Virus record (IMG/VR): IMGVR_UViG_3300046780_000140
Location: 1 to 57,991 of that record
Direction: 5' to 3' (one strand)
DNA from: a virus
Lineage: Duplodnaviria; Caudoviricetes
DNA length: 57,991 nucleotides
Part shown: positions 1 to 57,991 of the stretch, piece by piece
Position numbering within the stretch: the first letter of the stretch is position 1
How the letters are laid out: every line of letters begins with the position of its first letter
Position numbers and translations under genes: made by a program
Notes under the pieces: generated by a model
Told to the model about the DNA's origin: nothing
What the model saw: the letters and a program-made list of their open reading frames with translations, nothing else
Databases searched by the model: none

Positions 1-721
1 AGGTAGTCACTAGAGGTCCCCGTGCGTTACATCTCAACGTGATCGAGCCGTCCGTCGCCCACAGGTGTCGCAAGAAAAGACGAGCCTGTTCCTCGCTGAT
101 CCCGAATATGGAAGAGGGGACAAACTTAGTCCATGCTCGTGACCCATTCAACCCATGCGGCTGCAACCAGTTCGACATCGGATGATGCACTCCATGAGTG
201 AGCCGGTATGGACTCGGGAACCACAGATTCCAAGTACGTCCCTTTATTTCCCCCTGGGTTTCAATCCCGAACAAGCGCCGAACTACCTCTTCGACTATCT
301 CCTTATTGGCTGGATCGGCTGTCGTATATTTAAATGATGGTCCCATAGACCCATCGCCAAGCATGTGTGCCATTAGGATCAGTTCATCATCTGACCACGA
401 TTCCTCAACCGTCGAGGGATTGGGGATGCGACGTGGTGTCGCAACGAACGACCCAACCTTGATCTGGTCAAGCCGAACCCACCCTTCTATGGAAAGGAAG
501 GGATGATTGGCTGTAGCTTCCACGGATCGCCCAGACGCCAACCTCAAGTTGAACACTGGCTTGATCCCAGTCGGAAATGTCTTCAGTAGACGGGCAGGTG
601 TGAGTCGTTGCCGGTCATCAACCGCCCACACCATCGGTTGGATTTGGTTGAGAACCAGATCACCAAGAGTTACCTCTTGTCCATTGTCGGCACGCAGCAC
701 GCGAGTAGACGCCGGCATACA
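1..721 (-). mobile_element. DnaB intein with LAGLIDADG-type endonuclease (partial)
   Basis: After DLKDSG the frame reads CMPASTRVLRADNG (block A), VEATANHPF (block B TxxH), LMAHMLGDGS and FLRHLWATDGS (endonuclease motifs); same site and similar sequence as the mycobacterial DnaB intein. Confidence 0.92.
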
Positions 722-1870
722 ACCCGAATCTTTCAGGTCGCTCATCGTCGGCCGTTTATCGCCACGCAACTCAAGACTCCGTGAAAGCGATGACAGTGCG
801 AGCACCGGGCAGTCCAGGTCGCGTGCCAACAGTTTCAATCCTTGGCTGATCCCCGCCACCCGCACCTGCTGGTTCTCCGCTTTAGCCGCGCCGGCCATCA
901 ACTGCAAATAGTCGACCACCACCAACCCGAGTCCGTTGTGGCGCAGTTTCTGGCGGCGACATTCCGCCATGATTTGTGTCACCGAACGGGCGTTGCCGTC
1001 CTCGATGAACAGCATCGGGGACGAAACCTGTTGCGCCTTGCCGATCCTCGGCCAGTCGGTGTCCACCAACCGGCCGGAGCGCAACCGGGCGAGGTCCACG
1101 TTCGCCTCGGATGCCGTGAGCCGGTCCATCACATCCAGTGACCCCATCTCCAACGAGAACACGAGAACAGGTCGGTGGAGTCCAATGGCGGTGTGCGCCG
1201 CGATGTTCATGGCAATAGCCGACTTACCCATCGAAGGTCTGGCCCCGAGGATCGTCAGGGACCCGTTCGCCAGACCGCCGATCACCGCGTCCAGATCGGG
1301 GAACCCGGTGGACAACCCACAGAGAGCGCCAGGGTCGGCGTAGCGGCGGTCCAGTTCGTCAAGGTAGGCGGGGTACAACTGCTCGGTGGACTGCGCCCCG
1401 ATCCGTCCCCCCGCCTCCATGTCGAACAGGTTGGTTCGGGCGAAGTCGAGCACCGTCGCCGGTTCCTCCCCGCCGTAGGCCCGGTCTGTCACCTCGGCCG
1501 CCAATTCGATCAGTCGGCGCAGCAGCGCGTGTTCCGCCACGACCGCCCCATACCGGCCCACGTTGCCCGTGGCGGGCGTGTTCACCTGAAGGTCGATGAG
1601 GATCATGGAACCGCCGACAGCGTCCAGCAGGGCCGTCCTACGAAGTTCGTCGGCCACGGTCACCGGGTCTACCGGGTCGCCCCGTTCCCGCAACGCTCGC
1701 ATCGCCGCGATGATGTGGCAGTGCGCCGGCTTGTAGCAGGCGTCGTCCTCGCAGACCGCCAGCCCGACATCAAGTGCTGTGGGGTCCAGGAGCATGGCTC
1801 CGAGTAGCGCCCGTTCGGCATCAAGGTTGTGGGGTGGGACACGCGCCCCGTTCCGTTCCGCCACCGTCAC
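1..1870 (-). CDS. dnaB: Replicative DNA helicase DnaB with intein (3'-truncated by window edge; absent from ORF track)
   Basis: Manual translation from GTG at 1870: RVPPHNLDAERALLGAMLL..., Walker A GARPSMGKS, FSLEMG, RGDKRPTMSDLKDSG; frame stays open to position 1. Confidence 0.95.
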   Translation of the reverse strand, partial: MTVAERNGARVPPHNLDAERALLGAMLLDPTALDVGLAVCEDDACYKPAHCHIIAAMRALRERGDPVDPVTVADELRRTALLDAVGGSMILIDLQVNTPATGNVGRYGAVVAEHALLRRLIELAAEVTDRAYGGEEPATVLDFARTNLFDMEAGGRIGAQSTEQLYPAYLDELDRRYADPGALCGLSTGFPDLDAVIGGLANGSLTILGARPSMGKSAIAMNIAAHTAIGLHRPVLVFSLEMGSLDVMDRLTASEANVDLARLRSGRLVDTDWPRIGKAQQVSSPMLFIEDGNARSVTQIMAECRRQKLRHNGLGLVVVDYLQLMAGAAKAENQQVRVAGISQGLKLLARDLDCPVLALSSLSRSLELRGDKRPTMSDLKDSGCMPASTRVLRADNGQEVTLGDLVLNQIQPMVWAVDDRQRLTPARLLKTFPTGIKPVFNLRLASGRSVEATANHPFLSIEGWVRLDQIKVGSFVATPRRIPNPSTVEESWSDDELILMAHMLGDGSMGPSFKYTTADPANKEIVEEVVRRLFGIETQGEIKGRTWNLWFPSPYRLTHGVHHPMSNWLQPHGLNGSRAWTKFVPSSIFGISEEQARLFLRHLWATDGSITLRCNARGPLVTT

Positions 1871-2178
1871 TCGCTGGCCGCCCTCATGGCTCGGAGGATC
1901 TGGCGGGCGGCGTCAGGTGGGGTCACCGACGATGCGGTTAGTTCACCGTGCGCCGGTTGGCGTCGAGCCACCGAGCAGTACGTTTCGTAGTACCGGGCGT
2001 AGGAGGGGGCGAACACGTCGCTGGAGATGAGCAGGTCGAACGCCTCGGCCGCGATCGGTTGCTCTTGGCGAAGCATCCGGGGAATCCAGATCCGTTCGAT
2101 GCTCTCATCCGTCAGCGCCTCCCGCGGCCATGCGCAACTCACGAGACTCAGCAGGGACAGCGCTTCCAAATCGGTCAT
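1867..2178 (-). CDS. Putative helicase loader/inhibitor (G39P-like)
   Basis: MTDLEALSLLSLVSCAWP...IW...FAPS pattern; GGAGG RBS before ATG 2178; lies between initiator and dnaB. Confidence 0.6.
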   Translation of the reverse strand: MTDLEALSLLSLVSCAWPREALTDESIERIWIPRMLRQEQPIAAEAFDLLISSDVFAPSYARYYETYCSVARRQPAHGELTASSVTPPDAARQILRAMRAASE

Positions 2179-2977
2179 CGTTTCCTCCTGTCGGTTGCGG
2201 CAACAAACCTCGCCGCGCGGCTGCACGTCTGATCGCATCGAAACCCTTCGGTTCGGCGCGGGCCCCATTCCCGTTCGACGCCTTCGGGGGCAGCGGATCG
2301 TTCGCCCAACACTCGCCGTTGAGCCACGTCGACGCCCGTTTCGTGTAGGCATCATCGCGGTTCGGGTCGTTGGCATAGGTGAGAGCCGCAGAGATGAGCA
2401 GTTCGGGGTCGGCTTCCGGTCGCTTGGTTGCCTTCGCCCATGCTGTCTCTGCGATCTTGCGGTCGAGGTGCAACGGGTAGACGTTCCAGAACCGATCAAA
2501 GTCGCCCTCTGAGTTTCTAGATCTTTTCAAGTCTATAAGAGAGGCGCGTTCCAGTGTGCCGGAAGGATTTTCCATTGTCGTGGAATCTCGTTCCAGTGTG
2601 CCGGAATCCGGTGCACGATTTTCCAGTGTGCCGGAATCCGATGGCGAGGGGGACCTTGGGGCCGTCCGCACACCCTTTGACCTGCGTTTTTCCAGCACAC
2701 TGGAATCTGGTAGTTCGCCTCGGGCCTTCGGAACGAAAAGGCGCCCGTTCGGTTGTTTAACCACTGCTCCGACCTTGATGAGCACCTGGACCCCGGCATA
2801 GACAGTGCTCTTGCCGATGCCAGTAGCCTCAATCAGCGCCGACATTGATCGCCCGGCATCCCACCCATACATTGAGAGGGCGACGTACAGGCTCAGGATC
2901 GTCGGCGTGACCTCGGGTGAACGGTAGACCCACAAAGGGACCATTGAGAACGGGTTCTGGTCTACTCCGTTGCTCAC
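2105..2977 (-). CDS. Phage replication initiator protein (N-terminal HTH)
   Basis: N-terminal HTH (LIEATGIGKSTVYAGVQVL), C-terminal FDRFWNVYP...ASTWLNGECW motif, internal iterons. Confidence 0.8.
   Translation of the reverse strand: MSNGVDQNPFSMVPLWVYRSPEVTPTILSLYVALSMYGWDAGRSMSALIEATGIGKSTVYAGVQVLIKVGAVVKQPNGRLFVPKARGELPDSSVLEKRRSKGVRTAPRSPSPSDSGTLENRAPDSGTLERDSTTMENPSGTLERASLIDLKRSRNSEGDFDRFWNVYPLHLDRKIAETAWAKATKRPEADPELLISAALTYANDPNRDDAYTKRASTWLNGECWANDPLPPKASNGNGARAEPKGFDAIRRAAARRGLLPQPTGGNDDRFGSAVPAESRELRMAAGGADG
2549..2705. repeat. Five 16-bp quasi-palindromic iterons TTCCA-N6-YGGAA (putative replication origin)
   Basis: TTCCAGTGTGCCGGAA at 2549, 2591, 2621; variants at 2570 and 2690; AT-rich tract at about 2511-2540. 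Confidence 0.8.
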
Positions 2978-3279
2978 GCCACCCTCCCCCGACGCCGCAT
3001 GAGGGTCCGTTCACGGTCGTCCGTGCCGCCCCAGATGCCGACCTCGCCGTTCTCCAACGCGTACTGGAGGCAACGGTCGCGGACAGGGCAACCGCGGCAG
3101 ACAACCTTGCATGCCTCGACCTGCGTCCGCAACGCCAACATCTGCGCCCGGCTTCGCACCCCTGGTGCCTCGTCGTGAGGGTGGAACATGCCCGGCGGCG
3201 ACCCTTTGCAGGCCCCGTCGTTCTTCCATTCGTTCGCCAACCTGTCAGCGATGTCGTAAGATGGGTACCGATTCCTCAA
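2974..3279 (-). CDS. whiB: WhiB family transcriptional regulator
   Basis: W..GAC...F..., CRGCPVRDRC, GIWGG motif. Confidence 0.93.
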   Translation of the reverse strand: MRNRYPSYDIADRLANEWKNDGACKGSPPGMFHPHDEAPGVRSRAQMLALRTQVEACKVVCRGCPVRDRCLQYALENGEVGIWGGTDDRERTLMRRRGRVA

Positions 3280-3402
3280 TGGTCCTCCGCTCGTTCCGGA
3301 TGGGCCGTCTTAGCGAAGACTCCGACCCCGAGCTGGTAACTCGGGGTCCTTCGTTGTCTAGACCCGTATGTGTGCCGCGTCGGACGCGGATGTGGCAACC
3401 AT

Positions 3403-3629
3403 CCTAGACCCTACGGTGGAAGGGGACAAGGGCCATCTTGACCTGCTAAACTCGTCAAGGATCAAGGTCAGCGGACAATCCCGACGGTCGCGACTCGGGT
3501 AAAGAACGCTGGCTGGGACTGAGCGGCGTTACGATAGTGGTCTTAATCGGCACCAGAGGGTGCAACCCGCAAGGGTTCGTGGGTTCAAATCCCACCCCAT
3601 TCAATCCCGATCCCTAGACCCTACGGTGG
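3403..3629. repeat. 17-bp direct repeat CCTAGACCCTACGGTGG (3403-3419 and 3613-3629)
   Basis: Exact duplication flanking the tRNA-like element. Confidence 0.85.
3521..3603 (+). ncRNA. tRNA-like element or pseudo-tRNA (long variable arm, shortened anticodon arm)
   Basis: D arm CGAT-AGTGGTCTTA-ATCG, variable arm AACCC-GCAA-GGGTT, T arm GTGGG-TTCAAAT-CCCAC; anticodon arm only GCACC-AGAG-GGTGC; acceptor stem poorly paired. Confidence 0.65.
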
Positions 3630-3830
3630 CGGCGCTCCAGAGGGAGAATCGGCCCGGCCGGCGCAGTTCACCAACTCCGTCAACCGTTCCACTTCCCCGA
3701 TCAGCGCGTACACATCGTCCGTGGATGCTCTCAGCCATGCACGGGCTTCCGGCCAATCGCAGTCATCAGCATAGGCGGCTTCCTGGCGGCGGTGCCTGAT
3801 CGCGGGAAGGTCGATCATAACCCGCTGCAA
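3621..3830 (-). CDS. Hypothetical protein
   Basis: DVYALIGEVERL motif common in small phage proteins; fits minus-strand gene tiling. Confidence 0.5.
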   Translation of the reverse strand: MQRVMIDLPAIRHRRQEAAYADDCDWPEARAWLRASTDDVYALIGEVERLTELVNCAGRADSPSGAPPP

Positions 3831-4204
3831 TAGCGGCGCTCATGCCACTGGTCGAATGTCTCGCTCCGACCACCCAATCGGGAGTTTTCTTGAGCGCTTA
3901 TAACCCGGAGATTGGCAGGGTCGTTGTTGTGACCGTTGCCGTCGACATGATGGACCACCAGTCTGGTACGTGCCACGGTATCCGTGTCCGGGTTTCCGTC
4001 AGGTGCCGAACGAAGGAACGCCGGTTCTCTTGTCAACCAAGCGCGGGAGAGAGCGAACCAATCCCGAACGACATCCTCCGTCCTCTGCGATTCCTCCGCG
4101 CCCGCGGGGCGACATCTCATCCCGTCTGCGAGGTTGTCGTCGCCACCGCGGACCAGTTCGTCGGCGTCAGCAAGCCAACGGTCAAGGGCGGGACGCTCAG
4201 TCAT
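3815..4204 (-). CDS. Protein with C-terminal HNH motif
   Basis: VVHHVDGNGHNNDPANLRVISAQEN. Confidence 0.65.
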   Translation of the reverse strand: MTERPALDRWLADADELVRGGDDNLADGMRCRPAGAEESQRTEDVVRDWFALSRAWLTREPAFLRSAPDGNPDTDTVARTRLVVHHVDGNGHNNDPANLRVISAQENSRLGGRSETFDQWHERRYCSGL

Positions 4205-4509
4205 CCGTCGGTTCCTTTATCGGTTTTCGCCCACCGGGCATTAGCCGCGTTCCGTGCTATCTCGACTCGGCGGTTGGTTGACAGGACTTCAGCCCGCGCC
4301 CGTCCACCTTTGGCGGGATCAGTGCGGTGGATGGCGTAGCCGAGACGGACGAGTTCATCCACTAGGACCACGCCCATTTGAGCGGATTCATATTTTGGGT
4401 GAGTGACTGTCTTAGCGATAGAGATGGCCGTCTCGACGGCTTCGGTGAGGTCGCTCACGGTCGGTCCAGTGTCTCGCAGATGACCTCGGTGATCGCTTGG
4501 GATGCCCAC
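4201..4509 (-). CDS. Small basic putative DNA-binding protein (true start probably GTG near 4458)
   Basis: C-terminal GGRARAEVLSTNRRVEIARNAANARW motif. Confidence 0.6.
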   Translation of the reverse strand: MGIPSDHRGHLRDTGPTVSDLTEAVETAISIAKTVTHPKYESAQMGVVLVDELVRLGYAIHRTDPAKGGRARAEVLSTNRRVEIARNAANARWAKTDKGTDG

Positions 4510-4712
4510 GACTCGGGCGTCATCCCCTTATCCTTGATTGCCGCTGCCACCCAAAGCGGAATGGCGACCTGCACGATGCAAGTGTCCATCTCGTCATCCT
4601 CATGCTGCGCTGCGAAGTGGAGATCCATCGCTTCGATGCTCTTGCTGTTGGCGCCGCAGATGGAGCACTTGTGGAAGGTGGTTTCGATGCGGACGGTGGA
4701 GTTGGTGGGCAT
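4455..4712 (-). CDS. C2H2 zinc-finger-like protein, in frame within the 3' end of the DpdA-like ORF
   Basis: CSIC...HFAAQH; its own consensus promoter ends 6 nt before ATG 4712. Confidence 0.55.
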   Translation of the reverse strand: MPTNSTVRIETTFHKCSICGANSKSIEAMDLHFAAQHEDDEMDTCIVQVAIPLWVAAAIKDKGMTPESWASQAITEVICETLDRP

Positions 4713-5534
4713 GAGTCCATAGTACATGCTCGGGTAAGCATCGTCAAGAGGAAATCTGGCGAGAACAGACGAAGATGGTCGCAGCGGGGTTCCTGACCAC
4801 GATGATCCCGAAATGGCGTCACGATGCACGGGAAGCGAAGGGTGTTCGAAAGTGCTCATGCCTGGCAACATCTGCGAGCACTCCAACCCGTACAACCATC
4901 TGCCCAGTTCGCCAGCCCCTCGCTCAGACCGAGAGGTCGCATGGTCCTCGGCCAGTTTGCGGCGCCGGAACCGGAGGAACGTGCCATCGGCGCTGTTGCA
5001 TCCCATCGCCCGCGCCCGCTCCATCTTCCAGCGACTGTTAACGCGTCCCATATGCACCCACTTGCCGTGGTTGCGGGCTTGCTGGCAGAGGCCCTCGGCT
5101 TCCCTGCTGATCTTCCACTCCTGCCTCGGATGAGCCTCGTTGCGCTTCCCGCCCACGAATAGGACATCGAATGCCTCCCACGGCCACACAAGCCGCTCTG
5201 CGCCGTCCTGGGCGACCAAGGCGACAGGGAACCCCATCTCCCGGATGATCCCCGCGAACTCCATGCCGCGGCGCAACGATTCGACGGCGTCCGGGTAGCA
5301 GTCTGGTGACACAGCGTAAAGGCAGCGGTCACGGGGAACGGTGTCAAGCCAGTCAAGGTAGATGTCGGCGTCCGAGAAACCCATGCCGATGTCCGCCCCA
5401 TGCCACGGGTAGCGGGGGACACGGCGCATGTATCCGTTCGTGAACCGGGTTATGACGAGTCCGACGCCAGCGGCGATCAGTCTCGGTTCGTCCTCATCAT
5501 TCGTCGCCCCCGTCAAGTAGATGATGGCGATCAC
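4455..5534 (-). CDS. dpdA: DpdA-like 7-deazaguanine DNA transglycosylase (TGT-like)
   Basis: AVSPDCYPDA, ALVAQDG, FDVLFVGG, WVHMGRVNS, CNSADGTFL motifs; adjacent QueF-like and VUT genes; GTG start overlaps upstream stop. Confidence 0.75.
   Translation of the reverse strand: MIAIIYLTGATNDEDEPRLIAAGVGLVITRFTNGYMRRVPRYPWHGADIGMGFSDADIYLDWLDTVPRDRCLYAVSPDCYPDAVESLRRGMEFAGIIREMGFPVALVAQDGAERLVWPWEAFDVLFVGGKRNEAHPRQEWKISREAEGLCQQARNHGKWVHMGRVNSRWKMERARAMGCNSADGTFLRFRRRKLAEDHATSRSERGAGELGRWLYGLECSQMLPGMSTFEHPSLPVHRDAISGSSWSGTPLRPSSSVLARFPLDDAYPSMYYGLMPTNSTVRIETTFHKCSICGANSKSIEAMDLHFAAQHEDDEMDTCIVQVAIPLWVAAAIKDKGMTPESWASQAITEVICETLDRP
4719..4747 (-). promoter_or_regulatory. sigmaA-type promoter, leaderless
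   Basis: TTGACG-17 nt-TACTAT-6 nt-ATG. Confidence 0.75.
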
Positions 5535-5776
5535 GCCGTCACTTCCACATGGAGGCCCGAAGTCGTCCACCATGTTGTCACTTCGGCGCCAGTGTGCTTC
5601 GCTATCTCTTGGGTCAGAACCTCATGGGTGACCACCTGATCTGTGAAGGACCGGAGGTATTCGGCCAGCGCCGCCAGCTCGGTCGGCTCCGAATAGACGA
5701 GACGCACATGGCCGATGTCGATCTCGTCCTTGAAGGGACACAGATGGGATATCTGAGCCGTGACAGTGATCCTCAC
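5531..5776 (-). CDS. QueF-like (T-fold) protein
   Basis: HLCPFKDEID...ELAALAEYLRSF...THEVLTQEI...GLHVEV; GTG at 5776 overlaps VUT stop. Confidence 0.72.
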   Translation of the reverse strand: MRITVTAQISHLCPFKDEIDIGHVRLVYSEPTELAALAEYLRSFTDQVVTHEVLTQEIAKHTGAEVTTWWTTSGLHVEVTA

Positions 5777-6342
5777 GCTGCGACAACCCGCTGGCGTGGT
5801 AGGTGTCGTCGGACGGTGTAAGCGACCGGCGTGGCGAGCGCCACCACTATGGCCTTGACGAGTCCCAACTGCCACCACCCCGAATACGAACGGAACGCCA
5901 GTTTCACGAACACCGCCGAGTCGACCAGCGAACCGATCCAACCGGAGATGACCACGGCCCGCAGAAACATGCGATCAGCGAGAGGCGTGTAAATCAATGC
6001 GTCCATTGTCTCGGAGATAGCGAAGGCGCAGCCTGACGCTACCGCCAAAGCGGGCGAGGCGAGCCACCATGAGAGGATGGTGCCGAGAGCAATAGCGAAC
6101 CACGTCCAACGTCGACCAAGAACGAGCTGGGCGACATCCCTGAGCACGAATGCCAGCCCGACCCATACGACACCGGAGGCGACTGGTCCGAGTCCCGGAA
6201 CATGCCAGAATCCGAAATGCTTGAGCCAAGCATTCGCGATAGGAATGGTGGCAATAAAGGCGATCAGCGTCGTCCATCCGGTGCGCTTCATTGGCGATTC
6301 TTCGGTGGTCATAATGCCCCTCATTCTAGTCGGTCGATTCAT
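5773..6342 (-). CDS. VUT/YhhQ family queuosine-precursor transporter
   Basis: Multi-TM protein with GLAFVLRDVAQ, AFAISETMDALIYTPL, GSLVDSAVF. Confidence 0.85.
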   Translation of the reverse strand: MNRPTRMRGIMTTEESPMKRTGWTTLIAFIATIPIANAWLKHFGFWHVPGLGPVASGVVWVGLAFVLRDVAQLVLGRRWTWFAIALGTILSWWLASPALAVASGCAFAISETMDALIYTPLADRMFLRAVVISGWIGSLVDSAVFVKLAFRSYSGWWQLGLVKAIVVALATPVAYTVRRHLPRQRVVAA

Positions 6343-6640
6343 CGCTTCCCCTCGTACAGCGTTCGGGCCTCGCTCGACAGCCGTTTCAGGTTCTCGATCA
6401 CTTCCGGCGCCAAGTCTCGGCGGTAGGCGACAAGGGAACAGTAGGAGTCGACGCGGACCAGGAAGTCACGATCCACCATGATCCTGTCCGCGGCGACGGC
6501 ATAGTCCGTTGGTGCCACAATCGGGGCACGGTACGCGGGGGTCGGCGGGAGAGGCGCTGCCCTTCCTTGACCGAATCCCGTCCCTCGATATGGCGGCTCG
6601 GGCCATCTGCTGCGAGGCGGGCGAGGTTTGCGGCGCCACT

Positions 6641-6967
6641 TCATACGGTCCCGATCCACACGCGGGCATAGTCGGCATGGTCGTACAAATCGCTCCACCA
6701 GCCGTCGAACTCGTCCACGTCTTCGGCCTCAGCCAAGTGGCAGTCGATAATCTCCCGAACACCGTCGAGCTCATCGGGGTCGGCGTCGATGTACCAGCGT
6801 GACATTTTGAGCCTCGCCACGATCGCATCCCGTCGCTGCTCGAAGGTGATCGACTTGTCGTGGAATACGTCCTTGAGGTCGATCTTCTCCGACCAGATCG
6901 GTTTCCCTGCCGCCCTCAAATCTGCCGCTAGGTGGAGCATCGCCACCTTGTGATCCGGGGTGGTCAC
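6641..6967 (-). CDS. Hypothetical protein
   Basis: FDGWWSDLYDHADYARVWI ending typical of small phage proteins; start overlaps upstream stop. Confidence 0.6.
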   Translation of the reverse strand: MTTPDHKVAMLHLAADLRAAGKPIWSEKIDLKDVFHDKSITFEQRRDAIVARLKMSRWYIDADPDELDGVREIIDCHLAEAEDVDEFDGWWSDLYDHADYARVWIGTV

Positions 6968-8205
6968 GACGCCGCGCCGAGGTTCAATGCGAGAGCTTCC
7001 GTCGCCACTTTGGCTCGCAACTTCTCGAGGCGCAGCCGCAGGTCCCCGTCAGACTCGTCCTTCGACACGCGTCCCTTCGGGTCCAGGTCCACGATCGCGG
7101 TCACCAGGTCTGCTCGGTCCATGTCGGCAGGGGCCGGGATCGGGGTCTGTGCGGCTTGCTGTGGCGTTTGCGGGGGCTCGGGGGCAGTGGTGGTGGGGGA
7201 AGGCGCAGAAGGGGGCTGAGGGGTGGCTATGGCGTCAACAGGTTCCCATCCGGCCACGAAGGTCACAGCCTCGTCGAAACGGTCGGCGGTCAGGTTCGTC
7301 GGTGCCCCGAACTTGGCCCGGAACGCCCGCATGCAGTCGGCCACCCGCGACGACGGGCGCAGAGCGTTGATCCGTTCCATGAGCGCCCCGAGGTCTGGTG
7401 GCGGCTCCGTCCTTGACGGCTCGTCGTCCGATGGCTCAGGGTCGTGCGGCTCCCCGGTGCCGAGCGCCGGAACCGGGGCCGGCGCGCCTAGAGCGGAAGG
7501 TGCCGCACCTTGGCCGATGGCGATACCAGCGGTTCCCGCCATGATCGACTCGGTGGTCACCGAATGAAGCGCCAGGACAGGCACCCCGAAGTGACGGGTC
7601 TGGCCTTGGTCGATGTCGGTCCGCTGCTCGATGATGAGCGAGGCGGGGATGAGCCGCAGGTTCTCCAACGCCCCTTCCAACAGGTCGACGGTACCGGGCA
7701 TCTCGATCCCAGCGTGCAGGCTGGACGTGGTGACCCGCCACACGCCGACATCGGGCAGGCGGGGCAGCACGACGCTCAACCGGGTCATCGCCTTGCACGC
7801 CTTCCCGCGGCCGGCGAGCGCCGAACGTTCGGCCAGATCGGCGGGGCATTTGCAGACCTCGCCGTCCTCCGTCGTCGCACCGCTGCACCGTCGCAGGCAT
7901 CCGCCGCCCGACCACATCTCCCACGACTGGCTCAACGAACCGGGCGGGATCAGCACATCCAACGTGTCGACATCGGTGTACAACTCCCACTGGATCCCTT
8001 CGCCCGGTGCGTCCACCCACTGCCGTACCTCCCCGCCGTACAACTCGGCGGCATGAATGAGAAGGACCTGCGACGGGGAGGTCATCCGCCACTCACTCAA
8101 CTTGTGGGGCCGAGACTTGTTGTTGCTTGTCGGCACCTTGTCACCTGTCCGCAACCGACCAAGTTCCCTCAGCCGGCGCGGCAGCCCGAGTCCCATCCCC
8201 GTCAT
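6964..8205 (-). CDS. Gp3-like recombination directionality factor family protein
   Basis: ELGRLRTG, WEMWSGGGCLRRCSG, CKAMTRLSVVLP..PDVGVWRVTTSS; ATGA overlap at 8202-8205. Confidence 0.75.
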   Translation of the reverse strand: MTGMGLGLPRRLRELGRLRTGDKVPTSNNKSRPHKLSEWRMTSPSQVLLIHAAELYGGEVRQWVDAPGEGIQWELYTDVDTLDVLIPPGSLSQSWEMWSGGGCLRRCSGATTEDGEVCKCPADLAERSALAGRGKACKAMTRLSVVLPRLPDVGVWRVTTSSLHAGIEMPGTVDLLEGALENLRLIPASLIIEQRTDIDQGQTRHFGVPVLALHSVTTESIMAGTAGIAIGQGAAPSALGAPAPVPALGTGEPHDPEPSDDEPSRTEPPPDLGALMERINALRPSSRVADCMRAFRAKFGAPTNLTADRFDEAVTFVAGWEPVDAIATPQPPSAPSPTTTAPEPPQTPQQAAQTPIPAPADMDRADLVTAIVDLDPKGRVSKDESDGDLRLRLEKLRAKVATEALALNLGAAS

Positions 8206-8831
8206 ACCAATCCCCCTGTCCTCGTTTGCCGTTCTTGGATGTAGACCTCGACCAGCGCCGCCCGCATCGCCTCGATGCCGTCCGGTACCGACAGGTCGCG
8301 GGTCACCAGTTCGTAGTTGACGACACCCCACCCTTCCTTGGCTACCGCCTCCCGAATCACGTCTTCGACGGTGGCCGAACCCGGCTCGATCGTGGGCTCG
8401 CAGCGGGTGAGCCGAACATCGACTCCCGGATTCCCCGGATTATCCGGGTGTGTGCGAACCCCGACCAGTTCGCATCGCCATTCGACACCCGCCGCCAGGT
8501 CGGGTGCGATGCGGGCAGCGACAGCGCGGGGAAGATGGCCGAGCATGGACGGCACCACGTCACCGAAATGGACTTCGACGGCGTTGCGGTCGTACTCGTT
8601 GTCGGGACGGTGGCGCAGCAGGCCCGGAACGGGTGACGGGTTGTCGGGGTCATCCCAATACCTCTCGCTCAGCAGGCGTTCCAGGTGGCGCACGTTGAGC
8701 GGGTATCCGTCCACGAAGGACATGCCGACGAGTGCCACCGAGACGACATCCGGCAGGTTTGCGGGGATGGTGCGACGGCTCAGCACCCGTTCACGCTCGG
8801 CAGCGATCCGCTCCGCAGTCCAGTGGCTCAC
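8202..8831 (-). CDS. HIRAN domain protein
   Basis: VALVGMSF, RHRPDNEYDRNAVEVH, LGHLPRAVAARIAP. Confidence 0.8.
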   Translation of the reverse strand: MSHWTAERIAAERERVLSRRTIPANLPDVVSVALVGMSFVDGYPLNVRHLERLLSERYWDDPDNPSPVPGLLRHRPDNEYDRNAVEVHFGDVVPSMLGHLPRAVAARIAPDLAAGVEWRCELVGVRTHPDNPGNPGVDVRLTRCEPTIEPGSATVEDVIREAVAKEGWGVVNYELVTRDLSVPDGIEAMRAALVEVYIQERQTRTGGLV

Positions 8832-9293
8832 TTGCTTTCCCCTTCATTCGTTTCCTCGGTGACTGGCTCCCACTGTCCTAACTCACGCCTGAACAAGGCC
8901 CCGTGTCCTGCGATCGACAACCTTCTTGCCTCACTCTCATTGATCAGGGGAATGACATTATGAGTCTCCTTACTTTCAATGCCCCACTGATATTCGATCA
9001 CGACTCCACCGTCCAGACGGAATCAATCTCACCAATGAAATCCTCGATGTTGGCGGCGAACATTTTCGATAACGCCGAACGTACTGCCTTCTCTGCCTCG
9101 TCCTTATTGGCGGCCACAATCTGTGACACGAACTCGACATAGACCTCGTATGCTTTCACGCTGGTGCCCCTTCGTTCAATGCGCCATCGGTTGATCCTGC
9201 GGGAGCGTCAACCGTGCAACGGAATCCCTGAAGCAAAGAATGGTCATCCGCTCCGTTCATCATGTCCGCAGTTCATCATCGGTTGCGACATTC

Positions 9294-9500
9294 TCAAATC
9301 CCCTTCCGGTACAGATGGGCGAACTCGGGTTTGACCTCAACCGTCCAGCAGCGTCGAACGACCACGCCGTCACGGCTCGCACCGTCGATGATCCCTTGTG
9401 CCTCTTCGGCACTCCCCCAGTTCGTCCACTGAGCACCGTCCGCCCAGCGGATGTCAAACGACTCGTAGGTGCGGGACTCGATGATCTGAGTGGTGGTCAC
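9294..9500 (-). CDS. Hypothetical protein (leaderless)
   Basis: GTG lies 7 nt after a -10 hexamer. Confidence 0.6.
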   Translation of the reverse strand: MTTTQIIESRTYESFDIRWADGAQWTNWGSAEEAQGIIDGASRDGVVVRRCWTVEVKPEFAHLYRKGI

Positions 9501-9507
9501 GGGACTT

Positions 9508-9545
9508 ACGATACACCCCTAGCGCCTACCCGTCAAGTCCCTATC
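9508..9545 (-). promoter_or_regulatory. sigmaA-type promoter, copy 1 of a repeated promoter
   Basis: GATAGGGAC-TTGACG-ggtaggcgctaggggtg(17)-TATCGT-7 nt-GTG. Confidence 0.8.
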
Positions 9546-9770
9546 CTTGGCGCCCATCTGGTCGCGCCGTGACCAACTGGCGTCCCGAAGGTCCACCAGG
9601 TACCGCTCCGTCAACGCTGCCATCTCGGTGTCACCGGACCATCTCCGGGCCTCTGCCCGTTCCACCGCCAGCCGTCGCGCATCACGGTCAGCCCGAACCG
9701 CACGCCACCAGCCGGCGACCGCCAACGCCACGATCACCACCGCTGCGAACCCGAGTCCGATCACCCACAC
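9519..9770 (-). CDS. Small single-TM membrane protein
   Basis: Hydrophobic N-terminus followed by basic segment. Confidence 0.55.
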   Translation of the reverse strand: MWVIGLGFAAVVIVALAVAGWWRAVRADRDARRLAVERAEARRWSGDTEMAALTERYLVDLRDASWSRRDQMGAKDRDLTGRR

Positions 9771-9780
9771 GGCACTCAGT

Positions 9781-10023
9781 TTACCCGTGGGGGGTGACGG
9801 TCATTCCTTGCAGCGGTGCGCGGCCCACCATGAACCGGAACCCGAGGACGAAGGCCCAGTAGTCAAGGGTCGCCAGTTGAGCGTTCGATGACCCGCCGAG
9901 CACCTTGCACAGATGCTTCTGACTGACACCGACACGACGGGCGAACTCGGCTTGCGAGAGTCCCTGATCGGTCAACGCCTCGCGGATATGGAAGACGAGC
10001 ACGGCGTGCGTTGACTCGTTCAC
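9781..10023 (-). CDS. XRE-family HTH DNA-binding protein
   Basis: GLSQAEFARRVGVSQKHLCKVLGG. Confidence 0.88.
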   Translation of the reverse strand: MNESTHAVLVFHIREALTDQGLSQAEFARRVGVSQKHLCKVLGGSSNAQLATLDYWAFVLGFRFMVGRAPLQGMTVTPHG

Positions 10024-10691
10024 GGCTTACATCCAGTCGTGCAGGCAAAGAGGACAAAAAGCGTCGGTCGCTTCGGCGGGCGTCATGGCACCCGGTTCGA
10101 CCTCACCTGCTACCTCGGCCAAGTTCTCTGCGTGTCCCTGCTCGACCTCATCTCGGGTAGCGAACGAATGGAAGCACTCCATGCACCGCCGATAGGTCGA
10201 GTCCGTGGTCGGCTCATCGACGTGGTGCATCCAGCAGTGGATTATCGGGCCGTCCATGTCGAGGATGGCACCGCACTCGCACGGCTGGATGTCAGACACG
10301 GTGAACCACCATCTGCATGGGCGGAATCCGCTCCCGTCGCCCGTCCGCATGGACGCGTTCGTAGCCGACACCGAAAAGCGCCACGTCGAGTCCCAACTGC
10401 TCTCGACGGCAACCGGCGCAGAGGGCCGGTCCGCCGCAGTGGTTCTTGACGCCATCGGGGTTCGGGAGGACGTGACCGTGACCGCACTTCTCGGACTCGG
10501 GGATTGCTGCCAGTACGATCGCAGCGAAATCGACGGCCGCACCGAACTCGCCAGCGGCCACCTTTGGGGCGACAGGGCGGATTCGGCCGTCCCATTTATC
10601 GTCAGGGTCGTAAGCTCCGCAACCGCCGCACGGCCCAAAGGCGAAGTCGTGACAGCACCCGATACAGCGACCGGTCGGAGGTCGGTACTTG

Positions 10692-11537
10692 TCAGGCATG
10701 GGAGCGCTCGGGCATCTCGTCCCACAGCACGCCGTCAAGCAACCGTCCGGCGGCCTTCTTGCCGACTCGGACCATAGCGCCAGGAAGGTCACCGACCTTG
10801 CACCATGGCCGGTCAGCCGGGCCAAGATCCATGAACTCTCGATGGCATGCCAACGGTAGCCATTCGCCCCACTGCTTGAAATGGAAAGGGACGCCAGCCG
10901 TTCCGCACTGGTCCCGCAGTCCCCGCGCCCAATCGGGGTGCATTGGATGAGCTTTCGCCCCCGACTCGCCGCCGCAGAGAATCCAGTTCACGCGGTCGGC
11001 ACCCAGCCACGGCGACACGTCAAGCGGCGACAGTAGCGGCTCGCACGATAGGAAGTGGACGGGCGCGGGGTTCGCCAGAAGGTGCGGGATCCGTTCGTCG
11101 GCGCACTTCTGGTTCTCCGTCGTAGTGCCAAGCCACACATTCTCGGGTGCGGTCACCCACGGCACCATCCTTGCGATGTTCTCCGGTCGCTTCGTCAGTA
11201 GCAGCCAGTCCAGCCACGGCGTCCTACCGATCAGTTCCCATAGTCGTTCCCGGTGCGGTGGCAGAGTGGGGTGAGCGTCGAACACGTCGGCCATCGATGC
11301 GCAGAAGATCCGTCGTCGGACTCCCTCGGCCTCAGCCTTCCGGTTCCATTTCAGCGGTTCATTCCAATGGGCGTCCCCGAAGAATCGTCGGTCCCCGTTC
11401 TTACCCCACACATCCAGTCCGAGCCGATGGGCGAACGTCTCCGCATAACAGGAACGGCAGGCATCGCTCACCCGAGCACATCCCCACCAGCAATTGAACG
11501 TGGAGTCACACCAGGAGATCTCGGTGCTCTCACCCAT
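10692..11537 (-). CDS. DUF5131 / phage Gp37-Gp68 family protein
   Basis: TEISWCDSTFNCWWGCARVSDACRSCYAE, FCASMADVF, LLTKRPEN, FLSCEPLL, GGESG, FHFKQWG. Confidence 0.92.
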   Translation of the reverse strand: MGESTEISWCDSTFNCWWGCARVSDACRSCYAETFAHRLGLDVWGKNGDRRFFGDAHWNEPLKWNRKAEAEGVRRRIFCASMADVFDAHPTLPPHRERLWELIGRTPWLDWLLLTKRPENIARMVPWVTAPENVWLGTTTENQKCADERIPHLLANPAPVHFLSCEPLLSPLDVSPWLGADRVNWILCGGESGAKAHPMHPDWARGLRDQCGTAGVPFHFKQWGEWLPLACHREFMDLGPADRPWCKVGDLPGAMVRVGKKAAGRLLDGVLWDEMPERSHA

Positions 11538-12103
11538 TGCGCCCGCTCACGGGACCACGCACACGATGAACTCATCAGCGTCGATTTCCTCAGCCGGTAT
11601 GCCGTGGATCGTGACCTCTACATACTCACCGCGGATCACCACCGAGCGCACGTCAACGATGACACGGACCACCTCCTGATCGGCACTATCCACCTTGGGG
11701 TCATTGCGGTACAGGCGCACGTTCACGGCTTCAGTCCACCCTTCGCAACGTATGGACCAGCGTGCAGGACGAACACGTGTGACGGCCGCGGGCATGGAAC
11801 CGGACCTTCCCCACCCATGCACCGCACACCGCCACCGTTCGTCGTGGTTCCTTGCTGCGATGGTCGAGGACGTGGATGAGTGCGCCACGGGAACGGCCCG
11901 AGAACAGGACTGGCGCGGTCATCACAGACCTTTCCGCACGGAGTAGGGGCTGTAATGACTGTTCCTGTGCGTCTGGATAGCGGTTCCAGCCGCCGCTGCC
12001 ATTATCAAAGCCGCTGCAATTCCGGCGAACAGTACCCAGGTTATGACCGTGAGTTGATGGCGTAGAACCATGACTTGCTGCGCCAGCGGAATAGTCGTGG
12101 TGG

Positions 12104-12934
12104 TCATCCGAGGTCCGGCTTGATCGTGAACGTGATCGCCTCGGCCTCAATCCCGAGGATCGTATCGGACACCGCCTCGCCATCGGGACCGAACACTGTC
12201 GGTTGGATGATCGGATCCTTCTCGACCTTAAGAACCTGCCGTACTGACATGTGTTCCTCGAGGTCGTTGCCCCTGAATGGAACCTTGTCGCAGTCGTAAC
12301 AGGTCCATTCCTCGATCACGGCACCATCGTTCCGAGGATGACGGTCCCAGTCCATGCCGCTGATCACGTCGGTGTGCCCACAGGACAGGTGCAAGGTGAC
12401 CTGCTCACCAACCACGCATGGCTGGATCGCCACCGCCTCCCGCAGAGGTCCGAGCAGGATCGACTCCTCCGTCTTGATCGCGGCCGGCGCTTCCGTGCGC
12501 GCCCAAGCAACAGCCGCCGCCTTGTCTACGACCACCACTTTCGCCTTGTGATGTGTCGATGCGATGGCGCCACCAGGCAGGTAGAGCGTCTTGGCCTGCT
12601 CGGTGCGCTGAGAGGCCGCGTAGTGCGTCAGGTGCCCTTCGAAGAATGCTCGGGTACGTTCGGCGCGTTTACCGGCCTGCGCCCGCCAGGCGTCGATACG
12701 GGCATGGGACTCAGCCGCGTGGGCATCCAGCCGTGCCAGCTCCTGCGATGCCTCGCTGAACTTCGACATGGCCCAGTCCGCTTCACCCAGCGACCCGATC
12801 CGCCACGACCCCGCCCCCATCAGTGCGAGCCGACTGAGAATCCCCGTTTCCCTGCCATCCGCTATCGCTTCCAGTTCGTCGTCTGCGAGCGGGGCAGGCT
12901 CAAAAGACAGGGGAAGGTCCGGTGCCGCGCTCAC
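12104..12934 (-). CDS. Mu Gam-like host-nuclease inhibitor family protein
   Basis: ADWAMSK coiled coil, IDAW, FFEGHLTHY, KTLYLPGGAI; Cys-containing insertion near C-terminus. Confidence 0.72.
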   Translation of the reverse strand: MSAAPDLPLSFEPAPLADDELEAIADGRETGILSRLALMGAGSWRIGSLGEADWAMSKFSEASQELARLDAHAAESHARIDAWRAQAGKRAERTRAFFEGHLTHYAASQRTEQAKTLYLPGGAIASTHHKAKVVVVDKAAAVAWARTEAPAAIKTEESILLGPLREAVAIQPCVVGEQVTLHLSCGHTDVISGMDWDRHPRNDGAVIEEWTCYDCDKVPFRGNDLEEHMSVRQVLKVEKDPIIQPTVFGPDGEAVSDTILGIEAEAITFTIKPDLG

Positions 12935-13173
12935 GGCTTGACCGCCAGAAGATGAGCCGCACGCTCAGGGGAGACGCGCTGATTCAACAACCATTGGGCG
13001 ATATAGGCAGGAGCCCACGGTTGAAGATGCTCAGCGTTCCGCGGTGCGAATGGACCCGCATCCTTGTTGATCCGCATGATGCCATCATGCTCCCATGCCG
13101 GTTTACCGCAGTCATTACAAGAGTCGATCCGCTGTCCAATCCAAGCGAAACCCTGACACTCTGATTCGCTCAC
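12931..13173 (-). CDS. Hypothetical protein
   Basis: CQGFAWIGQ..SCNDCGKPAWEH; overlapping start/stop with neighbours. Confidence 0.6.
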   Translation of the reverse strand: MSESECQGFAWIGQRIDSCNDCGKPAWEHDGIMRINKDAGPFAPRNAEHLQPWAPAYIAQWLLNQRVSPERAAHLLAVKP

Positions 13174-13463
13174 GGCTTGACCTCTCGTAGTACCTCAATC
13201 CACGGACATCCCTCGTCGTGTGGTTCCGTGTCGCAGTTGGTGTAGTTGCCGCACCAGTCGCAGGTAATCAGGCAGAGCGGAGCGCCCACCGTCGTGGTGT
13301 TCAGTCGTTGCAACAGGGAGCGGTACCGCTCGACCTCGGCAATCAACTTCGGCAGAGACATGACCGCGGCATAAGCGATGTTTCGGGCATCACCATCGAC
13401 AGGAGTTTGAGCCCACCTGTCATGCATCGGCTTGATCGGTTCAAGATCCAAAGGCTCGCTCAC
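13170..13463 (-). CDS. Hypothetical protein
   Basis: LPKLIAEVERYR plus CxxC...H..GC motif; GTGA coupling. Confidence 0.6.
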   Translation of the reverse strand: MSEPLDLEPIKPMHDRWAQTPVDGDARNIAYAAVMSLPKLIAEVERYRSLLQRLNTTTVGAPLCLITCDWCGNYTNCDTEPHDEGCPWIEVLREVKP

Positions 13464-14200
13464 TTCCCCACCTTCACTGCGATCTTAGTCGTCCCCAACG
13501 GTAAGGCATCGAGGGGAATTGTGACCGTCCTATCCCCCTCGACCAAAGGTGTCAGTCGGGTCTTGAGCGGTTGATCGTCAGAGTCCCATGCTTGCACTGT
13601 GACGGTGTGCGGCTCGGCCGCCGACGGCTCGGGGCCGTCCTCAGGACACCAGACTTTAGAACACCCGACACTACTGGCGACATCGAGCGGCGGATGATCC
13701 TTCGGACGCACACAACCGACAGGCCAGTACGGCGGGTACGTGTGCTTGCCGCAACGCTCTGGTTCCGGTCGAGGGATAGCGACGGTGGCACAGGAGCGAC
13801 TTATTCGACCGTGTTCCGATGGGATGGGATCGTGATAGGTGCCCGGCTCTATGGGCTTGCGGCAACGGTGGCAGTACCGCTCGACCTCGGGGTCTAGAGA
13901 GGGGAGATCTGGTCCTAGATCAGAGACGGCTCGCAGAAGCCGCGACACCACAGCAGCAACGGGTGGACGTGGCATCTCCCTGGCGCTCTCAATCAGCAGC
14001 GCATCGAAGTCTTCGGCTGACAGTTCGATCCGGTAGGTGGGGGCAGGAGTGTCGGCCTCCCACGCTGCAACAGCATGCTCGATCATCAGCGCTCGTTGCT
14101 GTTGGCTATACCCTTCGGACAATGACATCATCTCAAGGATCGTTTCCTTGCGACTCGGCTTCGGCGGTGGGTCCACTCGGACACATCGGATCTCGGTCAT
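13460..14200 (-). CDS. Hypothetical protein (Cys/His clusters)
   Basis: Translationally coupled ORF. Confidence 0.55.
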   Translation of the reverse strand: MTEIRCVRVDPPPKPSRKETILEMMSLSEGYSQQQRALMIEHAVAAWEADTPAPTYRIELSAEDFDALLIESAREMPRPPVAAVVSRLLRAVSDLGPDLPSLDPEVERYCHRCRKPIEPGTYHDPIPSEHGRISRSCATVAIPRPEPERCGKHTYPPYWPVGCVRPKDHPPLDVASSVGCSKVWCPEDGPEPSAAEPHTVTVQAWDSDDQPLKTRLTPLVEGDRTVTIPLDALPLGTTKIAVKVGK

Positions 14201-14550
14201 CGCATGAACCAGTGAACGATGGCACCCATGACGAGAGCGACCACGCCTTCATTCAGTTGATCAAAGAGCCTCGCTTTGATGAACGCGACGAGACTCTGAC
14301 CTTTCTCCGGCTCCTTGTGATACATAAACAGACCCACAAAGAGCGCCAGTCCGAAGGCGGTCCACACGGCAAGGCGGGGTGTGCCTGGCAGTGCGAGAGG
14401 AACGAACCAGTTCCAGATCGTTTTGACCACGAACCCTTGCCACAAGGCCAGTGGGAACGCGGTGACAACCATGAGCAGGAACGCCCTCAGTGTGTCGCCG
14501 GTCTTCTGATCGGACTGCGCCTGACGCAAACGGTCGGTTCTGGTCGCCAT
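14197..14550 (-). CDS. Membrane protein
   Basis: About three hydrophobic segments, IWNWFVP. Confidence 0.65.
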   Translation of the reverse strand: MATRTDRLRQAQSDQKTGDTLRAFLLMVVTAFPLALWQGFVVKTIWNWFVPLALPGTPRLAVWTAFGLALFVGLFMYHKEPEKGQSLVAFIKARLFDQLNEGVVALVMGAIVHWFMR

Positions 14551-14817
14551 CTACTTGCTCGACTGACGGAGTGCACCGATGATGACCGCCAGCAGAAATC
14601 CGACCGGGGCGCAGGTCCAGAAACCGGGCGTGTGACCGCTCACCCGGAAATGCACCGCCCCTGCGACCAGCATGAGAATCCACGTCCATGCGGCCGTGCC
14701 AAAGGCGAAGATCAGGATGAGCAGGGCTACGAGGCCGACAATCGCTGCGGCAGTCGTGCCAACGCTGCTCTTACCAGCAGTCATCGCACTGGTACGGTGG
14801 TAAATCGAACGGGCCAT
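14551..14817 (-). CDS. Membrane protein
   Basis: Two to three hydrophobic segments. Confidence 0.6.
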   Translation of the reverse strand: MARSIYHRTSAMTAGKSSVGTTAAAIVGLVALLILIFAFGTAAWTWILMLVAGAVHFRVSGHTPGFWTCAPVGFLLAVIIGALRQSSK

Positions 14818-14915
14818 TAGCCATCCCCTTCTATCCGTGGTGGAGCAGCCAGCCAGCGTCCACCGAAGGGGTTGAGGCGGAACGCCGACTGGCCGCTACT
14901 GGGTTACAACACCAG

Positions 14916-14945
14916 ATCCTACCACGACTGCTAGGGGGCTAGCAA
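14916..14945 (-). promoter_or_regulatory. Putative promoter
   Basis: TTGCTA-18 nt-TAGGAT with TGn extension; spacer carries the CCCCTAGC motif. Confidence 0.5.
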
Positions 14946-14954
14946 GCCTTCGAT

Positions 14955-15515
14955 TTACGGGGTTCCCGCCGGCAACTGGATGGATGGGACGGTGGCCACC
15001 ACGCACGCGATGAACGCTTGCATCGTCAGACCGTGCTTGTCGGCACAGAACCCGATAGCGATGTTCGTGACCTCGATCTGCTGAAGCGCGCCAGTGGTCC
15101 GGGAAATCCCGTCGTCGTAACAGGTGTGGACCTCAGGCGGTTTCGACCCGGCACCCGGAACATCAGGGGTGGCACACTCGTTGAACGCCGACTGGAACAT
15201 CGCCACCCGAGCCAGGATGGTGCGGTTATCAGCGGACTGCTGACGTTGCGATGCCTGACCGAGTAGCAACAGAACGACAGCGAGGATCAGGAACGGGAAT
15301 ACCACGCAGTCAGCGACTAGTCGCCATTTCACGATCCGTTTCGTGTCCCCCACCACGATCGCCACGTTCTCGACGGCGACACCGACGCCGGACATGCTCG
15401 TTGCCGCCTGTACCAAGGACGCTGCGATCCCACCGAACCCAGCATCGCCTGCCGCCTCGGCCCGGTCGTGCGCTTCCCCTTCAGTCGGGTCACTTCCCGT
15501 TGACTGATCCGCCAC
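14955..15515 (-). CDS. Membrane protein (lysis-cluster-like)
   Basis: Central TM segment and Cys-containing C-terminal domain. Confidence 0.55.
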   Translation of the reverse strand: MADQSTGSDPTEGEAHDRAEAAGDAGFGGIAASLVQAATSMSGVGVAVENVAIVVGDTKRIVKWRLVADCVVFPFLILAVVLLLLGQASQRQQSADNRTILARVAMFQSAFNECATPDVPGAGSKPPEVHTCYDDGISRTTGALQQIEVTNIAIGFCADKHGLTMQAFIACVVATVPSIQLPAGTP

Positions 15516-15690
15516 CCTGAATCCTCACCTTCCGTTCCAACTGCTCGGCTTTCACCTGCGCTGCTTGCAGGTCCGCCACCGACCTTCCGATGTCCACAAC
15601 CGCTTTCTGTACCGCCGCCCGAAGATCTTTCACCGCCGAATCCCTCGCCGCCTTATCCTCCGATGGGGTACGCCGCGACCATCGCGTCAT
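15490..15690 (-). CDS. Small coiled-coil protein
   Basis: MTRWSRRTPSEDK...; start overlaps stop of holin-like gene. Confidence 0.5.
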   Translation of the reverse strand: MTRWSRRTPSEDKAARDSAVKDLRAAVQKAVVDIGRSVADLQAAQVKAEQLERKVRIQGGGSVNGK

Positions 15691-16007
15691 CAGGACCGTC
15701 CCTTCGACCGGTCGTGGATCACGGCCAGGTCCGCAAGCGCCGACTGCATGGTGTCCGCCATCTTCGTACCCGCCGCCGCCATTTGCGAACCGGCCGCCGC
15801 CTGCGCCGACATCGCCACCGCCACCGACGACAGGAGAGGCATCACCTCTTTCAGCAAGGCTTCCGTCTGATCCTTCGAGTCCTTGCGGAGCGAGTCGATC
15901 GTGGACATCAACCATTTCAGGACCCCACCGATCACCCCCGCCAACCCCACCACCACCGCGCCGATCGCGTACGGGGAGTTCGTCACATCGGCTAGGAGCC
16001 CGTGCAC
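15690..16007 (-). CDS. Holin-like or lysis-associated membrane protein
   Basis: Single N-terminal TM followed by coiled coil. Confidence 0.5.
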   Translation of the reverse strand: MHGLLADVTNSPYAIGAVVVGLAGVIGGVLKWLMSTIDSLRKDSKDQTEALLKEVMPLLSSVAVAMSAQAAAGSQMAAAGTKMADTMQSALADLAVIHDRSKGRS

Positions 16008-16027
16008 CTGTCAGGCCCATCTCACGC

Positions 16028-16390
16028 TCACGGCGTGCCGCAGGCTTTGTCCACTGTCTTGACGCCACCAAGGAAGTACCCGATGTACTGCTCGAAGCAG
16101 CGCAGTTCCAAGGTATGTTGGGCCTCGGCGTCCGCTTTCGCCTGCGCCTCCATCACTTTCGTGGCGGACTCCGACCGTTGCGCCGACTGAGCGTAGGATC
16201 GGGTCGCGACCACGCATCCGACCCCGATGATCAGCGCAAGAACCAGGGCTGCTACCGCCAAGGCAAACGGCCATCGTCGGGTCTTGCTTGGTGGGGTGGG
16301 AACAGGTTGCATCCGGTCGGCTATCGTCGCCAACCCCGCGGTGACCTGATCCAGCACCGCCAAAAGGGTTACAAGGTCGGACGAGGTCAT
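16028..16390 (-). CDS. Membrane protein
   Basis: RRWPFALAVAALVLALIIGVGC TM segment. Confidence 0.55.
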   Translation of the reverse strand: MTSSDLVTLLAVLDQVTAGLATIADRMQPVPTPPSKTRRWPFALAVAALVLALIIGVGCVVATRSYAQSAQRSESATKVMEAQAKADAEAQHTLELRCFEQYIGYFLGGVKTVDKACGTP

Positions 16391-16789
16391 GGGTCACGCC
16401 CGCCATCGTAGGCTTCACGCCAGCACGAAAACGTGACCCGCCTAGAACGGCACCAACCGACCGACCACCTCGAGCGGTTCACCATCACGCATCGGGAACC
16501 TTCGGGAGCCCTGCCCAGAACTCTGTGGCCTCATCCCTGCCATCCAACCGACCTTTGGCGTAGCAGAACCCGCCGGCTATCCCGCTTCCGGTGGTGAACC
16601 CTGCGAGCCACCAGATGACATGGGGGACGGACCATCCGGTCACCGGACTCGCCCCGTGGTGGACGGCGTGGGTTCAGCCGCATCTGTTGACTTCACGCCT
16701 AACAGTTTCCCACAGCCGACCGGGGACTAGTCGCATTTCGCGATAGTCAAACCTCCCGAATCTGGCGGTACTTCCGTCCTAGTCGACCG

Positions 16790-17137
16790 TCAAAAACGTG
16801 TGGAGTTGAGTCCCAATTGGACGGCCTTACTCGTGTTCGTGTCCCACGTCCCAGTCACGGCGCAGGCGAACCCAATGCTAGCGAGGTAGTGCTGCAACTT
16901 GGTGGCGTTCGTGTTCGCCCGACCGGGCCACAACCAGTTGGCGCTGTCCGTGTAGTGCGGCGCCCCGATCTCCACCTCTGTGTTCGTGGAAGTGAGATGT
17001 CCGTAGCTCCCATCTTGGACGAGGGTGGGAGTGATGCCTCTGTGATTCAGGAGCCATTGCAGGGCCTTAGTGCTGAGGACTCCGAATGAGCCATCAACCG
17101 TCAGCGGACAAAAAGGATTTCCATCAGAACCGACCAT
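16790..17137 (-). CDS. Stand-alone peptidoglycan-binding domain protein
   Basis: LTVDGSFGVLSTKALQWLLN, LVQDGSYG, VTGTWDTNTSKAVQ (PG_binding_1-like repeats); TATTAT 6 nt upstream suggests leaderless start. Confidence 0.7.
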   Translation of the reverse strand: MVGSDGNPFCPLTVDGSFGVLSTKALQWLLNHRGITPTLVQDGSYGHLTSTNTEVEIGAPHYTDSANWLWPGRANTNATKLQHYLASIGFACAVTGTWDTNTSKAVQLGLNSTRF

Positions 17138-17151
17138 ATCATCATAATATT

Positions 17152-17188
17152 ACTTAGAGTGGCATCCGTTGTGGATGCCACTCTAAGT
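17152..17188 (-). terminator. Perfect 16-bp hairpin closing the pentamer array
   Basis: ACTTAGAGTGGCATCC-gttgt-GGATGCCACTCTAAGT, followed on the minus strand by an AT-rich tail. Confidence 0.8.
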
Positions 17189-17363
17189 CTCCCTACCTTG
17201 CCTTGCCACACCGGACCACACCGAACCGGGCCAAAGCCCACCTATTCACACCCCACCTTGGCGTACCGTGCCGAACCGGACCATGCCATACCAACACCGT
17301 GCCGCTCCACACCTCACCAAACCTTGGCACGCCACACCAAACCTAACCTCTCCGAACCACACC
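17188..17363 (-). ncRNA. GGY-NN pentamer array (putative guide RNA, VIPR vrRNA-like)
   Basis: 35 phased 5-nt units (28 GGY, 3 GGA, 4 other G-initial) with variable dinucleotides; one 1-nt phase shift at 17293; starts 14 nt after the stop of the RAMP-like gene. Confidence 0.85.
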
Positions 17364-17377
17364 GCAAGAACCACACT

Positions 17378-18106
17378 TTAGACTTCCTCGAACTTCACGC
17401 AATGAAACCGCCCATAGGTCGGTCGGAAGTCGGCCAGTCCCACGAACTTGCCCGCTTGATTTACCACGTCCAGCAGCACCGGAGGCGGGATGTACTCGGG
17501 CGAGTTGATGAGCAGGTCGAACTCAGCACGCCACCCCGCCAAGAACGCTGGGCGGGTACGGGTGATCCCGGCCCGCTGGACGGTGACATGCCGCTGATCC
17601 AGATAGTCCCAGTCGGCCTTTCCGAGACTGGCGACCTCCGTGAGCGGGATGATCGCAGCCTTGAACAGATCAATGGCCGACTTGCGCGGCGACCTCGGAT
17701 CCTGCCTATACCGACCAGCGTTCACGATCGCCATCCGCAGGTACTCGCCAGGGATGCCGATGGTCCCGTCGTCGCAGCGATAAACGTAGGACTCCACGTT
17801 GTCGGATTTCTTGGCGGCGCTTCCCTTTGCAGCGGCGGCCTTCTCGGCAACCGCCTCGACGGACCAGCGGTGGAACAGGATCGCCGCGGTGCCCTCCAAT
17901 GTCACCCGAGCGATGTAGGGGGCGGTCGGGTCGATGTCCCACTCGGCGTCGTTCGTCGGCGCGTCACCACCGATGGCTGTCGCAGTGCCGTTTGGATGTG
18001 CCCGCTCAAAGGCTGCCTGGATATCAGCGGGGATACGTCCTCGGCTGGAGACTTCGTGTCCGTTGGCGTTCGCCCATGCCCGGACATCTTGTGTACCCTT
18101 AGCCAT
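17378..18106 (-). CDS. Lsr2-like DNA-binding domain fused to RAMP/Cas7-like domain (Vipr-like)
   Basis: N-term VRAWANANGHEVSSRGRIPADIQAAF (Lsr2 C-terminal domain); C-term VTLEGTAAILFH, GTIGIPGEYLRMAI, RTRPAF..WRAEF, Gly-rich AGKFVGLADFRPTYGRF; GAAGGA RBS before ATG 18106. Confidence 0.75.
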   Translation of the reverse strand: MAKGTQDVRAWANANGHEVSSRGRIPADIQAAFERAHPNGTATAIGGDAPTNDAEWDIDPTAPYIARVTLEGTAAILFHRWSVEAVAEKAAAAKGSAAKKSDNVESYVYRCDDGTIGIPGEYLRMAIVNAGRYRQDPRSPRKSAIDLFKAAIIPLTEVASLGKADWDYLDQRHVTVQRAGITRTRPAFLAGWRAEFDLLINSPEYIPPPVLLDVVNQAGKFVGLADFRPTYGRFHCVKFEEV

Positions 18107-18172
18107 ATCAGCACGTCCTTCCGTGTTGGTCACGCCCTCGGCAGACCCAATCTGCGCGAGGGCATCATCTTA
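18107..18172 (-). promoter_or_regulatory. -10 box plus structured leader
   Basis: TAAGAT (18172-18167), hairpin 18134-18163, then CACG-GAAGGA-CGTG hairpin enclosing the SD. Confidence 0.6.
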
Positions 18173-18231
18173 CCTCATAATCAGTCCGTCCGAGGCAGAT
18201 CAGTGTGAGGCCGCCCGCGAACCTGGATGCC

Positions 18232-18406
18232 GGATGGTTCTCGGTTCGGATCAGGTCCGAGGTCAGGTGTCTTGTCACCGGGAGAACGCCGAGCGGTGAT
18301 AGCCCCTGGACTGCGGGCCGGCGCAACCTGCGCCTCGGAGAGCAACCGTTCTCGGGGTAGATGGCCCCGACAAACCTTCGGACCTGATCGAAACTGAGAA
18401 TCATCC
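18232..18406 (+). ncRNA. Putative long structured RNA
   Basis: About 30-bp imperfect closing stem with nested stems; G-U pairs favour the plus strand. Confidence 0.45.
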
Positions 18407-18451
18407 TACTTTGCTTCGTCGGATAGTTGCACGTCCGACGCTCCCGCAGGA

Positions 18452-18859
18452 TCAGATGTTGGCGCGGTGTCCAGCCAACAGGAGCGCCGCCTTCGGTGCC
18501 AGTTCAATGACGACATCACCGTGGCAGGGATCATCAAGGCCACACCAGCAACCCACGTCATGCCCGTCAGCCGCTGCCATCATTTCCACATCCCGAAGCC
18601 AATGCGATAGTTCACCCAGATCTTCGGGGCGGGACAGGCGGTATTTCCATTCCCATCGGTACATTTCGACGGCCATCGGTGCCGTCAGGGTGAGGCCCGG
18701 AATGTCATACCTAAGGCCGTCCACTTGGATGCCTGACACTTGGACCAGCGACCCGACCTTGAACATATTGCCGAGAGGTGACGGACGGGACACGACAATG
18801 CACCCTTCCGGTTTCCGCCATCCGGCCGTCCGCCGCAACTGAATCCGTCTCGGGGTCAC
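18452..18859 (-). CDS. DUF4326 family protein
   Basis: PRRIQLRRTAGWRKP..VVSRPSPLGNMF, GHDVGCWC...CHGDV. Confidence 0.85.
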   Translation of the reverse strand: MTPRRIQLRRTAGWRKPEGCIVVSRPSPLGNMFKVGSLVQVSGIQVDGLRYDIPGLTLTAPMAVEMYRWEWKYRLSRPEDLGELSHWLRDVEMMAAADGHDVGCWCGLDDPCHGDVVIELAPKAALLLAGHRANI

Positions 18860-19428
18860 AACCCGTACCCTAGCCTTTCCCTGCGATCTTCTCTCCACAT
18901 GGCACGCTCCCGCCGATGATCGTTCGCCTCCATCTCATCGGCCAAACCGAGGCCGTCAACAGGTTTCGGGACACGGGCCCGTGTCACCTTCGGGGAGATG
19001 TCACGGATCGCCCCCACATCCTTGCGGGCCGGTTTCACGACGACGGGAATCGGTGGCGTGTGACCGTGCTTCCCTGCCTGCTCGACAGACGCATGGAACG
19101 GGGCAGGACGTGGCTTCGCGTTCGGGTTCAACGCTATCAACCGCGCCCGCTGCCATGACTTCCAGCATGTCGGACACAACGCTAGGGCCGACAGCAACGC
19201 CTCGTTGCGCCGTTCCGCGCCCCAACACCAGACACCTTTCGGTAGCGGGTGACCCGGTTGCCCTACCGCACCGATGGATGGGAGTCCACAGATGCATGGG
19301 TGCGCCGTGAACCATTCCTTGCGGTTGCGGGCGACGTTCGATTTCACCCGACCAGCGCTCCCGCTCGGATCAGTTTCGCCTGACGGTCGTAGAGCACGAC
19401 GGTTCCCGCTGCGGAGACATTCAAACAA
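18856..19428 (-). CDS. Hypothetical protein (true start probably GTG near 19347)
   Basis: WF..HPCICG...LCPTC motifs; coupled to neighbours. Confidence 0.5.
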   Translation of the reverse strand: MFECLRSGNRRALRPSGETDPSGSAGRVKSNVARNRKEWFTAHPCICGLPSIGAVGQPGHPLPKGVWCWGAERRNEALLSALALCPTCWKSWQRARLIALNPNAKPRPAPFHASVEQAGKHGHTPPIPVVVKPARKDVGAIRDISPKVTRARVPKPVDGLGLADEMEANDHRRERAMWREDRRERLGYGL

Positions 19429-19826
19429 TAGGCAGACTCAAACGAGATGACGGACTGGCACAATGCCTGCGCCCCAGCGGAGAGTGAGCCGTCCTCCGGG
19501 CCAAGCAGGTAGATAGCCCGAGGCGGGTGCGTGAACATTTCCAGTGGCTCGGCACCATCGGCCAGTTCTACTCCGACGAGTGGAACGTCCATCGGCCGGT
19601 GCTCGTTGAAATCGGTCACGTCCGTGTAGGTGAACATCGGTATCTGCTGCCAGGACTTCACGGTGTCCGACGCCTGCCGGGAATATCGGGGACCGATGAC
19701 GAAGATGAAGTCGGCGCCGAGACAGACAGCGGAACGCCAGAGGGTGCCGATATTGGCGGGCGTCTTGGAACGTTCGATCCCGATGGCACAGAACCCTCGG
19801 GCCTTGACTTGCGTTCGTCGGCTCAC
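19344..19826 (-). CDS. SPOUT RNA methyltransferase (SpoU/TrmH family)
   Basis: KTPANIGTLWRSA, YLLGPEDGSL, CLNVSAAGTVVLYDR. Confidence 0.9.
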   Translation of the reverse strand: MSRRTQVKARGFCAIGIERSKTPANIGTLWRSAVCLGADFIFVIGPRYSRQASDTVKSWQQIPMFTYTDVTDFNEHRPMDVPLVGVELADGAEPLEMFTHPPRAIYLLGPEDGSLSAGAQALCQSVISFESAYCLNVSAAGTVVLYDRQAKLIRAGALVG

Positions 19827-20207
19827 AGAAGACGCTCGGATTCGGCTTGAGCCGCCGCGGACTCGGCACGCTTGACCGCCTTCTCAAGCGCCGCGGACAT
19901 GGTGGGAGCGCCCGCCCCAAGCGCGTCGGCCCGTTGGTATTTGCGCCAGAAGGAAACGCCGCACCACGTAGCCGTTACCTCCATTTCGACGCAGTGATAG
20001 CCGAGAGCATAGAGCCTGACGAGGCATTCCTCGACGCTCACCCGATGACCTCACGCCCGCACTCGACCACGCGCCGCTGGCTCGCATCGTATGATTCCCA
20101 TTTGATCGCCAACCGTTCCAGCGCTTCGGGCGATAGCACCGCCTCGGGTGCGTCCGCAGCGTCACGCCAGCGGAAAGCGTCTGGCAAGGCCATGCCAGGA
20201 AGGTCGC

Positions 20208-20660
20208 TCACCGGTTGATCTTGCTGTCGTAATGCTGGCCGGGATTCAGCGCATACACCCACGGCTTGACGTTCACCCGATGCGTCTTGCCTTTGTTGTC
20301 CATGACGGACAGGAACCAGGCGTCGTCGGCGTGCAAGGTTTGTGGACCGTAGATCGGGATCAGGTTCGTTATCGGAACGCAGGATGTGAAGGTGCCCATC
20401 GTGGAGCATGACTCGGTGATCTGCGGGTAGTAGGCGATGATCCCAACCGTTTCGTAGTCGTGTGCGGGCACGAACTGTTTGCTTGTCACCGTCCCGCTCC
20501 CTTGCCACGGGTGCGAGCACGCGGTCAATAGAAGGACCCCGAGCAGGAGAACGACACCGCGCCAATATCTGATCCTGCGGGAGCTGAGCGATATTTCCGC
20601 GAGTCGAAGCAAGGGAAAGGTGTCGTCTTTCACCGATTTTCCCCCATCCCCGGTGTCCAC
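20208..20660 (-). CDS. Putative lipoprotein
   Basis: Lipobox LLLTAC after hydrophobic stretch; GTVTSKQFVPAH. Confidence 0.65.
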   Translation of the reverse strand: MDTGDGGKSVKDDTFPLLRLAEISLSSRRIRYWRGVVLLLGVLLLTACSHPWQGSGTVTSKQFVPAHDYETVGIIAYYPQITESCSTMGTFTSCVPITNLIPIYGPQTLHADDAWFLSVMDNKGKTHRVNVKPWVYALNPGQHYDSKINR

Positions 20661-21164
20661 GGGTCCGCTGGCTCAGGGATCAGACCAACCTTCTCCGCCA
20701 CCCACAGAACGCCGGCAACCGCTGCCGCGAATGGGAGCAGGAAGAACGCGGCGACGGTCGGTCTGAACGTGGCGATACCCAAGTGGTCGCGGTCAGGCAT
20801 CGGAATCTCCGAGCGCTTGGCGGATGGCTCGTTCCGTCGGACACGGCCACGTCAGTTGGTCGTGGGCACAGGTTCCGGGCCAAGGCGGGCGCTTGATCTG
20901 ATAGTGGATTCTTCGCACGGCATCCATAGCCGCCGCACACGCCGTCAGATAGAAGTCCACGCCATTCTCAGCCATTCCCGGCCCCCTCTTTGATCGCCTG
21001 TTGGCGTCGTGCTATCTCGGTGCGGAGGTCCGCAAGGATTCGGTCCCCGTCCTCATCATCCGGCCACGGTTGGAACTCGTCGGCGCATGCGATCAGGTCA
21101 GCCAACGATGAGTTCACCCAATACGACGGGCCTTCGTGTCGGCGCTCCAGGTCGGCGGTGTCGG

Positions 21165-21725
21165 TCATCGGATGCCACCCTTCAGGCGTTCCAACCGCTT
21201 GCGGTCCGCGCTGATCCGACCACCGAGGTTCGACAGGTGGTACGGCGGGAATCTGCCGTCCGGGCGCAGGTGTCCGACTTGAGCTCCAACCACCAGATCG
21301 TGACGCTGGCTGTCGTCCAACACGCTCGGGTCCGGTGCACCTTTCCGGCATGAGGCGTTGTACGCCTTCAGGCGGTCCCGTGCCGCGTCCAATAGGGCGA
21401 TGCGGGCCTCCAGCGCTTCGATGGCGTCAGGGTCGTCGCTGAAGATCGAGGCGTCGGTGGCGGCTTCAATGTTCCGGGCCTTCGACGCCATCGACCGGGC
21501 TTTCGCACCGTTCTCGTATGCCCGGTCCTGTGCGCCACGGATCCGGTTGCGGTAGCCGCGGTCGGCGCCGTAGGAGTAGTGGTCCGGCATCATCGGCTGG
21601 CCGAACGGGATCATGGCAGCCATGTCGTGCGCCTTCTTGTCGAGCGCCTCGGCTTTCACTTCCCGTTTCTCGGACCATTCCCGCAGACGGGCGGCGCGGG
21701 CCTCGCGATGTTCTCGGGTGGTCAT
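21165..21725 (-). CDS. DUF3560 family protein
   Basis: IPFGQPMMPDHYS..DRGYRNRI, IFSDDPDAIEALEARI, YHLSNLGGRI. Confidence 0.88.
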   Translation of the reverse strand: MTTREHREARAARLREWSEKREVKAEALDKKAHDMAAMIPFGQPMMPDHYSYGADRGYRNRIRGAQDRAYENGAKARSMASKARNIEAATDASIFSDDPDAIEALEARIALLDAARDRLKAYNASCRKGAPDPSVLDDSQRHDLVVGAQVGHLRPDGRFPPYHLSNLGGRISADRKRLERLKGGIR

Positions 21726-22216
21726 CGCTGGCCCACGTCCGTTAGATTTGGGCGGGCGAACGATCCCCAAGTTTCTACAGCGGCCACATCGTAGGCTCGT
21801 GCGGCTGATTCCTCCGTTATGAACACACCAAGATGTTGCTGCTTACCATTGATGACAATGTACGCAACCCACTTGTCTATCTTGGTCGCAAAGCAAACCC
21901 CCTTGTAGCGCGACGAGCATCCAGCACGCTTTCGTTTGTTCACTTGATTCTGTTGATGAGTTGCGATTCGCAGATTACTGCGCCGGTTATTTAGACCGTC
22001 GCTATCGCGATGATCGACCTCCAGCCCATTGGGAGCACCCATTATCAAGCGATGCATGTACAACGTAGGAGTTGCACCCTTGGCCGTGGCGTAGGAGATC
22101 GGATTCGCTGATGAGGCAGCGGCATACGAATGGACCACCCACTGGTATGCCGACACTATTCCTTCGTCCGCTTCATCGATTGCCACATCTGGTCCATTGA
22201 CAGATTCAATAACCAC
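21722..22216 (-). CDS. HNH-AP2 homing endonuclease
   Basis: YMHRLI, VDHRDSDGLNNRRSNLR, SSRYKGV, HLGVF..EESAARAYD. Confidence 0.92.
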   Translation of the reverse strand: MVIESVNGPDVAIDEADEGIVSAYQWVVHSYAAASSANPISYATAKGATPTLYMHRLIMGAPNGLEVDHRDSDGLNNRRSNLRIATHQQNQVNKRKRAGCSSRYKGVCFATKIDKWVAYIVINGKQQHLGVFITEESAARAYDVAAVETWGSFARPNLTDVGQR

Positions 22217-22461
22217 GGGTAATTACCAAACCTTGATCGAGAACGAGAGGCGGATCGGCAGTTCGCCGTCCTGGTATTCCCAGCACACACCGTCCGGCCC
22301 GGAATCGTTCTCCCGCTGATCCGCTGCCTCTTGAATCCGGCAGGACCGGCACAGTTGGCCGCGCTTGGCAACGCCGTTACCGCACCCTGGGCAGAGAGCC
22401 TTCGGGGTGGAGAGGAAGCGGGCGAAGTCGTCGGGGTTGTCGGGGTAGGAGTGAGCATCCA

Positions 22462-23049
22462 TCACGACGACACTCCAACGAACTTGGAACGCCAGTCGGC
22501 AGCGAACTTGTGGAAGATCGAATGGATGGCTCCGACCGTCGAGAGGTTCGACAACCCTTGGCCGATCAGGTACCGAGCGAAGTTGTCGCTGTCCTCACCG
22601 TCGAAGTCCTCGCCAACATTGACGTCAGCAACAAAACCGCGGGCATTGAAAGCGCCGATGATCGCCTCCGTGAACATGAACACTCCGACATGATCGGAGG
22701 GGTCGGCTATCGCCTCCATCCAGTCGATGACCGCCGCCACGTCAGAGAAATCCAGCGTCGGCAGTTCGGCCATCAGCCGATCCGCGGTCGCTTGTTCGGA
22801 CGCTCGGCGCGCCTCAGCATCCGCCGCGGCCTTGATGCCAGCGGGCGACTCCCGGTACGTCGCTGCGGCTCGGTCCATTTCGGACTGCCAGAACTGCATC
22901 AGGAGATTCGGGTCCATCCCCGGTTCCGCGATGAGTCCGACCCCGTTGAACTCGGCTTGCACCAAATCGCCCGTGGCGACCGCCATCGCGATCATCTTGC
23001 GAATGGTGCTGTCGATAGATGAACCCACCATCACCTTGAATTCGACCAT
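22462..23049 (-). CDS. Hypothetical phage protein
   Basis: 195-aa ORF with RBS, in the minus-strand operon. Confidence 0.7.
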   Translation of the reverse strand: MVEFKVMVGSSIDSTIRKMIAMAVATGDLVQAEFNGVGLIAEPGMDPNLLMQFWQSEMDRAAATYRESPAGIKAAADAEARRASEQATADRLMAELPTLDFSDVAAVIDWMEAIADPSDHVGVFMFTEAIIGAFNARGFVADVNVGEDFDGEDSDNFARYLIGQGLSNLSTVGAIHSIFHKFAADWRSKFVGVSS

Positions 23050-23248
23050 TTCTACATCCCCCTTCGTCCGAAAGGATCAGCATGGTGCCGATCCCAGGTG
23101 TGTCTGCATGCACCCACACAACCCGTGCAGCGGCCGTCGTCCTCGGGGTCCGAGGTGTGGTACCGCTCACCGCAAATCTGGCAGGTGCGGGCCGCCTCGG
23201 CGTCCTGCGAGTTGGTCACGGTGTGACCAGTTGGAGCGGCGTCAGCGC

Positions 23249-23485
23249 TCACTTCGCACCTTCCAGCGCCCGCCGAGCCATCCGTGCTGCCACCCGCGCC
23301 GCCTTGAGTTCTTGCAGCAAGGCGAGCCGCACGGCCTCATGTTCCTCAAACGTCATGGCCGCGGCCACAGCGGTATAACTCGTATCGACTCGATCTTGGC
23401 AAGCCCAGCACCGTCCAGCATCGGTTCGGGCGAACATTGCGAGGTATCCGCTTCCCCCACACTTCTTGCAGGTGCTCGGTGCCAT
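23249..23485 (-). CDS. Small Zn-finger protein (leaderless)
   Basis: CKKCGGSG...GRCWAC; ATG lies 7 nt after -10. Confidence 0.7.
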   Translation of the reverse strand: MAPSTCKKCGGSGYLAMFARTDAGRCWACQDRVDTSYTAVAAAMTFEEHEAVRLALLQELKAARVAARMARRALEGAK

Positions 23486-23492
23486 GCCTCAG

Positions 23493-23530
23493 ACACTACA
23501 CCCCTAGCGCCCGACCGTCAAGTCCCTATC
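23493..23530 (-). promoter_or_regulatory. sigmaA-type promoter, copy 2 of the repeated promoter
   Basis: GATAGGGAC-TTGACG-gtcgggcgctaggggtg(17)-TAGTGT-7 nt-ATG. Confidence 0.8.
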
Positions 23531-23781
23531 TCTGCCCCTTGGATGAACGGGGGATCGCCTCGGCGGGCGGGTGGGGAACGTAGCCGAGGAACGCCATACA
23601 CGAGCATCCGTCGACCGGACCCCACGACGGGCAGCGGTTCTTGTAGCCCGCATGGTGCTCACAGGGGAAGTTGATCGGCGGTCCATCGGTCCACCAGTAG
23701 TCGATCTTGCATCCGCAGGCATCGCAGACGAGAAAGGGGTCGGCAGGGGTGATCCTCGTGTGGGTCCGTGTCGCCATCGGA

Positions 23782-24528
23782 CTAGACAGGAACGCCAGGC
23801 AGGTTCGGGGCCGCGTTCGTCCATGCCGTCCAGGCGGCACCCGGCTGCGGCTGCCACGTCGTCCACAGGGACACGGACCCGTCCGCGGCTTTCGTGAGCA
23901 CGTAGGCGGCTGCGACCATACCCTCCTTACCTTCCGGTGGCGGGGTCGGGTTCGGGATGGTGGTGACGACAAGAGAGGACAAGTCTGCTCCTTCAGGGGG
24001 TTGCGGTTGAGTCGGGGGAACGGGCGGGGTGACGCCTTGGGCCAGATCGAGGATGTGCTGCCGCTGCGCCTTGCGAAGATCGCCAGGGCAGTTGGGGTGA
24101 CCTCCCCAACCAGAATGACCGTTGCTGTCGCCCATGCCGTGCCAACCGAAACCAGGGGTTCCTGGGGCATCTGAGAGGGTGTACGGCCAGCCGTAGGTGT
24201 CGTGTCCCCAGCGGTATAACGCGGCGATGGTCTGGCAAGCCAGTTCTGTCAGCGGTTCGTTCGGGAAGCCTTGAGTGCCGACCGAGTTGTAGGTGGAGTT
24301 GCCGGCGGCTTGCGCCCAAGCTCGGGCCGCGGCGTCACAGAACTGGTCGAGCGCCCCGTCCTTGTAGGCCACCCAGGTGTACGACGCTTGCGATGCCGGA
24401 TTGTTGAACTCAGCGCCGAGGTCGTTGTTTCCGACCTGTACATGCAAGACGAGTCCGAGATGCGCCGACATGGTGCCCGACTGGTTTGTGCAGGGTCGCC
24501 AGTTCGCTCCTGGGTAAAGAGTGGTCAT
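23782..24528 (-). CDS. Endolysin, N-acetylmuramoyl-L-alanine amidase (Amidase_2-like)
   Basis: LVLHVQ, AWAQAAGN, GFGWH, HPNCPG; Pro-rich linker. Confidence 0.85.
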   Translation of the reverse strand: MTTLYPGANWRPCTNQSGTMSAHLGLVLHVQVGNNDLGAEFNNPASQASYTWVAYKDGALDQFCDAAARAWAQAAGNSTYNSVGTQGFPNEPLTELACQTIAALYRWGHDTYGWPYTLSDAPGTPGFGWHGMGDSNGHSGWGGHPNCPGDLRKAQRQHILDLAQGVTPPVPPTQPQPPEGADLSSLVVTTIPNPTPPPEGKEGMVAAAYVLTKAADGSVSLWTTWQPQPGAAWTAWTNAAPNLPGVPV

Positions 24529-24686
24529 CGCCTCTCAGCGTACCCGTCGTAGACGAACGTGCGGGGGATTCGGTGTCGTTGACGCCTCACGATGGGGGCG
24601 AAGGTTGGCAGTCGGAACGGTTGCCGTGGAGAAGCCAGGGCGACTAGTCCGTGACCCCGGACCTCTGACTAGAACCGGCGGATTGT

Positions 24687-25253
24687 TCAGATCTTCAAGA
24701 CCCAGATTCCGCCCGTCTTGAAGTAGATGTGGCCGTCCACGCCGAACGCCCAATCGTTGTCATCTCCCGCTCCCGATGTTGCGTCGTCTATGACAATCAC
24801 GCTCACATCGGTATTAGTGACATCCGAGAGGAAATGAAACGAGAAGGGATTGGTCGGACACATGAAGTTCATGGTTCGACAAATAACTGACTGGCTAACA
24901 GTATTTACTTCAAAGTGCCCGCTGGCTCCAGTCACAGCAAAGTCAACCTCTGAACCGCTAAACGTAATGTCTACGGTGGCTGTGTTGTCTGCGTTGTGAA
25001 TGTGAAGTGGGATGTCGTCAGTGACGACCTCAACCCCAGTGGTCAAGATGCCGCTGATAGGCGTCTGGTTTGGCCCCGACAGCGTGAGTTGACCACCGTT
25101 CACGAACAACCCGGCCGGGTTGTCGCTATTGAAAGGGTCGAAGGTGCCGTCCGAGAAGGCGAATCCCACAAGTCCGTCGTAACTGTCCGTCATCAGAAGC
25201 ATCCGAGGGAACGCTTCTCCCTCGAAGGCGATCGCGAGGGCGCTCGTCGGCAT
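24687..25253 (-). CDS. Putative tail fibre or virion protein, C-terminal part
   Basis: Beta-rich, ends DWAFGVDGHIYFKTGGIW; no RBS, may be a frameshifted continuation of the upstream ORF. Confidence 0.5.
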   Translation of the reverse strand: MPTSALAIAFEGEAFPRMLLMTDSYDGLVGFAFSDGTFDPFNSDNPAGLFVNGGQLTLSGPNQTPISGILTTGVEVVTDDIPLHIHNADNTATVDITFSGSEVDFAVTGASGHFEVNTVSQSVICRTMNFMCPTNPFSFHFLSDVTNTDVSVIVIDDATSGAGDDNDWAFGVDGHIYFKTGGIWVLKI

Positions 25254-25753
25254 GTTGGCCGGGATAACGAGAGTGGTGATCTTGCTAGCGAGCCCTCGAT
25301 CCCCGAGTTGGCAGCGATCGTGTCGTCGTAGGTGGTCGCATCATCGACGATCCCTGCCTGCTGTGACGCTAGTGGGACGCTCTGACCGGAACCGCCCCCG
25401 TTTGCAGTCCACCCGACATCACCGTCTGCTGACGACAGTTTGGCGGGGATCTGGCCGACAGTGCCACCGGGCGGGAGTCCCGCTGCGTACTCAGCGGCAT
25501 CGGGGGTCACCGTCACACTGGTGGTGAAACCCGCGACCACCACGTCATAGACGCCAGGGTCGGCAAACATCGTGTACCGCCCGTCGCCGCCGGACGTGAC
25601 CGGGTTGGTGACAGTGAACGCCTTCGTCCGATTGAGGTACAACGTGGCTGCGCCCCCGCCGTGCACGTTGACGAGGACGGCGGTGAACGGGGCCGCACCC
25701 CTGGAACCAGAGTCGGCCACACCCGTGTACTTGCCTGCGAAAGTTGATGCCAT
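25193..25753 (-). CDS. Putative tail fibre or virion protein, N-terminal part
   Basis: NPVTSGGDGRYTMFADPGVYDV; LPPGGTVGQIPAKLSSADGDVGW motif seen in tail fibres; GGAGG RBS. Confidence 0.65.
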   Translation of the reverse strand: MASTFAGKYTGVADSGSRGAAPFTAVLVNVHGGGAATLYLNRTKAFTVTNPVTSGGDGRYTMFADPGVYDVVVAGFTTSVTVTPDAAEYAAGLPPGGTVGQIPAKLSSADGDVGWTANGGGSGQSVPLASQQAGIVDDATTYDDTIAANSGIEGSLARSPLSLSRPTCRRAPSRSPSREKRSLGCF

Positions 25754-25960
25754 CTCTATCCTCCGCTGGGCGGGCTCAATCCTTGGGACAGCCTACTAGC
25801 CGCCCACGTCCACGTCGGTGACCCCCTCAACCTCATGGTATGCTCCGTGAACGAGTCGTCGCGTATCTCCTTACGTGGTGGCGTTGCCCCGAGGTCGCTC
25901 GATACGGCCTCGGGGCCTTTCGGTGGTCCGTCATGTGCAGTCGGTGATCGGGCCAGACGC

Positions 25961-26005
25961 GACAAAGCCGCTCACCGAACCCCTCTTTGGAGGTCGGTGA
26001 GCGGC
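25961..26005 (-). terminator. Intrinsic terminator-like hairpin after the minor tail gene
   Basis: GCCGCTCACCGA...TCGGTGAGCGGC 12-bp stem followed by TTTG on the minus strand. Confidence 0.6.
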
Positions 26006-26062
26006 CGGAGCGCGTGATGGATGGAGGGTCTATTCAGACGATGCGAAGCAGTCCGAGGATCA

Positions 26063-28312
26063 TCAGAACCCAGTGATAGCGATTACAAACGACGCCGCCG
26101 AGGTCAAGGAAAATGCTCCGGACCCGAGAAGGGACGACCCGACAGGTTGTACCGCGTAAAAGGTCACTAGGAGCGGTCCAGGCGTACCGAACCCAGGAAA
26201 CAACCGTGACGGAGCGGTTAAAGTCACTTGAGTGTCAAGGGTGGAGTTCTGCGCCCACGGTAGCGACTCGTATCCCATCGTAGGAAGGCCCCCCGCTCCC
26301 GCCGTGACATACAGTTGCACATTGTCGACGCTGGGCGCCATAGCGTACCCGATATAGTTCGACATGGACACGAGCAGCACGGACGACGGCAGTGGGGTCG
26401 ATTCGTAAAGGGTATAGATGGTGCTAAATGTCGTCTCCCATTTTTCGCTCACCCCTGGCATCTCTGGGAACGGACCCGCCGTGTACGTCACAGCACCCGG
26501 CGATGCCGCTTCGAACACCCCATATGCAACGCCGCCTGGGGTAGTCGGAATGAAGAGCCCCGAAGATTGATCGTATTTTATTGTCTGCCCATCCGTGATG
26601 CCAGTGATCGCCACCTGCCCGAGATCCGCCAATGCTGGCGGCGGCGGCGGAAGCGACCGCATAAGATTCGCTGACACCGTCGCGTTCTCCTGAATCAGTT
26701 TCAACTGGACCGGAGAAATGGCGTTCGCACCCGGCAGATCCAAGTTGAGTGTCACCGCCAATGTCTCCGTCGCCGGGGTCAACGTCATGGCAACCACCCG
26801 GTACGAACTGTTCTCCTGCACGAACCCGTAGTCGATGACAACCGGAACCACGTCACCTGTCGTCAACACTCCGATCAGGGAACCCGCCAAGTTCTCTTTC
26901 GTGGTCACCGTCAACGATTTCAACGGGTTCTTCAACCGTGCCAGTTCCGTGACCGCCTTCGACTGCAACCCACTGATCGTCGTCTCATACGACGAGTTCA
27001 CCACCGCCCCCAACGTGATCGCCCCGTTGGCGGAATCGTCGGCAGCGAACCCGAACAGGAGGCAGGGGGTGAGAACCGTGCCCAGCACAGGTTCCTGATT
27101 GTTGTTGCCCACCACCGTCACCGCGCTCGCCGTCGACTGGCCGTCCTTGTCCACCTCAAACGACCCGATGTTGCCGCCCATCACCAAAGCCAGTTGCGGT
27201 CGCACCGCCCCCTTCTTGGCGTACACCTGAACCTCGCGGGTCGTCCCCGCAGCGTTCCAAGTGATGTCCACATCGCACAATCCTTCGGACACGATCTGCT
27301 GAAGGAAATCGGACCACACGGTCCCCACCGCCGCCAACGGGACCACGTAAGGGACTTCCACCCCGATGGACCCGGTGGGTGGGTCGATGTTCAAGATCCC
27401 CGGTTTGTGCTGCGTAGCGTCCTCGGCGTACACGATCACCGTGTGCACGATGTCGGTGACATCCGCGAGCGTGTTCACGCCAAGAGTCTCGAAGTTGCGG
27501 GAGGTCACACAATCCCAGTTGATCATCCCGCCAGGCGAGTACAACCGCACCTCGTAGGTTTCGGTGGTGGACGCCGGTGTCGCCAACAGGGGAGCGTAAA
27601 TCCGTACCCACTGGTTCCGGGGTGCCGAGTTGGCGAGCGGGGTCCACACCTCCTCCTGTGTGACACCACCCAGTATCCGCCGCACATACAGGCCGCGTTC
27701 CTTGTACGCCGGCCCGATGTAAGGGGTACCGAATGTCGCCGTCAGGTAGAACGACGCGGCCACCCGGACCTCCACGCCATTCGTTGACGGGGCTATCACC
27801 GTGAACTCGTCGGCCGCCGAGAACTGGTCGAGTCCCTGATCAGCGGACACCAGTTGCAGGGAGTTCACACCCCGGCGAACGATCGTCGTGTCGATCGACT
27901 GGGTGGCACCCGTCGCCGTCCACCCCGTCAACCCTGACTCGAAGTCGCTGTTGGCGACCAAATCCTCGAGGGGTGGCCCGAGGATGATCCGCGAGAAATA
28001 CCAGAACAGGCCCATGCACTCGAAAGTGACGGTGAGAGGATTGGCACGGGAACGGACCACCGGCCCCCAGAAGATGAGGACGGAGGCCGTGCCGTCCATC
28101 GGGTCACGCCAAATCTGGACTTCCCGTTGTGTCTCCAAGTCCCGCAGAATCCCGATCTTCGGATCGGTGGTAGGCATCGTGAACGAGCATCCGCCGAGGC
28201 CGTTCAACTCCCAGGTGACTGACTCGATGACAGCGTTCTCGAACTCCCCGTAAGGCGTCCCGTAGGTGTCTGTGATGACGACGCGGTAGGCGCCGGACTG
28301 TGATCCTGGCAT
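26063..28312 (-). CDS. Minor tail protein (baseplate hub-like) with inserted carbohydrate-binding-like domain
   Basis: Follows Dit; VTWELNGLGGCSFTM, IFWGPV, NSDFESGLTGW, GDVVPVVID..YRVVAM. Confidence 0.8.
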   Translation of the reverse strand: MPGSQSGAYRVVITDTYGTPYGEFENAVIESVTWELNGLGGCSFTMPTTDPKIGILRDLETQREVQIWRDPMDGTASVLIFWGPVVRSRANPLTVTFECMGLFWYFSRIILGPPLEDLVANSDFESGLTGWTATGATQSIDTTIVRRGVNSLQLVSADQGLDQFSAADEFTVIAPSTNGVEVRVAASFYLTATFGTPYIGPAYKERGLYVRRILGGVTQEEVWTPLANSAPRNQWVRIYAPLLATPASTTETYEVRLYSPGGMINWDCVTSRNFETLGVNTLADVTDIVHTVIVYAEDATQHKPGILNIDPPTGSIGVEVPYVVPLAAVGTVWSDFLQQIVSEGLCDVDITWNAAGTTREVQVYAKKGAVRPQLALVMGGNIGSFEVDKDGQSTASAVTVVGNNNQEPVLGTVLTPCLLFGFAADDSANGAITLGAVVNSSYETTISGLQSKAVTELARLKNPLKSLTVTTKENLAGSLIGVLTTGDVVPVVIDYGFVQENSSYRVVAMTLTPATETLAVTLNLDLPGANAISPVQLKLIQENATVSANLMRSLPPPPPALADLGQVAITGITDGQTIKYDQSSGLFIPTTPGGVAYGVFEAASPGAVTYTAGPFPEMPGVSEKWETTFSTIYTLYESTPLPSSVLLVSMSNYIGYAMAPSVDNVQLYVTAGAGGLPTMGYESLPWAQNSTLDTQVTLTAPSRLFPGFGTPGPLLVTFYAVQPVGSSLLGSGAFSLTSAASFVIAITGF

Positions 28313-28316
28313 CAGG

Positions 28317-29090
28317 TCAAATCCACGCTGACCGCCACGCCCAACTAGTCGAACCACCCGAGACTGTGATGTTGTTCACGCCGGGTAGCAGCACCGTCCA
28401 CGTTGTGGACGGGTCCACGACATCAAACCTGTTGGCACCCGATCCGTCAACGACGGTCCGGTTCAACAGGTCCACCACGCATGGACTGGGGATCGAGCCG
28501 ATCATTGATGACGCCAGTACGATCACGTTCCCTGCGTCCGACGTGTTCGTGATCGTCACTGGGTCCGACGAAGGGGTCACCGTTACCACCGGCCTACTCT
28601 CAAAGTTTCCGGTGTTGGTGATGGACCCCGACGATGCAATGACCGTGGTGGTCAACGCGTCGGAGTAAAGGCGCGGGTCACCACAGAACCATTCCAGACT
28701 GATCTTCTGCCACCCCAGGTTGTAAGTGGGTTCCAGAATCGTCGCCCGTTTCCGCGTCCTCGTTTCCACCTGCCGCTGAACCTGGTTTGGCAACTTGTAG
28801 GACATTGGCAGCGAACCGGAGAACAGGGGGACCGTCGCCGTTTCGAGGGGCGCCAGCAGCGTTTCCAGATTCGACGCGGATGTCCCGGTCACGGTCAGGG
28901 TCATAGTAATGATCCGACCCTCCAAAACGTCGATACCGGAAAAGGCTCCGTGGTGACGTAGGCGAGCCCAGTCCGATGTCCGCAGTTCAGGAAGTGCCCG
29001 CAAACCGTCCCAAGTATTGATCTTGTACGGCGTGCCATGCCCACAGGTGACACCCTGATAAAGCCACTGGTAGTCGGCAAGCGTTGTCAC
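28317..29090 (-). CDS. Distal tail protein (Dit-like)
   Basis: Follows TMP; GRIITMTLTV, CGDPRLY, ITNTGNFESRP, LLPGVNNI, WRSAWI. Confidence 0.82.
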   Translation of the reverse strand: MTTLADYQWLYQGVTCGHGTPYKINTWDGLRALPELRTSDWARLRHHGAFSGIDVLEGRIITMTLTVTGTSASNLETLLAPLETATVPLFSGSLPMSYKLPNQVQRQVETRTRKRATILEPTYNLGWQKISLEWFCGDPRLYSDALTTTVIASSGSITNTGNFESRPVVTVTPSSDPVTITNTSDAGNVIVLASSMIGSIPSPCVVDLLNRTVVDGSGANRFDVVDPSTTWTVLLPGVNNITVSGGSTSWAWRSAWI

Positions 29091-31642
29091 TGTTGACCTC
29101 TAGTGGGGACAGGCGGTTGGACGGTCTGCAACTTCCATGCGGTCTGCCGGGCTATCTCCTGCGCTGACGCACCCGTGGTGGCGTACACGGTGATGTTGTA
29201 GACGGGACCGCTCGCACCCCCAGGGGCGACCCCGTGAGGGGTGATGTACCCGGACGTGCCACTTCCGAGTCTCAGATATTCGGCACCCTGTTCGTTCACC
29301 AGATATGTCTGGCCGGAATCCACCGGGCCACCACTGGCTCTGCCGGGTATGGTCCCCGTTGTTGTTGCAGCGGTCTTCCCTGGCGAAGTGTTAACTGGAC
29401 CTGCGGTTGGACCTGCGGCATAGGGATCAGGCAGTCCAGCGGCAATCGCTTTGGCTCTGGCAGAGGCGATAGCAGCCTCTGTTTGGGTGACCAGACCGGC
29501 GATGCCACCGAACACCGCTGGCAAACTCCCACCCAGGTCGTTCAGTGCATTAGAAATCCCCGTAAGATCATTCAGGCTTTGGCCCAATGTCGATTCATAG
29601 CCGGGAAACGCCGCCAGTTTTCCGGCGACATCACCTATGGCTTGGGCGTTCGCTTGCAAACTGGAGGTCAGAGCGTCTGTGGCGTTGCGAAGATTGAATG
29701 CTGAGGTCTGCTGATTATCCTGAGCGTCGTGGACTCCCTGCGTAGCGTCACTGAGAGCCGTCTGAGCGTCCGCTAGTTTCTGAGCAAACTCGGGGTCGCC
29801 GGCTTGTGCTGTTCGCAGATTGTCAGCGGCGGTTCTCTCCGCATCCAGAGCCGAGGCCACATTGTCATGTGCGTCAGCGACTGCCTGCTGCGCCGAGATG
29901 ACGGCCGGGTCGGCCCCCGTTCCCTTCGCCTTCGTGGTGTTCAGGTTGTCTTGCGCCTTAGCCGCGTCGATCTGCGCCTGCGTGACCCCGAACGTGGCCG
30001 TCTGCACCGCCGCTTGTGCTGCCGCCAGTTCCGACGCCGACGCGGCCCCCGACCCTTGCAGCGCGTCCAGTTTCTCCTGAGCCGCCTCCACCGCGGCTTG
30101 TGCCGCCAGCAACTTGTTCGGGCCTTCCGCCACATCCAACTGAGCCTGAGCCAGTTCCTCGGCCGTGGCCCCCGCCGTGGCCTTCTGGAGCGCCTGCTGT
30201 GCCTTGGCCTGCGAATCCACAGCCGACTCGTAAGCCTTCGCCGCGTTCGTGACCTCCTTCTGAGCCGAGGCGACCGCCTTCAGATCGACCGGCCCATCCT
30301 TCTCCAGTTTGCTGAGTGCTTCCTGCGCCTTCGTCTGCGTCAGCAACGCTTGGTTGTAGGAGCGGTTGGCGGCATCGTTCGACTTGACAGCATCGAACTC
30401 TTTGGTGACCGCGGCTGTAAGACTCTCAACGGATTTGGTGTGCTCATCGGCCTTGATTTGCGCCGCCGTGTCCGCCGCCGATTTAGCCGAGGTCGCTCGC
30501 ACAACCTCATTGAGTCCGAGCGTGAGAATGTCCAACGTCTCGCGTGAGCCGAACTTTCCGAGAGGCGTACTCGACGCCTTCGTGACCAAATCCACCAGTT
30601 TGGAAACACTTGAAACTGCTGCCTCAAGATCAGGGATGATCCCCTTGGACAAAGAAAGTTCCAGCCCTTGAAAGGATAGGGCCATCTCAGCCGACGCCAC
30701 TTTAAGGCTGTATCCATGATCTACGTCAGACTGAGACAGGAACTCGCCGCGAGCCTTCGTCGCCGCGTTGAGTTTGTTTTGTGCCTCCACCGTAAGATTC
30801 AACAAGGGGAGCAGGGCGGCACCACCGCGAGATGCCGCGGCCTTCGCTATGGCGTCCTTTGTCGCAGCGTCAGCGGACGCGTTGTAAGCGTTCCGCACAT
30901 TCTCGAACGTCTGGACGACATCAACGTTGCCGTCCTTCGTGCGCGCAACCTGCACGTTGTACTGACCGAGTTTCGTTGTCCCGTCACCGAGCGATGACCC
31001 CAACCGGAACATCGCCTTGTCAGCAAGATCGGTGTCGATCCCGAGAGTGTTCAACTGGCCGATCAGTAGGGATGCTTGACCAGCGCTGGCGCCAGTCGCC
31101 AACTGGAACTTACGAACCTGATCCGTCAAGTTCTCAAAGTTGGTGACCCCATCTTTCAGGGTCTTCAATCCGCTGAGAAGCAAGATCGCCGGGCCGACCG
31201 TGCTGGCTATGCCGGCGAACGCCTCACCGGCACTCGCACCGCTGATCCCCAGTTTGGCGAGCAGCGGATCGGCACCACCGGCAGCGGTCCCCAAACCTTG
31301 CGTGGCAGCGGCAGCGTTCGCCTCCGACACCGCCAACTGATCCGACGCCGCCCTGGACGCCAACTTCGACACTTTCGCCTTATCGGTGGCATCCGACAGC
31401 GCCAACGCCTCGGCACTCCCCGCCCCACCACCGCCCGACTGCTTGGCGTTCTCCAATGCCAAAGCGGCTGCCGACTTCGCCGCCTGATCCGTGACCGCCG
31501 CTTGCTTGGCGATGGCGACAGCCGCCTTATCGGCCGCGACCGCCTCAGTCTCAAACGATTTGGCGACCTTCGTGACATCGGACACCACTTGGGCGACACC
31601 AGGGACACCGATGAGAACGGACAGGCGTTGAACTATGTCCAC
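29087..31642 (-). CDS. Tape measure protein
   Basis: Long Ala-rich helical protein, C-terminal GRASGGPV..YLVNEQGAE; position. Confidence 0.88.
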   Translation of the reverse strand: MDIVQRLSVLIGVPGVAQVVSDVTKVAKSFETEAVAADKAAVAIAKQAAVTDQAAKSAAALALENAKQSGGGGAGSAEALALSDATDKAKVSKLASRAASDQLAVSEANAAAATQGLGTAAGGADPLLAKLGISGASAGEAFAGIASTVGPAILLLSGLKTLKDGVTNFENLTDQVRKFQLATGASAGQASLLIGQLNTLGIDTDLADKAMFRLGSSLGDGTTKLGQYNVQVARTKDGNVDVVQTFENVRNAYNASADAATKDAIAKAAASRGGAALLPLLNLTVEAQNKLNAATKARGEFLSQSDVDHGYSLKVASAEMALSFQGLELSLSKGIIPDLEAAVSSVSKLVDLVTKASSTPLGKFGSRETLDILTLGLNEVVRATSAKSAADTAAQIKADEHTKSVESLTAAVTKEFDAVKSNDAANRSYNQALLTQTKAQEALSKLEKDGPVDLKAVASAQKEVTNAAKAYESAVDSQAKAQQALQKATAGATAEELAQAQLDVAEGPNKLLAAQAAVEAAQEKLDALQGSGAASASELAAAQAAVQTATFGVTQAQIDAAKAQDNLNTTKAKGTGADPAVISAQQAVADAHDNVASALDAERTAADNLRTAQAGDPEFAQKLADAQTALSDATQGVHDAQDNQQTSAFNLRNATDALTSSLQANAQAIGDVAGKLAAFPGYESTLGQSLNDLTGISNALNDLGGSLPAVFGGIAGLVTQTEAAIASARAKAIAAGLPDPYAAGPTAGPVNTSPGKTAATTTGTIPGRASGGPVDSGQTYLVNEQGAEYLRLGSGTSGYITPHGVAPGGASGPVYNITVYATTGASAQEIARQTAWKLQTVQPPVPTRGQQ

Positions 31643-31896
31643 GGGTCCACCTGACGGACACTGAAGCCGCCACAATCCTCGCAGACCGTCACGTCATGTG
31701 CTGAGTGGACTGTGAGGCCCGACACGACACACAGTCGCTGACACGCCGCAGACGGGACGGCGCAGCGGGGGCACCACAACCCGTGGACGGGCGCGCCGAA
31801 ACGCACCAGTTCCAAGACTGGCATCACGAACCGCCACACTTCGGAACCCTGCTCACTCAAGGGAACCCAACCGCTAGGAATCACTCAGACGGCTCC

Positions 31897-32028
31897 CTAC
31901 TCTTGTGCTTCAAGAAGAAGTTGCAGGTCCCGAAGGCTCTGCTTCCGAGTGATACTCGGAGGCCAGTTGTACGGGGGTCGGGCGAACGCTATGACGTAGG
32001 GGTCCCAGGTTCGCCCACCGGAGAAGGG
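31897..32028 (-). CDS. Tail assembly chaperone frameshift extension (gpT-like), -1 frame
   Basis: -1 frame reads ...WDPYVIAFARPPYNWPPSITRKQSLRDLQLLLEAQE*; no separate start seen. Confidence 0.65.
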   Translation of the reverse strand, partial: PFSGGRTWDPYVIAFARPPYNWPPSITRKQSLRDLQLLLEAQE

Positions 32029-32306
32029 ATGCCGTCCTCATACATGTCCGGCATGTCATCCTCTTCCAAGGTCCACATCTTCTCGACCTCGGTGAGAGTG
32101 ATCTTGGCGACCAGCGCCTTCGCCACCTCGTCCTTGTGGTCACGCATGAGGAAGCAGGTCATGTAGGCGACCTTGTGACCCATGTTCGCCAACGGGTTCA
32201 GGAAAACGTAGGCGACGTTGGTGGCGGCCTCAACGGCCTCGACCTCCTTTAGGGTCATGTCACCCAGCCGGTACTTCTTCCCCTCGTAGGTGAAAACGCC
32301 GCGCAT
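31989..32306 (-). CDS. Tail assembly chaperone (gpG-like)
   Basis: Between major tail and TMP; MTLKEVEAVEAAT. Confidence 0.7.
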   Translation of the reverse strand: MRGVFTYEGKKYRLGDMTLKEVEAVEAATNVAYVFLNPLANMGHKVAYMTCFLMRDHKDEVAKALVAKITLTEVEKMWTLEEDDMPDMYEDGIPSPVGEPGTPTS

Positions 32307-32702
32307 TTACTTGACCTGCGTGATGGTTCCGGCAGCGGTGATCGTGCCAGAGATGGCCCCGGCCTCGGTGACGCCACCGGACTGCGACTGCGAGAAGAAC
32401 GCCAGACCGTAGAAGTACGGCTTCGGCAGTTTCGCATACAGGTAGAACCCGCGTGCGACACCATCGGATGCTGCCGCGTACAGGTCTGCCGCGGTGTCGT
32501 CCATGAACCCGGTGTAGGTGCCCTTGGCGTCCGGGAGGCCGACCACGTACGTCTTGTTGACATCGCCAAGGGCGGTCACGTCAACGATGTCGGTGGTACG
32601 GTCCAGACTCCATTTGGAGATGTTGACCACCGGAACGGGTGCTGAACCCAAACCGGGGACATCGACGTAGATCGACCCAAACCTACCGTGAAAACGGGGC
32701 AT
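32307..32702 (-). CDS. Major tail (tube) protein
   Basis: WSLDRTTDIVDVTALGD..KTYVVGLPDAKGT. Confidence 0.85.
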   Translation of the reverse strand: MPRFHGRFGSIYVDVPGLGSAPVPVVNISKWSLDRTTDIVDVTALGDVNKTYVVGLPDAKGTYTGFMDDTAADLYAAASDGVARGFYLYAKLPKPYFYGLAFFSQSQSGGVTEAGAISGTITAAGTITQVK

Positions 32703-32784
32703 GTACCCATTCCTTCCGTGAAATGTTTACACCGATCCGTGAGGATCACGGGCGGTCTTATGCTACTACCTCGATTCCCGAGAA

Positions 32785-33825
32785 TCAGGGACGCAAGGGA
32801 TTCAGCGCACCCAGCATTTGCAGGAGTGCTTGAGCGTTGGCCTCAAAGGTCCGGTCGATGACCGCCTCACGGGCCTTGTCGGCCAGCGCCGAGCGGGCGT
32901 CCGGTCGCGCCAGGTACCAGCGCAGTTTGTCCTCGAACTCGGCGGGACCGTCGAACCGGGGGAGCATCCAGAGAACCGTGTCGCCTTCGCCCCTCGACTC
33001 CCGCAGAAAGAACAGGCCCGTTGCCGACATCTCGACTTCACGCGGGCCCATCGACCATCCTTCCGACAACCCGTCCCGTTCCCCTTCGCGGCGGTACAGG
33101 TTGGCCCCCACTTTCGCTGAGCGGTACGCGTCCACCGTCTCCCGGTTGTCCATGCATGCCTCCAGCGCGTGACCGACGAACGGGTGCAGGCAGGAGCCGG
33201 GGGTCAACGTCTGCCACATGCCGCCCAGCGCCACGTCGATGCCTGACCAGTCGACGGCCTCGAGGAACGTGACCCGACTCGGGAACCCGGTGCCGACGAA
33301 ACAGAAATCGGATGCCATGCTCGCCACCGCGGGGCCGGGTGTGTGCAACGTGGGGCGGTAGGCATGCGGCATGTAGACGGACGGGCCGACCGCCTTGAAC
33401 GTGTCGAGATGGGTGGGGTCGTTGAGCAGGTTCAGGTCGGCGTGGGCAGCTCGCACCAGTTCCCGGTCCATCTCATACGGTTCCTCGGTGTGGACGAGAA
33501 CCACTTTGATCCCCCGTGCCCGAACGAGGTCGAGCAGGTCGAGGGGAATGTAGAAGCAGGACACGACCATGAGCACATCCGGCCACATCTCGAAGCAGGC
33601 GGCTTCGATCCCTTTGGCGGCCAGGCGGATGGCGCCCATCTCATCCAGCATTTCCACGAACTCGCCGCCTTTGGACATTCGGCCGGCGGATGCGTAGAAG
33701 GCCATGCGGTCGTCAAGGTTGAAGGACGCGACTTCGACGCCAAGGGTTCGGAAGGCTTCCCGCCACCCGTTGTAAACGTCGGCCACCGAGAAGGCAGCAC
33801 CAGGGTGGACTATGAGGATCCGCAA
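32785..33825 (-). CDS. Glycosyltransferase, CgeB-like (GT-B)
   Basis: MRILIVHPG, DFCFVGT..SRV, YRSAKVGANL, GPREVEM. Confidence 0.85.
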   Translation of the reverse strand: MRILIVHPGAAFSVADVYNGWREAFRTLGVEVASFNLDDRMAFYASAGRMSKGGEFVEMLDEMGAIRLAAKGIEAACFEMWPDVLMVVSCFYIPLDLLDLVRARGIKVVLVHTEEPYEMDRELVRAAHADLNLLNDPTHLDTFKAVGPSVYMPHAYRPTLHTPGPAVASMASDFCFVGTGFPSRVTFLEAVDWSGIDVALGGMWQTLTPGSCLHPFVGHALEACMDNRETVDAYRSAKVGANLYRREGERDGLSEGWSMGPREVEMSATGLFFLRESRGEGDTVLWMLPRFDGPAEFEDKLRWYLARPDARSALADKAREAVIDRTFEANAQALLQMLGALNPLRP

Positions 33826-33828
33826 GGA

Positions 33829-34311
33829 TCAGGCAGACACCGGACGGAATGGTCTGATCTCGCGCTTGACCCACTCGACACTGAGATCGCCTGTCTCAAC
33901 CACGCAGCATGGGGCAGCGTTCAGAACCCCTGGATGGTTGCACAGATGCCTAGAACCATTCCTGACTCCCCACACCCACGCCTTTCCAGCGTCCAAGTCA
34001 ACAGCGAAACAGTGGGTTAGTTCGACACCATCCTTGAGAACGGCGACCCTGCGGTAAAAGGGGAAATCAATCGTGGGTCCACAAACAGCCGACTTGGTGT
34101 TGTGAAAACCCGGTCGATGACCACTGATAGGTGGCTCCAATGTCGGGTCACACAATCGACAGGCGCATCTATGACCACGACCAGCGCCGTTCACCAGGTA
34201 GACCTTGATCTCGTCGTCAAAGGCAGTTACTTCGGCAACCCGATCCCAATCGGTGGGGTCACAATCACAGCAACTGCAATCTTCGACGTGGCCTTCAGTC
34301 TGCTCAGACAT
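33829..34311 (-). CDS. Cys-rich hypothetical protein (paralog A)
   Basis: CACRLCDP...VLKDGV...VDLDAGKAW...HLC. Confidence 0.65.
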   Translation of the reverse strand: MSEQTEGHVEDCSCCDCDPTDWDRVAEVTAFDDEIKVYLVNGAGRGHRCACRLCDPTLEPPISGHRPGFHNTKSAVCGPTIDFPFYRRVAVLKDGVELTHCFAVDLDAGKAWVWGVRNGSRHLCNHPGVLNAAPCCVVETGDLSVEWVKREIRPFRPVSA

Positions 34312-34636
34312 GGACCGACTCCGATTTGCGTTTGACGGTGAAGACTCCGGCGTCGAGGTATGAGCACACGCCGACATTCGATCGCTGGTCACCGTTCTCG
34401 TCTATCGTCGGCTCTTGGCGGCAACAGATGTGTCTCGGGTCGCCATGATAGCGCCAAGCAATCCCCGCCTTCGTGTCCACCTCATATACCAAGGAGACAG
34501 GAACGCCGTCCTTGAGGACCGTGTGGCCGTGATCCCCGAAACGGGCGCCGTAGTGGAACTCGTTGCGGCGGGTGTCACCTGGGGGCAGCACCAGCGCCGG
34601 GGTGCAGAGTCGGCAGGCGCAAAAATGGGCGGTCAC
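34304..34636 (-). CDS. Cys-rich hypothetical protein (paralog B)
   Basis: CACRLCTP...VLKDGV...VDTKAGIAW...HIC. Confidence 0.65.
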   Translation of the reverse strand: MTAHFCACRLCTPALVLPPGDTRRNEFHYGARFGDHGHTVLKDGVPVSLVYEVDTKAGIAWRYHGDPRHICCRQEPTIDENGDQRSNVGVCSYLDAGVFTVKRKSESVHV

Positions 34637-35109
34637 AGGAACTGCTTCACGAACTGGTTGCCGATGGACTCGTTCATAATCGCCTCCATTTTCGGGGTCG
34701 CCGCCAGCAGCGCCTTCTCCCACATGAACTTACCTGTCGTCCCCGGATGCTTCACAGCCTCAGCGAACGCCAGCCCGCTGCTACTGCGTCGGTGCGTGGC
34801 GCTTGTGTTGGCCGTGTCAGGGAACACCAGGAACGCCGCGTTCTTCGGGACGATCTCATGGCCCTTCGTGTCGTGGTCGAGCAGGTGCGCCTTGCGGGAC
34901 ACCATTTTCACTTCCGCCCCGATCGGCAGTAGCAGGAGGGTCTTGGTTTTGACGATCCGTTTCCCCGCGTACTTGCCGGACGACACCGACACCGCCACTT
35001 CCATCAGCGCCGCCGCTTTCACGACACCCTGCTGCGCCGCCTTCGGGAGCCCGTCCGCCGCCGCTTTCAGTTTCCGGGCCACGTCGTACCCGGTGACAGC
35101 AAGACTCAT
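34633..35109 (-). CDS. HK97 gp10-like neck or tail completion protein
   Basis: TKGHEIVPKN..LVF, VKHPGTTGKFM; position. Confidence 0.75.
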   Translation of the reverse strand: MSLAVTGYDVARKLKAAADGLPKAAQQGVVKAAALMEVAVSVSSGKYAGKRIVKTKTLLLLPIGAEVKMVSRKAHLLDHDTKGHEIVPKNAAFLVFPDTANTSATHRRSSSGLAFAEAVKHPGTTGKFMWEKALLAATPKMEAIMNESIGNQFVKQFL

Positions 35110-35492
35110 CCCACCAACATCCGGCCGTAGAAGGTCACCGACCCGTACGACACCGTTCCGTAGTCGATCATCGACACCGGTTCCGCCCGGTCGACTTGTG
35201 TTTGCAGGTCACTGGCCTCCACGGCATCCGATATCGACTCGGCGTTCCCTGTGGACAGGTACAGGTCGAGAGCGTTCTGCATGGACGGCCAATCCGACAT
35301 TTGGACGAGAATCTGGATCGTGAAATTCACTTCCGCCGACCCGAGGGTGAGCGTGTCCTGGTAGTTGATGGTGCCGATGCGGACAATGGCGCACGGCACG
35401 ATCGGTTTCGCCGGCACCGTCCCGAAGGCGGTCAGACCGACGATGTTCTCCAACCGTTCCTGCAACTCCTGTCGGAGCGCGGTGACATCCAC
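35106..35492 (-). CDS. Tail terminator-like protein
   Basis: Position and size; QNALDLYLS.G..SISDAVE. Confidence 0.7.
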   Translation of the reverse strand: MDVTALRQELQERLENIVGLTAFGTVPAKPIVPCAIVRIGTINYQDTLTLGSAEVNFTIQILVQMSDWPSMQNALDLYLSTGNAESISDAVEASDLQTQVDRAEPVSMIDYGTVSYGSVTFYGRMLVG

Positions 35493-35493
35493 G

Positions 35494-36153
35494 TCAACCG
35501 ACCAGGATCGACATGTACATGTAGGGGGTCAGGAGAAGCATGGCGTCACTGTCCTCACCGCGTGACAACTTCACGGCACCGAACTCCCCGAACCCGGCGA
35601 TACCTTGCACCGAGTCTTTGCGGTGGAAGATGCGTGCCGCTTTCAGTTTGGTGGCGGTTATCACATCCTCGGGGATCTCCGGCCACCCCCACAGTGCGGT
35701 CACCTGCACCCGGTTCAGGTGGGTGAGCCAGGTGTTCACCAACCACGGGAAGGTCTTGGTCCCCACCGCCCGCAGTTTCGTCCACGGCCTCGGCTCCGCA
35801 TACGCGTAGGGGGCGTTGACAGGGAGCGGCTGGAAATCGGTTGTGGACCACACCGTTTCGTAGGTTCCGTCACCGGACGTGTCGCACGCCACCGTCAGGC
35901 CGGTGAGGCTCCCGATGTCACCACCCGGTCCGTCGCACCACAGGTCGAGCATGAGTAGGTCGTAGGGCTGGAATGTACGGGCCGTGAGCACCGTGTCCAA
36001 CCAGAACCGACGTTGACAGTAGTTGTCCACGGAACGGGACGCGGCGGCGATGGCGGCCGTGACCTTGGCGTCGTTGTCAGTGTTGTCGGCGGGGATCCCC
36101 AACCAGGCTTTCATGGTGTTCAGGTCCGTGTAAGTGGTGACGGGACTTGGCAT
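35494..36153 (-). CDS. Head-to-tail adaptor (gp6/gp15-like)
   Basis: YTDLNTMKAWLGI, AASRSVDNYCQRRF, VQVTALWGWPEIPEDV. Confidence 0.85.
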   Translation of the reverse strand: MPSPVTTYTDLNTMKAWLGIPADNTDNDAKVTAAIAAASRSVDNYCQRRFWLDTVLTARTFQPYDLLMLDLWCDGPGGDIGSLTGLTVACDTSGDGTYETVWSTTDFQPLPVNAPYAYAEPRPWTKLRAVGTKTFPWLVNTWLTHLNRVQVTALWGWPEIPEDVITATKLKAARIFHRKDSVQGIAGFGEFGAVKLSRGEDSDAMLLLTPYMYMSILVG

Positions 36154-36229
36154 CTACTGGATCACCACCTTAGGGTTCGGGAGGGCATGACTATTATCAT
36201 CACAACAAGATGATCCTACGTCAGGCATC

Positions 36230-36898
36230 ATGGTAACATGCAGTATGATTACCGTACTGCCTTACGCATCAGCAAGGCCACTTTCCTGCATCACCACGGG
36301 ATGCCCACACCCCGTGGTGTATCGAGGACTATGTTCCATTCACTACAGGTTCTGGTACAGACACACTTCCAAGGAAGACCGTCAATCGACACGTCCCTCA
36401 CCCCAAGAACGGTTCCTATCTAAGGTAGCACCACCTGATGAAAGGGGTTGCCGACTCTGGACTGGAGGAACATACCCCAAACAACCTAGCCATCATGGCT
36501 ATTCAGGTGGATATGGGATGTTCGGTTATCGCGAGAATGGCAAAAAAATCACGATACAGTCACACATTTGGGCATGGAGATCCCAGATGGGACCGATCCA
36601 ATCTGGGCATATTGTGTGCCACACATGCGACACGCCGCCTTGCGTGGCATTGGAACATCTCTATCTCGGCACGCCACAGTCCAACATGGACGACAAGGTG
36701 AACCGTGGACGGCTCGTTTCCTCGCCAGGCGAGGCAAATGGTCAGGCCAAACTTACTAATCTTCAGGTGCTAGCAATCAGAGATTCCTACGCCGAGACCA
36801 ACCCGCCAATGTCAAAGTCGGCCATAGCCCAACAGTATGGAGTCTCGGCTAGTCTTATAGGACAGATCTTACGGCGTCAGATCTGGAAAACCATCTAA
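36230..36898 (+). CDS. HNH homing endonuclease with C-terminal HTH (only credible plus-strand gene)
   Basis: ERFLSKV..GCRLWTG, VCHTCDTPPCVALEHLYLGT..NM.D, GEANGQAKLT, IAQQYGVS; lower GC. Confidence 0.92.
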   Translation: MVTCSMITVLPYASARPLSCITTGCPHPVVYRGLCSIHYRFWYRHTSKEDRQSTRPSPQERFLSKVAPPDERGCRLWTGGTYPKQPSHHGYSGGYGMFGYRENGKKITIQSHIWAWRSQMGPIQSGHIVCHTCDTPPCVALEHLYLGTPQSNMDDKVNRGRLVSSPGEANGQAKLTNLQVLAIRDSYAETNPPMSKSAIAQQYGVSASLIGQILRRQIWKTI

Positions 36899-36901
36899 CT
36901 A

Positions 36902-37492
36902 TCATGCGTGCCACGAACCATTGCCCCAAGATCCGAATCGACAGGTCACGGATATAGTTCCAGTATCTACAAACCGAGCGCCCTTGTCCAGTAGGTAATT
37001 CCACTGAGCCCAGTCATTCCAATGACGCCCGTTCTGGGGTCCTACCCATCGATCACACACCGATGATCGAGCAATAACGCAGGATGGTGAACTAATCCAG
37101 TTAGTCCTACGGAGATCCTCAAAATCAGAATGAAAGGGCTCCATGCTTTCTCGGGGGCGTCCCTCAAGAGTGAACCTTGCCACGATCACATCGTGATCGT
37201 CCATAAACTTCTCGGCAAGAGCGAGATGTTCGGGATGCATTAGATCATCGTCGTGAAGAAAACTATACCATTCGCAATCCGTAGAACGTTGCAATCGCTC
37301 CATATTGCGGCACTCACCCAACCGCCGAGGGTCGATGCCGATCACGATGTCGTCCGGTTGACGGGTTTGCGCGTGGACGCTGGCGAGACATTCGGTGAGA
37401 AGATGCGCCCGCTCGGGCAGCGAAACGATCAGCGCCGCTATCGTCGGCACGGGTCCAGCACGACCTGTTGGCTCACGTACTCTTTCCACCAC
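36902..37492 (-). CDS. Glycosyltransferase family 2
   Basis: CLASVHAQT, WYSFLHDDD (DxD). Confidence 0.85.
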   Translation of the reverse strand: MVERVREPTGRAGPVPTIAALIVSLPERAHLLTECLASVHAQTRQPDDIVIGIDPRRLGECRNMERLQRSTDCEWYSFLHDDDLMHPEHLALAEKFMDDHDVIVARFTLEGRPRESMEPFHSDFEDLRRTNWISSPSCVIARSSVCDRWVGPQNGRHWNDWAQWNYLLDKGARFVDTGTISVTCRFGSWGNGSWHA

Positions 37493-38190
37493 ACCTCGAG
37501 GTCGGCGTCGGTCAACGCCCCGAGGTCACGCCAATGCTTGCCTTCCGTCAAGGCGAGGTTGGTGGCGTCGTAGGCAGCTTTCCCGATCCGCACCTTGTGT
37601 GCCAGATGGGCGAACGAGCGGTACTGGAACTCTTTGATGTGGAGGTCACCGATCAGGCCGCGGTCGGCACCGGAATGGTCCACCTGATGGTTCCCCTGCC
37701 AGACACGGACACCCGGCTCATACCGGAACGCCACTTTCATGCACCGCTTCCGGTCGGGGAGCCGGTGGACGATGCGTCGGGTCGGGTCCGGGTCGTCACC
37801 GTCGATGTCCGGTTGCGGAACCATCTCAAACGTGGGGGCACGAAGGACAGGCACCGGAGCCTCGTTCAGCACGTCGGCTATCGTTCCGCCCTCCGTGGCG
37901 TACCACCATTCGTCGGCGTCGAACGGGACCACCCAGTCCGCCCCGAAATCTTCGCCCGCCATCTCCGTTAGGCGTGTCATCTTGGCCGACTGGTAAAACG
38001 CGGGGTCGTTGTCGTCCACGACGGTCAACGGGAACTCGGTCGTCAGGGAGTCGAGGATCGAACGGGTGCCATCCGAGGACATGTTGTCGGCCACGATGAT
38101 CCGGGTCATGCCCTCAGCGAACATGTGACGCAGGATCAGCTCCGCGATATCAGCTTCATCTTTGAACATGGCTACCCCGACGAGGTTCAC
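37438..38190 (-). CDS. Glycosyltransferase family 2-like
   Basis: VAMFKDEADI, VADNMSSDGT, WVVPFDADEW, QGNH, FQYRS. Confidence 0.88.
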   Translation of the reverse strand: MNLVGVAMFKDEADIAELILRHMFAEGMTRIIVADNMSSDGTRSILDSLTTEFPLTVVDDNDPAFYQSAKMTRLTEMAGEDFGADWVVPFDADEWWYATEGGTIADVLNEAPVPVLRAPTFEMVPQPDIDGDDPDPTRRIVHRLPDRKRCMKVAFRYEPGVRVWQGNHQVDHSGADRGLIGDLHIKEFQYRSFAHLAHKVRIGKAAYDATNLALTEGKHWRDLGALTDADLEVWWKEYVSQQVVLDPCRR

Positions 38191-38789
38191 TGGACGCGTT
38201 GCAGCACACGAATGGTGTGGCAACCCTCAATCTCATCGAACCGTGACGATGCGGCGGCCTCATCGACCACTTGGGCGATCGCAGGGATAGTGGTGTCATG
38301 GAAGGCCGCCAATCCGCCGATGGTCAGCCGTGAAAGCCAAGTGTTCGAGTCGAGTTTGCAACCGGCGTAGTCGTGGGCGGCGTCGATGAACACGAACCCG
38401 ACCGGCAGCGCCCACAACGGCCCGATCGTAGCCGTGGCGGCCACCACCGGGATGATGGTGTTGGTCAGACAGGCAGCGCGGATGGTTCGACGGAAGGCGA
38501 GCAGCGTGTCGTGCGCCCCGTCACCGTCCACCATTTCCGGGTCATGGCAGTCACGATCCGGTGCCATCTCAGGGGAGCCTTGATGGTGGTCGACGGCGAA
38601 CAGCACGGTGCCGTTCGCCTCGGCGGAATCACCGATCCAGATGGTCGACTTCCCGCAGTACGACCCAACCTCCAGGTATGGACCGGAGCAACGTAGGGCG
38701 AGGGAACGAAGGAACGGTCCTTCGTCGGGAAACAACCATCCCTTTGTCTGGTCGGCCAACCTGGCTCGGTCGTCGCTGATGGCTTCCAC
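38187..38789 (-). CDS. Class I SAM-dependent methyltransferase (Methyltransf_24-like)
   Basis: LEVGSYCGKST, FAVDHHQGS, VFIDAAHDY, AFHD. Confidence 0.9.
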   Translation of the reverse strand: MEAISDDRARLADQTKGWLFPDEGPFLRSLALRCSGPYLEVGSYCGKSTIWIGDSAEANGTVLFAVDHHQGSPEMAPDRDCHDPEMVDGDGAHDTLLAFRRTIRAACLTNTIIPVVAATATIGPLWALPVGFVFIDAAHDYAGCKLDSNTWLSRLTIGGLAAFHDTTIPAIAQVVDEAAASSRFDEIEGCHTIRVLQRVQ

Positions 38790-38792
38790 CGC

Positions 38793-39362
38793 TCAGCCGG
38801 CCCAAGCCCTCGCGGAACGGTACAGGTGTGATCGGTGAGCTGGGTTGCCGACCATCGTTTCGCCGGCTGGCACGTCACGGATCACCACGGCACCAGCACC
38901 GATGACGGCCCCTTTGCCGATCGTGATGCCACCGTGGATCACCACCGCACCTGCCCCGATGAACACGTCGTCCTCTACGGTCACTTCGCCCCCGAGGACG
39001 ACACCGGGGCAGATGTTCACGAACTCACCGACACGGCAACCGTGGCTCACGGTGGCGTTCGGCCCGACATGGCTGTGACGCCCCAGAACGGCCGAGGGGG
39101 ACACGTAGGCACCGGGGAACACGACAACGCCTGACGCGGCCTCCTGTACGGCTCTGGCGGCAATCTGGCGTCGTGTCTTCGGCCACGCGGCCCCGATCAC
39201 GAAGTCGGCTCCGGCGTACACGTTCACGGCGTAGGTGGATAGCTCCGGGTTGTCGTCGCAGAGCACAGCGTCAGGGTAGAGAGCCGCCAGTTCCTGCCCG
39301 TGGGCGCCAGCACCGAGGATCGCCCGAACCTTCCCAGCGTATTGCATTGTCAATCGGACCAT
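38793..39362 (-). CDS. Hexapeptide-repeat sugar acetyltransferase (PglD/NeuD-like)
   Basis: ILGAGAHG, left-handed beta-helix repeats, IGAGAVVIRDVP..MVGNPA. Confidence 0.9.
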   Translation of the reverse strand: MVRLTMQYAGKVRAILGAGAHGQELAALYPDAVLCDDNPELSTYAVNVYAGADFVIGAAWPKTRRQIAARAVQEAASGVVVFPGAYVSPSAVLGRHSHVGPNATVSHGCRVGEFVNICPGVVLGGEVTVEDDVFIGAGAVVIHGGITIGKGAVIGAGAVVIRDVPAGETMVGNPAHRSHLYRSARAWAG

Positions 39363-40480
39363 ACAAGGTAATTAGGTGACACACCATGAACATCCCGACA
39401 CACATCAAGATAGGACTGCCACCGTTCTGATTCGGCTAAAACTTCGGCCAACAGAACCCGCGATTCCTCGGTCAGACGCTCACGCCTTGTGACGGGTGCT
39501 GGAACTTGCTCGGTTAACCCGCATGACCCACAGGTCAGATCAACAAAGGGACGGACGATTGTCGAACAAAACGGCACCCCCACCTTGGTTGGTCTAGGTG
39601 CTGCGACGATGCATATAACGTCTACACGATCAACGGCCTTGTTAGCACAAGAGCAAGAGGTGTCCAGACTGTCCCACGCCTCCTGATCCTCTGGGCACCT
39701 CTTGCTGGGAGGAAACACGCTAGAGCAGTTCCCCGATACCGAGCGCGATCAGGCCGACGAACACGGCCACCGTGAAGTCGTGGCCGTTCGGGTGCGACCC
39801 GATGCCAATGATGAGCACGAACACCGCTGCCACGATGGCAACCACGGCGCAGATTCGCTTGAGGGTCAACTGGTTCACGACATCCCTCCTTGGATTTCGG
39901 CTAGATGCTGCTGTGCTTGGGCGAGTTGCCGCTGAGCACTTTCTACTGCGCCGACCGCTGCCAGCCACGCCTTCACTGCTTCACGTTGGGGGTCGGAACC
40001 TTCGCACACGGCCGTACCTCCTCTCCCCATGAGCACCGACCCACGGCGTTGACGCCATGATGGCGAGAGTCGGTGTCCCACATGGAACAGACCTTGCACA
40101 TTCTCAGGCCCATCCCGTTGTCAACGAAGTCGTGCGCTCGCACCATCTCGACCACCCGCCGCCGCTCCTGGTCCTTGTTGTTGAGCAAACAGGCTCCGCA
40201 GAGCAGGTCCATCCCGACAAGTTCAGGTTCAAGGCAGGAGCAAAACTGTCCGAGGTCGGCCTGCGCTCGGGCACGGAAGGCGATCCCGAGGATCGGTCCT
40301 ACCTGGCAGGGCGTGGCGTCCAGTGCCTCGCGTGCCTTAACAAGCAATGGATGAGTCACCGTTTCCGTCCTTGTCCTCGCACCGCGTTGTCGTGAATCCA
40401 CCGCCATGCCATCCACAACGGGAAGGCAACACCCAGCAGCACCATGACAGCGATCACCGTCCAGAACAGGACGTGCACTG

Positions 40481-41086
40481 TCATAACCGCCACCCTTGTC
40501 CTCGTACCGCTCCGATGTGTCGGCACCGCGGCGGATCGTCACGGGCACCATAGAAGGCGAACTGGAGGCCAGCGTCAAGACACTGGCGGGTCATCCCCTG
40601 CTCGTTCGTGTCCGGGTAACTCATCTCCAACACCCGCCGAGGGATCAGACAAGGGTTACATGACCATCCCCAGTCCCGTATCGCACCGTGGCGAAGAAAC
40701 GTGCAGCCAGGACCGAACGATTCCTCGGTGTAAAGGAACGGGTCAAGGTGGACGATGCCACCCGCCGCGATCTCCAACGGGGAGAACGGCTCCCGCAGAA
40801 GCACCACTTGTGCGAGCGTCTGGTCCCAGTCAAGGATCGCAGCCAACATGGACAGGTCCACGTCGGCAAGGAAAACGAAGTCTTCCTCAACGGCCAGCAA
40901 ATAGTCGACTTCGGCCGTCAGTGCCCAGTCCCATGCCGCTTGTACCGCTCCCGCCATACCGAGAGTGTGGTCCCGGTCGTCAATGACCACCGACTCGTTG
41001 ATCGGTCGTAGATGGGCGTTCAACGAATCCTCGCATTGCGGCAGGTACAGGTCACCGCGATCCGAGATGTAGGCGAGGCCGATCAC
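40481..41086 (-). CDS. Glycosyltransferase (GT-A-like)
   Basis: YLLAVEEDFVF, WSCNPCL, CRHIG. Confidence 0.72.
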   Translation of the reverse strand: MIGLAYISDRGDLYLPQCEDSLNAHLRPINESVVIDDRDHTLGMAGAVQAAWDWALTAEVDYLLAVEEDFVFLADVDLSMLAAILDWDQTLAQVVLLREPFSPLEIAAGGIVHLDPFLYTEESFGPGCTFLRHGAIRDWGWSCNPCLIPRRVLEMSYPDTNEQGMTRQCLDAGLQFAFYGARDDPPRCRHIGAVRGQGWRL

Positions 41087-41373
41087 GGCTTGACGTTCCA
41101 ATCCCACCGTACCCACTCGTGCTCGGTGCCAATGTCCATACGAGTCAATATGGGATCGAGCCTATGAGGTACGTCGGCCTCGGGGAGATCGGAGTCTCTG
41201 GCGCATACCTCCACGAATCCCCACCGATCCACACCGGAAAGGGAGACGATCTGCGAAGTAGACGGCATACAAAGAGCCCGCTTGAGGTCTTCCTTTGATG
41301 TCAACTCAAGCGAGTTGCCACCGAGTACCTCACAGAGAAGTTCGTCCGACACTTGGAAGAAAGCCATTCTCAT
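41083..41373 (-). CDS. Hypothetical protein
   Basis: Coupled ORF. Confidence 0.55.
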   Translation of the reverse strand: MRMAFFQVSDELLCEVLGGNSLELTSKEDLKRALCMPSTSQIVSLSGVDRWGFVEVCARDSDLPEADVPHRLDPILTRMDIGTEHEWVRWDWNVKP

Positions 41374-41645
41374 CCCGTTATCTCATAACGGTCAGGTTCC
41401 CGCGACTCCGCCAGGCGCTCGCACGCCTCGCGGAAGCCATGATCCTTGTGCTTCACGACCTCCATCGCTTCTTCTGGCGTCAGGAAATACTCTCCCTTGT
41501 CGCCACAGTATTTCCGGTAATAGGAAAGCGTCACTTCGGTCAACCCACCGTGGACATTCCGAGCCACTGACATCTTCCACAACCTACGATCCGTCGCTAC
41601 GATCTCGTCGTAGTGGGGTTGCGAAAAAGCCCGAGAGCCCTTCAC
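41370..41645 (-). CDS. Hypothetical protein
   Basis: Coupled ORF. Confidence 0.55.
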   Translation of the reverse strand: MKGSRAFSQPHYDEIVATDRRLWKMSVARNVHGGLTEVTLSYYRKYCGDKGEYFLTPEEAMEVVKHKDHGFREACERLAESREPDRYEITG

Positions 41646-42265
41646 TTCACTGTCGCCTTCCGCTGCGCCAAAATAGGAGGACGGTCTGATGCTCCTACCA
41701 GGCGCCTCTTTGCGACATAACGAGCATCAGCGACCGCTCGGCAGGCAACACAACTCCGGTATCCATTACCGGGTTGTCTATATAAATTCTCCCCGCTTAA
41801 AGCCCTCCCGCATGTAGAGCAGTGGGTTTTCCGAGCATTCCGGGCAGCCGGAGATTCGCCTCGCTCCTTGTTCACGGCCGCTGGTACGGCTTCCAAATGG
41901 GAGGGACGGACGCAACGCCGAACTCGACATAAATGGTCTATCTGCAAACCATCTGGTATCAACCCGTTGGCCCATTCATACGAAACCACATGAGCGCCGC
42001 GACGACTGTTCCCGATGGTAAAGACCCCGTATCCGTGAGAATTCCCCTTAGGAGTCCAGATCCAACAGGGACCCAAGTCGGGACGATTGACAGGAACGGG
42101 ACCGTCCTTACTGATCTTAGCCCAAAATCTTTCGGATGGTAAGGCAGAGTATCTGCATACATCGCTACAGAACCGTCGCTTGCGAGTGAGCGTTGAGCAT
42201 CCTTCTCGTTCGCATTGGTGGACAGGGTTCTTGTATACACGTCCTGACCATGTACCCTTTGGCAT
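41642..42265 (-). CDS. HNH homing endonuclease
   Basis: ERFWAKI..GPCWIW, IDHLCRVRRCVRPSHLEAV...N, KTHC; AGGAGG RBS before ATG 42265. Confidence 0.92.
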   Translation of the reverse strand: MPKGTWSGRVYKNPVHQCEREGCSTLTRKRRFCSDVCRYSALPSERFWAKISKDGPVPVNRPDLGPCWIWTPKGNSHGYGVFTIGNSRRGAHVVSYEWANGLIPDGLQIDHLCRVRRCVRPSHLEAVPAAVNKERGESPAARNARKTHCSTCGRALSGENLYRQPGNGYRSCVACRAVADARYVAKRRLVGASDRPPILAQRKATVK

Positions 42266-42339
42266 GTCGGCACCCCTCCTTGGGTGTTGACCTGGCCGGG
42301 GGCGGTTACAGCCGTGCCCCGGCCCTTGACTCCTACATC

Positions 42340-44028
42340 TTAGTCGGTACATACGGCGGCCGATGACAACAAGGGTAACTTGTCGCGGTTCTGGTGCATC
42401 CAAAGCGATTCCACATCCAGCCCCCACTTGGCCGCAAAACGCGCCTCGTCACCCCACGCCAGCGCCGTTCTTTCGGCACTCTCGACGGTAGACTTCATGG
42501 GTTCAAGATGGCGAACAGCCGTGTTCACGCAGACTGTGAACCTTCCCGCCTCTCGGGTCTGTCGTTCAAGATCGCTATCGCTATAGAACCAAGCGAACTG
42601 CGGATCGAACCGGAGCCGGTCACTGACCTCACCGCGCACCATGAAGGCGAACCCGCTCATCGTCTGACCCGCCATCGAATCGGACTGGGTGCGGGCGAAC
42701 CCCTCAGGGGGAAGTTCCATCTCCCGGTGGTTAGGGTAACTGATCCAATGATCGTCGGACACCCGTAGCGCTGCCTCAAGGCGCGCCGCGAAATCGGATG
42801 GTATTTCGGTGTCGTCGTTCAGGACAAGCAGGTTGAAAAGGGGTGCGCCTTCCGTGTCGGCCGCTTCCCATGCCAACTGCCAACCTCGTTCCCACATCGA
42901 GGTCAGGGACCAACCGTGACAGTCAACGATCTGGTGTTCCACGTTCGGGGGGTGCGGCAGGTTCTCGTACCCGTTGTCCATGATGAAAACGGTTGTGCAT
43001 TGGTCGGCAAGTTGCGCCACCAGTGTCGCCAGCATCTCCGGCCGGTCCTTGGAGGCGATCACCGCGTAGGTGGGAAGCGCCGGTCGGCACGCCTCCTGCA
43101 ACGACTCCGACTCCGCAATGAACCGGCCCTCATCGGCGGTGAAACTTTTGACGTGTCCCAACCGGACCCCGGTGTGAACATGGACAGCAAACCCGAGAGC
43201 CTGTGCCCTCAAGCAGAAGCTCAGATCTTCCGAATATTCGTCGCCGGTTTCCTGTATCGCCTGCCCGTCATCCCCGATCTCATAGAACTTGGTTTCATCG
43301 AACCACGGCCTTGGCGGCGGGAACCTCAACCGGCCCTCAGGGGTCCGGGCGTCCCGCATCGCCTCAAGCACGGTGCGGTGCACCAGCAGGCAGGCGGCAC
43401 CGGTACCGGACACTGGGATCAGCGTGTCCGCGGGGTACTGGGTGAGTCGCCGCAACCGTTGAACACCGGGCACGAACGCATACAGCGTCGGCCAGATCGT
43501 CCGCGACTGGTCGTTCATCACAGCGAAACACAGGCCACCGACAATCGGCCGGTCCACCGGGTGCGCCGCCTCCACCAACCGTTCCACCAGGTCAGGGTCG
43601 AACACCATATCCGTGTCGATTTGCAGCAACCAGTCGGCGTCCGACTCTTTCAGGAACATGTCAACCAGCCGGTTCCGGTTTCGTGCAATCGTGGCACCCC
43701 CCTCCATGTCAAGGGAGCCGCCACCGTTCACGATCCTCTGCTTCCCACCCAGTTTCCTGCCATCCGGTCCCCGTCGCCCCACCGCGTCATATTGGAACAG
43801 GAACAGCATGGAGCGCATAAACTTGGCTTTCACGTCCTCGGGGTGAGGCCAGCCAATAATGACTTTCTCCTGATCCCTCGGCTTGATACGACTGGCGGGG
43901 ATGAGCAGTTCCCGACCCTCCGGTTCCGAATGGGGACCGAGGATGACGGGACCAGAATGGGGACCGAGGATGACGGGACCACCCTGTACTCGCTTCGGTG
44001 TCACGCGGCCGTTGTGAGGTTTGGTCAC
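42340..44028 (-). CDS. Two-domain glycosyltransferase
   Basis: Domain 1 WLLQIDTDM, GAACLLVHR, SEDLSFC; domain 2 LVLNDD, FAWFYSDSDL. Confidence 0.85.
   Translation of the reverse strand: MTKPHNGRVTPKRVQGGPVILGPHSGPVILGPHSEPEGRELLIPASRIKPRDQEKVIIGWPHPEDVKAKFMRSMLFLFQYDAVGRRGPDGRKLGGKQRIVNGGGSLDMEGGATIARNRNRLVDMFLKESDADWLLQIDTDMVFDPDLVERLVEAAHPVDRPIVGGLCFAVMNDQSRTIWPTLYAFVPGVQRLRRLTQYPADTLIPVSGTGAACLLVHRTVLEAMRDARTPEGRLRFPPPRPWFDETKFYEIGDDGQAIQETGDEYSEDLSFCLRAQALGFAVHVHTGVRLGHVKSFTADEGRFIAESESLQEACRPALPTYAVIASKDRPEMLATLVAQLADQCTTVFIMDNGYENLPHPPNVEHQIVDCHGWSLTSMWERGWQLAWEAADTEGAPLFNLLVLNDDTEIPSDFAARLEAALRVSDDHWISYPNHREMELPPEGFARTQSDSMAGQTMSGFAFMVRGEVSDRLRFDPQFAWFYSDSDLERQTREAGRFTVCVNTAVRHLEPMKSTVESAERTALAWGDEARFAAKWGLDVESLWMHQNRDKLPLLSSAAVCTD
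43928..43981. repeat. 27-bp tandem duplication (GPVILGPHS twice)
   Basis: GAATGGGGACCGAGGATGACGGGACCA x2. Confidence 0.9.
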
Positions 44029-44158
44029 GTTTGCTTCCCCAACAGATCGATTTGATGAGCCGACTCACAGTGACGGAGCCACTTCGTCGGGTCGCCCGGA
44101 TAAAAGGCACGACCGCAACAAAGGGCGAAGGGGAACCGCTCCTCGTTCTGCGGCTTCG

Positions 44159-44311
44159 TCACTTCGGGATGTCCCATTCATTCCAACAGTCACGACACCC
44201 GAGCACGTAGAACTCATGGTCCATTCCGAAGTCTCCCGCCTCGCCTTGACCGATGCTATAGGTATCAGTGCCTTCGCACTTCGGGCAGGGTTGACCGTTG
44301 GGGAAGGTCAC
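44159..44311 (-). CDS. 50-aa zinc-ribbon protein (absent from ORF track)
   Basis: CPKC...CRDC; GTG overlaps upstream stop. Confidence 0.6.
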   Translation of the reverse strand: MTFPNGQPCPKCEGTDTYSIGQGEAGDFGMDHEFYVLGCRDCWNEWDIPK

Positions 44312-44809
44312 GGCTTCACTTCAAGCGCATCCGCAAGACGGTCGCCCGCTTCACCCAGTCCGTACTCCTGAGAACCCACGCTGTCTAGGACGGACTCGAT
44401 GTCGGCACGGAGCACCAGTACGTACTTGGCGGCTTCGCTTTGAGCGCAATTCTTGTGTCCCCGCCAAGACTTGCCGACGAACTGGGACCATGAGCACCCG
44501 TCGCCTATAGGTCGCTTGCACACCCCACAAAGGTCGCCCGCCACACACTCGCGGTGACCGACGACGGATGGGTCGTGGAAGGAAGGAGTCAAGGCGATGT
44601 ACGGGACATCAGCACCGCAGACATCGCAGGGAACGGGCGGGAAGGAGTCGGCCGTGGTCATGCCGATGCCTCCGCTACATCCTTGACGAACCACTTATCG
44701 TGACCCGTCGCGTTGCGGTGTTCAGAGGCCCAACGTCCCCGTTCCTCGGCACTGCCGAACGGTATCGGATCTTCGCCGTAGCACTCTCGGCACAACAGCA
44801 GGAAGAAGG

Positions 44810-45073
44810 TCACGCGTACCACTTCGGCATCTCACGCCAGATGGCGACACCCGCACCGAACCCGAGAGCCTCCAACTGGTTCGCCATGACCTGATCGGCA
44901 ACCTTGTGGGTGTCTTCCCCATCGCCATACGTCTGCTCAGCGACTCGCATCGCCAGCGCAAAATCTGGCGCGCTCAGCGCCACCTCTGAAACTACGACCT
45001 CTTCACGGCGCCCGTCTAGGCGGTTTTCGCCTATGAACCATGTTCCTGGGACGCTTCCCGTTCCGTCCGTCAC
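44810..45073 (-). CDS. Hypothetical protein
   Basis: EDTHKVADQVM..LEALGFGAGV..W..MPKWYA, a recurrent phage motif. Confidence 0.65.
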   Translation of the reverse strand: MTDGTGSVPGTWFIGENRLDGRREEVVVSEVALSAPDFALAMRVAEQTYGDGEDTHKVADQVMANQLEALGFGAGVAIWREMPKWYA

Positions 45074-45579
45074 GCTGACGCCATCCCATGCGCCCGGAGA
45101 TAGTCAGGATTCGTCAACCAGGGTGGCGGGTTGTCGTGACGATGCTCGTGGTACCACATTTCATCCCTCGACACTGGATACCCGTGGGCGATCTTCGCCG
45201 CCACAGACCATGAGCGAGGGTCATCGTTTCCGTGCCGTCGCGGCCCGTAGATGTTGGCGAAGGAACAGTCACGGCAGTACCAACCGAACCCTCCGGGACC
45301 AGTGTTGGACCATCCTGACGGAGACTCGCACCACGGCGGCATCTCGTCGGCCGTAAAGTCTCTCACGGTCCCGTCTGCGTTCAACGGCATCCCATCAACC
45401 TCCCGAATAGGTTCTACACCGAGTATAGCCACCGAACGGTTGATCCTGCGGGAGCGTCCCGGTCCAGCAGTTAACCGAAGCATATGGAAATGCATGGCCG
45501 AGCAGGACAGGGCAGGAGATTCGGGCTCCCACCCCATCCCGCCGGCATCGTCCCCCGACGGGGGGAAGGGGACGAGAAC

Positions 45580-46404
45580 TTACGAGGCCAACGCGTCCGG
45601 GTCGTACAAGGCGAGCAGATCCTTCGCCCATGCCACCTTGTCTGCCACCCGCTGCCCGCTCGGCTGCGACTTCGACCACAGTTCCAGATTGCCGCTACGG
45701 AAGTTGACCAGCGGCCCGTCCGTCGTGTTGTCTGACTTGACCCCGTTGACATGGTGGACGTTCTCGCCCTTGACCAACCGCCGCCCGATCAATTGCTCCA
45801 TCACGAATCGGTGTTCATCAAGGGTGCGCCCATCAACTCGGATGCGGATGTAACCATTCGGCAACGGTTGACGCTCGCCGTTTCCTCGCTTCTTGCGCCG
45901 CAGAGGACCAGGATCGCCGTCCTTCAACTGGCGGGCGTAGTGCAAGCGGCACAGTCCGCGCGCCCATCGACCGGACTCACATTCTTGCACCATACAAACT
46001 TCATGCAAAGAAGTAGTGGGACCGACTTCGCCTGATCCCAACAACCTCTTGTAGTGCATGCCGCACAATCCCTGCGAGCGGGCTCGGCCATCACACCCGT
46101 CCACTTCGCATGGGACATTGGCGAGACGCCTAGATACAACACCCCGGCTGCGGGCACGATCTCGCTCCATGCGGTTCGCCCTGATCCGTTTGCAGTCCCG
46201 CTCGGGATCATCGCAAACAGTGGGGGGCCGACCTTTATGTCCTAGCAGTTGATACTGGAACACGATCCCGCATTCAAGACAGGAGATGTCAATGAAAGGC
46301 GCCGAACTTCCGCTCTTCAGCCACCGCCGATAGTGCGGTTCACACATCCCCCGAGAGCAGACAGCGGTTCCGCACCCATCGATCGAGCAAGTACTGTTCA
46401 GCAT
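45580..46404 (-). CDS. HNH endonuclease with repeated Cys/His zinc-finger modules
   Basis: Three C..xGC....RGLC..HY.R modules; EHRFVME..IGR.L...ENVHHVNG..SDN...NLELW; GGAGG RBS. Confidence 0.9.
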   Translation of the reverse strand: MLNSTCSIDGCGTAVCSRGMCEPHYRRWLKSGSSAPFIDISCLECGIVFQYQLLGHKGRPPTVCDDPERDCKRIRANRMERDRARSRGVVSRRLANVPCEVDGCDGRARSQGLCGMHYKRLLGSGEVGPTTSLHEVCMVQECESGRWARGLCRLHYARQLKDGDPGPLRRKKRGNGERQPLPNGYIRIRVDGRTLDEHRFVMEQLIGRRLVKGENVHHVNGVKSDNTTDGPLVNFRSGNLELWSKSQPSGQRVADKVAWAKDLLALYDPDALAS

Positions 46405-46473
46405 ATCGGACCTCCTACATAGGTCTGGTAGAGAGCCAGGGGGTCCATCCCCTGGCTCTCCCTTATTGTACCA
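46405..46473 (-). promoter_or_regulatory. Extended -10 promoter plus structured leader of the HNH gene
   Basis: TGGTACAAT, 12-bp stem GAGAGCCAGGGG/CCCCTGGCTCTC, then GACCT..AGGTC stem over the SD. Confidence 0.6.
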
Positions 46474-46531
46474 GATTCTACGTTGGAGCGACATGCCACA
46501 TGGCGATTAACCCACCAGCGGCGTGTCTAGG

Positions 46532-48076
46532 TCATACTCTTAAGAGCTGAAAAGCGGAGGGCACGACGGCCCGTGCGCCAACTCTCCAGCTCCCAAACCA
46601 ACCTACCTCGCCAGTTGGCCGGCGATTTGCGCCAATGACCAAGGGATTATAGGCCACGGAAAATCCGATTCGATCGACGATGTAGTACCCCGCTTTGAAG
46701 TCCCCAAGGACGAGAACGTCGTCATTGGAGGCGGTGGCGGCGCTGAGCGAGTTCTGCATCGCGGACGCCTCGTTCATCGGGTAGCCGATCAACTTGGACG
46801 GGACCGCTCCACCGAAGTCGACCCAGAACGCGGACTGCGCCTGAGAGGGGCCGGTGGCGAGCGCCCGGAGGATGTTGATGATCCCCTTGGCGGCGATCCA
46901 CTGGGCGTTGGGACGGAACCGGGGACTCATGTTGGTGTCCACGGTGAACACGTCGATGGCGCCGATGGACCCGTTGGTCTGCGCCGAGGTGCGCGACGCG
47001 GTGACCAACTGGAGTTCGGTGACCACCCCGTACGGCTGGGTGGACCCAGTGCCCACGGCGAACGCTGCGCCTTCCAGCCGGTCGCGGGCGTCCGCGAACA
47101 GCATGGCGATGTCGGTTGCCAGGTTGGTGTCCTCGATCGTCTCGAACGACGCCTGCACGTACGCGTCGGCTCGGACGGGGGTGATGGACGGCTGGGTGAA
47201 CGTGGGGGACGCATCGGTCGCCTCGGCGGCCTCAGAAGTCCATTCCGCCGTGACGCCGGCAGAGGTGACACCCTTCCACGTCTGTGTCGTAATTGTCTTA
47301 ACAGTGGAGATGGACCGGATCGGATTGACAATTCCGGCATTGGTCATGAGGAGCGTGGGGTCGAGGAACGGCGGCACGATGGCCTGACCCGCGGAGATGG
47401 AACCCTCGTTGACGGCACGGTCGCGAGCCTCGGTGAAGTACCGGGCGTCGTCGCGGTCCACCATGTGCAAACCTTCGGGGCCTTGACGGAGGAACGCGGT
47501 GAACGCCCGCACGTACATGGGGTTGCCGTAGGTGAGGATGTGGTCGGCCACCTGGCGGTCACGGCGGGAGTTGTCGGCGTTGTCGATCAGCTTCTGCGCC
47601 GACTTCTTCCACTCCGGTTCCGCGCTGCGCCACGAGTCGATGGCGAACGAGGCCCGGTCCCGGTAGGACGCGCCGTCCTTCGGGTTCAACGGGTTCATGT
47701 TCGCCCGGTCGTAGATGTCGTCGGTCCCGGTGTTGCCGATGTTGAACGCGGCGCGGGCTTGGCCACTACCTGCGGCCCCGTCACCGGTCACGGCGACAGC
47801 CGAGGTGGCGAGGTTGGAGGAACGGATCTCGTTGAGGCGAAGGGCGCGGGCCTGAAGGGGTGCGGCCTCGTCCTCGAGGGTCTGGTGTTCGGCGGTGATG
47901 GTGTCGAACTCGGCGGTCCCGGCGTCCCATGCGGAACGCTGCGATTCGTCGAGGTCGCCGTCGACGGCACCGAGGGTCGCCATCTCCGACTGGAGGGCGG
48001 CGTGTCGGGTGCGGATCTCGGTCTGGCGGGCACGGATCTCTGCGAGTCGTGCGCCACCGGAAGGGGTGTCGGGCAT
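46532..48076 (-). CDS. Major capsid protein (HK97 fold, N-terminal delta domain)
   Basis: Coiled-coil N-term, AEWTSEA, GTGSTQPYGV, LIGYP, VLGDF..YYIVDRIG, WRVGA. Confidence 0.93.
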   Translation of the reverse strand: MPDTPSGGARLAEIRARQTEIRTRHAALQSEMATLGAVDGDLDESQRSAWDAGTAEFDTITAEHQTLEDEAAPLQARALRLNEIRSSNLATSAVAVTGDGAAGSGQARAAFNIGNTGTDDIYDRANMNPLNPKDGASYRDRASFAIDSWRSAEPEWKKSAQKLIDNADNSRRDRQVADHILTYGNPMYVRAFTAFLRQGPEGLHMVDRDDARYFTEARDRAVNEGSISAGQAIVPPFLDPTLLMTNAGIVNPIRSISTVKTITTQTWKGVTSAGVTAEWTSEAAEATDASPTFTQPSITPVRADAYVQASFETIEDTNLATDIAMLFADARDRLEGAAFAVGTGSTQPYGVVTELQLVTASRTSAQTNGSIGAIDVFTVDTNMSPRFRPNAQWIAAKGIINILRALATGPSQAQSAFWVDFGGAVPSKLIGYPMNEASAMQNSLSAATASNDDVLVLGDFKAGYYIVDRIGFSVAYNPLVIGANRRPTGEVGWFGSWRVGARAVVPSAFQLLRV

Positions 48077-48079
48077 GGG

Positions 48080-49222
48080 TCAGTTCCTTTCGGGAGTGAG
48101 GGTCGAGGTCGCCAGTTGCATGGCACGCACGCGGCGCTGGCGTTGCTCTTGTGTCGGTCCCGACAGGTGGCCCGTGTTGGCCGGCGTGTCGTTTGCCGCA
48201 GGGGTGCCCGTGGGGGCGGCGCCTGCGTCTGTTTGCTGTCCTACGATACCACCATTGTCACCGGAAGCGTTGGAATCCCCTTCGGTGTCGGATCGTGCGG
48301 TGGTGTTGAGGGTCAGTGGGGATCCGAGGATGCGGATCAGTTCCCGGCGGTCGTCGTCCCCGAGGCCGTGGATCGTGTCCACCAGTTCCTCCACGACAGG
48401 CATCCCGGAGCGCACCCCGACGATGGCCGCTTCATGGTTCACAGCGATGGGTGTCGGGCCGAAGTCGAACAGTTTCGCCTCGGAACGCACGATGCTGTCC
48501 ATTCCGTTGTAGCCGCCGCGGGTGCGCTGCGAGCGTCCGGGCATGAACTGAGCCCGGAACGACTGGGTTCGCATTTCACCGCTACGAATCGACTCCAAAA
48601 TCTCGTCGGCCAGCGGATTCTTGTTGTACCGGGTGACCGTGAGCAGTCCCTTGTTGTCGGGGCGAATCTCCAGGGGGAGTCCGAGTGGCATGGAGAACCG
48701 CTCGGATGGCGTCCCGTAGAGAGTCTTGCCGTGGTTGTAGAGGCAAACGACCTGCGCCATCCGCTCAGCGAGTGTCTTGTCGAAACATGACCTCTGGATG
48801 GTTTCCATGTAATGACCATCCATGTCCTGTACCTCATACGGGGCATCGAAGATCGCCGCGTAGGCGACCACCGTGCGACCGTCGCCACCGGAGCGGATGG
48901 AGATGTCGTCCAAGAGCACCGAGCGAACCGCCATGTTGGCTTGGTCGATGACCTCAGAGCGCATCTCGCCATCCTTCATGGACCCGTCCGAGTTCCAGGT
49001 GTCAGGGATCTTGTCCGACAATCCCAGTTCACCAGCTCGCTTGACGATGAACTTGCGGATGTCCTCATGGGACGCGCTCCCCCGCCCGACGGCGTGAATG
49101 GCCGACGTGAGGTCTTCGGCGTCCCCGATGGGGTAGGAGTAGGTGCCGTCGGCCTTCTTGAAGGCGTGGCCCTTCTCCCCGAGTGCCCGCAGTTCGGAAG
49201 CGGAGTACTTGTCAGCCATCAT
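48080..49222 (-). CDS. HK97-type prohead protease with extra N-terminal domain
   Basis: VVAYAAIFD, ETIQRSCFDKTL, LYNHG, QSFR; N-term GHAFKKADGTYSYPI...AIHAVGRG. Confidence 0.88.
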   Translation of the reverse strand: MMADKYSASELRALGEKGHAFKKADGTYSYPIGDAEDLTSAIHAVGRGSASHEDIRKFIVKRAGELGLSDKIPDTWNSDGSMKDGEMRSEVIDQANMAVRSVLLDDISIRSGGDGRTVVAYAAIFDAPYEVQDMDGHYMETIQRSCFDKTLAERMAQVVCLYNHGKTLYGTPSERFSMPLGLPLEIRPDNKGLLTVTRYNKNPLADEILESIRSGEMRTQSFRAQFMPGRSQRTRGGYNGMDSIVRSEAKLFDFGPTPIAVNHEAAIVGVRSGMPVVEELVDTIHGLGDDDRRELIRILGSPLTLNTTARSDTEGDSNASGDNGGIVGQQTDAGAAPTGTPAANDTPANTGHLSGPTQEQRQRRVRAMQLATSTLTPERN

Positions 49223-49484
49223 GGCCTCCTGAGATTTTGGTCAGTTCCATATCCCTGCCAAGCACCATCACCTTGCGATCAGCCCCGACGATCGCCGTCG
49301 CCTGTGCTTGGAGCCGTTCGATCTGCTCGGGGCCGACATGCACCAAACATCGAATGACGAGAACGTCATCCGGTTCGAGGTCGAGTTTCCCGACAACTAC
49401 CTCAAGATGGTTCACAACCACCTCTTGTCGGGTTGTGCCAGCGGATTGGAGCGGCCATGTCGGCCAACTGCCACCTCGGCTCAC
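49212..49484 (-). CDS. Hypothetical protein
   Basis: KLDLEPDDVLVIR; coupled ORF. Confidence 0.55.
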   Translation of the reverse strand: MSRGGSWPTWPLQSAGTTRQEVVVNHLEVVVGKLDLEPDDVLVIRCLVHVGPEQIERLQAQATAIVGADRKVMVLGRDMELTKISGGHDG

Positions 49485-49753
49485 CCCATACCTCCATCGT
49501 CAGGGTCGTCGGCGTCGGGTGCGCCGACAGCCGCCAGCAAGGCGTCAGACACCGTTTCGGCCGCCGTCAAAAGGGCCTGCGCCTGCCCGATGTTCCCCTC
49601 GTCCAAAGCGTCCCCGATGGCGTCGATGGCAGCGTCAACCGCCATCGCGAGGCCAGGGATCGAGTCGTCCATGTCGTCGGACTCAGGTGTGTACACCTGC
49701 GGTGCCCCGGCGTCCGGGTAGTGAACAATGAACGGTTGGCCCATGTCAGTCAT
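49481..49753 (-). CDS. Acidic hypothetical protein
   Basis: Helical acidic ORF with RBS-like upstream sequence. Confidence 0.6.
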   Translation of the reverse strand: MTDMGQPFIVHYPDAGAPQVYTPESDDMDDSIPGLAMAVDAAIDAIGDALDEGNIGQAQALLTAAETVSDALLAAVGAPDADDPDDGGMG

Positions 49754-49766
49754 TTGGTTGATCCCT

Positions 49767-50594
49767 TCATGCCAAGGCGAGTAGGAGAGCGAAAAGTTCG
49801 GTGTCGGTGATCGTGCCGTTTGCGTAAAGCGCCATCAGAACCAAATCCCCGTCAAGTTCAGGGATCGTGGGGGGAAGATCTTCTTCTGTCGGGACAATCG
49901 GCCGCTGTCCCGACTTGACGGGACGGGACTTGACGGGTGTGGCGACCTTGACCCGAGGGTGAGGCCAGGAAGGGGTGAAGTCCTGAGGGGCTTCCGACCA
50001 TCCTTGACGGCGGCGACGTTGGGGACGGCCACCGGGCGGGGTGGTGACCCCTGGCGTCCCCTCTACCGTCCCTGTGCCGTCCAAGGACAAGTTCCCTGTA
50101 CCTGAGGTCGGGACCACCAGTCCGGCGGTGCCCGTGGCGGTGAACGTGAGGGTTCCGGTACCAGAAGCGGGTACGGCGACCACGGCCAACCCGGTTCCAC
50201 TGAAAGTCAGGTGACCGGACCCGGAGGCGGCCACGACGACAAGAGGACCGGCGTACCCTGCGAAGGTGAGTGCACCGGACCCGGATGCTTGGACCCGCTC
50301 CCCGATGGTGGCGGCACCGTCGAAACGGAGAGGACCGGACCCGGCCGCGGGAACTTTGACGGTGGCGCTGGCAGTGCCAGACAGGTTCAGATGGCCGGTT
50401 CCCGCTGCCGGGACGACAACAGTGGCCGTGGCCGAGCCGCCAAAGGTCAGGAACCCTATGCCGGTCGCGGCTTCCACCACAATCGCTGCGGCAGTACCAG
50501 AAAAACCCAGGGTTCCAGCACCTGACATCGGGACTATTACGAGACCATTGCCCGCATAGTCCCCCCCACCATAGGATGCGCCACCGTGAGTCAA
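49767..50594 (-). CDS. Beta-repeat putative virion protein
   Basis: About eight ~21-aa repeats AxGxGxLxFxGxA...V. Confidence 0.65.
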   Translation of the reverse strand: MTHGGASYGGGDYAGNGLVIVPMSGAGTLGFSGTAAAIVVEAATGIGFLTFGGSATATVVVPAAGTGHLNLSGTASATVKVPAAGSGPLRFDGAATIGERVQASGSGALTFAGYAGPLVVVAASGSGHLTFSGTGLAVVAVPASGTGTLTFTATGTAGLVVPTSGTGNLSLDGTGTVEGTPGVTTPPGGRPQRRRRQGWSEAPQDFTPSWPHPRVKVATPVKSRPVKSGQRPIVPTEEDLPPTIPELDGDLVLMALYANGTITDTELFALLLALA

Positions 50595-50598
50595 TGAC

Positions 50599-51042
50599 TC
50601 ATCCTGTATCAGTGATAGTGGAACCGAGTCCCAGGACCAACCGGATCAAGGCGTTGCATTCCTTGGTGAGAAGTTGAACTTGTGCGACCACCTGTAGGTT
50701 CGTCGGGTTACCCAACGCCAGATAGTTGGCATTCGCAACAAGCGCGGCCGTTGCTCGCTGCTGCACCGTCACCAGATTCGCAGATAAGGCACTCTGCGCC
50801 GCGGCGGCGTTCTGTTCAAGGGCCAGAATAGGGGCGAGTGCCGCTGCGACGACGACACTCGTCGTTGGTGGAATGTCAGATATGATCTCAGTGATCCCCT
50901 GCCCCGTCAGTATGACCACAGGCAACGCTGACACTAGGGAGACAAACTCGGATGGCACCGTCGGCATCCATCCGCATCCCAATTGTGTCGCCCGAACAGG
51001 TCCGTTCACGGCATCGGGGTTGATGTAAAGAGTGCGGGCCAT
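50599..51042 (-). CDS. Hypothetical protein (possible fibre chaperone)
   Basis: Helical C-term YLALGNPTNLQVVAQVQLLT. Confidence 0.6.
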   Translation of the reverse strand: MARTLYINPDAVNGPVRATQLGCGWMPTVPSEFVSLVSALPVVILTGQGITEIISDIPPTTSVVVAAALAPILALEQNAAAAQSALSANLVTVQQRATAALVANANYLALGNPTNLQVVAQVQLLTKECNALIRLVLGLGSTITDTG

Positions 51043-51049
51043 GACGCTC

Positions 51050-52246
51050 CTAGTTGGGGATCAGGATGACAGAACCGTTGGAACCGTTGGAACCGTTGGC
51101 CCCAGTTGTCCCAACCTTTGCACCCCCAGAACCACCGTTAGCGTCAATAGTCTGCCCAGGGACGGCTCCACTCGCCACTGACGACGAGATGACAACGACC
51201 CAACCTCCGCCGCCCCCGCCGCCGCCGCCGGCCCCGAGCGTCGACAGGGAATATCCACCGCCGCCATCGCCGCCGCGCGCCCGTATCGCGCCAGTCCCGC
51301 TCATCGTCTTGGCGTACACCCCGACGCAACCTCCGCCGCCCCCGCCGCCGCCGCCGAAGTGCGTCCCGTCTCCACCACCGGCCCCTCCACTGCCTCCGCC
51401 TCCAAGGGCGTTCTGCGCTGCGCCAGTGTATGCCCCCAGTATGCCGATGCTGCCTGTCAGCGCCCCCGGTAGGCTGTGGAGGGAGCCTTGCGTTGCCGCA
51501 GCGGTCCCCAAGGCCCCCGCTGATCCGCCCCCGCCGCCTGCACCCGCTCCACCGCCACCGCCTGCACCTCCGACACATGGAAAGGTATTGGTGGCACTAG
51601 CACCGGCTCCCCCGGCCCCCGTGGCACCGGACCCACCGGACTGTCCACGGCCAGGGAAGGTGTTAACCGAACCACCAGCGCCAGGAACACCCGAGTTCGA
51701 CCCCGAACCCCCGTTACTGGAAATGGTGCCATTGTTGGTTAGAAGACCCTGACAAAACACTCGGAACTGAGCAGTATTTATGGTCACGCTACTATTGATT
51801 GTTCCCGCTGCGAGGAAAATATCGCGTGTGAGCGTGTACACCGATGAGGATGGGGCCATTCCAAGCAGTGTGGTGGACCCGTCAAAGGTTACCGTCCCGT
51901 CCGAGCCGTCCCCGAAGATCGCAAGGCCAGCTAGTCCGAAATCTCCCGAGGTCGCCCCATGAACCCAAATGGAGGATGTATGAGCCGGAGCTGCATTCGC
52001 CCCACCATTGGTCGCCTCGAAGTTGCGAACGACTGTCGCAGTTGTGGCCGCCGCCGTAAAGGCGGTCACTTGGATGATCTCCTCGTGGACGGTATCGGGT
52101 TCGACCACGATTACCGCATAATCAGGTGCCGTAATCGTCGGGAAGGCTGGAGTCGAGGTGAATGTTGCGGTCGTACCATTCAAGGTGAGAGTGATTGGAT
52201 TGACCACTCCGAAACTACTGATGTTATTGAATCGAAGCCGACTCAA
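51050..52246 (-). CDS. Glycine-rich putative virion fibre protein
   Basis: EEIIQVT..TVVRN.E.T...H N-term, FGDGSDG, long polyglycine tracts. Confidence 0.75.
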   Translation of the reverse strand: MSRLRFNNISSFGVVNPITLTLNGTTATFTSTPAFPTITAPDYAVIVVEPDTVHEEIIQVTAFTAAATTATVVRNFEATNGGANAAPAHTSSIWVHGATSGDFGLAGLAIFGDGSDGTVTFDGSTTLLGMAPSSSVYTLTRDIFLAAGTINSSVTINTAQFRVFCQGLLTNNGTISSNGGSGSNSGVPGAGGSVNTFPGRGQSGGSGATGAGGAGASATNTFPCVGGAGGGGGAGAGGGGGSAGALGTAAATQGSLHSLPGALTGSIGILGAYTGAAQNALGGGGSGGAGGGDGTHFGGGGGGGGGCVGVYAKTMSGTGAIRARGGDGGGGYSLSTLGAGGGGGGGGGWVVVISSSVASGAVPGQTIDANGGSGGAKVGTTGANGSNGSNGSVILIPN

Positions 52247-52603
52247 CTAGGACGCCGTGAACACGATGGCCCCGGACGCCACCGTGATCTGTGATGCGGC
52301 TGGGGGCACGATGGTTGAGTTGAGTGTCCCACCACGCTTGTATGTTCCGGATGAAGCCGCGGTCCACACGCCAAAATAGGTGTACGTCTGGCCACCCACC
52401 GCCGAAGCCCACAGTTGCGAAGTGTTCGACGCCTGTGACCCACCTGACGAGGCCGCAAACTGGATCGCCTGGCGGCCGTCCGTCCCCTCGGACGCCCCTG
52501 TGGTCCCCGGATCAGCGGTGTGCAAAGAGAGGTAGAAGTTCGTGGAGGTCGCCAGGATGGCGTTCTGTGCCAGGTCGGCCTGCGCTGAGGGGACATCGGG
52601 CAT
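52247..52603 (-). CDS. Small virion structural protein
   Basis: YLSLHTADPGTTGASE, YFGVWTAASSGT motif common in actinophage structural genes. Confidence 0.75.
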   Translation of the reverse strand: MPDVPSAQADLAQNAILATSTNFYLSLHTADPGTTGASEGTDGRQAIQFAASSGGSQASNTSQLWASAVGGQTYTYFGVWTAASSGTYKRGGTLNSTIVPPAASQITVASGAIVFTAS

Positions 52604-52604
52604 A

Positions 52605-55600
52605 TCAGTTCTCCTCGGTTTCCACGGTTACCGAACCGTCCGCTTGGCGTCGAGCCGTGGTACGTCGTTTCGCTGGCTTTCGGACGGGAACCGGGGGAGT
52701 TGGCGCGGGCGGCACGTTCACATGCACGTCGGCGGGGTGAACAGCAACGGCAGCAGGGGCCACATTCACGGTCGGACCCTCCACTGTCAGCGGGTTCGTG
52801 ACATTCACCTCGGCCGGTTCCACTGTCACGTTCACCTGAGCGGGTTCAACGGTCACATTCGGGGGTTGGACACTCACCTGAGCGGGTTCCACCGTTATTT
52901 GCGGTCCCTCCACCGTCAAATTGAGGGACTCGACCGTCACATTCGGCGGTTGCACGTCGATATTCGGCCCGTCGACATGAATATCGCTTCGCTCCACGAC
53001 CACCGAAGGCGGATTCACCGTCACATTCGACGTTCGGGCCGCCAAAGCCACCGCTGCACCCAAAAGGGCGAGAACTTGGTCATCGCGGCGCACCGCCTCC
53101 ACCTCTGAGCGTTGCGACATCTCAAACATGGCCGATTTGAACGTGTCTGCCGCTGTCGGAAGCGACAATTGTTCCGGTGCGGACGGAATAGCGGTACCCG
53201 TCGAGTCGGGACTGAGCGGCGGCACGTCCACGGTGTCCGAAAGGAGCCGGGAGTTCGTACCGGGAGTCTGAACCTGAATCGAGTAGACCCCGGTGTGCAC
53301 CAGAAGCGTCAGATCGTCGGCATTTACAGCCGCAACACACGATTCCGCCGTGAACCCAGCCATGAAAAGTTCCCGAATGGCCGTCGCATGCGCCGATTGA
53401 ATCGCCGCCTGGTCCTTCATGTCTTCGCGGAGGAAAGGTATGTCCCGAATGTCGTACCAGAGGCGTGCACCGCCGTGTGGCGGCGGCACTAGCACCTCAA
53501 GGGAGGCCGAAACATTGCTCCACAGGTCCGCCAGGGTGATGTCAGAGAACTGTCGACGGGCAGCGCTGTTACCCGTTATGGCAACAACCGGGCCTTGACG
53601 CATCACCCAAGTTCCGAGGCCAGTTTCAATGCACCAAACTGGGACAACCCCAGCAGGTGTCATCTTCAGGTATTTAGCGTCAAGTTTCGGCTTGCCGAGA
53701 TGGAAGGGCTTGCACCGTGCATTTGTGTGGTGGTGACGGACAGCATAACCACTGAGAGTGGCAGCCAGAGCAAACGCTTCGAACGTATCCCCTTCGTTCT
53801 GAGCGAATCCCCACCGATACCAGGGACCATAGTCCGCCTTGGGTTCAACTGTGCGATTATATGCACCCAACCATCCTTCAGCCAACATTCCAGCACGAAG
53901 AAAGGCGTCTCGTTGTGCATTTCCTAGGTCAAGAACGAACTCGGTCAGTGACCGCTTATCAAGGCGAGCACGATCCCACACATCTCGCATCCATTCGGGA
54001 GGCAAACTAAACCACCACACACCATCTGGTTTCATACCCGACGTGTATTCGACACCAGCATCCGCTAGATCGCCCAGCAATTCATCAAGATGGTTCTTCT
54101 GGAAGATACGACCTCGGAACCCGACCTTCGTGCCCTTGGCCTGCGAAGTACGCCCAGTCGAAACGGACCTCTCGATTGAGCCGTCCGTCACAAGCCAGCC
54201 AATGAGCGCCGCCTCAGGGGCGGTTATGGTCGCCAGGTTCGGAGTGTCCGCCTCAGCCGCCAACAAAAGATCGTGTCCTTCACGGAACAACCGCGTCTCA
54301 AGGCGATCCCAAGTTAAGGGTCCTTGTTTTGCTGCCCATGTTGGACGCATCGACTGCACGGGTCGGTCACTACGACCGCGCCACCTACCTATCCATGAGT
54401 GGTTCTCGGTGCATCGCACCTTGAAATCCTTATTACCGAACTCGACAATGGGCGCATCAAATAAGGGGGTGATCCCAGTGATGGGTGTCCACCTACACCG
54501 TTCATCTGTAGTGTCGTAACCAAGAACGGCATCGCCGACCTTGAGGTCCCAATATTTTCGCCATCCAGTGGATGTCAAGGCTTCAGTGTCTAGCGGAACA
54601 CAGAAGTTTCCAGCGTTCAAGGACGAACCTTGCAATCCTTCAGAGAGCCCGGCTACCGAAGGATGCACTCCAGCGGCGGCGGCAAGACGCACTTCACCCG
54701 CAGCGATGACTTTGGCGAAGTCCATCTGCTGCATATCTTTGCCAATGACCGTCACATCGGCGCCAGCGCCGAGATAGAGGGTCTGATAGGCGTTCGCTAG
54801 CCCTTGGTGCTGCTCGTCCATTTTCTCTTTGAACGCATTGAACTGGTTTATGTCCGTCGTCTGGAGTTTCACGGCGAGGTTCGGTGAGGCGCTGTTCTCC
54901 CAAAACTTCAACTTATGGGTCTGCGCAGCTTGATCCGCCTGAATCTCCCGAACAACCGGAGTCAACCAGGACATTCCCCGATAATTCGCCAACGGATCAG
55001 GGATAGGGGCGAAATGGGTGACCTCATCAGCCAGGAAGGCGACGGGCTTCACCCCTGAATTCTTTCCACCTTGGTAGTAAAGGTAGCCGACCTTCTCCAA
55101 ACCAACGGTTCCAGTATGCCCCGAGGTGTCGGTGTAACGACGGTCTGCAAGAAGAATGTCCACCCAGTCGGGCCGCATGACCACGATTTGACCGTCGATG
55201 AGCGTAATATAGGCGTTACCGGCGAAATCGGCGTGCAGGAGCATGATCGCCAACAAATCACCCGTCACGCCACCAGGCCACGGGCGCTCCAGAACCTCAA
55301 GGGACTGGGAAGCGAACAGCGTGGAGGGTCGGCCTTTGCTGAACGATTGGAACTGGAATCGAGCCTGCTTGAAAACCCGAATCCGAGTCATCGCCAAGGA
55401 GAAAATGATGCTGTTCGCTGAAAGGCCACCAAGAATGTAGCCCTCAAAGGAATTGGAGATGGATTCAGCCTTGCTTCCTGGCATCGTTGTCGAAACCGGA
55501 ACCGTATAGGTCTGGCCACCCGTCGAATACGTGAGCCAGTTTCCCAGCCCGAATGGATTCAGACCATTCCCCGCGTCGTAAAACGCCTCAGCGAGACTCG

Positions 55601-55643
55601 TCCGTTGCGACCTGGCCGGAACAAGCGCGTCGAGTAGCCTCAC
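52605..55643 (-). CDS. Portal protein (HK97-like) with intein and repetitive C-terminal extension
   Basis: LHADFAGNAYI, MRPDWV, DEVTHF..PDP..YRGMSWL; follows terL. Confidence 0.9.
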   Translation of the reverse strand: MRLLDALVPARSQRTSLAEAFYDAGNGLNPFGLGNWLTYSTGGQTYTVPVSTTMPGSKAESISNSFEGYILGGLSANSIIFSLAMTRIRVFKQARFQFQSFSKGRPSTLFASQSLEVLERPWPGGVTGDLLAIMLLHADFAGNAYITLIDGQIVVMRPDWVDILLADRRYTDTSGHTGTVGLEKVGYLYYQGGKNSGVKPVAFLADEVTHFAPIPDPLANYRGMSWLTPVVREIQADQAAQTHKLKFWENSASPNLAVKLQTTDINQFNAFKEKMDEQHQGLANAYQTLYLGAGADVTVIGKDMQQMDFAKVIAAGEVRLAAAAGVHPSVAGLSEGLQGSSLNAGNFCVPLDTEALTSTGWRKYWDLKVGDAVLGYDTTDERCRWTPITGITPLFDAPIVEFGNKDFKVRCTENHSWIGRWRGRSDRPVQSMRPTWAAKQGPLTWDRLETRLFREGHDLLLAAEADTPNLATITAPEAALIGWLVTDGSIERSVSTGRTSQAKGTKVGFRGRIFQKNHLDELLGDLADAGVEYTSGMKPDGVWWFSLPPEWMRDVWDRARLDKRSLTEFVLDLGNAQRDAFLRAGMLAEGWLGAYNRTVEPKADYGPWYRWGFAQNEGDTFEAFALAATLSGYAVRHHHTNARCKPFHLGKPKLDAKYLKMTPAGVVPVWCIETGLGTWVMRQGPVVAITGNSAARRQFSDITLADLWSNVSASLEVLVPPPHGGARLWYDIRDIPFLREDMKDQAAIQSAHATAIRELFMAGFTAESCVAAVNADDLTLLVHTGVYSIQVQTPGTNSRLLSDTVDVPPLSPDSTGTAIPSAPEQLSLPTAADTFKSAMFEMSQRSEVEAVRRDDQVLALLGAAVALAARTSNVTVNPPSVVVERSDIHVDGPNIDVQPPNVTVESLNLTVEGPQITVEPAQVSVQPPNVTVEPAQVNVTVEPAEVNVTNPLTVEGPTVNVAPAAVAVHPADVHVNVPPAPTPPVPVRKPAKRRTTARRQADGSVTVETEEN
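53568..54602 (-). mobile_element. 345-aa intein with LAGLIDADG-type endonuclease in portal
   Basis: NAGNF|CVPLDTEALTSTGW, RCTENHSW, LIGWLVTDGS, FLRAGMLAEG, VWCIET..TWVMRQ..AITGN|S. Confidence 0.92.
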
Positions 55644-55804
55644 TTAGCCTTCCCATCCGGCTTCGCCTGAAAATACAGGCCGAGGTAGGCGGCACCGATG
55701 GTTTCGACCCCGAGCATAATCAGACCGGCAGCGGGAAGGAGCCATCCGACACCTGCGGCGACCATCAGGGCGCCGACCACGGCGAGAACCACGAACCATG
55801 TCAT
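55640..55804 (-). CDS. 54-aa two-TM membrane protein (absent from ORF track)
   Basis: MTWFVVLAVVGALMVAAGVGWLLPAAGLIMLGV...; GAGG RBS; stop overlaps portal GTG. Confidence 0.75.
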   Translation of the reverse strand: MTWFVVLAVVGALMVAAGVGWLLPAAGLIMLGVETIGAAYLGLYFQAKPDGKAK

Positions 55805-55838
55805 CGGAACACCTCGATCTTCGCTAAGTACGGCATGG

Positions 55839-57476
55839 TTAGAAGGCGTTGCCCCATGCCACCATGATGTCGTTGTTCTTCGGGGTAGCCGTCGGCATTG
55901 TCATGGCCGCCTGCAACGCCAGAACGGCACCGATGCCAGCGTCGATCTTGCGGCCGTCAGGCGGTTTCGTGAACACGTACAACGTGCGACCGTCATCAGC
56001 CTTCTCACGGGACTTCGGCACCGCTTTCACCATCGCCAAAATATGCGACGTCAGTTCGGCGTCCGCACCGTGTGACAGTGACCCTTCGATCACACCAGTC
56101 TCAAACCGGTCGCAGGCGGGGGACATCCGACGGGCCTGGTTGGTGTCGAAGAACACCACCACCCCGTCCTCCTTCGGTTTCCCGGCGTTCCACCGTTCCA
56201 TCCACCGCTCAATCTCCGTCTGCCACTTCGGGGGGTCACAGAACATGCGGCCCACGTCGTAGCGGTCGAACATTTCCTCCACCGCCCGTTCCACCTCGAG
56301 CCGGGGGACACGCCAGTCACCGGGGGCGTTCACGGGGCGACTCCAAATCTGGATGGGAAACAGGAACCCGTCGGCGGTGCAACCGATCAGTACCGTGCAG
56401 TCCCGGTTGATGGACCCGTCGAACCCGACCCCGATCCGCTCCTTAGCTCCCACCGTGCGTGTCGGGTCACCGAGAACGGCCCATAGGTCCGGGTCGATCG
56501 CCTTCGCCTCACCTTTGCGGTTCCAGTTGAAGAAGAACCGTTCCGAGTCAGGCCACGGGTTGTCAGGGTCGCGGACATCGGCCACGATCCGGTTCAGGTC
56601 AACCCACCAGCACCCCTTGTAGGGGACACTGAGCGCCGCCTTCAAGATGTGGTCGGGGGCATCCAGGTCGACGGTGATGCCGTCAATGAGTGCAGGAGCC
56701 TCCACTGCGTCATAGAAGATGCCCGTGGTCCCCGAGGTGATCGCCTTATGGGTGCCCTCGGCTACCGAGTCCTCGCCGGGAACGAACCCGTTGGTCGTCT
56801 CGTAGCATCGGCCGTCCATCTTCGACGTGTTCCGCCGGATCGTGCGGGCCAGTTTCAGGCCACCGTTCTGGCGGGTCATCAGCCCTGTCTCGTCCAACGT
56901 GGCGTAGGTGACAGGTTGCCCTTCACGGGAACCGGCACGGGCCGTCACCGGTTCGATCTTCGCCTCCGACCGGTCCATCAGGATGCACCGGGTCAACCCG
57001 GCGTCGATCCGCAACTCATTGGCCAGTTTCTTGTCGTTGGCAGTCAGGAACGTGTGCAACGGGGTGTAAGTGTTCTCGTCCTGATCCTCCGACAGCGAAG
57101 CGATCTGAATCCACGGTGCTGGGTCACCCTTCGACCCCCACGGACGCCCCACTGGTTCACCGGGTTGGTAGCGGTACCCCCACGGGGAGATCTCACCTTT
57201 CTTCGCCCAATGGTCGAACCGGACCTCAAGGCGAAGCTCCGAGATGCACTTGGCGGCCTCAAGCGGCGACTTCCCCGAACCCTTCGACCTACGGGAACAC
57301 CCGCGCCGCCACACGAACTGACCGGAACGGGGATGGACCCGATACCAGTCCACCACCGTCAGCGCCTGCTCGTTCGTCAGTTCAAACGGACCCGACTCGT
57401 CACGGGGCGACGGGAACAGTTGGTACCAGGCTTCGATGAGCGCCCAACCAAGCGACAGATCCTGCTCGGTCAGCAC
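55839..57476 (-). CDS. terL: Terminase large subunit
   Basis: RSKGSGKSP (Walker A), ATLDET (Walker B), GFDGS..DCT, KIDAGIG. Confidence 0.93.
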   Translation of the reverse strand: MLTEQDLSLGWALIEAWYQLFPSPRDESGPFELTNEQALTVVDWYRVHPRSGQFVWRRGCSRRSKGSGKSPLEAAKCISELRLEVRFDHWAKKGEISPWGYRYQPGEPVGRPWGSKGDPAPWIQIASLSEDQDENTYTPLHTFLTANDKKLANELRIDAGLTRCILMDRSEAKIEPVTARAGSREGQPVTYATLDETGLMTRQNGGLKLARTIRRNTSKMDGRCYETTNGFVPGEDSVAEGTHKAITSGTTGIFYDAVEAPALIDGITVDLDAPDHILKAALSVPYKGCWWVDLNRIVADVRDPDNPWPDSERFFFNWNRKGEAKAIDPDLWAVLGDPTRTVGAKERIGVGFDGSINRDCTVLIGCTADGFLFPIQIWSRPVNAPGDWRVPRLEVERAVEEMFDRYDVGRMFCDPPKWQTEIERWMERWNAGKPKEDGVVVFFDTNQARRMSPACDRFETGVIEGSLSHGADAELTSHILAMVKAVPKSREKADDGRTLYVFTKPPDGRKIDAGIGAVLALQAAMTMPTATPKNNDIMVAWGNAF

Positions 57477-57518
57477 CCGTCAACCACCTCCAGATTGGTC
57501 ACGGTGTGACCAGCTACC

Positions 57519-57953
57519 TCACTCAGGAACCGCTCGCAACTTCCCGTACCTCGACGGCTGCTCAGCCACCGTCAACCCGACACCATCCTTCACCTCGGCC
57601 TTTGGCGGCTGCCACCGCCGATCCTGCTGACCCTTCGGGGTGATCCCAAACGTATCCATCGCTATCCGCAACTCACCGTGCCGCTGAAACTCGCCGCGCT
57701 CCACCTGATCGTACAACCGGATCAACTGTCGCAACGCCGGCAGATCCTCCGGTCCCCAATGAGACGCGAACCATGACCCCATCCACACCCGCCACGCCTC
57801 CTGGGACGGACCCATCAGATGCGCCGGTGGACTCGGATGCCTCTCCGAGTGCTGCCACCCGATGTCCGTCGTCGGCTTCCACTCATGGCCCGGCGTCGAT
57901 CGAGGGTTCCGTCTGGCGGAGATATCTTTCGGTGGTGCCCCACGACCAGCCAT
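57519..57953 (-). CDS. terS: Terminase small subunit
   Basis: MAGRGAPPK...ARRN, ELRIAMDTFGITPKGQQDRRW; directly upstream of terL. Confidence 0.82.
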   Translation of the reverse strand: MAGRGAPPKDISARRNPRSTPGHEWKPTTDIGWQHSERHPSPPAHLMGPSQEAWRVWMGSWFASHWGPEDLPALRQLIRLYDQVERGEFQRHGELRIAMDTFGITPKGQQDRRWQPPKAEVKDGVGLTVAEQPSRYGKLRAVPE

Positions 57954-57991
57954 TTGAGTTGCCTCCAGACTGCGACACACTGCGAATCGGG

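What the first reader, a model, noticed from the sequence alone, without database searches (positions are those of the whole stretch)
17995..18106. Lsr2-type DNA-binding domain fused to the RAMP-like effector
Seen: the first ~40 aa (VRAWANANGHEVSSRGRIPADIQAAFERAH) match the Lsr2 C-terminal domain with its RGR AT-hook-like motif, joined by a low-complexity linker. Known: Lsr2 is the actinobacterial xenogeneic silencer. Inference: a guide-templated filament would display many Lsr2 domains at the target, giving programmable silencing, counter-silencing or faster search on AT-rich DNA. I am not aware of this fusion being described.
Basis: partly seen in the sequence, partly recalled or inferred. 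Interest (0 to 1): 0.8.

Follow-up and report, generated by a model that had tools for sequence, protein, structure and literature searches.

The report
Lsr2 DNA-binding domain on phage Vipr
A soil phage carries a recently described RNA-guided gene-silencing system (VIPR) whose filament-forming protein has, unusually, picked up the DNA-gripping domain of the actinobacterial silencer Lsr2 at its front end.

Summary
The minus-strand gene 17378-18106 (242 aa) starts with an Lsr2 DNA-binding domain: Pfam PF23359, 54.7 bits against a cut-off of 26.9, with the RGR motif aligned to M. tuberculosis Lsr2. There is no ATG, GTG or TTG between codon 1 and codon 68, which lies inside the conserved core, so the domain must be translated.

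The "RAMP-like effector" is real but already known. It is a Vipr protein of a VIPR system, described in bioRxiv preprints of 2026.
- The family profile matches the solved SUSP1 Vipr at E 2.3e-17.
- The fold matches Csm3/Cas7.
- The residues that read the GGY motif are conserved.
- An array of 35 GGY/NN pentamers follows the gene.
- 78 of 80 related viral loci have such arrays beside the gene.

The fusion is what is new. No Lsr2 domain turned up in any other homologue I examined, including a 95%-identical one. The main texts of the four VIPR papers do not mention it. Other Vipr N-termini carry RRGRP motifs or a helix-turn-helix.

My best reading, which is inference, is a built-in DNA tether that aids target search or repression. 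Verdict: a new variant of a known kind, seen once, function untested. Interest 0.45.

The parts
17378..18106 (-). vipr gene with the N-terminal Lsr2 domain, 242 aa plus stop
   Evidence: Translation. Start-codon analysis. The same 242-aa protein is on record from two contigs, JGI/IMG and Logan. The family profile matches the SUSP1 Vipr protein 36pp_D at E 2.3e-17.
18116..18122 (-). Shine-Dalgarno-like GGAAGGA, 9 nt before the ATG at 18106
   Evidence: Read from the 20 bases printed upstream of the ATG and from the sequence itself.
17999..18094 (-). Lsr2-type DNA-binding domain (residues 5-36) with the RGR motif
   Evidence: Pfam PF23359, E 6.1e-15, 54.7 bits against a cut-off of 26.9. Six-frame match at 57.9 bits. 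Alignment to 2kng_A, 6qkp_A and 6qkq_A. Two helices, pLDDT 82-93.
17921..17998 (-). Flexible N-terminal tail native to this Vipr clade (residues 37-62), which serves as the linker
   Evidence: pLDDT 53-63. The TAIGG..PTND segment is shared with homologues that lack Lsr2.
17381..17920 (-). Vipr RAMP core (residues 63-242): RRM strands, small helical bundle, thumb (TRxRPA) and G-loop (GLADFRPTYGRF)
   Evidence: pLDDT 95-99. Foldseek top hits are Csm3, type VII Cas7 and Cas7-11, E about 2e-6. VIA Z 11.6, 11.3 and 11.2 to Cmr and Csm3 chains. Alignment to SUSP1 Vipr pairs H79, R185, D226, F227 and R228 with H17, R138, D177, W178 and R179.
17189..17363 (-). vrRNA repeat array: 35 pentamers (14 units, a 1-nt phase slip at 17293, then 21 units) of GGY/NN type
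   Evidence: GG recurs at a strict 5-nt period. G autocorrelation is 0.54 at lags 5, 10 and 15. 31 of 35 units start with GG and 28 of 35 with GGY. It is the only period-5 GG array in the window on either strand. 78 of 80 related viral loci have same-strand arrays beside the gene.
17152..17188 (-). Perfect 16-bp hairpin directly after the array: a terminator or a 3' tail of the last vrRNA
   Evidence: Inverted repeat I14. RNA fold -30.8 kcal/mol, z -8.3. A comparable hairpin (z below -3) follows the array in only 7 of 54 related loci by a crude test, so its role is open.

Best explanation
Shown by homology and anatomy: the gene encodes a Vipr, the single RAMP-fold effector of a Viral Interference Programmable Repeat (VIPR) system, in a tailed phage of an actinobacterial type. 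The 35 GGY/NN pentamers directly after the stop codon are its guide (vrRNA) array.

Taken from the preprints on the E. coli phage SUSP1 system: one Vipr protomer binds each pentamer. It hides the GGY and presents the NN, so that a helical filament reads duplex DNA with a one-base skip and represses transcription.

Specific to this phage, and shown: each protomer carries at its N-terminus, on a flexible tail of about 25 residues, the AT-hook-like DNA-binding domain of Lsr2, without Lsr2's oligomerisation domain. It is necessarily co-translated with the core.

Inferred: the domain is a built-in DNA tether, the in-cis counterpart of the DNA-binding Vap accessory proteins of other VIPR types. A filament of a dozen or more protomers would have high multivalent affinity for the AT-rich minor groove. 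In a high-G+C host this would concentrate the PAM-less complex on easily melted, horizontally acquired DNA such as rival prophages, and/or clamp the bound filament to flanking DNA and strengthen repression. In effect the RNA-templated filament replaces Lsr2's own oligomerisation domain.
For: Vipr identity:
- The profile of 76 homologues matches PDB 36pp_D 'SUSP1 Vipr protein' at E 2.3e-17 over residues 5-190 of 202. The single sequence matches at E 1.9e-5.
- The residues the structure preprint names as reading GGY (H17, R138, D177, W178, R179; passage read) align with H79, R185, D226, F227 and R228. All five are invariant across 20 close homologues; across 76 diverse ones R185, D226 and R228 stay nearly invariant, while H79 and F227 are not listed as invariant or nearly invariant.
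- The fold is RAMP: model pLDDT 92.4; Foldseek hits Csm3 and Cas7 at E about 2e-6; VIA Z 11.6-11.2.

Guide array:
- 35 units, 28 of them GGY, unique in the window.
- 78 of 80 related loci have the same kind of array.

Fusion is real:
- The Lsr2 domain scores well above its cut-off.
- No internal start codon exists.
- The same protein is found in two assemblies, probably from one sample.

Support for a DNA-tether role:
- Of 186 homologues that could be placed in register, 16 have 60 or more residues before the conserved His. Three of these carry a KRRGRP or RRGRP motif (P0130, P0139, P0165). One has a helix-turn-helix-like domain (P0047; HTH_20, E 9e-5, below Pfam's cut-off). Several have lysine-rich tails.
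- The discovery preprint says that the Vap proteins of types II, VI and VII are predicted DNA binders and that vap1 enhanced protection.
- No conserved accessory gene accompanies vipr in 69 non-redundant loci of this clade.

Host: the terminase and capsid proteins match almost only actinobacteriophages.
Against: - The fusion was seen in one phage only. No Lsr2 domain was found in the top 120 of 6934 homologues, the 150 listed representatives, 80 viral loci, the metagenome loci or 59 genome loci. P0002 is 95% identical in the core and lacks the domain. A recent event need not be adaptive.
- The guide's NN composition is not shifted toward A+T relative to Lsr2-less relatives.
- No natural target was found, so nothing is known about the target's base composition.
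- Where the N-terminus sits in the filament is not known for this clade. SUSP1 Vipr has no such tail.
- DNA binding, filament formation and repression were not tested for this protein.
Confidence: 0.55

Rival explanations
1. Guide-directed counter-silencing. The filament brings many Lsr2 DNA-binding domains that lack the oligomerisation domain to a chosen locus. There they displace or cap host Lsr2 and de-repress the locus, for example forcing a rival prophage out of lysogeny or freeing the phage's own AT-rich genes.
For: The domain is the DNA-binding half only. No PF11774 oligomerisation domain was found, whereas its closest relatives have both halves. The discovery preprint shows that VIPR can induce a prophage when aimed at its repressor. 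That Lsr2 silences AT-rich foreign DNA in actinobacteria is my own recalled knowledge, supported here only by the abstract of PMC6584129 in a search listing.
Against: In the preprints a bound Vipr filament is itself a transcription block on either strand, so net de-repression at the bound site is hard to picture. No target is known. Nothing here shows competition with host Lsr2.
Confidence: 0.12
2. Recent, nearly neutral domain capture. The Lsr2 module landed at the dispensable, variable N-terminus of Vipr, is tolerated, and contributes little.
For: There is a single occurrence among all homologues examined, and a 95%-identical relative lacks it. The N-terminus is the most variable part of the family: the median is 44 residues before the conserved His, with a range from under 10 to over 120. 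GC3 of codons 1-45 is 0.556, against a mean of 0.746 (sd 0.108) for the window's genes. This is compatible with foreign origin but not significant, since 8.1% of 529 windows are as low.
Against: The frame is intact, the RGR motif and both helices are preserved, and the Shine-Dalgarno sequence and start codon sit in front of the domain. Other clades have independently added DNA-binding motifs at the same end, which argues that such add-ons are useful.
Confidence: 0.2
3. Localisation device. The domain parks the protein or the ribonucleoprotein on the nucleoid or on the phage's own DNA, for retention or concentration near replicating DNA. It would play no part in target recognition.
For: Lsr2-type domains bind AT-rich DNA rather unspecifically (recalled knowledge). 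At 61% G+C the phage may be lower in G+C than many soil actinobacteria (recalled knowledge). The same domain appears at the end of unrelated phage and defence protein families: phrog_31427, phrog_6269 and a PADLOC methyltransferase profile.
Against: There is no direct evidence for it. With sequence data alone it cannot be told apart from the tether model.
Confidence: 0.08
4. Artefact: a chimeric assembly or a wrong start, so that the domain is not part of the protein.
For: The record is a metagenome-assembled contig, and only one sequencing run holds it.
Against: A second assembler's contig (18,856 bases, depth about 10) is identical over 17100-18500, with no joints and no differences, though probably from the same sample. 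There is no ATG, GTG or TTG between codon 1 and codon 68, and starting at codon 68 would remove the invariant P63 and Y64 and part of the first strand.
Confidence: 0.03

Closest known systems
VIPR systems: Vipr protein plus vrRNA (bioRxiv 10.64898/2026.04.26.720920 and 10.64898/2026.04.26.720927; Results, Discussion and two Methods sections read)
   Same: It is phage-encoded with a minimal locus and one small RAMP-fold protein. GGY/NN pentamer arrays lie beside the gene on its strand. The GGY-reading residues are conserved, and the family profile is homologous to the solved SUSP1 Vipr (E 2.3e-17).
   Different: - About 45 extra N-terminal residues carry an Lsr2 DNA-binding domain.
- The clade has a native N-terminal tail that SUSP1 Vipr lacks.
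- No accessory vap gene is conserved next to it.
- The array is one continuous run of 35 units, rather than separate vrRNAs of 9-16 repeats each followed by a pseudoknot tail.
- The aromatic G-loop residue is F, where SUSP1 has W.
- Which of the seven published types it belongs to cannot be told without the supplements.
Lsr2, the actinobacterial xenogeneic silencer (solved DNA-binding domains 2kng, 6qkp, 6qkq)
   Same: The C-terminal DNA-binding domain, with two helices and the RGR minor-groove motif. It is 63-70% identical to domains of canonical Lsr2 proteins.
   Different: Only the DNA-binding half is present, and it sits at the N-terminus of another protein. The oligomerisation domain PF11774 is missing. 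An RNA-templated RAMP filament would supply oligomerisation instead.
CRISPR type III backbone subunits Csm3/Cmr4, type VII Cas7 and Cas7-11
   Same: The best structural matches: Foldseek E about 2e-6 with TM about 0.5, and VIA Z 10-11.6 over about 130-156 residues. They share the RRM core, thumb and glycine-rich loop.
   Different: No CRISPR array and no cas genes are nearby. The guide period is 5 nt rather than 6 nt. Sequence identity is 9-16%.
Vap accessory proteins of VIPR types II, VI and VII (predicted winged-helix or helix-turn-helix DNA binders; and the figure legends)
   Same: A DNA-binding module that works together with Vipr.
   Different: They are separate proteins acting in trans and have other folds. 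Here the module is fused in cis and binds the minor groove.

Membership tests
VIPR / Vipr protein | RAMP fold with RRM core, thumb and glycine-rich loop | tested here: met
   AlphaFold2 model, pLDDT 92.4. Foldseek hits Csm3 and Cas7 chains at E about 2e-6 and probability 1.00. VIA Z 11.6, 11.3 and 11.2. The G-loop GLADFRPTYGRF and the thumb TRxRPA are conserved.
VIPR / Vipr protein | Sequence homology to an experimentally characterised Vipr | tested here: met
   SUSP1 Vipr protein 36pp_D: phmmer E 1.9e-5; profile of 76 homologues E 2.3e-17 over chain residues 5-190.
VIPR / Vipr protein | Residues that recognise GGY (SUSP1 H17, R138, D177, W178, R179, as named in the structure preprint) | tested here: met
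   They align with H79, R185, D226, F227 (aromatic, in place of W) and R228. All five are invariant in 20 close homologues; in 76 diverse ones R185, D226 and R228 are nearly invariant, and H79 and F227 are not listed as invariant or nearly invariant. The residue roles come from the passage read.
VIPR / Vipr protein | YNNGG / GGYNN tandem repeats (four or more units) flanking the gene on its strand | tested here: met
   35 units at 17189-17363, of which 31 are GG and 28 GGY. It is the only such array in the window. 78 of 80 related viral loci have them; the two misses are L037 and L074.
VIPR / Vipr protein | Non-CRISPR, minimal, mostly viral context | tested here: met
   The record is a tailed-phage contig with terminase, portal, capsid, Gam and DnaB genes. 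No cas genes occur among the ten neighbours scanned. No CRISPR-like repeats occur in 14000-22000. There are no Rfam matches.
VIPR / Vipr protein | Accessory vap gene next to vipr | tested here: inconclusive
   No neighbour family is shared by more than 17 of 69 non-redundant loci, and the largest ones look like translations of the arrays. The preprint also reports stand-alone vipr genes.
VIPR / Vipr protein | vrRNA expressed, bound by the protein, and directing DNA binding by the one-base-skip rule | not testable with these tools
   No RNA run holds the stretch. Local searches by the skip rule found no target above shuffled controls: in the window the best was 14-15 of 20 against control maxima of 15-17; in about 1.05 Mb of fetched loci the best was 15-16 of 20 against control maxima of 15-17.
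Lsr2 (xenogeneic silencer) | DNA-binding domain PF23359 above Pfam's cut-off | tested here: met
   54.7 bits against 26.9; 57.9 bits in the six-frame search.
Lsr2 (xenogeneic silencer) | RGR AT-hook-like motif between two helices | tested here: met
   SSRGRIPAD aligns with STRGRIPAD of 2kng_A. Helices 2-14 and 27-36 in the model. That RGR is the DNA-contacting motif is recalled knowledge.
Lsr2 (xenogeneic silencer) | N-terminal dimerisation and oligomerisation domain PF11774 | tested here: not met
   There is no PF11774 match at E up to 1. The six closest Lsr2 relatives all carry PF11774 plus PF23359. This is therefore not an Lsr2 protein, only its DNA-binding module.
Lsr2 (xenogeneic silencer) | Preferential binding to AT-rich DNA | not testable with these tools
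   This needs a binding assay.
CRISPR-Cas type III Csm3/Cmr4 (Cas7) | Encoded with cas10 and other cas genes and a CRISPR array | tested here: not met
   The neighbours are DUF4326, a SpoU methylase, a Gam-like protein and unknowns. There are no spaced repeats.

The most novel reading that the evidence does not exclude
The phage has built an RNA-programmed xenogeneic silencer. The vrRNA-templated Vipr filament takes over the role of Lsr2's oligomerisation domain, so a guide-chosen site nucleates an Lsr2-like array of a dozen or more minor-groove binders. This array coats or bridges the AT-rich DNA around the target and silences a whole region of a rival element, not just one promoter. More generally, the Vipr N-terminus would be a natural docking point for DNA-binding effector modules (Lsr2 domain, RRGRP motifs, helix-turn-helix), a natural precedent for the 'synthetic Vipr fusions' the preprint proposes.
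Probability: 0.15. Interest if true: 0.75.

Novelty: new variant of a known kind. Interest (0 to 1): 0.45.

Why it matters
VIPR was described only in 2026 and is presented as a minimal, PAM-less platform for RNA-guided DNA binding. How it finds targets in duplex DNA is an open question, and so is what its accessory DNA binders do.

This is a natural Vipr that carries a well-understood minor-groove, AT-preferring domain on every protomer. It offers a ready-made experiment: full-length against domain-deleted against RGR mutant. It is also a natural precedent for engineered Vipr fusions.

The finding extends VIPR to a phage of actinobacterial type and links it to the Lsr2 silencing world.

Its weight is limited. 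The underlying system is known, the fusion was seen once, and no function was tested.

Tried and rejected
- **Downstream start.** Rejected. There is no ATG, GTG or TTG between codons 1 and 68.
- **Other Lsr2-Vipr fusions.** Several tblastn matches seemed to reach query residues 1-30 (L026, L031, L033, L038, L039, L049, L073, L074, L078; L092-L094, L086, L114). On reading them, they were open-frame read-through of upstream repeat arrays or unrelated sequence. Of the 72 metagenome loci I read 10 in full. The others either matched only from residue 34 or later, or were stand-alone Lsr2-like hits (L115-L154).
- **Word-based search with residues 1-46.** It gave 9 candidates and 6 hits, all canonical two-domain Lsr2 proteins. 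Its sensitivity is low.
- **Pfam on 19 N-terminally extended or multi-stretch homologues.** Only P0047 gave a hit, and it was below the cut-off.
- **Conserved accessory gene.** None found.
- **Targets by the one-base-skip rule.** None found in the window or in the fetched loci. A scan of the public collections was not run, because it needs a derived, gapped pattern that may not be typed into a tool.
- **AT-richness of the guide.** Not different from relatives.
- **Foreign codon usage in the Lsr2 part.** Not significant.
- **Conserved 3' hairpin after arrays.** Found in only 7 of 54 loci by a crude test.
- **Promoter scan of 16700-18950.** No sigma-70-like site.
- **Rfam.** No match in the window.
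- **RNA evidence.** No RNA holder is listed.
- **Independent DNA support.** Only one run holds the stretch, and it is probably the source sample.
- **PADLOC.** Only a weak match of the Lsr2 part to the end of a methyltransferase profile.
- **Tools and steps not available or not used.** The first genome-contig scan, with alignment A2, failed for lack of a conserved stretch and was repeated with A1. Complex prediction was not used, because self-assembly of Vipr is already known from solved structures.
Full report
**What is at the coordinates**

Window 17995-18106 lies on the minus strand, inside the ORF 17378-18106.

- Pfam's Lsr2 DNA-binding domain (PF23359) matches residues 5-36 with E 6.1e-15 and 54.7 bits, against a curated cut-off of 26.9.
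- PHROGs gives 'nucleoid associated Lsr2-like' for the same residues (phrog_1223, E 1.3e-10) and an unknown-function family, phrog_4652, for residues 67-235.
- A six-frame search of the whole record finds this one Lsr2 domain and no other.
- phmmer against solved structures aligns residues 7-36 with the Lsr2 DNA-binding domains 2kng_A, 6qkp_A and 6qkq_A (E about 2e-5). The RGR motif is in register.

**Is the domain translated?**

The in-frame stop upstream ends at 18170. The only ATG, GTG or TTG codons before codon 68 are GTG 18133 and ATG 18106, and the ATG is preceded by GGAAGGA at a 9-nt spacing. Codons 68 and 70 lie inside the first conserved strand, after the invariant P63 and Y64. Any functional core protein must therefore include the Lsr2 domain.

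The 242-aa protein is on record from two contigs, JGI/IMG and Logan. A Logan contig of 18,856 bases is identical over 17100-18500 with no joints. Only one sequencing run holds the stretch and it may be the source sample, so this excludes an assembler-specific chimera but is not independent support.

**Context**

The window is a whole IMG/VR virus record, estimated to be 83% complete. It encodes a large terminase, a portal, a major head protein, a DnaB-like helicase and a Mu Gam-like protein, nearly all on the minus strand.

The terminase matches 2042 phage records, almost all of them actinobacteriophages: Mycobacterium 1347, Gordonia 227, Streptomyces 207, Arthrobacter 97 and others. The best full-length matches are 32-34% identical. 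The capsid protein matches 86 records, mostly Gordonia, Mycobacterium and Rhodococcus phages. An actinobacterial host is likely, which fits an Lsr2 domain. The closest Lsr2 domains are 63-70% identical, and one comes from a Pseudonocardiales bin.

**What the core is**

The word-based search found 6934 homologues at E up to 1e-3. The 120 listed are 202-276 residues long, mostly about 205-220, carry no Pfam domain, and cover only 77-87% of the query. The alignment shows that they lack residues about 4-40 of the query.

An AlphaFold2 model built on 76 homologues has pLDDT 92.4.

- Foldseek against the PDB returns type III Csm3, type VII Cas7 and Cas7-11 chains (E about 2e-6, probability 1.00, TM about 0.45-0.56).
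- The Foldseek-independent aligner gives Z 11.6, 11.3 and 11.2 for Cmr and Csm3 chains, with Cas7, Cas5 and Cas6 proteins filling most of the list.

So 'RAMP-like' is right.

**The repeat array**

Directly after the stop codon, on the gene's strand, GG recurs every 5 nt for about 175 nt. G autocorrelation is 0.54 at lags 5, 10 and 15. Parsed, there are 14 units, a 1-nt slip, then 21 units. Of the 35 units, 31 start with GG and 28 with GGY.

It is the only such array in the window. On the minus strand, only 4 sampled 60-nt windows score 8 or more in-phase GG, and all four start between 17251 and 17371. None does on the plus strand. A perfect 16-bp hairpin follows (-30.8 kcal/mol, z -8.3).

In 78 of 80 related viral loci, same-strand period-5 GG arrays lie directly upstream and/or downstream of the homologous gene. 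The two misses are L037 and L074, and minus-strand arrays occur in only 4 loci. The 80 loci reduce to 68 non-redundant ones by protein (69 entries with the window's own locus). Many long 'N-terminal extensions' in database proteins are simply read-through of these arrays.

**It is a known system**

[quoted passage not shown] I read the Results, Discussion and two Methods sections of 10.64898/2026.04.26.720920 and the first part of the Results of 10.64898/2026.04.26.720927. According to them:

- Vipr is a small, phage-encoded RAMP protein.
- vrRNAs consist of 9-16 YNNGG repeats.
- One protomer binds each repeat in a helical filament.
- The NN bases pair with duplex DNA while every third base is skipped.
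- The result is transcriptional repression of competing phages and satellites.
- Accessory Vap proteins are DNA binders or nucleases.

The PDB copy holds 'SUSP1 Vipr protein' (36pp_D). My query matches it at E 1.9e-5, and the family profile matches it at E 2.3e-17 over residues 5-190 of 202.

The residues named in the structure preprint as reading GGY are H17, R138, D177, W178 and R179. They align with H79, R185, D226, F227 and R228. All five are invariant in the alignment of 20 close homologues. In the alignment of 76 diverse homologues, R185, D226 and R228 remain nearly invariant, while H79 and F227 are no longer listed as invariant or nearly invariant. Membership in the Vipr family is thus met on fold, sequence, most of the key residues, repeat array and context. 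Expression and binding cannot be tested here.

**How unusual is the fusion?**

I found no Lsr2 domain in any other homologue examined:

- the 120 listed homologues, of which 19 were aligned with the query, including P0002, which is 95% identical in the core and shares the query's 90% cluster;
- the 150 listed representatives of 1212 hits, whose best matched stretch never starts before query residue 32;
- the 80 viral loci;
- the 72 metagenome loci, where core hits lack it and hits to residues 5-47 are stand-alone Lsr2-like genes (10 loci read in full);
- the 59 genome loci, where the best tblastn E for the Lsr2 part is 2.3.

A search restricted to residues 1-46 returned six canonical two-domain Lsr2 proteins.

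The four VIPR papers in the library do not contain 'Lsr2', 'fused', 'N-terminal' or 'AT-hook' in their main texts. 'Fusion' occurs once, for synthetic fusions proposed in a Discussion. For the fourth paper I searched only for 'Lsr2' and 'Vipr'. A search for Lsr2 + RAMP + fusion found 15 papers; the titles of the 10 listed were unrelated. The supplements, where the catalogue of 670 Vipr proteins lies, were closed.

**A wider pattern**

Of 186 homologues that could be placed in register, the median length before the conserved His is 44 residues, and 16 have 60 or more. About four of these look like array read-through. Among the rest:

- three carry KRRGRP or RRGRP (P0130, P0139, P0165), which I recognise from memory as the AT-hook core;
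- one has a helix-turn-helix-like domain (P0047; HTH_20, E 9e-5, below the cut-off);
- several are lysine-rich (P0203, P0250).

No conserved accessory gene accompanies vipr in 69 non-redundant loci of this clade. The Vipr N-terminus therefore seems to be a recurrent place for DNA-binding add-ons, and the Lsr2 domain is the clearest case.

**Mechanism**

Established by homology: a vrRNA-templated filament that reads DNA through the NN code.

Inferred: the Lsr2 domain sits on a flexible native tail (residues 37-62, pLDDT 53-63) and gives each protomer affinity for the AT-rich minor groove. The filament as a whole would have high avidity. This could bias a PAM-less search toward AT-rich, easily opened, horizontally acquired DNA, or clamp the bound complex and reinforce repression. 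That is the role Vap DNA binders may play in trans.

Tests that could have supported an AT-rich target did not:

- NN G+C is 0.484 against 0.613 for the window. This is the same offset as in 67 Lsr2-less loci (-0.118, sd 0.068).
- No target was found in the window or in about 1.05 Mb of fetched loci. The best scores, 14-16 of 20, equal the shuffled controls.

Rival readings are counter-silencing of host Lsr2, a nearly neutral recent capture (GC3 0.556 against 0.746, sd 0.108, not significant at 8.1%), a localisation device, and an artefact.

**Verdict**

The RAMP system is already known (VIPR). The Lsr2-Vipr fusion is a new variant, seen once, of plausible but untested function.

Noticed in passing
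window 18440-18471 and 20553-20584: A 32-nt inverted repeat, 97% complementary, brackets about 2.1 kb that holds the DUF4326 gene, a 190-aa ORF and a SpoU-type methylase gene. The Logan contig shows the same repeat copies. It could be a mobile or invertible cassette just upstream of vipr.
   Followed up: no
window 18134-18451 (minus strand), arms 18232-18260 and 18378-18406: The 318-nt intergenic region upstream of vipr has no GG period-5 array, but it folds into one long hairpin built on 29-nt arms (86% complementary). MFE is -141.2 kcal/mol, z -3.3. There is no Rfam match and no sigma-70-like promoter.
   Followed up: partly
protein P0125 (336 aa): A homologue with two Vipr cores in tandem in one polypeptide, each with its own G-loop.
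   Followed up: no
proteins P0130, P0139, P0165, P0047, P0203, P0250: Vipr homologues with genuine N-terminal extensions: KRRGRP or RRGRP motifs, a helix-turn-helix-like domain, or lysine-rich tails. Their genomic context could not be fetched.
   Followed up: partly
window 17293 and the units at about 17324-17328, 17258-17262, 17243-17247 and 17233-17237: The array has a single 1-nt phase slip after unit 14 and four degenerate units (GCCAA twice, GAATA, GCTTT). A GxCAAGG motif recurs at spacings of 55 and 66 nt. These may mark boundaries of individual vrRNAs; the preprint mentions staggered arrays with 1-nt overlaps.
   Followed up: partly
loci L092 and L094 (contig JADMIO011184587.1, 85,521 bases): The same 6.7-kb vipr locus occurs twice, identically, about 50 kb apart in one contig. 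This suggests a concatemer or a circular genome assembled twice over.
   Followed up: no
loci L156-L214: Close relatives of this Vipr clade (47-69% identity) sit in genomes labelled Phycisphaerae and other Planctomycetota, Acidimicrobiia, Mycobacterium, Nocardioides, Proteobacteria, Bacillota, a cyanobacterium and a Bathyarchaeia bin. The clade crosses phyla, although the window's structural genes look actinophage-like.
   Followed up: no
window residues 5-54 of the Vipr protein; PADLOC PDLC03328: The Lsr2-like segment weakly matches the last 50 positions of a type II methyltransferase defence profile (E 4.3e-4), and also phrog_31427 and phrog_6269. The domain seems to travel as a terminal module on unrelated proteins.
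   Followed up: no
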